Source of the DNA: an uncultured Candidatus Saccharibacteria bacterium
GTDB lineage: Bacteria > Patescibacteriota > Minisyncoccia > Minisyncoccales > UBA5738
Length of the DNA: 25,850 bases
Assembly: GCA_964404915.1 (NCBI GenBank)
Contig: CAYOLX010000003.1
Coordinates: 1-25,850 of the forward strand
Direction of reading: 5' to 3'
The notes below the pieces were generated by a model. The model had not been told where the DNA came from, searched no databases, and saw only the letters and a list, made by a program, of their open reading frames with translations. Positions 1 through 25,850 of this stretch are shown piece by piece (the stretch's first letter is position 1; the number at the start of each line of letters is the position of its first letter). A program made the translations under genes and the position numbers.

Positions 1-2
1 AC

Positions 3-275
3 CGCGACATATGTTTTTCTTCCTGTTATCCATATGTCATGGAGACCAAGCGGGAAAACGGTCAATGGGATGAATATGATTACCCCGATTGTCTTGAAGC
101 GGCGCGCGCGGTCGATTGCGTGCCGCCGCGCGAATTTAAGAAATTTCGCATCAGACTGGAAGACGCGGCGGCGGGGGTTCATCGTTTGAAAATTGCCGCT
201 TGCGTTGGCTGTGCCGCGAATGAAAGCTTCAAATCTCAGCAAGTTTTATATTCTGATATTTTTCAAATTAAATGA
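3..275 (+). CDS. 3' part of a Cys-rich hypothetical (probably exported) protein, truncated at the left edge
   Basis: Frame is open from position 3 (RDICFSSCYPYVMETKRENG...YSDIFQIK*). It has 6 Cys in about 90 aa and a beta-rich pattern. The ORF-track start at 39 is probably an internal Met. Confidence 0.6.
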   Translation, partial: RDICFSSCYPYVMETKRENGQWDEYDYPDCLEAARAVDCVPPREFKKFRIRLEDAAAGVHRLKIAACVGCAANESFKSQQVLYSDIFQIK

Positions 276-307
276 TGATTTTCTTTCTGCGAAGATTATA
301 AATAAAT

Positions 308-979
308 ATGTTAACAATTAGTGCGACAAACAGGAAGGCAAAGGGGCGGCAAACCGAAGAATTGCGGCAACAAGAATTAATTCCGGCGGTGCTTTATGGT
401 CCGAAAATTGAAAACAAAAATTTGGCGGTGGGGCGCAAAGATTTTGCCGATCTCTTTCGCCAGGCTGGAAAAAGTTCTTTGGTGAATTTGCGCGTTGAGG
501 GAGAGCCAAAAGATTTTATGGTGCTAATTAATGATTTGAGCATTGATCCCATCAGCGGAAAAGTCGCTCACATTGATTTTTACCAGCCGAATTTGAAAAA
601 AGAAATTGAGGCGGATGTGCCGCTGGTTTTTGTCGGCGAATCGCCGGCGGTTAAGGATTTGGGCGGCACTTTGGTTAAAAATTTTAATGAGATCGCCGTA
701 AAAGCTTTGCCGGCGGATTTGCCGCGCGAGATTAAGGTGGATATTTCGGTTCTTAAAACTTTTGACGATGTAATCGCAGTTAAGGATTTGACCGCGGGGG
801 AAAAGGTTGAATTGTTGAAAAATTCGGAAGAAATTGTCGCGCTGGCGGTGGAGGCGCAAAAGATTGATGAAGAATTGGAAAAGCCGATTGAGGAAAATGT
901 GGAAAATGTCGCCAAGTCGGAGAAAGCAAAGAAAGAGGAGGTAAGCGAAGAAGAAGCGTCTCCTTCGGCAAAAAAATAG
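308..979 (+). CDS. rplY: 50S ribosomal protein bL25 / Ctc
   Basis: LRQQELIPAVLYG, HIDFY, VPLVFVGESPAVK..GG, ALPADLP..I.VDIS.L, followed by an acidic C-terminal tail. Confidence 0.97.
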   Translation: MLTISATNRKAKGRQTEELRQQELIPAVLYGPKIENKNLAVGRKDFADLFRQAGKSSLVNLRVEGEPKDFMVLINDLSIDPISGKVAHIDFYQPNLKKEIEADVPLVFVGESPAVKDLGGTLVKNFNEIAVKALPADLPREIKVDISVLKTFDDVIAVKDLTAGEKVELLKNSEEIVALAVEAQKIDEELEKPIEENVENVAKSEKAKKEEVSEEEASPSAKK

Positions 980-988
980 AACGAGAGC

Positions 989-1019
989 CGCGCGCGGTTG
1001 CCAAACCGCGCGCGTTTTT
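989..1019 (+). terminator. Intrinsic terminator of rplY
   Basis: Perfect 11-bp stem CGCGCGCGGTT(989-999), loop GCCA, AACCGCGCGCG(1004-1014), then TTTTT. Confidence 0.85.
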
Positions 1020-1027
1020 GTTATAAT
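998..1027 (+). promoter_or_regulatory. Putative sigma70 promoter for the lytic transglycosylase gene
   Basis: TTGCCA(998-1003), 18 nt, TATAAT(1022-1027), with an extended -10 TG at 1019-1020. Confidence 0.6.
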
Positions 1028-1054
1028 CATAATCGTTGCAATGTATCAAACTTT

Positions 1055-2416
1055 ATGATGATAAAAAGATTTACCGCGTTTGCTTTGATTGCCGCCACGA
1101 TTTGTTTTTTCGGCGGTGCGGCGGCGCAAAGCAATAATAATGTTGAAACCGGAGAATGCACTACCAAGGAAAATTGCCAGGCGCTTTTGGATAAATACGA
1201 GGCGCTGTTGAAGCAATATGACGCCGACATCACCAAAACCGCCGGCGAAAAAAAGAGTTTGCAAAATCAAATTGCCGCGTTAAAAAAACAAACGGATTCT
1301 TTGACGGTGCAAATTAAGCGGAGCAACGCGATGATTGGCGAGATTAAATTGCAAATCGGCGATACCGAGGCATCAGTGGAAAGCACCGCGGCAAAAATTG
1401 TTAAAACCCAGGGTCAACTGGCGGCGATTATTCGCGCGATTGACGAGGCTGACCAGATTTCATTAGCTGAAACTTTATTGGTTGGCCAAAAATTTTCGGA
1501 TTTTTTTGATAATTTGGCCTATCTTGAAAGTTTGAACCGCAAATCAAGCCAAGTTTTGCGGGAAGTCAAAAACTTGAAACAAACTTTGGAAGACCAAAAA
1601 TTGGGCTTGGAAAATGAAAAATCCGATTTGGAAAAAGTGACGCAGATGAAATTGTTGCAAAAACAAGAGCACGAAAAATCCCAAGCCGAATATAATAAAA
1701 CTCTCAAAGTGAAAGATGCTGAATTGGTGCAGGCCACTCAGGCAAAGCAACTCACAGCGCAAGTGATTCAGCAGATCAAGCAAAGGTTATTCGCGCTTGC
1801 CGGAGTCGCTGATACCGACGCGCCGAATTTTGAACAGGCCTATCAAATCGCGAAAACCGCGGGGGCCGCCACCGGAGTGCGTCCGGCATTGCTTTTGGCG
1901 ATCCTTACCCAAGAATCAAATCTTGGCAAGAATGTGGGCCAATGTTATATGACCAATAACAAAACCGGCGGCGGCGTTCGCATTAAAACCGGCGCAGCGG
2001 AAATTAATGTGATGAAGCCGTCGCGCGATGTGGGGCCGTTTCTGGAAATTACCGCCGCGCTTGGAAAGGATCCGCACCAAACGCCGGTTTCTTGCCGGAT
2101 CCCGAGCGTTGGCGGTTATGGCGGCGCGATGGGACCGGCGCAATTCATTCCTTCCACATGGATAAGCTATGCGCCGCGTCTGCAATCAATGTTGGGTCGT
2201 CCGGGAAATCCATGGAATATTAACGACGCGTTTTTGGCGGTCGCGCTTTATGTTTCCGATTACGGCGCCAAGTCGCAGACCTATGATGGCGAGTGGCGCG
2301 CGGCAATGATTTATTTCGCGGGAACGGTCAATACCAAATACCGCTTCTACGGCGATAATGTGATGAAAATCGCCCAAGGCTACGCCGCCGACATTGCCGC
2401 CATTGAAGGAAGATAG
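1055..2416 (+). CDS. Secreted lytic murein transglycosylase with N-terminal PcsB/CwlO-like coiled coil
   Basis: Signal peptide MMIKRFTAFALIAA...AAAQ and a long heptad coiled coil. Lysozyme-like motifs: ILTQES (catalytic Glu), GAMGPAQFIPSTW, NPWNINDAFLAVALY. Start moved from 998 to ATG 1055. Confidence 0.88.
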   Translation: MMIKRFTAFALIAATICFFGGAAAQSNNNVETGECTTKENCQALLDKYEALLKQYDADITKTAGEKKSLQNQIAALKKQTDSLTVQIKRSNAMIGEIKLQIGDTEASVESTAAKIVKTQGQLAAIIRAIDEADQISLAETLLVGQKFSDFFDNLAYLESLNRKSSQVLREVKNLKQTLEDQKLGLENEKSDLEKVTQMKLLQKQEHEKSQAEYNKTLKVKDAELVQATQAKQLTAQVIQQIKQRLFALAGVADTDAPNFEQAYQIAKTAGAATGVRPALLLAILTQESNLGKNVGQCYMTNNKTGGGVRIKTGAAEINVMKPSRDVGPFLEITAALGKDPHQTPVSCRIPSVGGYGGAMGPAQFIPSTWISYAPRLQSMLGRPGNPWNINDAFLAVALYVSDYGAKSQTYDGEWRAAMIYFAGTVNTKYRFYGDNVMKIAQGYAADIAAIEGR

Positions 2417-2559
2417 AAAATTTAAAACGTAAAAATCAAAAATTAAAACTAATAATTTTTTATTTACCCGCCGGAATACGTTGGAGCTCTGCCCCGGCGC
2501 GGTTTATTGTGGCTGGAGAAGCGAAGGAATATCTTGGAACCTTTGCCTTGTGGCGATAG

Positions 2560-2568
2560 TTATCCACA
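2560..2568 (+). promoter_or_regulatory. DnaA-box consensus
   Basis: Exact TTATCCACA in an intergenic region; a single copy, function unproven. Confidence 0.45.
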
Positions 2569-2661
2569 GGCTAAGTTTGCTTGCGAGCAGGGAATGTTTT
2601 ATAAATTTATGTAAAGGCGCTTTCGGTCAGCGCCAAAATAAATAATCAAGAATTTTAAAAC

Positions 2662-3936
2662 ATGAAAAAATTTTTTTCGCCTTTGTTTTTTTTCACCGCG
2701 GTTCTGGCGATGATTCTATCCGCCGGAGACGTCCGAGCGGTTCTGGCGCCGCAGATTTATCTTTCGGATCTGGATACCGGCGGCAATACTTATAAAGCCG
2801 GGGCGGCAATAACCGGTTCAGTCAGAGTTAAGAACTATGAATCATCCTATCGCGGCGATCTTTCTTTCCAATTTCAACTGCTGGCGAAAGCGATAGACGG
2901 CGTTCCGCGGCAAATAATTGATCAAAAAACAAGCCAAGAGAAGTTTGAATTGGCGGCCGATGCGGATGTCGTAAAGTTTTTTAATTATGCTTTACCGGCT
3001 AATTTGCCCGGAGGAGATGTAATATTCAGGGTGCAATTGATTACCGGACGCGGCGAGGAAATAAACTGGATTGACGCGCCGCTTGCCATTGGCGGAGAGG
3101 GTATATTTTTGGAATTGAACAACGCGCGAATTATCAAAAACGGCGAGGCGCTTTCCAATGCCGCGGGAGTTTATTATGATTCGGGCGAAACGGTTAATAT
3201 TCAATTTGATGTTAAAAATAACACGGATTTAATCGGTATTGTTTTTCCAAGGGTTATAACGTATAAGAGAAATCCGAGCGCGGAAGCGGTGGGAACTTTT
3301 GATTTTGACGGTATTACGATCAATTCAAACAGCGCGAGAACTCTTAACTATGAATTGCCAAAATTAACCGCGCCGGAAACTTATTCCTCGGAAGTCAGGC
3401 TTTATGACAGCAAAACCAAGCTGCCGGTTTCAAACGCGCTTTTTTTCCGCTGGATAATTTCCGGCATCAACGCAAAAATTTTATATGTTGACGCGGATAA
3501 ATCCGATTATTCGGCGGGAGAAACCGCGCAAATAAACATCGCGTATACCGGACCGGCAGACAACGAATTGAGCGGTGATAAAGCGGTGATTACCACCATG
3601 ATTGTTGATGAAAAAGGCGATATCGCGGGCCGGTCTTCGCAAGATATTTCACTGGGCTCGGGAGAAATCACGATGGAGGTGGATTTATCCAAAAATGTTG
3701 TCGGCGCCAAGGTTGAAACAGAGATTAGCAATGTTTCCGGCATGCTGGACGAGTATGATTTTAATTTGTCTCCGGGCGAAGTTGATAGTCATGGAGAAGA
3801 ATCATTGCCAATAATAGAACAAAGGAAATTTTCTGAAGACGCAATGGCCGTGATTTTTGTTGCGATCGCGGCTTTTTTAGCGTTTTTGGTCGCGGTAAAT
3901 TTTTTCATCAGGAAAAAATCTTTAAATAAAAATTAA
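2662..3936 (+). CDS. Hypothetical surface protein (signal peptide, several beta-sandwich-like domains, C-terminal TM anchor)
   Basis: Cleavable-type N-terminus (MKKFFSPLFFFTAVLAMILSAGDVRA), alternating beta-strand pattern, C-terminal AVIFVAIAAFLAFLVAVNFF followed by RKK. Confidence 0.8.
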   Translation: MKKFFSPLFFFTAVLAMILSAGDVRAVLAPQIYLSDLDTGGNTYKAGAAITGSVRVKNYESSYRGDLSFQFQLLAKAIDGVPRQIIDQKTSQEKFELAADADVVKFFNYALPANLPGGDVIFRVQLITGRGEEINWIDAPLAIGGEGIFLELNNARIIKNGEALSNAAGVYYDSGETVNIQFDVKNNTDLIGIVFPRVITYKRNPSAEAVGTFDFDGITINSNSARTLNYELPKLTAPETYSSEVRLYDSKTKLPVSNALFFRWIISGINAKILYVDADKSDYSAGETAQINIAYTGPADNELSGDKAVITTMIVDEKGDIAGRSSQDISLGSGEITMEVDLSKNVVGAKVETEISNVSGMLDEYDFNLSPGEVDSHGEESLPIIEQRKFSEDAMAVIFVAIAAFLAFLVAVNFFIRKKSLNKN

Positions 3937-3945
3937 ATAATATTT

Positions 3946-5232
3946 ATGTTCAAAAAAAATATTGTTCGCAAATTGATTATGTTCTCGCTTTTCGTTTTGA
4001 CGCTGGCGATTTTTGCCGGAGCATTGATTGCCGCCGTCCAGGTTGTTGAGGATCCTTGCGGCACAACCGTTGTTTATAATAAGCCGGTGCCGAATTCCGA
4101 ATTCAAAGCGGGCGACGATCTCAATTTTTCCGGAAAATTAAGGGTGACGAGTTGCGGCGATGGCTTATTCTTTAATCGCATTACTTTCTATATCGCCGAG
4201 GACAAAGACATTCCGATTACTGTTACGACAACGGACGGGTCCAAATATCCTCTTAATTATGGAAATTGTTTTGGCGCGACCAGCTCAATATATGGGAGTG
4301 ATTGCTCCGGCATTAAGCGGGGCGATCAAGTGCAAATTTTGGATTTGAGCAAAGGATACAAAATAAGAAAATTAGGCACCATTTATCCGCCCGATATTTT
4401 TGAATATGACGGTGAAGGAGGTTTCAATTGGATTGAATATAATAAAAATTTCACGGTGCCTTCCGACTTGGGATTTGACGGGGATGTTCGTTTCTATGTT
4501 GAGTATTCCGGGGCGCATTGGAATACTCATTGGCACTGGTTAACTGCCTATCAAAAGGGGGAGATTATTCCCGCACCGCAGGCCAAGATTGTTTGCGACA
4601 ACAGCCAATGCGGTTCCGGGAGCAGTTGTTCTCCGATCGCGCGCGCGTATGAACCGATCGCCAAGCCATCTTTATGTTTTTATGTGTTGAGAAATAAATC
4701 AAAGGTCTCGGGTTTGGAGGAGTCAAATTGGTATGTCAAGCCGGCGGGATCATCCGATGGCACCTACGAAAAGAAATTGTCGTGCGGGTCGTTGTGTGAT
4801 TATGTTTTACAAAAGGATATGCCCGCCGGGAACACATACACGGTTAAGCTGGAAGTAAAAGATAAATACGGACAGTCGGACAATGCCACGATTGACGTTT
4901 ATGTCGCCAGCGAAATAAAAGCTGAATTTAAATGCGCGATATCATCCGCGGATCTCGTTTGGCGCGACTGCAAAGAGCTGTCTCATCAAATTGCCAGGGG
5001 GGGAAAAATGTGCTTAAAGGATATTTCGCGCCCTTCGGATGGAGCGGCAATCAATTCATGGCAATGGATGATAAATGATAAAATTGCCGGAAACGAGGAA
5101 GAAATTTGTTTTAACGCGGAAAGTGTCAATCGCATAAGACTGACGGTTTCCGACAGTAAGGGCAGGTCGGATTACAGCGAAGATTTGGTGAACGCAAAAC
5201 CAATCCCAAAGTGGGAAGAAGTGGCGCCCTGA
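3946..5232 (+). CDS. Hypothetical exported Cys-rich protein with C-terminal PKD-like domains
   Basis: N-terminal hydrophobic helix and 14 Cys. PKD-like segments YTVKLEVKDKYGQSD and DISRPSDGAAINSWQW...IRLTVSDSKGRSD. Ends in PIPKWEEVAP. Confidence 0.78.
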   Translation: MFKKNIVRKLIMFSLFVLTLAIFAGALIAAVQVVEDPCGTTVVYNKPVPNSEFKAGDDLNFSGKLRVTSCGDGLFFNRITFYIAEDKDIPITVTTTDGSKYPLNYGNCFGATSSIYGSDCSGIKRGDQVQILDLSKGYKIRKLGTIYPPDIFEYDGEGGFNWIEYNKNFTVPSDLGFDGDVRFYVEYSGAHWNTHWHWLTAYQKGEIIPAPQAKIVCDNSQCGSGSSCSPIARAYEPIAKPSLCFYVLRNKSKVSGLEESNWYVKPAGSSDGTYEKKLSCGSLCDYVLQKDMPAGNTYTVKLEVKDKYGQSDNATIDVYVASEIKAEFKCAISSADLVWRDCKELSHQIARGGKMCLKDISRPSDGAAINSWQWMINDKIAGNEEEICFNAESVNRIRLTVSDSKGRSDYSEDLVNAKPIPKWEEVAP

Positions 5233-5248
5233 TTTATTTTTGTTTTCA

Positions 5249-5298
5249 AAAGAACAAGACACCCTTGCCGTAAGGCGAGGGTGTCTTGTTCTTTCTTT
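5249..5298. terminator. Bidirectional intrinsic terminator between convergent genes
   Basis: 21-bp stem AAAGAACAAGACACCCTTGCC(5249-5269), GTAA loop, GGCGAGGGTGTCTTGTTCTTT(5274-5294), with one G.U pair. Confidence 0.9.
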
Positions 5299-5299
5299 A

Positions 5300-6340
5300 T
5301 CACATTTTGCTTTGAAGGGTTTGGGAGATTTCGTCAAGCTCCCCGTCAAAAATTTTTGCAATGTTGTGCCAGCTTTTTTTGACGCGATGGTCGGTGACGC
5401 GATCTTGAGGAATGTTATAGGTGCGGATTTTTTCGCATCGCAAGGCGCTGCCGATTTGTTCTTTGCGGGCGCCGCCAAAAGTTAATTCTTCTTCTTGGCG
5501 TTTTTTTTCCTGCAGGCGGTAGGCAAGCAGCGCCATCGCGTTTTCGCGGTTTTGAAGCTGGTTGCGTTCGGTTTGGGAGAAAACCGATAATCCCGTGGGA
5601 AGGTGAGTGATGCGCACCGCCGATTCACGCTTATTGACAAATTGCCCCCCCGGACCTGATGAACGGCAAAAATCAACCCTGATTTCATCGGGACGAATGG
5701 CGATTTCGCTTTTCTTGGGCTTGGGAAGTACCGCCACTGTCGCGGTGGAAGTGTGGATGCGTCCGCTTTTCTCGGTTTCGGGAATGCGCTGAACGCGATG
5801 AACACCGCCTTCATATCTCATCATATCCCACGCGTCTTTACCGGTTAATTCAAAAATGATTTCTTTGCAACCGCCGATTTCGGTTTGATTTTGATCCAGG
5901 ACTTTTTGTTGCCAACCGTTATTTTGCGCGAAACGCGAATACATTCGGTATAGATCGGCGGCGAAAAGCGCCGACTCCTGCCCGCCCGCGCCGGCGCGGA
6001 TTTCCACCACGATTGCTCCCGGTCCGGCGGGTTTGCTCTCGACTTTGGCGATTTCTTGCAATTCATTTTCCAATGTTTCCTGCCTGATTTTGAGTTGTTC
6101 GGTCTCTGCTTCGGCTAAAGACATCAGTTCCGGATCTTCTTCGGAGATCGCGATGAGGCGGTTTTCCGCGATTTTTTTGGCGATTTCTTTGATTTCGTTC
6201 TCTTTTTCAATGATTTTCTCTAAATAGCTCTTTCTTTTGTTCAGTTCTTCAAATTTTTCCCAATCCGAAATCAGCCCGGGATCGCCAAGCTGAATGATAA
6301 TTTTGTCATATTCTTCTTGCGGTAAAAGAGCTTGCGCCAT
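5300..6340 (-). CDS. prfA: Peptide chain release factor 1
   Basis: EIRAGAGG.E..LFA.DL.RMY, GGVHRVQRIPETE.SGRIHTS (RF1 PxT motif), SGPGGQ.VN, E.IRTYN.PQDRVTDHR. Confidence 0.97.
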   Translation of the reverse strand: MAQALLPQEEYDKIIIQLGDPGLISDWEKFEELNKRKSYLEKIIEKENEIKEIAKKIAENRLIAISEEDPELMSLAEAETEQLKIRQETLENELQEIAKVESKPAGPGAIVVEIRAGAGGQESALFAADLYRMYSRFAQNNGWQQKVLDQNQTEIGGCKEIIFELTGKDAWDMMRYEGGVHRVQRIPETEKSGRIHTSTATVAVLPKPKKSEIAIRPDEIRVDFCRSSGPGGQFVNKRESAVRITHLPTGLSVFSQTERNQLQNRENAMALLAYRLQEKKRQEEELTFGGARKEQIGSALRCEKIRTYNIPQDRVTDHRVKKSWHNIAKIFDGELDEISQTLQSKM

Positions 6341-6350
6341 TTGGTTATTT

Positions 6351-6578
6351 CTACTTCTTTTTTTTGATTAAAGCGTCCTTTTTGGCAACTTTTTTCAAAA
6401 ATTTGTCAACGCGTCCCATCGCGCCAATGAGCTTTGCCTTGCCGGTGTAGAATGGGTGGCACGCCGAGCAAGTTTCGGTTTCCACATATTCCATCGGAGA
6501 GCCGATTTTGTAAGTTTGTCCGCAAGAGCACTTTATTTGCGCGTTGGGATAGTATTTCGGATGAATGTCTTTTTTCAT
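6351..6578 (-). CDS. rpmE: 50S ribosomal protein bL31 (Zn-ribbon type)
   Basis: MKKDIHPKY...CSCG...CSACHPFYTGK...GRVDKF. The true start is ATG at 6578, not 6635. Confidence 0.96.
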   Translation of the reverse strand: MKKDIHPKYYPNAQIKCSCGQTYKIGSPMEYVETETCSACHPFYTGKAKLIGAMGRVDKFLKKVAKKDALIKKKK

Positions 6579-6630
6579 AAAAATTTTATAATTTAAAACA
6601 TAATTAAAACAAAACTTTGACAACAGCGCC

Positions 6631-6659
6631 ATCATATAATAAATTTATGAAATTTGCAA
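6631..6659 (-). promoter_or_regulatory. Putative sigma70 promoter of rpmE-prfA
   Basis: On the minus strand TTGCAA(6659-6654), 17 nt, TATGAT(6636-6631). Confidence 0.6.
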
Positions 6660-6757
6660 GAACTTGAAAGTTGTGATATAGGATAGGTTGTGCGTGTAAA
6701 ATCGGCGATAGGCCGAAATGCGCGAATTGCGCGATATTAATAGACGAATAAAATATT

Positions 6758-7462
6758 ATGACAGTTAATTTATCGGTTGAAGAAATGGCTGCTGCCGGAA
6801 TGCAGTTTGGCCACAAAAAATCCAAGATTCATCCCAAGATGAAAAATCTTTTGGCCGGAGTGAGGAACACGATTTTTGTCATTGATTTGGAAAAAACAAA
6901 GAATCGTTTTGCCGCGGCGTTGGATTGCGCGAATAAAATCGCTTCCGAAGGCGGAAAGATAGTTTTTGTCGGCACCAAAACGCAATTTAAGAAAATTATC
7001 AAAGAAACCGCGACTGCTTGCCAAATGCCCTATGTTACCGAGCGCTGGCTGGGCGGCACCTTCACGAATTTCAAAATTATCAAGAAGCGGATTGATTATT
7101 ATAAGGGATTGGAGCGCAAGGTTTCGGCGGGTGAATTTGAAAAATATACCAAAAAAGAACAGGCCGGCATTCAAAAAGAGATAAAAATTTTGGAGAAGAA
7201 GTTGGGGGGTATCAAAAATTTGGAAAAAATTCCCGAAGCGATTTTTGTGGCGGATATGGAAAAGGATAAACTGGCAGTGCGAGAGGCGCGGCGCAACGGA
7301 GTGAAAGTGATCGGCGTTGCCGATGTCAATATTGATCCCGATGTTGCCGATTATCCGATCATTGCCAATGATGACGCGATATCATCAATGAAATATATTT
7401 TGGAAAAAATGAAAGAAGCGATTCTTGAAGGCAAGCAAAGTGCGGCAACGCCGCAAGCCTAA
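6758..7462 (+). CDS. rpsB: 30S ribosomal protein uS2
   Basis: AGMQFGH...HPKM, FVGTK, ERWLGGTFTNF, KKLGGIK.L.K.P, PDVADYPI.ANDDAI.S. Confidence 0.98.
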   Translation: MTVNLSVEEMAAAGMQFGHKKSKIHPKMKNLLAGVRNTIFVIDLEKTKNRFAAALDCANKIASEGGKIVFVGTKTQFKKIIKETATACQMPYVTERWLGGTFTNFKIIKKRIDYYKGLERKVSAGEFEKYTKKEQAGIQKEIKILEKKLGGIKNLEKIPEAIFVADMEKDKLAVREARRNGVKVIGVADVNIDPDVADYPIIANDDAISSMKYILEKMKEAILEGKQSAATPQA

Positions 7463-7582
7463 ATTTCTAAATTTCTAATTTCTAATTCCAAAATAAATTT
7501 CAAAAATTTAGAAATTTCGTAATTTTAACATTTTGAAATTTATTGGAAATTGGTAATTGGAAATTTTGTCATTTTATATTTT
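7463..7582 (+). repeat. AT-rich intergenic imperfect inverted-repeat element (AATTTCT / AATTGG subfamily)
   Basis: Left arm is tandem AATTTCT; right arm TTGGAAATTGGTAATTGGAAATT. 7536-7568 matches 19584-19616 at 32/33 nt. Confidence 0.75.
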
Positions 7583-8026
7583 ATGGTTGACATTGAACTT
7601 ATCAAACAATTGAGAGACCAGACCGGTATTTCCATCGGCGAATGCAAAAAAGCGCTTGATGAAGGCGGCACCATTGAAAATGCCAAAGAGATTCTGAAAA
7701 AATGGGGCAAAGATTTGGCGTCCAAAAAGGGCGATCGCGCCACCGGACAAGGCAAGATTGAATCCTATATTCATGCCAATGGCAAGGTGGGGGTTTTGGT
7801 GGAACTTCGTTGCGAAACCGATTTTGTGGCGAATTCACAAGATTTTGCGACTTTGGCGCACGAGCTTTGTTTGCAGGTGGCGGCAATGGGAGATGATTCC
7901 GAGACGTTATTGATGCTTCCGTGGGTCAAAAATTCATCAAAGACAGTTAAGGATTTGATTGATGAAACCATTGCCAAAGTGGGTGAAAACATCGTGCTCC
8001 AAAAAGCGGTTCGCCTGGAAATATAG
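7583..8026 (+). CDS. tsf: Elongation factor Ts, short form
   Basis: IKQLRDQTG.SIGECKKAL, G.IESYIH.NGKVGVLVELRCETDFVA, IAKVGENI. 147 aa from ATG 7583. Confidence 0.95.
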   Translation: MVDIELIKQLRDQTGISIGECKKALDEGGTIENAKEILKKWGKDLASKKGDRATGQGKIESYIHANGKVGVLVELRCETDFVANSQDFATLAHELCLQVAAMGDDSETLLMLPWVKNSSKTVKDLIDETIAKVGENIVLQKAVRLEI

Positions 8027-8082
8027 CGATAGCGCTTGCATCTTCTCATTAATCATCAACTTATTACTTATCAACTATTCTT

Positions 8083-8667
8083 ATGGTTGAAATTATCGCT
8101 CTTATTGCGTTTATTGTTGGCGCCGCCGCCGCCGGCATCGTTTTTGTCCGTAAAATGCCGCAAGCAATCGCGGGTGTGCAAATTTCCGAAAGCCGGCCGT
8201 TGGGATGGCGCGCCGGCACTGTTCGTTTTCTGGAAAAAATCAAACATCACCCGCGCGTGGAGGGTTTTTCATGGATTGAGTTTTTGCAAAAGCAATTATT
8301 AAAGGCGCGCGTAGCGGTGTTGAAAATTGACAACAAAATCAATGATTTGGCGGGAAAATTGCGTCAAAAGCGAGAGAAAAAAATTCAAGAAAATCAAATC
8401 GTTGCCGAAAGCTACTGGCGCGATCTCAAAGGAATTGTTAAAGGCAAAAAAACTTTATCAAAATCCGGGCAAAAAAATAATGCGTCTTATGAAGCAATTA
8501 TTATTGACCATGTTATTTCCGAGCCGCAAAAAAATTCAGAAGGTGTCTTGGCGGTGAAAAAAACCGCGTTGCCCGAAGAGGTTACGAGTCAAAAGCCGGC
8601 AAAAACCTCTAAAAAACGCGGCGCAAGAAAAAAAAGGACTAAGAACGAAAATCCTTTTTCTTGGTAG
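8083..8667 (+). CDS. Hypothetical membrane-anchored Lys-rich protein
   Basis: N-terminal TM (IIALIAFIVGAAAAGIVFV), central coiled coil and basic disordered tail; occupies the space between tsf and the tRNA. Confidence 0.7.
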   Translation: MVEIIALIAFIVGAAAAGIVFVRKMPQAIAGVQISESRPLGWRAGTVRFLEKIKHHPRVEGFSWIEFLQKQLLKARVAVLKIDNKINDLAGKLRQKREKKIQENQIVAESYWRDLKGIVKGKKTLSKSGQKNNASYEAIIIDHVISEPQKNSEGVLAVKKTALPEEVTSQKPAKTSKKRGARKKRTKNENPFSW

Positions 8668-8712
8668 CGTTCTCTTGCCGGCTCATTACTCACAACTCAT
8701 CAACTATTCTCC

Positions 8713-8818
8713 GCCGAGATAGATCAGTGGCAGAGCAACTGTTTTGCGCCAGTCCCGTATAATTTGCCGAGATAGCTCAGTGGCAGAGCAACTGTTTTGC
8801 GCCAGTCCCGTATAATTT
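8713..8818 (+). repeat. Two tandem 53-bp units, each = tRNA-Thr 5' half (34 nt) + 19-nt linker
   Basis: 8713-8765 and 8766-8818 read GCCGAGATAG(A/C)TCAGTGGCAGAGCAACTGTTTTG + CGCCAGTCCCGTATAATTT. Confidence 0.92.
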
Positions 8819-8890
8819 GCCGAGATAGCTCAGTGGCAGAGCAACTGTTTTGTAAACAGTAGGTCGGGGGTTCGAATCCTCTTCTCGGCT
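8819..8890 (+). tRNA. tRNA-Thr(UGU), CCA not encoded
   Basis: Acceptor GCCGAGA/TCTCGGC, D arm GCTC/GAGC, anticodon arm ACTGT-TTTGTAA-ACAGT (TGT at 8851-8853), T arm GGGGG-TTCGAAT-CCTCT. Confidence 0.95.
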
Positions 8891-9020
8891 CAATCTAATT
8901 CTCGGCAAATTTTTACGGGATAAATAGGTCGGAGGTTCGAATCCTCTTCTCGGCTCAATCTAATTTTCGGCAAATTTTTACGGGATAAATAGGTTGGTGG
9001 TTCAAATTCTCTCCTCGGCT
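8891..9020 (+). repeat. Two additional tRNA-Thr 3' halves (8925-8955, 8990-9020) separated by 34-nt linkers, 65-bp period
   Basis: TAGGTCGGAGGTTCGAATCCTCTTCTCGGCT and the more diverged TAGGTTGGTGGTTCAAATTCTCTCCTCGGCT. Linkers are CAATCTAATT(C/T)TCGGCAAATTTTTACGGGATAAA. Confidence 0.9.
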
Positions 9021-9185
9021 CCCATAAAAATGGTTTTTTAAAGCTTGCCTTATCTTGGCGGTTTTTTTTCATTGTGTCGTGTGTTGAAGTTAAATTTTAA
9101 CACAGATTTAAAGTTGTTGAAATTTGATTTTAATACAACATCCTTTAATAAAAACCTCATCAAAATCCTGTTTTATCAACCAAAA

Positions 9186-9229
9186 CAAACCAATGTAAAT
9201 CTTGCTATCGCAAAATTTACATTGGTTTG
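9186..9229. promoter_or_regulatory. 44-bp palindrome immediately upstream of the PaaX-like gene (operator or recognition-site candidate)
   Basis: CAAACCAATGTAAAT-C-TTGC-TATC-GCAA-A-ATTTACATTGGTTTG: 19 of 20 arm positions pair. Confidence 0.7.
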
Positions 9230-9236
9230 GTAATAT

Positions 9237-9815
9237 ATGAATATGGGGACAAATAAGCGGGAAACCGCGAAAAATATTCTGCAATTTTTGCTTGTCGCGG
9301 GGGCGGTGGTTATTGCCGCGAGCAATCCGCGCTTTGGTTCTTTGCTTTTGCGCGGCGCGATGCGAGAATATAACCGCAAGAAAAGATTTCAAGCGAATCG
9401 GCAAAAATTTTACAGCGCTTTTACTTATATGCGCAAACACGGATTGATAGATATTCAATATGACGGCCGGCAAATGTATTTTTCGCTCACCGATGAAGGC
9501 AAGAAAAAAGCCGGTAAATATAAAATCAACGATTTAAAAATCAAGAAATCCAAAAAATGGGACGGCAAATGGCATATACTGATCTTTGATATTGAAGACA
9601 AGCAAAAAATCAAACGGGAGGCGTTGCGGGGAAAAATCAAAGAATTACACTTGTATCAGTTGCAAAAAAGCGTTTGGGTCTATCCCTATGATTTGGCAAA
9701 ACCGATGAAGCTTTTGCGGGAATTCTTCGGCTTGACTGATCAGGAGATAAGAATTATTGTCGCTGATCGCGTTGAAAACGATAAATCCTTGCGTATTTAT
9801 TTCGGTTTAAACTAG
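9237..9815 (+). CDS. PaaX-like transcriptional regulator (wHTH + Cas2-like ferredoxin-fold domain)
   Basis: wHTH segment FTYMRKHGLIDI...FSLTDEGKKK, then KWDGKWHILIFDI...REALR..IKEL..YQLQKSVWVYPYD. Start may be ATG 9243. Confidence 0.82.
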   Translation: MNMGTNKRETAKNILQFLLVAGAVVIAASNPRFGSLLLRGAMREYNRKKRFQANRQKFYSAFTYMRKHGLIDIQYDGRQMYFSLTDEGKKKAGKYKINDLKIKKSKKWDGKWHILIFDIEDKQKIKREALRGKIKELHLYQLQKSVWVYPYDLAKPMKLLREFFGLTDQEIRIIVADRVENDKSLRIYFGLN

Positions 9816-10000
9816 TTTTATATTTTGCCGGCAAAAATAATTCAAGCGGCTGAATTCAAACTTCAATTTATCGCGGGATTACCTTCGCGAATTATTTTTA
9901 TCGGGTTGCCTTCAAGTTATTTTTATCCGTCAGAATACCTCGGCGCTTGCTCCGGTGCAGTTTATTTATGGATAATTTTGTTAAATTTTAACAGAAAAAG

Positions 10001-10042
10001 AAACGATGTAAATTTTGCGATAGCAAAATTTACATTGGTTTG
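10001..10042. repeat. Second, inverted copy of the 44-bp palindrome downstream of the PaaX-like gene
   Basis: AAACGATGTAAATTTTGC-GATA-GCAAAATTTACATTGGTTTG. The loop GATA is the reverse complement of the upstream loop TATC. Confidence 0.85.
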
Positions 10043-10089
10043 AGCGGGGCTGAAAAATGATAAATTTTATCAATCACATTCTTTATATT

Positions 10090-10240
10090 TATTTTGAATT
10101 ACGAAGCTCTTATTCGGCAAGTATTTTTGCGGAGCACCAAAAATTTTATTGCTATAAAATTTCCTAGTATTTTGCGCCAGTCGCGCAAAATAATGCTCCG
10201 GCAAAAATACTTGTCTCAGCGAGTTTCGTAATTCAAAATA
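10090..10240. repeat. ~150-bp Y-shaped hairpin element, copy 1
   Basis: Outer stems TTTTGAATTACGAAGCTC/GAGTTTCGTAATTCAAAA, GGCAAGTATTTTTGC/GCAAAAATACTTGTC and GGAGCA/TGCTCC. These close two terminal hairpins, AAATTTTAT-TGCT-ATAAAATTT and TATTTTGCGC-CAGTC-GCGCAAAATA. Confidence 0.88.
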
Positions 10241-10268
10241 GGTAATATGCGTTTAGGATATACTTCTG

Positions 10269-10298
10269 TTGCTGAAAAATTATAGGTCATGATATAAT
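10269..10298 (+). promoter_or_regulatory. Putative extended -10 promoter for the coiled-coil gene
   Basis: TTGCTG(10269-10274), 18 nt, TATAAT(10293-10298), with TG at 10290-10291. Confidence 0.55.
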
Positions 10299-10327
10299 TA
10301 AGGAGCAGCTAAAAAACAATCAAAATC

Positions 10328-10729
10328 GTGGCGCAAAAGGCAAATAAAAAAAATAATAAAATTCAAGGATCTTCGCGCGAGGATCAGTTTGTGGTTTTGC
10401 TGGAAAACGTGCGTGATGAAATCAAATTAGTTGCCGAAGGCAATTTGATGCTGCGAGAAAGCATGGAGCGCGGTTTTAAAGAAGTGAAAAAAGAGATAAG
10501 CGGTATAAAAAACGAAATGATCATTGTGAAAGCTGAAATAAGCAATATCAAAGATGAGATGAGCGATATGAAAACGGAGATGAGCGATATGAAAACGGAA
10601 ATGAGGATGGGGTTTAAGGGAATGATGGCCGAAACGCTGGCGATTGATGAAAAAATGGATAAAAAAGCCGATAAAAAAGATTTGTTGGTTTTAGAAAAAC
10701 GCGTCGCCAAATTGGAACCTGCCCGCTAA
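10328..10729 (+). CDS. Hypothetical heptad-repeat coiled-coil protein
   Basis: GTG start with upstream AAGGAG. Heptads EISGIKN EMIIVKA EISNIKD EMSDMKT EMSDMKT, including an exact 21-bp tandem duplication at 10556-10597. Confidence 0.8.
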   Translation: MAQKANKKNNKIQGSSREDQFVVLLENVRDEIKLVAEGNLMLRESMERGFKEVKKEISGIKNEMIIVKAEISNIKDEMSDMKTEMSDMKTEMRMGFKGMMAETLAIDEKMDKKADKKDLLVLEKRVAKLEPAR

Positions 10730-10748
10730 AAAATTAAAAAACCGAAAA

Positions 10749-10780
10749 ATCAGAAATCGCCCTTGTTGGCGATTTTTGAT
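10749..10780 (+). terminator. Probable intrinsic terminator after the coiled-coil gene
   Basis: ATCAGAAATCGCC-CTTGTT-GGCGATTTTTGAT stem followed by a T-rich tract. Confidence 0.65.
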
Positions 10781-10863
10781 CGTTATTTTTTTGTCATGAT
10801 TGCGGAGGTTGTTTTTTTGTGCGAAACAGAGTAAAATGGATTATTGCGGATGAAGGAAATATT

Positions 10864-11916
10864 ATGCAAGGATTGGATCTGGAAAAGATAAAAAATGAAG
10901 CCAAAGAGGAGATTGAGAAAGCCGGCGATGAAGCCGCGCTTGCTTTTGTTAATAAAAAATATCTGGATAATGATGGAATTCTGGGAAAATTTTTCAAGTC
11001 TTTGGGGCGATTGCCAAAAGAAGAGCGCGGGGGCGCGGGGGCGGCCGCTAATGAGTTCAAAAGGAATTTAACAGCAATGCTGGCGGCGAAAGTAGAAGAG
11101 TTGGCGGGTGATAGCGACAATTCAAAAAAAGCAGACTTTTTCGATCCGACTTTACCGGGAGCTTGTCCCAAGGTGGGACATTTGCATCCATTCACTCTGT
11201 TGGAACGGGAAATTGCCGAGATTTTTGGCAATATGGGCTTTGAGATTGTGGAAAGCCGTGAGATTGAAAATGAATGGTATAATTTTGACGCGCTAAACGT
11301 TCCCAAGGATCATCCGGCGCGAGATGTGTTTGACACGCTCTATTTGGAAGATGGCTCGCTTCTGCGCCCTCACACCAGCCCGGGACAAGTGCGCTATATG
11401 GAAAATCATCAGCCGCCGCTGCGAATTATTGTGCCGGGGCGAGTTTTTCGGCGCGACGCGGTGGACGCGTCTCATATGCCCAATTTTTATCAGGTGGAAG
11501 GGTTGATGGTGGACAAGGATGTTTCAGTGGCGAATTTCAAAGCGGTGATCGGCGAATTTTTCGCGCGATTTTTCGGTGATGATAATCGGGGCGGTAAAAA
11601 CAAAGTGAAGGCGGAGAATAGTTTACGTTTGCGGCCATCTTTTTTTCCGTTCACCGAGCCGTCGTTTGAAGTGGATTTGCGCTGCGTTAATTGCGGAGGC
11701 AAAGGGTGTTCGGCGTGCAAGGGGACGGGGTGGATGGAGGTGATGGGCGCGGGCATGGTGCATCCCAACGTGTTGAAAAATTCGGGAGTGGATCCCGATT
11801 GTTGGCAGGGCTTTGCTTTCGGTATCGGGTTGGATCGCCTGGCGATGATTAAGCACAAAATTAACGATATCCGCTTGTTCTATGGCGGCGACCAAAGATT
11901 TCTCAATCAATTTTAA
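10864..11916 (+). CDS. pheS: Phenylalanine-tRNA ligase alpha subunit
   Basis: GHLHP, WYNFDALNVP.DHPARD..DT, LRPHTSPGQVR, PGRVFRRD, F.Q.EGL, RPSFFPFTEPS.EVD, CVNCGGKGCSAC, GAGMVHPNVL, GFAFGIG.DRLAM. Start placed at ATG 10864. Confidence 0.97.
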   Translation: MQGLDLEKIKNEAKEEIEKAGDEAALAFVNKKYLDNDGILGKFFKSLGRLPKEERGGAGAAANEFKRNLTAMLAAKVEELAGDSDNSKKADFFDPTLPGACPKVGHLHPFTLLEREIAEIFGNMGFEIVESREIENEWYNFDALNVPKDHPARDVFDTLYLEDGSLLRPHTSPGQVRYMENHQPPLRIIVPGRVFRRDAVDASHMPNFYQVEGLMVDKDVSVANFKAVIGEFFARFFGDDNRGGKNKVKAENSLRLRPSFFPFTEPSFEVDLRCVNCGGKGCSACKGTGWMEVMGAGMVHPNVLKNSGVDPDCWQGFAFGIGLDRLAMIKHKINDIRLFYGGDQRFLNQF

Positions 11917-12069
11917 AAATTAAAAATGTAAATATCAAAAATCAAAATGACCTGCGCTACGCCGAAGGCTTCGGCAAGGCGAGCAATTCAAAATGTAAAA
12001 TGTCGCGGTATTTTTAATTTTTTAATTTTACATTGTCATTTTCCATTTTGATTTTTCAATTTTAAATTA
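11917..12069 (+). repeat. AT-rich hairpin element (GACAAT family) interrupted by a 33-bp GC-rich REP-like hairpin at 11952-11984
   Basis: AAAAATCAAAATGAC|CTGCGCTACGCCGAAGGCTTCGGCAAGGCGAGC|AATTCAAAATGTAAAA, with right arm TTTTACATTGTCATTTTCCATTTTGATTTTT. Confidence 0.7.
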
Positions 12070-12214
12070 CTTTGAATTACGAAACTCTTATTCGGCAAGT
12101 ATTCTCGCGGAGCACGGAAATTTTATTGCTATAAAATTTCCTAGTATTTTGCGCCGGTCGCGCAAAATAATGCTCCGCGAAAACACTCGCCTCAACGATT
12201 TTCGTAATTCAAAG
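12070..12214. repeat. ~145-bp Y-shaped hairpin element, copy 2 (direct repeat of 10090-10240)
   Basis: Same architecture and a near-identical core (GGAGCA...AAATTTTATTGCTATAAAATTTCCTAGTATTTTGCGCC(A/G)GTCGCGCAAAATAATGCTCC). Confidence 0.88.
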
Positions 12215-12223
12215 AAATTAATA

Positions 12224-14263
12224 ATGTTATTCAGTTACGAATGGTTGCAATCATTTTTTAATAAAAAATTACCCGCGCCGCACCCGTTGGCGGACTTGAT
12301 TTTGGCGCGCGGTTTTGAGGTGGAAGGAATTCAAAAGAAAGGACAGGATTGGGTGTTGGATATCAATATTCTGTCGTGTCGTCCGGATTGCTTGTCGCAC
12401 ATTGGAATGGCGCGGGAAATCGGCGCCTATTTGGGGGTGAAGCCAATTTTTCCCAAATCAAAGCCCAAAAAATCAAAGAAAAATCCCGCGGCAAAAACAA
12501 TGATCGCCGTGAAAATAAAAGACGACAAAATGTGTTCGCGCTACACTGCGATGGCGGTGGTTGGAGTTAAAGTGAAACCCTCGCCGCAATGGATGGCGCG
12601 GCGGCTTGAAGTTTGCGGATTGCGGGCAATCAATAATGTGGTGGACGCCACCAATTACGCGATGCTGGAAACCGGGCAACCTTTGCACGCGTTTGATTGG
12701 GAAAAATTGGCATCCGGGCGCGGTAATGCCAAAAAAATTATCGTGCGCCGCGCCGCCGCGGGCGAAAAATTTGAAACTTTGGACGCAAAGAAATTTGTTT
12801 TGGAATCTTGGATGGGGGTGATCGCTGATGAAGCGGGCGCGCTGGCGCTGGCGGGTATCAAGGGAGGCAAGCGCGCCGAAGTTGATCAAAAAACCTCAAT
12901 GATTATCTTGGAATCGGCGAATTTTGACGCCAAAACCATTCGCAAAACCGCGCGCGGATTGGGATTGTCCACCGACGCGTCCTATCGGTTTGAGCATGGT
13001 ATTGACGCCAATGGCACGGCGCTGGCGGTGCGCCGCGCCGCGGAATTGATCGCGCTTACCGGCGGCGGGCAAATTCTTGCCGGCGCGATTGACAAGCGGC
13101 AAAATTTATCTAAATCCAAAAAAATCATTTTAAACATTTCCAAGGCGGAATCACTATTGGGAGCGCCGATTCAAACGGCGGCGGCAAAGAAAAGCTTGGA
13201 GGCGTTGGGATTTTCGGCGCGCCGGGCGAGTCGTGATGATTTGGAAATCAATGTGCCGCCGGAAAGAAACGATGTTATTGTTTGGCAGGATGTGGTTGAG
13301 GAAATCGGCCGTATCAATGGTTATGAAAAAATCGCACCCGCGCCGCCGCGCGCCGCGGTGTTGCCGCCTAGGGAAAATGATTTTTGGCAAGCGAAAAACA
13401 ACGCCAAAGATTTGCTGGCGGCGGCGGGATATTCCGAAACGCGCAATTACTCTTTTGTTTCGCAAAAAGATTGCCAAAATTTTGCCATTGATTTGAAAAA
13501 TCTTTTGGAAATCGCCAATCCCGTCAATGAAGATCTGCGCTTTTTGCGTCCGTCGCTTTTGATTAATTTGTTGAAAAATTTTTGCGCCAATCGTGAATTT
13601 GATTCTTTGCGGCAGTTTGAGATCGGCAAGGTTTTTGCCAAAGATAAGCGTGATGAGCCGGCGATGCTTGCCGGCGCGGCGCGCGGCGATGATTTTTTTG
13701 CCGCCAAGGGGGTGCTGGAATTTCTGGCGGCGCGACTGCGCGCACACGATTTTTCCATTGCTCCTTTGAAAAATTATGATGACGGCGATGTTCGGATGTT
13801 TGACGTCAATCATTTTGCCGCGGTTATGATGGGCAAAAAGCCGATCGGTTATTTGGGGCGCTTGCGCCGTGAAATCGCCAAAAATATCGGCATTGAGCCA
13901 ATAATTGTTTTTGAGCTTAATTTCACCCTTTTGACGCAAAATCTCTCCCAAAAGGTTATCTATCAGCCCTTGCCCGAACACCCCAAGGCGGCGCGCGATA
14001 TTTCCGTTGATATGCCATTGCAAACATTATCCGCCAGCGTGCCGGAAATTATAGGAGAAGCCAAGAGTGCGGAATTGATTGAAGCGGTGGAAATTCCCGA
14101 CGCGCCCTATGTCTATCCGGACAAGAAAAGGAAAAACATTCTCTATCGTTTTCATTTGCGCTCGGACAAAAAAACTCTTGACACCCAAGATATTGACGCT
14201 TGGCAAAAATCCGCCATCGCGGCAATTGAGAAGAATCCGGAATGGCGAGTCAAAAAAGTTTAA
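12224..14263 (+). CDS. pheT: Phenylalanine-tRNA ligase beta subunit (short form lacking the B2 OB-fold)
   Basis: MLFSYEWL start, RPDCLSHIGMAREI, INNVVDATNYAMLETGQPLHAFD, LAGIKGG, LESANF, ASYRFEHGID, DVVEEIGRINGY, LRPSLL.NLL, RDISV C-terminal ACB domain. Confidence 0.96.
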   Translation: MLFSYEWLQSFFNKKLPAPHPLADLILARGFEVEGIQKKGQDWVLDINILSCRPDCLSHIGMAREIGAYLGVKPIFPKSKPKKSKKNPAAKTMIAVKIKDDKMCSRYTAMAVVGVKVKPSPQWMARRLEVCGLRAINNVVDATNYAMLETGQPLHAFDWEKLASGRGNAKKIIVRRAAAGEKFETLDAKKFVLESWMGVIADEAGALALAGIKGGKRAEVDQKTSMIILESANFDAKTIRKTARGLGLSTDASYRFEHGIDANGTALAVRRAAELIALTGGGQILAGAIDKRQNLSKSKKIILNISKAESLLGAPIQTAAAKKSLEALGFSARRASRDDLEINVPPERNDVIVWQDVVEEIGRINGYEKIAPAPPRAAVLPPRENDFWQAKNNAKDLLAAAGYSETRNYSFVSQKDCQNFAIDLKNLLEIANPVNEDLRFLRPSLLINLLKNFCANREFDSLRQFEIGKVFAKDKRDEPAMLAGAARGDDFFAAKGVLEFLAARLRAHDFSIAPLKNYDDGDVRMFDVNHFAAVMMGKKPIGYLGRLRREIAKNIGIEPIIVFELNFTLLTQNLSQKVIYQPLPEHPKAARDISVDMPLQTLSASVPEIIGEAKSAELIEAVEIPDAPYVYPDKKRKNILYRFHLRSDKKTLDTQDIDAWQKSAIAAIEKNPEWRVKKV

Positions 14264-14384
14264 AGTTAAAAAATCAAAATTAAAAATGACAATGTAAAAT
14301 TAAAAATTGAAAAATACAATCAGACATTTTGAAGTTTTAAATTGTAATTTTGATTTTTGATTTTTACATTTTCAATTTACTATC
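14264..14384 (+). repeat. AT-rich intergenic hairpin element (GACAAT family)
   Basis: A-rich arm 14266-14308 matches 18085-18127 at 41/43 nt; T-rich arm 14335-14365 is identical (31 nt) to 18155-18185. Confidence 0.85.
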
Positions 14385-16310
14385 GTGGCAAAAGAAGAAA
14401 AAAATAAAAAAGCGAATTCATACAGCGCCAAGGATATTTCGGTGCTGGAAGGTTTGGAGCCCGTGCGTAAACGGCCGGGAATGTATATCGGTTCCACCGG
14501 TTTGGATGGCTTGCATCACTTGATCTGGGAGGTGGTGGATAATTCGTTGGATGAAGCGATGGCGGGTTATTGCAAAAACATTGACGTGGTTTTGTTGCCC
14601 GGCAATCGCGTGCAAGTTAAAGACGACGGAAGAGGGATTCCGGTGGATATTCATCCTCAAAAAAAGGTTTCGGCGCTGGAAATCGTTTTAACCACTTTGC
14701 ACGCGGGAGGCAAATTTGAGAACAAGGCCTATCAGGTTTCCGGCGGTTTGCACGGCGTGGGCGTGTCGGTGGTCTGCGCGCTGTCCACTTGGTCCAAGGC
14801 CGAAGTTTGCCGCGACGGCGGGCTCTATGTGCAGGAATATGATCGCGGCAAACCGCGCGCCGCGGTTAAAAAAATCGGAAAATGCGACGGGCAGGGAACG
14901 ACAATAACATTTGATCCGGATCCGCAAATTTTCAAGGAAATCAAATTTGATCCCAAAAAAATCATCACTCATTTGCGCCAGCAGGCCTATTTGACCAAGG
15001 GAGTTAAAATCAACATCATCAATCGGGCGATAGAACCGGAAATGACCTACTCTTTCTATTTTGAGGGCGGGCTCTATGCCTATGTGCAGTATCTCACGCG
15101 CGGCAAAACCGCTCTGCATCAAAACATTTTTTATGCCACGGGCAATAAAAATGGAGTGGATGTGGAGGTGGCGTTTATGTATACCGATGAATATGAGGGA
15201 ATGGAACAGGGTTTTGCCAATAATATCGTCACTAATGAAGGCGGCACGCATATCACCGGATTTCGCAGCGCGATGACTCGGGTGTTTAACGACTATGTGC
15301 GCAAAAACAATATTCTGAAAGCCAATGAAGATAATCTTGCCGGCGAGGATTTGCGTGAAGGATTGAGCGCGGTGGTTTCGGTTAAAATCGCCGAACCGCA
15401 ATTTGAGGGGCAAACCAAAGGCAAATTGGGCAATCCCGAAGCCAAAAGCGCGGTGGAGGCGGTGGTGTCGGAAGCTCTTACCGACTTTTTGGAGCGCAAT
15501 CCCGCCGACGCGCGCGCGGTTTTGGAAAAATGCGTTCTGTCGCACAAGGCGCGCAAGGCCGCCAAGGCCGCGCGGGAAACCGTTTTGCGCAAGGGGATTT
15601 TGGATGGCTTGTCCCTGCCGGGCAAATTGGCGGATTGCAGTTCACGCTCTCCCGAGGATTCTGAGATCTACATTGTGGAGGGAAATTCCGCCGGCGGTTC
15701 GGCAAAGCAGGCGCGCGATCGGCGATTTCAGGCGATTTTGCCTTTGCGCGGTAAAATTTTGAATGTGGAGCGCGCGCGTTTGGATAAAATGCTGGAATCA
15801 AAAGAAATCAAGTCGCTGATCATCGCCATGGGCACGGCGGTGGGCGATGATTTTAATTTGGAAAAGCTGCGCTATCATCATATCGTGATTATGGCCGATG
15901 CCGATACCGACGGCGGCCACATCCGCACTCTGTTATTGACGCTCTTTTTCCGATATTTCCGGCCGATCATTGAAAAGGGATATCTCTATGTCGCCCAGCC
16001 GCCGCTCTATAAAATGACCGCGGGCAAAGAAATACGCTATGCCTATACCGAAGACGAAAAAGAAAATATTTTAAAAACCTTCAACAAGCCGGGATTGAAT
16101 CTTCAGCGATACAAAGGTTTGGGAGAAATGAACGCCGAAGAGCTTTGGGAAACCACGATGAATCCGCGCAATCGAATGTTGTTGCAGGTGCAAATTGAAG
16201 ACGCCCAAGAAGCCGACGCCACTTTTGATATGCTGATGGGCGACGAAGTTCTGCCGCGTAAAAAATTCATCCAAACCTACGCCAAAACCGTGAAGAATTT
16301 GGATGTCTAA
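14385..16310 (+). CDS. gyrB: DNA gyrase subunit B
   Basis: GTG start. LEGLEPVRKRPGMYIGST, EVVDNS.DE, GGLHGVGVSVV, PQFEGQTK, EGNSAGGS, PLRGKILNV, DAD.DG.HI, QRYKGLGEMN..ELWETTM, DEVLPRK.FI. Confidence 0.98.
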   Translation: MAKEEKNKKANSYSAKDISVLEGLEPVRKRPGMYIGSTGLDGLHHLIWEVVDNSLDEAMAGYCKNIDVVLLPGNRVQVKDDGRGIPVDIHPQKKVSALEIVLTTLHAGGKFENKAYQVSGGLHGVGVSVVCALSTWSKAEVCRDGGLYVQEYDRGKPRAAVKKIGKCDGQGTTITFDPDPQIFKEIKFDPKKIITHLRQQAYLTKGVKINIINRAIEPEMTYSFYFEGGLYAYVQYLTRGKTALHQNIFYATGNKNGVDVEVAFMYTDEYEGMEQGFANNIVTNEGGTHITGFRSAMTRVFNDYVRKNNILKANEDNLAGEDLREGLSAVVSVKIAEPQFEGQTKGKLGNPEAKSAVEAVVSEALTDFLERNPADARAVLEKCVLSHKARKAAKAARETVLRKGILDGLSLPGKLADCSSRSPEDSEIYIVEGNSAGGSAKQARDRRFQAILPLRGKILNVERARLDKMLESKEIKSLIIAMGTAVGDDFNLEKLRYHHIVIMADADTDGGHIRTLLLTLFFRYFRPIIEKGYLYVAQPPLYKMTAGKEIRYAYTEDEKENILKTFNKPGLNLQRYKGLGEMNAEELWETTMNPRNRMLLQVQIEDAQEADATFDMLMGDEVLPRKKFIQTYAKTVKNLDV

Positions 16311-16382
16311 AATCCATCTCAAATGTCAGATCCAAGATGTCAAAACCAAATCTCAAATCTGAAAACTTAAAAATCCAATAAA

Positions 16383-17138
16383 ATGCCAGAAGAAATTTTT
16401 TCGAATATCTTGGCGGAAGAAGAGCCCGAAACGCAAGAAGATCAAGATGAGGAAAACCCAAACCGTCCGGATTTGAGTTTGGATATGAAAACATCGGGGA
16501 ATAAACCCGAAGATTTATCGGAAAGGGATAATGATGCTCATCCTGCAAGAACTGCGAAAGAAGTTAGGGAAAAATTAACTAAAGATTTCGGAGAAGATCC
16601 ACAAATCATTAAACAAAGCATTGAGGAATTGTTGGCAAGCCCAAGACCGATTGAGGAGTTGCGAGAAAAAATTTTAAAAGTCAATGAAGAAATGATTGGA
16701 GGCAAGGAAGTGGAAATTGGACGCAATGGCCGCAAAATACATTTAACCGAAACAGAAATTGACAAAAAAATAGAACCATTAATCATCGGCCTGTGGCGCT
16801 GGAATGTCATAACTCTCCAAAGTTGCGGGGGACATAGAATTCCAAAGGGATTTGAGTCGCCTTATCCGTTTGTTATTTTTGCAAAAGAGCATGAAGGTCT
16901 TGTCAGAAAAATACTGGAATCATATGATCATGCGAAAGAATGGAAAATAAAAATTGATGAAGTTCAAGACAAAAATTTGGTTTTGCACCCCAAGTTAAAA
17001 GAAAGTAAAAATGAATTTTTAAACGTATGGTCTTTAATGATAAAATTTGCAGCTTATCAAAAAGAGGCAAAAAGATTTGCCCGATGGTTGCAAAAAATTC
17101 CCGATGATTATTTTATTACCAAGCAGAAAAAAAGCTGA
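16383..17138 (+). CDS. Hypothetical protein with acidic disordered N-terminus and an ID..I.PL....T..SC.GH domain
   Basis: 251-aa ORF, visibly more AT-rich than gyrB; motif IDKKIEPLIIGLWRWNVITLQSCGGH. Confidence 0.72.
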   Translation: MPEEIFSNILAEEEPETQEDQDEENPNRPDLSLDMKTSGNKPEDLSERDNDAHPARTAKEVREKLTKDFGEDPQIIKQSIEELLASPRPIEELREKILKVNEEMIGGKEVEIGRNGRKIHLTETEIDKKIEPLIIGLWRWNVITLQSCGGHRIPKGFESPYPFVIFAKEHEGLVRKILESYDHAKEWKIKIDEVQDKNLVLHPKLKESKNEFLNVWSLMIKFAAYQKEAKRFARWLQKIPDDYFITKQKKS

Positions 17139-17251
17139 AATGATTTTGGTTCGCCGGTCTTTGGTTTTTTTGGATGCGGCTCCGGGATTTGGAAATTGAT
17201 ACTGAAGATCGATTTTGACATTTTGGGGGATGTTTGGTATAAGGAGGTTAT

Positions 17252-17270
17252 AAGCCCTTCGGGCTTTTTT
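17252..17270 (+). terminator. Short hairpin + T-run upstream of secE (terminator or 5' leader hairpin)
   Basis: AAGCCC-TTC-GGGCTT-TTTT. It lies just downstream of TTGACA(17215-17220), 17 nt, TATAAG(17238-17243). Confidence 0.45.
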
Positions 17271-17283
17271 AAGAGGAAACATT

Positions 17284-17484
17284 ATGGATATTATCGGCGT
17301 TGCCGTTAAATTTTTGAAGGAGTCGCGCGCGGAGATCAAGAAAGTCAATTGGCTGCCGCGGCCGAAATTGATCAATTACACTTTGCTGGTGATCGTTTTT
17401 ATGGTGGGAACGGCGGTGTTTTTGGGATCGCTTGATTGGGGATTCGCTTTTTTGTTGCAAGAATTCGTTCTTGGCGGCAGATAA
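17284..17484 (+). CDS. secE: Preprotein translocase subunit SecE
   Basis: FLKESRAEIKKVNW.P...YTLLVI...FLGSLDWGF, single TM, directly upstream of nusG. Confidence 0.93.
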   Translation: MDIIGVAVKFLKESRAEIKKVNWLPRPKLINYTLLVIVFMVGTAVFLGSLDWGFAFLLQEFVLGGR

Positions 17485-17536
17485 TTTTTTATAATTTCGT
17501 TTTACGCTTTTCGCTTTAAACTTTACGCTTTCAAAT

Positions 17537-18082
17537 ATGGCAAAACAACAAATAAGCTCCGAAAGAAATTGGTATGTCATCCACACCTATTCGGGCTATG
17601 AAGAGGCGGTGGCCAAAAACCTCAAACAAAGAATTGAATCGCTGGGAATGGAGGACAAGATTTTCAACGTGATCGTTCCCAAAGAGAAGAAAATAAAAAT
17701 CAAAGAAGGCAAGCGCAAAACCGTGGAGGAAAAAATTTATCCCGGATATATTCTGGTGGAAATGAACGTGACCGATGATTCATGGTATGTGGTGCGCAAC
17801 ACTCCCAATGTGACCGGGTTTGTGGGCGCGGGAACCACGCCGATTCCGGTATCGGCCGAAGAAATTGCCGATTTAAAAAAGCGGATGGAGATGTCCGAAC
17901 CCGAGTTTAACATTGAAGTGAGTATCGGTGATTTGATTAAAATCACCGACGGCCCCTTCAAGGATTCCGAGGGCAAAGTTTCCGAGGTGGATCGCGAACG
18001 CGGCAAAGTGAAAGTGCTGGTGAATATGTTCGGCCGCGACACTCCCGTGGAATTGGATTCACTGCAAATCAAGAAAGTTTAA
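17537..18082 (+). CDS. nusG: Transcription termination/antitermination factor NusG
   Basis: WYVIHTYSGYE, IYPGYILVEM, VRNTPNVTGFVG, KOW GD.IKITDGPF...GKV, V.VNMFGR.TPVEL. Confidence 0.98.
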   Translation: MAKQQISSERNWYVIHTYSGYEEAVAKNLKQRIESLGMEDKIFNVIVPKEKKIKIKEGKRKTVEEKIYPGYILVEMNVTDDSWYVVRNTPNVTGFVGAGTTPIPVSAEEIADLKKRMEMSEPEFNIEVSIGDLIKITDGPFKDSEGKVSEVDRERGKVKVLVNMFGRDTPVELDSLQIKKV

Positions 18083-18204
18083 AATTAAAAAATCAAAGTT
18101 AAAAATGACAGTGTAAAATTAAAAATTAAAAATACATCAGAATACATTTTGACATTTTAAATTGTAATTTTGATTTTTGATTTTTGCATTTTCAACTTAT
18201 TAAC
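18083..18204 (+). repeat. AT-rich intergenic hairpin element (GACAAT family)
   Basis: Near-identical to 14264-14384. Confidence 0.85.
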
Positions 18205-18627
18205 GTGGCTAAAAAAATCAAATCAAAGGTAACATTGCAGATTCAGGCGGGCAAGGCGACTCCCGCGCCGCCGATCGGTCCGTCATTGGCGCAACACGGC
18301 ATCAACTTAGGGGAATTCGTGAAGCAATTCAACGATTTATCGCGTCCGATGATGGGCTACAAAGTTGGAGTGGAGGTAACAGTCTATGAAGATCGCAGTT
18401 TTTCGTTGACGCTCAAACAACCGCCGGCCAGTGAATTGTTGAAAAAAGCCGCGGGAATTGAAAAAGGATCGGCGCAACCCAACAAAAAAATCGTCGCCAA
18501 GATCAGCAAGGCGCAACTCAAAAAAATCGCCGAGCAAAAAATGCCCGATTTAAACGCGGTTGACATTGACGGCGCGATGAAAATTCTCGCCGGCACCGCC
18601 AAAAATATGGGGATCGCGGTGGAGTAG
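18205..18627 (+). CDS. rplK: 50S ribosomal protein uL11
   Basis: GTG start at 18205. LQIQAGKATPAPPIGPSLAQHG.N..EF.KQFN, KQPPASELLKKAAGI.KGS, KMPDLNA, GTAKNMGI.V. Confidence 0.98.
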   Translation: MAKKIKSKVTLQIQAGKATPAPPIGPSLAQHGINLGEFVKQFNDLSRPMMGYKVGVEVTVYEDRSFSLTLKQPPASELLKKAAGIEKGSAQPNKKIVAKISKAQLKKIAEQKMPDLNAVDIDGAMKILAGTAKNMGIAVE

Positions 18628-18650
18628 ATTTTACGCGAAGATTAAAATCA

Positions 18651-18680
18651 GCAAAACCCCGCGAGAGCGGGGTTTTGCGT
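18651..18680 (+). terminator. Intrinsic terminator after rplK
   Basis: Perfect 12-bp stem GCAAAACCCCGC-GAGA-GCGGGGTTTTGC with a GNRA loop. Confidence 0.85.
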
Positions 18681-18703
18681 TATTTGATGGGGTTTGATAG
18701 GAT
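18675..18703 (+). promoter_or_regulatory. Putative promoter of the MNT-HEPN operon
   Basis: TTGCGT(18675-18680), 17 nt, TAGGAT(18698-18703), with an extended TG; ATG follows 6 nt later. Confidence 0.55.
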
Positions 18704-18709
18704 GGAGGT

Positions 18710-19009
18710 ATGAAGAAGATTGATTTTATCAATGATAAAAATCGGGAGAAGCTCAACGCGATTTTCGCGGAATACGGCGTTAAAAAAGCCGCGGTTTTCG
18801 GCTCGGTCGCGCGGGGGGAGCAAACGAAAAAGAGCGACATTGATTTTTTAATTGAATTGGAAGACGGCCGCACGTTGTTTGATTTGGGCGGGCTGAAAGT
18901 TGATTTGGAAAAAATTTTAAATAAAAAAGTTGATTTGGTGGAGTATGGAGCAATTCGTCCTTTATTCAAAAAGCAAATATTAAAGGACGAAATTTCAATT
19001 TCGTTATGA
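18710..19009 (+). CDS. MNT-family minimal nucleotidyltransferase (MntA-like antitoxin)
   Basis: FGSVARGEQTKKSDIDFLIE (GSx10DxD), LFDLGGL..DLE.IL.KKVDLV. Confidence 0.92.
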   Translation: MKKIDFINDKNREKLNAIFAEYGVKKAAVFGSVARGEQTKKSDIDFLIELEDGRTLFDLGGLKVDLEKILNKKVDLVEYGAIRPLFKKQILKDEISISL

Positions 19010-19377
19010 TAAAAAGAACTCAAGAGCTTTTTGTTCAAGATATTTTGGATGCAATTAATGATATTCAAAATTTTGTCGCGGGGATGAGCGCGGACGGCTT
19101 CTTTGCCGACAAAAAGACGCAAGCCGCGGTGATTTATCGTTTTCAAATTATCGGCGAAGCGGCGAAAAACTTGTCGGCGGATCTAAAAAGAAAATATCCG
19201 CAAATTGTGTGGAAAAAGATTACCGGAATCAGAAACATTTTAGTGCATGAATATTTCGGCGTGCAATTAAAAACGATTTGGGACACGATAAAAAACGATT
19301 TACCCGATTTGAAAGAAAAAATCACTCAAATAATGAAAGACAGCGATTTTGGCCGGCAAAAAAAATTATTACGTTGA
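19006..19377 (+). CDS. HEPN / DUF86 RNase toxin (HepT-like)
   Basis: 4-bp overlap with MNT. DILDAI..I, FQIIGEAAK.L, W.KI.G.RNILVHEYF (RX4HXY), IWDTI.NDLP.L. Confidence 0.92.
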   Translation: MIKRTQELFVQDILDAINDIQNFVAGMSADGFFADKKTQAAVIYRFQIIGEAAKNLSADLKRKYPQIVWKKITGIRNILVHEYFGVQLKTIWDTIKNDLPDLKEKITQIMKDSDFGRQKKLLR

Positions 19378-19391
19378 GTTTGGTTTTATCC

Positions 19392-19416
19392 GTAGGGGCG
19401 CCCCTTGCGGGCGCCC
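19392..19416 (+). repeat. GTAG-type REP-like hairpin
   Basis: GTAG followed by GGGCGCCC-CTTGC-GGGCGCCC (8-bp GC stem). Confidence 0.55.
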
Positions 19417-19489
19417 TTTAATGTCAAAAATTTGGTTTTTGTCAAGGGTGGCGGGGGAGGGGAAAAAGAGATATAATCAGATTGAAATA

Positions 19490-19629
19490 ACCAATTTCCA
19501 ATTTTCAATGACCAATAAATGACCAATTCCAAAATTTAAAAATGTTAAAATCAAAAGCAGGTTTTTGGCATTTTTGAATTTTTAAATTTATTGGGAATTG
19601 GTAATTGGAAATTTTGATATTTTAATTAT
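19490..19629 (+). repeat. AT-rich intergenic hairpin element (CCAATT/AATTGG subfamily)
   Basis: Left arm CCAATTTCCAATTTTCAATGACCAAT; right arm 19584-19616 matches 7536-7568 at 32/33 nt. Confidence 0.78.
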
Positions 19630-20211
19630 ATGATTCTGTCGGACAATGATATTAGAAAATATATGGATTGCGGCAAGATCAAGATTGATCCGCGACCGAA
19701 TTTTGAGGATTGTTTGGGTCCCTGCTCGCTTGATTTGTGCCTGGGAAATCACTTCAAGATGTTTCGGCCGTCAAATTACGCGTTCATTGACGTAAAAAAC
19801 AATTATAACGGCGAATTGATGGAAGAGGTGGTTGTGGGCGACGGGATGCCGTTTATCATCCAGCCGCGGGAATTTGTGATTGCCGTCACCAAAGAAACCA
19901 TCACTTTGGCGCCGGATTTGATGGGACGGCTGGACGGACGGTCATCGTTGGGGCGGCTGGGTTTGGCGGTGCACAGCACCGCGGCGCGATTTGATCCGGG
20001 TTGGACAGGCAAGGCGGTGATGGAATTTGGCAATCTGGGCATCCGGCCGATTATTCTTTACGCGGGAATGCGCGTTTGCGCCATGACCTTTGAAACGCTT
20101 TCTTCGCCCTCGGGCGTGCCCTATTTGGCGCAAAAAGACCACAAATACGCGGGGCAGGACGACGCGGTGGGAAGTAAGATTACCGAGGAAGAAAATATAA
20201 GTAAAAAGTAA
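19630..20211 (+). CDS. dcd: dCTP deaminase
   Basis: MILSD..I, GPCSLDL.LG, DGRSSLGRLGL.VH.TA...DPGW.G...EFGN, GMRVC...FE, KY.GQ. Confidence 0.95.
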   Translation: MILSDNDIRKYMDCGKIKIDPRPNFEDCLGPCSLDLCLGNHFKMFRPSNYAFIDVKNNYNGELMEEVVVGDGMPFIIQPREFVIAVTKETITLAPDLMGRLDGRSSLGRLGLAVHSTAARFDPGWTGKAVMEFGNLGIRPIILYAGMRVCAMTFETLSSPSGVPYLAQKDHKYAGQDDAVGSKITEEENISKK

Positions 20212-20324
20212 AAATGAAAAATTAAAAACGATAATTTTAAATTAAAAATTATTAAATAAGGATTTTTCATTTTTAAATTTTAGTTTTCGTTTTTACCTTT
20301 TCATTTTCAGTTTTTAAATTAGAG
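20212..20324 (+). repeat. AT-rich intergenic hairpin element (variant)
   Basis: AAAATGAAAAATTAAAAACGATAATTTTAAATT pairs imperfectly with AATTTTAGTTTTCGTTTTTACCTTTTCATTTT. Confidence 0.7.
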
Positions 20325-21926
20325 ATGATTTCAACGAAAGATATTAAGCTAAAGTTTTTGGGGATAACGCCGGTGTGGAATGACCAAACCGGCAGTTTGT
20401 TGCCCCAGCAATTGGTGGCGCTTTCGGGTTTGCTGACCTATAGCGGCAAGCCAATCGGCGCGATTTTAGAAGAATTGCGGCAAGGGGGAAAAGACATTGA
20501 CAAAAAAGTGATCGCCATTTTGCGCAAGTCGTCGCTGAAAGGCCATGCGTCAATGGCGACCACTCCGGCATTCTCCTTTTCCTATGAAGCCAGCAAGTTT
20601 ATTGATTCGGCGCTCACCGGCATTGTGTTCGCGTCGGCGATTATGGCTTCGGGAAGAAGAACCGACACCGTTCCCGAGGATATTGTCTATCCGCGGGCGA
20701 TTGCCAAGGACTTGCGCGCGCGCGAAATCTATAAAATCGCTTCCGAAAAAAACATTGAAACGTTAAATTGGCTGTTGGCGGCCGGGGTGGGAAAAGACGA
20801 GGCAAGCAAAATCCTGCAATATGGCATCTATGGCACGGGCATCGTCCAATTTTCAGCGGAATCATTGGCGACTTTGAGGCGCGAATATGACGCGCAATCC
20901 GATTGGATGCCCGAAGATGTGGGTTTTTTGATCGCCGCGATTGAAAAAGAACTTAAAGGCGCGGGGATTGACTTGCTCTATGCCACTCGTTTGGCGGCGC
21001 CGCGCAATAATTATCCGTATCCTAACATTTTCAAAAATCCCGCGACACCCAACTTGGTGCGCGAGGCGGCGTGCTTAGCGGGCAAAGATGAGTTTAAAAT
21101 TATTGCCGCCGATTTTATCCCTTCAACGGGGCTCAAAGAAAGATTGAAAAATTTGGAGCAAAAAATGGCGGCGGCGTCCAAAGACAGAAAAAAGCTGGTT
21201 GAGCAGTGGCAAGAAATCCTGTCTGAACGCCAGCAAATTTGCGGCGATTACGCGCCTTGCGCCAATGTCAAAATTTTTTCTTCATCGGCATGGCGGGTGT
21301 GGGGCGACAAAAAGCGGCATCGCACGGTGCCGATGGCGGTGGATTCGGTTTATGAGAGTGTTGCCCGCGCCGCCAAAGTTTTTACTGCGTTGAGCGGCAA
21401 AATCAGCGCCAAAAAACTTTCACATGGAGAGGTGGACGATATTGACCGAATCTTTTCGGTGCCGCCGGCAATCTTTGCCGACAAAGAGTTCCTTTATGGT
21501 TATCTTGACGCGGCGTCATCGTCCTTTGGCGCCTATCAAGAATTGATAAAAATCGGCATCGCGCCGCGGGATGCGATTTTTGCCGTGCCGCGGGGGCTAA
21601 AAATTGACATTGTGCAAGATTATAATTTGTATAATTTAATTGCCGGATATTATCCGTTGCGAATTTGCTCCACCGCCGAAGAAGAATTGCGCCGCGCCAG
21701 CATCAAAGAAGTTGTGGCGATCAAGAATCTTTTGCAGGAACGGAAAATGGATTGGCTGGCGCGCCACATCGCGCCCAAATGCCACTGCGCCGGTTTTTGC
21801 TTGGAAGAGAGGGCTTGCGGCGCCATTAAGGGGTTGAACAAAGATTATGATGATGATTTTCACCGGGCGCTTCACTCTGATTTGGAAGATAAATTTCAAA
21901 AAATTCTTGATCAAATAAATGGTTAA
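20325..21926 (+). CDS. thyX: FAD-dependent thymidylate synthase, tandem double-Thy1-domain form
   Basis: N-domain LKGHASMA and GVGKDEASKILQYG. C-domain RHRTVPMAVDS (RHR-X7-S), GIAPRDAIFAVP and LRICSTAEEELR. Lies between dcd and tmk. Confidence 0.8.
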   Translation: MISTKDIKLKFLGITPVWNDQTGSLLPQQLVALSGLLTYSGKPIGAILEELRQGGKDIDKKVIAILRKSSLKGHASMATTPAFSFSYEASKFIDSALTGIVFASAIMASGRRTDTVPEDIVYPRAIAKDLRAREIYKIASEKNIETLNWLLAAGVGKDEASKILQYGIYGTGIVQFSAESLATLRREYDAQSDWMPEDVGFLIAAIEKELKGAGIDLLYATRLAAPRNNYPYPNIFKNPATPNLVREAACLAGKDEFKIIAADFIPSTGLKERLKNLEQKMAAASKDRKKLVEQWQEILSERQQICGDYAPCANVKIFSSSAWRVWGDKKRHRTVPMAVDSVYESVARAAKVFTALSGKISAKKLSHGEVDDIDRIFSVPPAIFADKEFLYGYLDAASSSFGAYQELIKIGIAPRDAIFAVPRGLKIDIVQDYNLYNLIAGYYPLRICSTAEEELRRASIKEVVAIKNLLQERKMDWLARHIAPKCHCAGFCLEERACGAIKGLNKDYDDDFHRALHSDLEDKFQKILDQING

Positions 21927-22545
21927 AAATAATCATTCAGTGAAATTTATTGTTTTGGAAGGATTGGATGGCGCGGGAAAATCCACTCAAGCGGCGCTGA
22001 TCGCCGATGATTTGAGAAAATCCGGCAAAGAAGTTTTCTTAACTCAAGAACCCGGGCAATCCGCGCCGGGCAAGCTTGCCCGAAGTTATTTGTCGGGCGC
22101 GCGGAATTGTTCGCCGGACTGTTTGCAACTGCTTTTTGCCGCGGATCGCGCTTGTCATTTGGAAAAAGAAATTATCCCCCATCTTCGCGCGGACGATATT
22201 GTGATTAGCGATCGTTATTTTCTATCTTCGCTGGCATATGGCGCGGTTGGTTCTCATTTGGATTGGCTTTGGTCGATTAACAAAAATTTTTTATTTCCTG
22301 ATTTAACGATTTATCTTGATGTTTCGCCGCAAGTTTACGCGCGAAGAATCGCGCGGAACGGAAAATCAATCGAGATGTTTGAGGATGTTGAAATTTTGGA
22401 AATTGTGAGGCAGAATTATAATAAAGCGATAGCGATGCTCTCCAATAGTATGAAAATTGTCCTCACGGATGGCGATCGCGCCAAAGAAGAAGTTTTTGCT
22501 GATATCATTAATGAAATAAATTTAAAATTGAAAAATCAAAATTAA
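21919..22545 (+). CDS. tmk: Thymidylate kinase
   Basis: FIVLEGLDGAGKSTQ, TQEPG, LLFAADRACH, VISDRYFLSSLAYG, PDLTIYLDV. 8-bp overlap with thyX. Confidence 0.96.
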   Translation: MVKNNHSVKFIVLEGLDGAGKSTQAALIADDLRKSGKEVFLTQEPGQSAPGKLARSYLSGARNCSPDCLQLLFAADRACHLEKEIIPHLRADDIVISDRYFLSSLAYGAVGSHLDWLWSINKNFLFPDLTIYLDVSPQVYARRIARNGKSIEMFEDVEILEIVRQNYNKAIAMLSNSMKIVLTDGDRAKEEVFADIINEINLKLKNQN

Positions 22546-22649
22546 AAATTACAATGTAAGACGAAAAAAATAAAAAATATAAATCAGGACATTTTACATT
22601 TTAAATTGTCATTTTTATTTTTGATCTTTACATTTTGAATTTTAAATTT
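22546..22649 (+). repeat. AT-rich intergenic hairpin element (GACAAT family)
   Basis: AAAAATTACAATGTAA...TTTTAAATTGTCATTTTTATTTTTGATCTTTACATTTT; the left arm starts inside the last tmk codons. Confidence 0.78.
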
Positions 22650-23330
22650 ATGAAACAATCTTCAAATAAAAATATTAAAAGACTGCCGATCGCGTTGCGG
22701 ATTGATCAAACCAACATTGATCCCAAGGCGAATTTATTGGACATCAAAAAGACTTGCGCCGAAGTCAAGAAATACGGGTTTCGAGGAATTTGCGTGAATC
22801 CCCAGTGGGTTAGCGCGGCGAAGAATGAATTAAAAGAATTTCCCGCCAAAGTGATTTGTTTGGTGGACGCGCCAATTGGCGACAGCTCTCACGAAGAAAG
22901 AATGCAAATTTGCTTGACCGCCAAAAATAACGGCGCCGATGAATTGGATGTGGTGGCGTCTGTGGTTGACATTAAGCATGAAAGATGGGAGCAGGTCTAC
23001 AAAGATTTGGCGGCGATTTGCAAAATCTTGCCGACAAAAGTGATTATCGGTTCGGGCTATTTAACCGACAAAGAAATCGCCATGGCATCGCGTTTGGTTA
23101 AGCAAGCGGGCGCGATTTGCGTGAAAACCGCCACCGCCAAGGATCCGTTGGAAGAGCGCGAATTAAAGGAAAAGGCTCATCACTTGGAATTGATGAAAAA
23201 AAACGCTCCCGGATTGCTGGTGAAAGTTTCGGGCAACGTTAAAACCGCCAAAGACGCGCGCGCCTATCTGCGCGCCGGCGCCGATATCATCGGCACTTCC
23301 AACGGTCTGGCAATTGCCAAAGGCAAATAA
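22650..23330 (+). CDS. deoC: Deoxyribose-phosphate aldolase-like protein (divergent)
   Basis: IDQTNI.P, YGFRGICVNP, GADELDVV, KVII, VKTAT (Schiff-base Lys), VKVSG, AGADIIGTS. Start at ATG 22650. Confidence 0.82.
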   Translation: MKQSSNKNIKRLPIALRIDQTNIDPKANLLDIKKTCAEVKKYGFRGICVNPQWVSAAKNELKEFPAKVICLVDAPIGDSSHEERMQICLTAKNNGADELDVVASVVDIKHERWEQVYKDLAAICKILPTKVIIGSGYLTDKEIAMASRLVKQAGAICVKTATAKDPLEERELKEKAHHLELMKKNAPGLLVKVSGNVKTAKDARAYLRAGADIIGTSNGLAIAKGK

Positions 23331-23465
23331 GAGTTAATGTAAAATTAAAAAATCAAAATGAAAAATGACAATGCTAAAATTTAAAATTATTAAACGTTAA
23401 AATGAAGCGATAGCGGAATTTTAACTCCTTAATTTTGAATTTTGATTTTTCAATTTTAAACTTTT
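23331..23465 (+). repeat. AT-rich intergenic hairpin element (GACAAT family)
   Basis: AAAAAATCAAAATGAAAAATGACAATG ... AATTTTGAATTTTGATTTTTCAATTTT. Confidence 0.78.
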
Positions 23466-24977
23466 ATGGAATATTTTCCCATTATCGGTTTGGAGATTCA
23501 TTGCGAATTGAAGACCAAGTCAAAAATGTTTTGCTCCTGTCCAAACAATCCCGACGCGGCGGCGCCCAATATCAATGTTTGTCCGGTGTGCTTGGGGCAT
23601 CCGGGAACATTGCCGGTTGCCAATGCCGAAGCGGTGCGCTTGACGCGTCTCGCGGGCTTGGCTTTGGGTTCTCAAATTTTACAAAATTCAAAGTTTGACC
23701 GCAAAAATTATTTTTATCCGGATTTGCCCAAGGGGTATCAAATTTCGCAATATGACCAGCCGCTTTGCTTGGGCGGTCATTTGGAAATTAACGATAACGG
23801 GCAAGTCAAAGAAATCGGCATTACTCGCGTTCATTTGGAAGAGGACACCGGAAAATTAATGCATACCGACGATAAAAACCATTCACTAGTGGATTTTAAT
23901 CGCGGCGGCGTGCCGCTAATGGAGTTGGTCACCGAGCCCGATATTGAAAATGCTAATCAAGCGCGAGAATTTGTCAAAGAACTGCAATTGATTTTGCGCC
24001 ACCTGCAAGCGTCCGACGCCGATATGGAAAAAGGCCAATTGCGCGTGGAGGTTAATATCAGCATGGGAAAAATTGGCCCGGACGGCAAAAAAATCTTGGG
24101 CACCAAGGTGGAGATAAAAAATTTGAATTCCCTCAAAGCGGTGGAAGGCAGCGTCGCTTGCGAGATCGGCCGGCAGACGGCGTTGATTAAAAACGGGGAA
24201 GCGGTGGCGCAAGAAACGCGCGGCTGGAACGAATTTACCGGTCAAACTTTTTCCCAGCGCGAAAAAGAAGAAGCGTTTGATTATCGCTATTTTCCCGAAC
24301 CCGACATTCCGCCGCTGGTAATTTCCGCCGATGAGATTAAAAAACTGAAAGCCGCTGTGGGGGAATTGCCCGCCCAAAAGAGGTTTCGCTTGATTGATCA
24401 ATACGGGCTTGATCCGGCGATCGCCGAGATTTTTGTGGTTAATCGCGATTTGGGAGAATATTTTGAAAAGACCGCCAGCGAAATGGAAGAATGGGCAAAT
24501 GTCAAGGAAGGCGACAAGGAGAACACCGAAGCGCAAAGCCGCGAGTTGGCGCGTCTTTGCGCCAATTATCTCACCACCGATGTTTTGGGATCATTGCAAG
24601 GCAAAAATTTTCGCGAAGATGAATTTGCCGTTACTCCGGAGAATTTCGCCGAATTTATTTGTTTGATCTATAAAAAAGAAATCACTTCAAAAATCGCCAA
24701 ACAGGTTTTGCCCCAAATGATGAAAACCGGCGGCGATCCCAGCGCGATTATCAGCCAAAAAGGATTGAGCCAAATTTCGGACCAAAAAGAAATTGCCGCC
24801 GTCATTGAAAATGTTTTAGCGAAAAATGAAAAGGCGGTTGCCGATTGGCGCGCGGGCAAGCAAAACGCGTTTCAATTTTTGGTGGGGCAGATTCTGGCGG
24901 CAACGCAAGGCCGCGCCAACCCCGATATTCTCAAGGAAACGCTGTTGGAGAAATTGGGCGAAGTAAAGGAATCATGA
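23466..24977 (+). CDS. gatB: Asp-tRNA(Asn)/Glu-tRNA(Gln) amidotransferase subunit B
   Basis: IIGLEIHCEL.TKSKMFC.C, CPVCLG.PG.LP, FDRKNYFYPDLPKGYQISQ, HLEEDTGK, DFNRGGVPL.E.VTEPD, EIKNLNS, YRYFPEPD, C-terminal YqeY-like domain. Confidence 0.98.
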   Translation: MEYFPIIGLEIHCELKTKSKMFCSCPNNPDAAAPNINVCPVCLGHPGTLPVANAEAVRLTRLAGLALGSQILQNSKFDRKNYFYPDLPKGYQISQYDQPLCLGGHLEINDNGQVKEIGITRVHLEEDTGKLMHTDDKNHSLVDFNRGGVPLMELVTEPDIENANQAREFVKELQLILRHLQASDADMEKGQLRVEVNISMGKIGPDGKKILGTKVEIKNLNSLKAVEGSVACEIGRQTALIKNGEAVAQETRGWNEFTGQTFSQREKEEAFDYRYFPEPDIPPLVISADEIKKLKAAVGELPAQKRFRLIDQYGLDPAIAEIFVVNRDLGEYFEKTASEMEEWANVKEGDKENTEAQSRELARLCANYLTTDVLGSLQGKNFREDEFAVTPENFAEFICLIYKKEITSKIAKQVLPQMMKTGGDPSAIISQKGLSQISDQKEIAAVIENVLAKNEKAVADWRAGKQNAFQFLVGQILAATQGRANPDILKETLLEKLGEVKES

Positions 24978-24980
24978 AAC

Positions 24981-25850
24981 CTAGACAGATTTTTTGAGGT
25001 ATTTTTGGACCAGTTTAATGGCTTGGGGTTTGGTTTTTATCCAGTTAACTCTTTTGTCGCGCGCGAACCATGTCATTTGGCGCTTGGCATATTGCCAATC
25101 CTCTTTTTTGATGGTTTCAATCATTTGTTCGCGGGTGATTTTTTTTTGCAAAAATCGGGCGCTTGCGCGATATTCCAATCCCAGCGCTTCCAATTTCTCC
25201 CACGACAAACCGGATTTTTTTAGCCGCGCGGTTTCGGCCGCCATTCCCGCTTTGATCCTTTTTCGCGTGCGATCGGCAATTAACTTTTTCAATGCCGATT
25301 CGCTTTTTTTAACGCCCAACATTAAAATTTCATAGGACAAAGGATTTTTTGCCAAATCCGGCACCGGTTTTTTGGTCGCGCTGACAATTTCAATGGCGCG
25401 GATCAAGCGGCGCGGGTTTTTGGCGTCAATGGTTTTGGCACGGCGCGGATCAAGTTTTTTTAACATTAAAAAAAGTTGCGCTGTTGTTTTTTGTTCCAGT
25501 TGCCGCCGCAATTTCCAATCGGGCATCACTTGGGGAATGGCGATGCCGTCAATTACCGCTTGGATATAAAAACCGGTGCCGCCGCACAGAATGGGAATTT
25601 TTCCGACTTTTTGTGTTTTTGTAATTGCCGCCATCGCCAGCTTGCGATATCGCGTTACCGTAAAAACGGATTTGGGGTTGGCCACATCCAAAAGGTGGTG
25701 GGGAACTCCTTTCATTTCCGATTTTTTTATCTTTCCTGAACCGATATCCATCCCTTTGTAGACCTGCCGCGAATCCGCCGACACCACTTCGCCGTTGAAT
25801 TTTTTTGCCAGCGCCACCGCCAACTCTGATTTTCCCGAAGCGTTGGGACC
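24981..25850 (-). CDS. miaA: tRNA dimethylallyltransferase, 5' end beyond the window
   Basis: Frame is open to the edge: GPNASGKSELAVALA, VSADSRQVYKGMDIGSGK, PHHLLD, CGGTGFYI, NPRRLIRAIEI, YAKRQMTWF. Confidence 0.96.
   Translation of the reverse strand, partial: GPNASGKSELAVALAKKFNGEVVSADSRQVYKGMDIGSGKIKKSEMKGVPHHLLDVANPKSVFTVTRYRKLAMAAITKTQKVGKIPILCGGTGFYIQAVIDGIAIPQVMPDWKLRRQLEQKTTAQLFLMLKKLDPRRAKTIDAKNPRRLIRAIEIVSATKKPVPDLAKNPLSYEILMLGVKKSESALKKLIADRTRKRIKAGMAAETARLKKSGLSWEKLEALGLEYRASARFLQKKITREQMIETIKKEDWQYAKRQMTWFARDKRVNWIKTKPQAIKLVQKYLKKSV

Follow-up and report, generated by a model that had tools for sequence, protein, structure and literature searches.

A nested tRNA-Thr array in a Candidatus Saccharibacteria genome, probably the scar of a hairpin-armed tRNA cassette of about 125 bp

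The phage GIY-YIG nuclease SegB, whose gene lies among the tRNA genes of T4-like phages, cuts inside tRNA genes and is spread through recombinational repair, during which the flanks are co-converted; both the nuclease and homologous recombination are required for the segmental amplification of a tRNA gene (PMC2330249, PMC13096335). The same reports describe SegB as a protein of 200+ amino acids with a DNA-binding domain that recognises a T-loop motif (PMC2330249, PMC13096335). The single-domain GIY-YIG proteins named Ssn are bracketed by their own palindromic repeat, which they cut as single-stranded DNA (PMC11893778). The Ssn repeats are dispersed and intergenic and modulate transformation, and these proteins were not described as invaders of tRNA genes (PMC11893778). 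Integrative elements that target tRNA genes often use the anticodon loop, keep the tRNA functional and leave tRNA fragments behind (PMC8371274). Split, permuted and multi-intron tRNA genes of archaea consist of tRNA pieces with complementary flanks or have inserts in their loops, and the pieces are spliced at bulge-helix-bulge motifs by EndA to make a functional tRNA (PMC4090602, PMC4390854). Finally, the rRNA genes of Patescibacteria (CPR) contain small non-intron insertion sequences, some with homing endonuclease genes; there the interrupted gene must still function, and tRNA is not mentioned in that report (PMC11270868).

We analysed a 25,850-nucleotide stretch of DNA (hereafter the window) from an uncultured Candidatus Saccharibacteria bacterium (GCA_964404915.1, CAYOLX010000003.1:1-25850), a member of the Patescibacteria whose small genome is represented by an 859-kb, 121-contig bin that is 93.5% complete. 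On the plus strand between positions 8713 and 9021, an intact tRNA-Thr gene lies within two concentric shells of tRNA-Thr halves. This array is probably the scar of a cassette of ~125 bp, composed of an arm, a tRNA-Thr gene and a second arm, in the anticodon loop of a resident tRNA-Thr gene, two layers deep. Compared with SegB, the CPR proteins considered below are ~80 amino acids long and consist of the catalytic domain only, the break lies in the anticodon loop, and the cassette has hairpin arms and a complete spare tRNA nested in the old one, the copy in the window being nuclease-free. Like the Ssn genes, the nuclease-bearing CPR cassettes have small single-domain GIY-YIG genes flanked by their own repeat (PMC11893778), and since the Ssn repeat is the single-stranded substrate of the enzyme, this likeness suggests a possible role for the covarying arms. 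The nearest solved relatives of the CPR mini GIY-YIG proteins are small UPF0213 proteins. Integrative elements with tyrosine recombinases carry only a 3′ segment of the tRNA gene, span kilobases, code for an integrase and have a core sequence in common with their target. In contrast, the cassette of the window comprises a whole tRNA in ~125 bp, with neither a core nor an integrase. Hairpin-shaped mobile elements are known from fungal mitochondria in the form of GC clusters, which are GC-rich double hairpins. To our knowledge, no rRNA insert or fungal GC cluster has been described that brings along a spare copy of the gene in which it sits. A published description of hairpin-armed tRNA-replacement cassettes was not found in the literature.

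The array is symmetric, with two units of a 5′ half and a left linker (L), the intact gene, and two units of a right linker (R) and a 3′ half, repeated with periods of 53 bp on the left and 65 bp on the right. The outermost relic 5′ half (8713-8746) corresponds by sequence comparison to nucleotides 1-35 of tRNA-Thr and ends in TTTTG. It shows one difference from the inner tRNA and four from the other two alleles of the genus, and it directly follows a native leader, ending in CATCAACTATTCTCC, that is conserved in the genus. L of the outer shell (8747-8765) consists of the spacer CGCCAG (8747-8752) and the left arm TCCCGTATAATTT (8753-8765). The middle relic 5′ half (8766-8799), which equals nucleotides 1-34 of the inner tRNA without any difference, is followed by L of the inner shell (8800-8818), again with the spacer CGCCAG and the same left arm (8806-8818); the two 19-nt copies of L are identical. 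The central tRNA-Thr(UGU) gene (8819-8891) is the only one in the array called by ARAGORN and Rfam (RF00005, 71.2 bits, E = 4e-15), and it is the sole gene for the UGU isoacceptor found by ARAGORN in the genome. R of the inner shell (8892-8924) contains the spacer AATCTAAT, the right arm TCTCGGCAAATTTTTACGGGA (8900-8920) and then TAAA, which represents nucleotides 36-39 of the broken anticodon loop. The middle relic 3′ half (8925-8956) extends from nucleotide 43 to the discriminator with one difference from the inner tRNA, R of the outer shell (8957-8989, 33 nt) has one difference from the inner R, and the outermost relic 3′ half (8990-9021), which by sequence comparison is nearest to the N2 allele introduced below, differs from the inner tRNA at 5 of 32 positions. 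This outermost 3′ half is the oldest piece of the array. With 5′ halves that end in TTTTG and an R that ends in TAAA, the break in the anticodon loop lies after G35. A preliminary description of this DNA had given the layout, the two periods and an outward divergence of the copies, and its coordinates and counts checked out, with one mismatch between the 53-nt left units and two between the 65-nt right units (97-98% identity). A terminator-like hairpin with a T-run (9045-9069, plus strand) lies downstream of the array.

L and the first seven acceptor bases together form the reverse complement of the core of R. The segment TCCCGTATAATTTGCCGAGA (8806-8825, also 8753-8772) agrees with the reverse complement of 8900-8920 at 19 of 21 positions, as the preliminary description had stated. 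The same figure had been claimed for the outer pair, in which L and the following GCCGAGA pair with 8965-8985; these segments are complementary, at 18 of 21 positions on recounting. The concentric helices proposed at the same time were recovered in the predicted fold of a 336-nt stretch (-115.3 kcal/mol, z = -5.3 against 100 shuffles). No sigma-70-like promoter was detected in 8500-9250. A TATAAT in the left arm was considered as a promoter and rejected, as it ends 2 nt before the tRNA, which is too close. The native leader and trailer were likewise rejected as the origin of L and R, L being unlike the native leader.

The order tsf, an ORF homologous to a 194-amino-acid ORF, and tRNA-Thr(UGU) is common to all 13 genomes of the genus, and the orthologous tRNA-Thr site is an empty, plain gene in nine of them and filled in four. 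Among the filled sites, that of the window (G000) has two shells, those of G009 and G007 have one shell each, and that of G005 retains R and a 3′ relic. The coexistence of filled and empty orthologous sites in shared synteny is a classical mark of inserted DNA. Three tRNA alleles occur at the site, namely N1 (GCCGACG...), N2 (GCCGGGG...) and the inner allele of the window, E (GCCGAGA...). In G009, the outer 3′ relic equals the 3′ half of the intact N1 tRNA of G002 and the inner tRNA is N2-like. The outermost 3′ relic of the window has three differences from N2, five from E and seven from N1, and N2 is still intact in the congeners G011, G010 and G005. Relics that match other, intact alleles indicate that an older resident allele was split and replaced. 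The outermost 5′ relic of the window, however, is like the inner tRNA and unlike the N2 allele of its 3′ partner. This mismatch between the outer relics requires gene conversion or co-conversion and weighs against the cassette reading.

Comparable loci in other genomes, which the preliminary description had named as a check, were found in number: at least ~80 further nests in Patescibacteria genomes and metagenomes. A first pattern (tRNA-Thr anticodon loop, GSGRTAAA, T-arm start) had at least 120 matches in a collection of species-representative genomes, and ~40 nests were present among the 120 matches listed, every one of them in a CPR-titled entry. Among these listed matches, the nests came from Doudna-, Kerfeld-, Levy-, Wolfe-, Wildermuth- and Moranbacteria, Saccharibacteria, Microgenomates, Parcubacteria and Paceibacterota, and the non-CPR matches had no half copies. 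A second pattern, applied to metagenomes, yielded ~38 nests among 120 matches listed. An even sample of the order, comprising 151 genomes, contained 9-10 genuine nests with a tRNA-Thr and an R arm; the reversed-pattern control gave 1. The window has the features of these nests: an intact tRNA between relic 5′ and 3′ halves of the same kind and in the same orientation, a break of the anticodon loop after G35 (TTTTG/.../TAAA; slashes mark junctions), and complementary, covarying arms, here with the termini TCCCG...CGGGA and in the family with YCCCG...CGGGR. The window copy belongs, as a member with two layers and no nuclease, to a family of hairpin-armed cassettes that is widespread in Patescibacteria.

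At clean loci (L005, L093, L095, L118 and L135), removal of YCCCG...CGGGR leaves a perfect anticodon arm, which places the insert between G35 and U36 without target duplication. The window shares the break after G35 with L005, L093, L095 and L135, where the junction is clean. Its 3′ relics lack the CAG 3′ of TAAA and its 5′ junction has an extra CGCCAG, so that its junctions differ from the clean cut between positions 35 and 36 seen elsewhere, another point against the cassette reading. As a rule, the outer halves form a cognate pair that differs from the inner tRNA (L041, L073, L093, L095, L114, L118 and L135), which shows that the incoming tRNA was foreign. Two families share one cassette with 95% identity over 128 nt, compared with 67-71% identity in the flanking coding DNA, and this points to horizontal spread. 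The sequence of L049 is the same as that of L005.

The terminus CGGGR/TAAA (in full, YCCCG...CGGGR/TAAA) is conserved in 32 non-redundant shells, of which 16 have T-A and 14 have C-G as the terminal arm pair. Arm positions 6-10 form Watson-Crick pairs in 72-84% of the shells, compared with 38-49% after the arms were re-dealt among loci (n = 1000), and 0/1000 shuffles reached the observed value. Duplexes between 30-nt leaders (acceptor excluded) and trailers had a mean energy of -26.1 kcal/mol for cognate and -17.0 kcal/mol for non-cognate pairs, the cognate trailer being the best of 46 in 17 cases. Both tests thus gave a positive answer to the suggestion that linker complementarity covaries in other CPR loci; kin are not independent and these numbers overstate the significance, but the arm sequences are nonetheless very diverse. 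The arm-tRNA-arm cassette came as DNA into an unbroken tRNA-Thr gene, and it did so repeatedly.

Fuller members of the family also carry a mini GIY-YIG gene (~80 amino acids) between the 5′ relic and the left arm, a gene that the window copy either lost or never had. In the congener G010, the tRNA-Ala(UGC) gene is split after G35 by TTCCGATTG, a GIY-YIG gene (81 amino acids) and CAATCGAGAA; this nuclease cassette is followed by TCCTCGATTAATTTGGT, an intact tRNA-Ala, AATTAATCGGGA, the 3′ half from C36, and R again. The G010 nest has the architecture of the window but has kept its nuclease. A tRNA-Thr nest of this design is found at metagenome locus L275, and at L251, L269 and L225 two empty hairpins at the junction of positions 35 and 36 are followed by a GIY-YIG gene and then by a spare tRNA-Thr. 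At L275, L177, L251, L269 and L225, the nuclease gene lies inside the mobile segment. The cassette ORFs match the Pfam GIY-YIG domain with E values of 1e-15 to 1e-18. The break points in three tRNA species (Thr TTTTG/TAAA, Ala ATTTG/CAAT and Cys GTCTG/CAAA) all lie after TG and before YAA.

The genome of the window encodes three mini GIY-YIG genes, on contigs C115, C31 and C49, besides UvrC. Its C115 cassette consists of TCCCGTTAGAAAT, a GIY-YIG gene (85 amino acids) and ATTTCTAACGGGA, with the stop codon within the right arm, and its arms equal those of the tRNA-Thr cassette L109 over 12 nt, and also those of L041 and L105. An exact 9-mer scan of this genome for larger elements with the arms of the window found the C115 cassette only. 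Since its arms are shared with mini GIY-YIG cassettes, the window copy looks like a nuclease-less derivative. The C115 cassette interrupts an FGE-like reading frame and is flanked by a 5-bp target duplication (TGGAA), which resembles transposition, not homing, and counts against the cassette reading. Many Thr nests (L097, L118 and L043) have an empty hairpin before the left arm, that is, at the place of the nuclease cassette; in Microgenomates it is of the type TTTTG/TCCCAGC...GCGGGA/TCCCGTA.... The 6-nt spacer CGCCAG of the window resembles TCCCAG, the left end of this hairpin, and may be a vestige of it.

No nuclease gene was detected in 8713-9021 or in the flanks of the window. Similarly, none of the 46 genome-derived Thr nests has a GIY-YIG ORF inside, and the ORFs nearby belong to neighbouring tRNA-Tyr/tRNA-Trp pairs. 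Mini GIY-YIG genes are present in 13 of the 13 genomes of the genus, nested or not, and their number does not discriminate nesting. A metagenome pattern with an ATG-start GIY-YIG gene right after the junction had 0 matches; a relaxed pattern gave matches. The lack of a nuclease gene in the window and in the 46 nests, and the presence of such genes throughout the genus, count against a nuclease-driven process; that the nuclease drives insertion is our inference.

The following course of events is the most probable. A cassette in which a complete tRNA-Thr(UGU) gene is flanked by a left arm and by a right arm whose sequence complements the left arm and the first acceptor bases would have entered the resident tRNA-Thr(UGU) gene after G35 (TTTTG/TAAA). 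The resident gene would thereby have become two dead halves, and the tRNA of the cassette would have taken over. Because the new tRNA recreates the target, a second event would have taken place within it and resulted in two concentric shells. The near identity of the shells (1 and 2 mismatches) suggests that the second layer is recent and intragenomic; the same cassette may have inserted a second time, or a break in the inner tRNA may have been repaired out of register, the relic halves supplying the homology. Among the options of the preliminary description, repeated insertion of a tiny tRNA-bearing element into its own anticodon region is the one that gains support, from the filled and empty sites, the nested order and the recurrence.

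At the level of DNA repair, a GIY-YIG nuclease might cut the tRNA gene, whereupon recombinational repair would copy the cassette in, as in homing; the phage enzyme SegB offers a precedent. The break would fall in the anticodon-loop palindrome (CTGTTT-TGT-AAACAG), and a filled allele would serve as the template for its repair, pairing through the relic halves. Such a repair model would explain why cassettes are found only in their own kind of tRNA and why their orientation is always conserved. It would also explain the outer relics of the window and of G009, where the 5′ relic is like the incoming tRNA (co-conversion) and the 3′ relic is the old allele. A later break in the spare tRNA, repaired out of register against the relics of a sister copy, could add a shell identical to the last one, and the window, with its identical L copies and a single difference between its R copies, fits such an addition. 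The arm helix may serve in the recognition of single-stranded DNA, or in the processing of a long transcript.

A more far-reaching version, which we hold only tentatively and regard as rather doubtful, is a self-propagating tRNA-replacement drive by mini GIY-YIG nucleases (~80 amino acids), in which loci would grow shell by shell. The nucleases would recognise the arm hairpins, the anticodon-loop palindrome or both, and cut after TG and before YAA. Repair from a filled allele would then bring in the hairpin, the nuclease and the spare tRNA, and the spare tRNA would restore both function and target, so that breaks would recur and out-of-register repair would add shells. By this process, CPR tRNA genes would be turned over and tRNA alleles moved between families.

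These loci show a way in which a foreign allele can overwrite a tRNA gene that is essential and present in a single copy, with its function kept and the older alleles stacked in readable order. The cassettes would rank among the smallest self-contained or parasitic mobile DNAs, at ~125 bp without and ~400 bp with the nuclease, and they bear on the evolution of tRNA genes and on horizontal movement in the very reduced genomes of Patescibacteria. On the practical side, nests yield false tRNA calls and split tRNAs or pseudo-tRNAs, and they interrupt the assembly of metagenome bins. If the small nucleases do cut defined single- or double-stranded sites, they would be candidate tools. To this family the window adds two near-identical shells, strain polymorphism, a set of filled and empty sites in a single genus, and a GIY-YIG cassette with matching arms in the same genome.

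The second shell might also have been made without a second insertion. A single cassette insertion, followed by independent tandem expansions of the 53-bp unit (5′ half and L) and the 65-bp unit (3′ half and R) through slippage or unequal crossing-over, would give the same end product in sequence as self-nesting, and both sides are indeed plain head-to-tail repeats. The array is also unstable, as seen in an oil-field metagenome (X10) with a ~98% identical strain. In this strain L-tRNA-R-3′ half is present, 8957-9181 is absent with 56 other letters instead, and the outermost 5′ variant is also missing; the outer layer is thus polymorphic between strains. However, tandem expansion needs two separate events that by chance left equal copy numbers on the left and right, and it accounts for the second shell only, not for the first. 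Moreover, two- or three-shell loci elsewhere (L097, L123 and L079) have shell-specific arm pairs that follow one another in strict nested order, a pattern that independent slippage on the two sides cannot generate. For the window we consider this explanation unlikely.

The array might alternatively act at the RNA level, the halves being rejoined as exons of a split or intron-containing tRNA, or the helix serving as a switch or decoy for tRNA-Thr maturation. This would agree with the conservation of the L:R helix by covariation and with the minimum-energy fold, in which the 5′ acceptor strand is captured by R. In addition, ARAGORN still calls a 70-nt tRNA-Thr when shell 1 is excised, albeit with a defective anticodon stem; when shell 2 is excised, it calls no tRNA. 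Nevertheless, an RNA device is very improbable given the evidence against it. EndA (PF01974) had no match in the 93.5%-complete genome, while the control was positive in four archaea, and Rfam detected no intron or ribozyme in 8000-9800 at E values up to 1, where tRNA alone matched. A group I intron in the anticodon loop was rejected, as Rfam found no ribozyme core and the insert is ~125 nt, compared with an expected length of at least ~200 nt. On inspection, the would-be cut sites between positions 35 and 36 lie flush with the last T-A pair of the helix, and such junctions without 3-nt bulges are not bulge-helix-bulge motifs. The outer tRNAs of the window miss the CAG of the anticodon stem. 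In relatives (L005, L006, L019, L020, L034, L072 and L139) the outer halves are decayed: their stems contain mismatches, and additional GC-rich hairpins interrupt the D-loop, the T-loop or the anticodon loop. Among 401 genomes of the phylum, none was found in which the only copy of tRNA-Thr(UGU) has such an insert; the pattern search there had 20 matches against 12 for the reversed control, none of them in a tRNA. The centre of the nests always holds an intact tRNA. The analogy with archaeal split tRNAs drawn in the preliminary description is therefore not supported, and neither are its switch and decoy options: the pieces in the window are dead, they lack a bulge-helix-bulge at their junction, and no EndA gene was detected. 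The outer halves are thus relics in decay and not exons, and the array is probably a fossil record at the DNA level, not an RNA device. Of the RNA runs, only two, both from sludge, contained 4-8% of the words.

Integration and loss of larger elements, such as phages or integrative elements with part of a tRNA as attachment site, could leave scars of integrase activity. Attachment sites classically lie in anticodon loops, where repeated rounds of integration leave pieces of tRNA behind (PMC8371274), and the genome does encode one tyrosine recombinase. This sole PF00589 match, however, lies on another contig (C28), and there is no integrase near any nest. The junctions TTTTG/CGCCAGTCCCG and ACGGGA/TAAA have no shared core, the 5′ half has as many extra copies as the 3′ half, and the inserts are ~125 bp long with complementary ends. 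We thus give this origin hardly any probability. As to MITE-like traits, inverted arms are present, the clean tRNA junctions show no duplication, and the related C115 cassette has the TGGAA duplication.

The junctions of the array were checked in Logan contigs (k = 31) of the source run X1 and of X2, an independent sample from an independent study. All junction pieces (8300-8753, 8777-8852, 8838-8898, 8871-8963, and 8936 or 8967-9200) were reproduced with 0 mismatches in both, X2 covering the 8871-8963 region as 8869-8929 plus 8900-8963. The middle 3′ half (8925-8956) is joined to R on both sides by contigs of the two samples. The piece 8777-8852, with the order 5′ half, L and 5′ half, has ~2x the depth of the flank (44 vs 21 and 20 vs 8), which fits two left units; k = 31 contigs alone cannot count the left copies. 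An artefact of short-read metagenome assembly at a repeated tRNA, conceivable because repeats of 53 and 65 bp exceed common k-mers and the genome is a 121-contig bin, has next to no probability, since every junction piece recurs without mismatch in the independent sample, the copies are told apart by variant positions, the left-unit depth is doubled, and analogous nests are found in scores of assemblies, long contigs included. The earlier statement that the array is not an assembly stutter accordingly stands.

The neighbours of the array are bacterial housekeeping genes, namely prfA, rpmE, rpsB, a short tsf, pheST and gyrB. A second nest is present in the same genome on contig C34, around tRNA-Thr(GGU).

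The genome that the window comes from (G000) carries a second tRNA-Thr nest, that is, an intact tRNA between complementary arms flanked by relic halves of the same kind of tRNA. It lies on the minus strand of contig C34 at about 4720-4870 (L004:1400-1650) and consists, in order, of the relic 5′ part GCCCGGGTAGCTCAGAGGCAGAGCAA, the arm TCCCTCACTAATAT, an intact tRNA-Thr(GGU), the arm AATCAGTGGGGGA and a relic 3′ half. The outer tRNA of this nest lacks the anticodon arm entirely. In the congener G010, tRNA-Ala(UGC) is split by a GIY-YIG cassette (contig C85; L177:330-960, minus strand), in which a hairpin-armed GIY-YIG gene of 81 aa interrupts the tRNA after G35. On the 3′ side of this gene, in a locus that is partly N-masked, are an arm, an intact tRNA-Ala, a further arm and then at least two tandem units of 3′ half and R, the right-hand linker.

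In this genus, most mini GIY-YIG genes lie either at a distance of about 140 nt on the 3′ side of a tRNA or within a split tRNA-Cys, in which the 5′ end of the tRNA overlaps the end of the ORF. Two more such genes of G000, of 85 and 78 aa (L165 on contig C31 and L167 on contig C49), are found about 170-190 nt 3′ of tRNA-Gln(CUG) and tRNA-Ser(GCU), past GC-rich hairpins. A 276-bp cassette on contig C115 of G000 (L166:388-663) has 13-bp inverted arms, TCCCGTTAGAAAT and ATTTCTAACGGGA, enclosing a GIY-YIG gene of 85 aa whose stop codon is contained in the right arm. The reading frame that this cassette interrupts, at RGGNW|NNTS, is FGE/SUMF1-like, and the 5-bp direct repeat TGGAA lies on both flanks of the cassette. 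This target duplication resembles the result of transposition rather than of homing.

The 13-mer TTTTGCGCCAGTC, common to both 5′ junctions of the window array, recurs at 10170-10182 and, with one mismatch, at 12147-12159. Six matches with at most one mismatch were found in the window, against 0.16 expected. Away from the array, the 13-mer forms the hairpin tip TATTTTGCGC-CAGT-CGCGCAAAATA within a Y-shaped repeat element, and the spacer CGCCAG of the array may originate in a hairpin of this type.

Runs of the heptamer ACTCATY, ending in AACTATTC, precede the genes for tRNA-Thr(UGU), tRNA-Thr(CGU), tRNA-Arg(GCG), tRNA-Cys and tRNA-Val(CAC) (window 8668-8712; L002:600-680, minus strand). Ahead of other tRNA genes there are runs of AACTATT or GGATTT and then, immediately 5′ of the tRNA, a small GC hairpin with the termini CCCGC...GCGGG. 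These heptamer and hairpin leaders may represent a common tRNA leader or promoter architecture, or else the remains of cassettes.

Elsewhere in the window, a palindrome with a perfect 20-bp stem (9186-9229), which has a terminator-like score on the minus strand, lies immediately 5′ of a PaaX/Cas2-fold ORF (9237-9815). The EF-Ts gene (7550-8026) encodes a product of only 158 aa, a short size kept in all 12 of the 12 congeners (68-83% identity).

Follow-up and report, generated by a model that had tools for sequence, protein, structure and literature searches.

The window analysed is a stretch of 25,850 nt in which one gene, designated mini-PaaX, lies between two long palindromes, P1 upstream and P2 downstream. 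Its neighbourhood consists of rpsB, tsf, tRNA-Thr, pheS and pheT, with no paa context. The features of the locus are as follows.

8819-8891, plus strand: tRNA-Thr (TGT), from ARAGORN, 71 bits with the Rfam tRNA model; present in 9/9 syntenic same-genus loci
9045-9069, plus strand: terminator-like hairpin and T-run after the tRNA block; aligns with the mini-PaaX-free genome G004
9082-9134, no strand: degenerate doublet of REPIN type, made up of two small hairpins in inverted orientation; includes the 14-mer at 9089-9102
9186-9229, no strand: P1, upstream cognate palindrome and predicted operator over the gene's own promoter; outer arms CCAATG-N24-CATTGG, centre TTGC-TATC-GCAA
9228-9236, plus strand: extended -10 box TGgTAATAT adjoining P1, read from the sequence; same layout in homologs
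9237-9815, plus strand: mini-PaaX gene, 192 aa
9849-9867, no strand: weak REP-like remnant GCTGAATTCAAACTTCAAT in the 3' flank; a weak match, also in the relative L048
9980-9993, no strand: second exact copy of the 14-mer, in A/T-rich spacer DNA ahead of P2
10001-10042, no strand: P2, downstream cognate palindrome, loop GATA
10058-10072, no strand: 15-mer TGATAAATTTTATCA at the 5' edge of a radical-SAM relic
10090-10240, no strand: copy of a ~150-bp hairpin repeat element (inverted repeats I3 and I11)
10290-10298, plus strand: promoter TGATATAAT, in a block alignable to G008 and G011, which have the empty site
10328-10729, plus strand: conserved coiled-coil neighbour ORF, syntenic in G008, G011 and G005

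P1 has 20-nt arms with one mismatch around the loop TATC, and P2 has 13 perfect arm pairs at 10006-10035 that are extended with one indel; their centres lie 813 bp apart (family median, 722 bp). The longest perfect arm in the window was 13 nt, whereas in 40 first-order Markov resamples the perfect arms stayed at or below 11 nt. Among the small repeats, GTTAAATTTTAACA occurs exactly at 9089 and 9980 and GATAAATTTTATCA at 10059, and strand-matches to the 14-mer with at most two mismatches numbered 6 against 0.69 expected. The palindromes and the 14- and 15-mers noticed in a preliminary description of the window were therefore present and above chance. A third copy of the palindrome, at C111:1660-1689 on a contig that ends 73 nt past it, showed that the palindrome is present in the genome (G000) beyond this locus, and a variant of another type lies at C34:4321-4350. 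The mini-PaaX mRNA is predicted to be leaderless, starting at the ATG at 9237 or 9243.

Domain structure of the mini-PaaX protein

The protein was examined with Pfam, NCBIfam, an AF2 model, Foldseek, phmmer and alignments. It is laid out as a winged helix (residues ~45-95) followed by a Cas2-like PaaX_M domain (~106-182), and the match to PaaX_M (PF20803; E 1.3e-17, 64.1 bits, cut-off 24) upheld the earlier recognition of a PaaX/Cas2-fold gene. The best Foldseek match was E. coli PaaX (8A39, E 3.7e-7); winged-helix regulators and Cas2 proteins came next. Against the same structure, phmmer placed residues 61-124 on PaaX residues 60-122, which comprise the recognition helix and wing (E 1.5e-4), so that PaaX was the top match in both sequence and fold among solved structures. 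A profile search of PDB sequences with the family alignment returned nothing at E <=0.01. The N-terminal half of the AF2 model consisted of three helices and a beta-hairpin at low pLDDT (40-70), and the Pfam PaaX N-terminal domain did not match mini-PaaX.

PaaX, represented by the E. coli W (8A39), Jannaschia (3L09) and M. tuberculosis Rv0674 (3KFW) structures, is a phenylacetyl-CoA-responsive repressor, and it shares with mini-PaaX the order of an N-terminal winged helix and a Cas2-like middle domain. Unlike PaaX, mini-PaaX stops after the middle domain and lacks the ligand (aryl-CoA) domain PaaX_C (PF08223), which was not found elsewhere in G000 either, and it is not accompanied by paa genes. 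Its score with the PaaX model TIGR02277 was 39.8 against a cut-off of 264.55. Mini-PaaX is most likely, on these comparisons, a minimal PaaX-type putative DNA-binding protein without the ligand domain.

With CRISPR Cas2 and VapD the protein has in common the ferredoxin-like fold and an aspartate, Asp118, that is invariant across the mini-PaaX family and stands at the Cas2 metal-site or catalytic position; PaaX and Rv0674 do not have it, and PaaX carries Ser-Glu there. The motif FDI...LQKSVW also resembles YDI...vQ.SVF of Cas2, and the Cas2 models scored below threshold (PF09827, 16.3 vs 23.8; TIGR01573, 16 vs 24.5). In contrast to CRISPR Cas2, the mini-PaaX domain is fused to a winged helix and occurs in a genome without Cas1: a search of G000 (93.5% complete) for PF01867 gave no match. 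None of the repeats of the window was CRISPR-like, and the earlier statement that paa, cas1 and CRISPR context is lacking thus held. Mini-PaaX did not match Y1_Tnp (PF01797), a model with which true RAYTs reach E 5e-8, and no recombinase, transposase or HUH motif was found in it or in the adjoining genes. Searches against phages, plasmids, PHROG and PADLOC gave no membership and at most weak LmuC and Cas2 matches.

Pairing of gene and palindromes across the family

Patescibacteria have tiny genomes with few recognisable regulators. Many of them carry several copies of mini-PaaX, each with a matched 40-bp site at both ends. The gene was present in 25/61 relatives, a patchy distribution, in up to 7 copies per genome of less than 1 Mb. 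The two flanks of a unit shared a word of at least 13 nt in 61/83 units compared with 6/83 mismatched pairs, and one of at least 15 nt in 52/83 compared with 1/83; among other ORFs of the same loci, a comparable flank pair was found in 1/77. The gene and its two palindromes thus recur as a unit, as had been anticipated for homologs, and each locus has its own version of the site, built on a conserved GC-N4-GC (TGC-N4-GCA) centre. A literature search found no paper on this arrangement, and the gene with its own palindromes is apparently a widespread, undescribed module.

The outer arms differ between paralogs of one genome. With the C-terminal domain controlled for, they co-varied with the N-terminal domain (partial rho 0.13, permutation p 0.003), a weak covariation among loci that are related to one another; the converse, C-terminal given N-terminal, showed none (p 0.46). 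A TATAAT-like hexamer (>=5/6) no more than 20 nt away in the direction of the gene accompanied 33/54 upstream sites, 15 of them with a perfect box, compared with 10/41 downstream sites, 29% of shuffles and 12% of random positions. In units with a detectable -10, the box was always on the gene side.

Perfect arms were found in 39/95 sites, and arm lengths reached 30 (L029 is a perfect 60-mer). Mismatches in the arms were A.A or T.T in 68/127 cases, and G.T (20) and A.C (17) were balanced, so there was no wobble bias overall; at downstream sites G.T outnumbered A.C, 13 to 4. The distances between the centres of upstream and downstream sites showed no helical phasing. Bare palindromes with unrelated flanks are dispersed in the complete genome G006 (9) and in G000 (3), and some persist without a cognate gene (the C34 type in G000, the ATGTA type in G003). 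The contexts of two solo palindromes that were checked for synteny, C34 in G000 and L034 in G006, differ.

History of the insertion 3' of tRNA-Thr

The order from rpsB to tRNA-Thr and pheS was kept in 9/9 same-genus genomes, all without mini-PaaX. Empty sites therefore exist, and the earlier placement of an insertion just 3' of tRNA-Thr was confirmed. A second empty position is the thiI site in G000. In 2/9 of the same-genus genomes the tRNA-Thr spot is occupied by a RAYT with REPINs. From these alignments, the 3' flank of tRNA-Thr appears to be an insertion hot spot and the mini-PaaX block an accessory unit subject to gain or loss; no target duplication was found. From its alignment with G004, the hairpin at 9045-9069 is older than the cassette.

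In G006 and P0004 the order is palindrome, mini-PaaX, palindrome, radical SAM, palindrome, MGMT-like gene, with the radical-SAM gene intact. Neither the radical-SAM nor the MGMT-like gene was found in G000. In L048, a 97% relative, a 3' remnant of the radical-SAM gene follows P2 (E 8.6e-12) and no palindrome follows its stop; the alignment of the remnant starts at L048:1004, equivalent to window ~10066, and its position is occupied in the window by the 10090-10240 repeat, which had a contig depth ~50x that of its flanks in 4 runs. P2 thus once stood between mini-PaaX and a radical-SAM gene since lost from the window lineage. Because the inserted block also carried the radical-SAM gene, the proposal of a cassette with ends defined at the palindromes was unsupported. 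A site downstream of the gene, which the preliminary description had considered unusual for an operator, has a historical explanation here, since P2 formerly preceded the radical-SAM gene. The locus dates an insertion and supplies its empty sites, and it connects mini-PaaX, in relatives, with an SPL-like radical-SAM gene and with a DNA-repair neighbourhood of the MGMT-like kind.

The small repeats that the preliminary description had counted as satellites of the cassette have other origins. Of all G000 matches to the REPIN that flanks Y1_Tnp in G006, the 9082-9134 doublet is the best (86% over 49 nt, E 7e-6). It also aligns with a hairpin array of the mini-PaaX-free G004, and is missing from L048 and strain X3, both of which have the cassette. 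By these matches it is a relic of a RAYT/REP system, unrelated to the mini-PaaX unit. The G004 hairpin has 4 counterparts in the genome with at most 3 mismatches, among them the remnant at 9849-9867. The counterpart of the second 14-mer in L048 reads GTTAAATTTTTACA, with the symmetry broken, and no function for it was supported. The 10058-10072 variant, at the margin of the radical-SAM relic, is not part of the unit; its L048 counterpart, TGATAATTTTTTTCA, is asymmetric, and the palindrome is therefore not conserved. No further copies of the satellite 14-mers were found genome-wide. With symmetry lost in L048 and the first copy missing from both L048 and X3, they were rejected as protein sites.

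Function of the palindromes

We favour an explanation in which mini-PaaX is an autorepressor acting on a duplex operator, with P2 as an auxiliary site, in a block inserted 3' of tRNA-Thr, and give this explanation as a whole a probability of about 0.6. A dimer, formed through the Cas2-like dimerisation domain, would recognise its own ~40-bp palindrome as double-stranded DNA; the wings would read the outer arms, which are locus-specific and separated by 24 bp (CCAATG...CATTGG), and the conserved body would lie over the conserved centre. Binding at P1 would shut off the gene's own, probably leaderless, promoter. P1 is predicted to be a promoter-overlapping operator because it adjoins the extended -10 box. 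The downstream copies, having no promoter or terminator features, are probably auxiliary sites, and P2 could serve in cooperative or looped repression or as a roadblock.

PaaX represses its own promoter by steric hindrance, at an operator of widely spaced inverted half-sites, TGATTC-N27-GAATCA (PMC9493321). The geometry of CCAATG-N24-CATTGG at mini-PaaX matches that of the PaaX operator. Several features are unlike PaaX: the palindrome extends over all 40 bp of the site, whose GC-N4-GC centre is conserved, another copy lies 3' of the gene, and the family is multicopy with paralog-specific sites. Looping repressors of the lac/gal/deo type likewise repeat the promoter's operator at a distance of several hundred bp, and looping between P1 and P2 is possible. 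In contrast to those systems, the second site is beyond the 3' end of the regulator gene, the spacing is not helically phased, and mini-PaaX has no known tetramerisation domain. If mini-PaaX is a sequence-reading repressor, the family would be a natural library of orthogonal protein/operator pairs and would offer a handle on gene control in unculturable organisms.

Other roles for the downstream site were considered and rejected. A T-run followed only 5/41 downstream sites, which does not fit an intrinsic terminator. An operator of the next gene did not hold in general, as 11/18 units with a convergent next gene also had the site and the -10 found after 10/41 was not above shuffles. In the window, the coiled-coil neighbour appears to have its own promoter, 250 bp further and common to empty-site genomes, and this comparison rules out its control by P2.

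Some observations count against the operator reading. Arms of up to 30 bp exceed what an operator needs, the dispersed bare copies form a REP-like pattern, the invariant aspartate at the Cas2 metal site could point to a putative catalytic role, and a purely self-regulating protein has no obvious use for the host.

In a rival reading the palindromes would be recombination or copying sites of a selfish unit (cf. REP/RAYT, attC, lox), with the gene and cargo such as radical-SAM moving between sites and the bare palindromes being empty or solo sites. Empty sites at both known positions, the patchy and multicopy distribution and the scattered bare palindromes agree with such a unit. Homology between G000 and the G006 cassette begins at 9193, inside the left arm of P1, and three palindromes partition two genes in G006 and L049. 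P1 and P2 also show concerted evolution, in that one arm mismatch is common to both L048 copies and the right arm of P2 in G000 is of the P1 type. As in REP/RAYT systems, one gene stands between copies of its cognate palindrome while bare copies are dispersed in intergenic DNA, and a genuine RAYT arranged in this way, with its own REPs on either side, is found in the same genome (C109) and at the tRNA-Thr site of G001 and G006; this hot spot shows a true RAYT/REPIN unit and a mini-PaaX unit side by side. However, mini-PaaX is not an HUH/Y1 transposase, its palindromes are few (3 to 9 copies), and the upstream copy is integrated with a promoter, an adjacency that regulation explains better. No recombinase was found in or near the gene, the inserted block does not end in a palindrome on its right side, as L048 shows, and neither target duplications, excision or inversion joints in contigs, nor phage or plasmid homologs were found. 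We consider a mobile cassette of this type unlikely. An integron-type gene cassette was rejected, as the window has no integrase and mini-PaaX has its own -10 adjoining P1.

A bolder proposal, and to us a decidedly doubtful one, is that mini-PaaX and its palindrome are a self-propagating pair built on the Cas2 fold, in which the Asp domain would nick or pair the palindrome, so that bare palindromes, gene and cargo would be copied or recombined into new places. Such a pair would be a REP/RAYT-like system with an unrelated enzyme, possibly related to the forerunner of the CRISPR adaptation module. If the Cas2-type domain does act on the palindromes, it would represent a new kind of repeat-spreading system.

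It is improbable that the palindromes function in a folded form, whether as hairpins of single-stranded DNA or RNA or as cruciforms, with the Cas2-like domain binding or cutting them. The long and often perfect arms, compensatory arm changes (CCAATG/CATTGG vs CCGATG/CATCGG), Asp118, the G.T excess at downstream sites, and centres that flip between strains, as is typical of hairpin-mediated events, are consistent with this role. A dimer on duplex DNA predicts the symmetry equally, however, and the upstream sites sit 5' of the -10 box and so outside the predicted transcript. Downstream sites lack T-runs as terminator tails, A.A and T.T mismatches dominate, and Cas2 family thresholds were not reached. 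A sense-strand RNA hairpin was rejected, since there was no overall G.U excess.

The opposite loops of P1 and P2 in G000 had been taken as the mark of an inverted copy and, with arms that are inverted repeats (93% complementary over 42 nt), would suggest an invertible P1-P2 segment. Such a switch is scarcely credible: the -10 box, always gene-side where detectable, would flip jointly with the gene and nothing would be switched, no recombinase gene is nearby, and the centre flips freely, reading TATC at both L048 sites and, among asymmetric centres of family pairs, being the same in 4/10 and flipped in 6/10. Contigs of 4 runs, which rare forms could escape, contained no cassette-wide opposite-strand joint, and the sole opposite-strand joint (9869 to 10035, X10) corresponded to the flipped palindrome centre of L048. 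What had first been observed at this locus was thus confirmed and its interpretation partly supported, with the opposite loops now attributed to the flipping centre.

The mini-PaaX gene and its paired palindromes

The gene between the two palindromes, mini-PaaX, encodes a 192-aa protein with a match (E 1.3e-17) to PaaX_M, the middle domain of PaaX, which is Cas2-like. The PaaX_C domain is absent from the protein, and the Cas2 model scores below threshold. The AlphaFold model has a C-terminal domain at pLDDT 80-92 and an N-terminal half of low confidence, and the predicted secondary structure of this weakly modelled half reads as a winged helix. Foldseek ranked E. coli PaaX (8A39, E 3.7e-7) first, followed by Rv0674 and 3L09, with many winged-helix regulators and Cas2 proteins at further ranks. 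Alignment by phmmer placed residues 61-124 on PaaX 60-122, the recognition helix, wing and first strand of the Cas2-like domain. A family-invariant I-F-D-I stands at L-L-S-E of PaaX, and Asp118 therefore falls at the position of the Cas2 metal-binding Asp. Approximately 435 relatives were found at E < 1e-5, variously annotated as Cas2, PaaX, ArsR or hypothetical, and every named source was Patescibacteria. The gene is single-copy in the source genome (859 kb, 121 contigs, 44.5% GC), where neither Cas1 nor PaaX_C was found in an assembly that is 93.5% complete.

Features of the locus
8819-8891, + strand: tRNA-Thr gene
9186-9229: P1, upstream palindrome, read from the sequence as 20-nt arms with one mismatch and centre TATC
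9237-9815, + strand: mini-PaaX gene
10001-10042: P2, downstream palindrome, 13 perfect pairs around GATA and an outer extension with one indel

Both palindromes are present as described in the preliminary description, and the 13-nt perfect arm of P2 compares with a maximum of 11 nt among 40 Markov-resampled versions of the window. Elsewhere in the genome, the large palindrome has a third copy at C111:1660-1689, and a palindrome of another type lies at C34:4321-4350. The latter belongs to an orphan palindrome, TCTTCTAAATTTTGCATATGCAAAATTTAGAAGA, at C34:4313-4355, about 110 nt 3' of tRNA-Trp. Sites with 95-97% identity to this orphan surround another mini-PaaX paralog in G006 (a complete genome of 1.16 Mb) and in a Minisyncoccales MAG; no gene cognate to it was found in the source genome.

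The mini-PaaX family occurs in 25 of 61 related genomes, with up to 7 copies. The 300-nt flanks of 83 non-identical units, each with at least 250 nt on either side, were compared. The longest exact word common to both flanks was at least 13 nt in 61/83 units, versus 6/83 mismatched-locus controls, and at least 15 nt in 52/83 versus 1/83; a comparable flank pair was found at only 1 of 77 other ORFs of the same loci. About 85 of 95 palindromes have a GC-N4-GC centre. Beyond it lie an A/T tract and then an outer arm, which is variable and differs between paralogs of one genome. The outer arm covaried weakly with the N-terminal domain when the C-terminal domain was controlled (partial rho 0.13, permutation p = 0.003, among mutually related loci), and not with the C-terminal domain when the N-terminal domain was controlled (p = 0.46). 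Downstream sites were found with co-directional (28/62) and convergent (11/18) next genes alike, which indicates that they belong to the module itself. A single intergenic region of G003 (contig C9; L138, 1160-1230) holds a stack of two palindromes that belong to different types of mini-PaaX and are separated by 9 nt.

Probable recognition of the palindromes

The median distance from the end of an upstream site to the start codon is 37 nt. On their gene side, 33/54 upstream sites have a TATAAT-like hexamer (at least 5/6 matches) no more than 20 nt away, and 15 of these hexamers are perfect. The corresponding counts are 16/54 on the far side and 10/41 and 11/41 at downstream sites; composition-matched shuffles gave 29% and random positions 12%. 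Since the -10 box adjoins on the gene side, the upstream site covers the spacer and the -35 region of the promoter, a mode of action shared with PaaX at its own promoter (PMC9493321). P1 abuts the -10-like TGgTAATAT (9228-9236), just before ATGs at 9237 and 9243, and the mini-PaaX transcript is therefore predicted to be leaderless, which we consider likely.

We favour recognition of the palindrome as a duplex over an RNA hairpin, because the upstream site falls outside the predicted transcript, because terminator tails are missing downstream (5/41 sites only), and because arm mismatches are mainly A.A and T.T (68/127), preserving the A/T tract and not pairing, with G.T (20) and A.C (17) balanced. 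A PaaX-type dimer would read its own palindrome as duplex DNA and repress its own gene, with P2 serving as an auxiliary operator or roadblock; we give this putative arrangement a probability of about 60%. The spacing of the outer half-sites is 24 bp at this locus and 27 bp in the PaaX operator (PMC9493321). A literature search for a mini-PaaX/palindrome module found no paper. New for this locus are the dating of the insertion and its empty sites, a relic of a radical-SAM gene that accounts for P2, the derivation of the first satellite from a REPIN, the free flipping of the palindrome centre, and the promoter-adjacency and mismatch statistics bearing on duplex versus hairpin.

It is possible that the palindrome is recognised as a single-stranded DNA hairpin or cruciform. 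It is unlikely that the palindromes belong to a mobile unit that recombines or is copied at them; in favour of this reading are orphan sites lacking a cognate gene and nine dispersed bare copies in G006, with similarity restricted to the 30-36-bp palindrome. The right-hand end of the inserted block does not lie at a palindrome, which leaves the cassette with defined ends proposed earlier unsupported. Still less probable is that the palindromes are hairpin substrates of the Cas2-like domain, in which Asp118 is invariant. An invertible switch is highly improbable: no cassette-wide inversion was found in contigs of four metagenome runs, in which rare forms could be missed, and their sole opposite-strand joint was the flipped centre of L048, a contig from another sample whose mini-PaaX protein is 97% identical. 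The TATC/GATA loop flip had been taken as the sign of an inverted copy, a reading not borne out by L048, with TATC at both P1 and P2, or by the family, where ten pairs have an asymmetric centre and this centre is the same at both sites in four and flipped in six. Sequence exchange between P1 and P2 was evident from an arm mismatch shared by both in L048 and from a P1-type right arm in P2 of the source genome.

Insertion at tRNA-Thr and origin of the flanking elements

The order rpsB, tsf, orf194, tRNA-Thr, pheS is kept in 9/9 same-genus genomes examined, and in three of them (G008, G011, G005) the tRNA and pheS are still separated by a coiled-coil ORF. Mini-PaaX is absent from the site in all nine, and a contig of run X10 joins 8892 to 10342; insertion 3' of a tRNA, as first proposed, is thus borne out, with empty sites. 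The gap after the tRNA is a short spacer alone in G008, G011, G002 and G007 (the last with an additional nested half-tRNA). In the other five it is occupied: G001 and G006 carry a RAYT transposase gene with REPINs, G004 has bare hairpins, G012 a Cys-rich ORF and G005 a radical-SAM gene. The tRNA-Thr 3' flank is an insertion hot spot.

In G006 and on a 150-kb contig encoding a 72% identical homolog (P0004), a thiI-like gene is followed by a palindrome, mini-PaaX, a second palindrome, a radical-SAM gene (282 aa, PF04055), a third palindrome and an MGMT-like gene. L048 carries the same insertion beside tRNA-Thr, and the last 52 codons of the radical-SAM gene remain after its P2 (E 8.6e-12). These two observations identify P2 as the former divider between mini-PaaX and the radical-SAM gene. 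Where L048 has the remnant, the source genome has a copy of a ~150-bp hairpin repeat (10090-10240). In four metagenome runs, contig depth over this repeat is ~50x the depth on either side, which makes it a high-copy element in these populations. Radical-SAM and MGMT-like genes were sought in the source genome and not found, and its thiI site is empty. The radical-SAM association is limited to this clade. In relatives (loci L049, 1-6555, and L009), the mini-PaaX and radical-SAM pair has neighbours with a DNA-repair flavour: PolX with PHP, NUDIX, thiI-like and MGMT-like genes, the last also preceded by a palindrome.

The satellite 14-mer GTTAAATTTTAACA occurs without mismatch at both 9089 and 9980, with a compensated variant at 10059, as noted previously; its assignment to the cassette did not hold. 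The first copy lies inside 9082-9134, the top match in the source genome to the REPIN doublets (E 7e-6) that flank the RAYT-like Y1_Tnp gene at the same tRNA-Thr site in G006 and G001. This stretch also aligns to a four-hairpin array in G004, where the gene is absent at the site, and is missing from L048 and an abundant X3 strain, though both carry the cassette. The third satellite coincides with the start of the radical-SAM remnant, and the second and third are asymmetric in L048. The satellites therefore have separate origins, with no support as sites of the mini-PaaX protein.

The Y1_Tnp gene (233 aa, HUH motif PNHFHLL) lies at L043 3674-4523 in G001 and L044 3868-4716 in G006, with REPIN doublets GTTGAAATCAAATATCAAC on both sides. 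The source genome has a RAYT homolog of its own (C109:1-1000), which shares 55% identity with the G006 protein but has another REP doublet, TAGCGATATCAAGTATCGATATTTGATATCGCTA, around it, so RAYT and REP pairs diversify within the genus too. A dispersed small hairpin, GGTGAGGTCAAACCTCACC, whose loop TCAAA is that of the G004 REP, has at least 10 copies in the source genome (contigs C42, C58, C68, C76, C77, C89, C91, C98, C110 and C121), several of them no more than 50 nt from a contig end. At 8713-9021, shells of half copies enclose the tRNA-Thr gene: the 5' halves repeat with a 53-nt period, the 3' halves with a 65-nt period, and their linkers are complementary. L048 has one shell fewer. Similar extra half-tRNAs occur at the same gene in G005 (L040) and G007 (L046), indicating that such nesting is recurrent in the genus and differs by strain.
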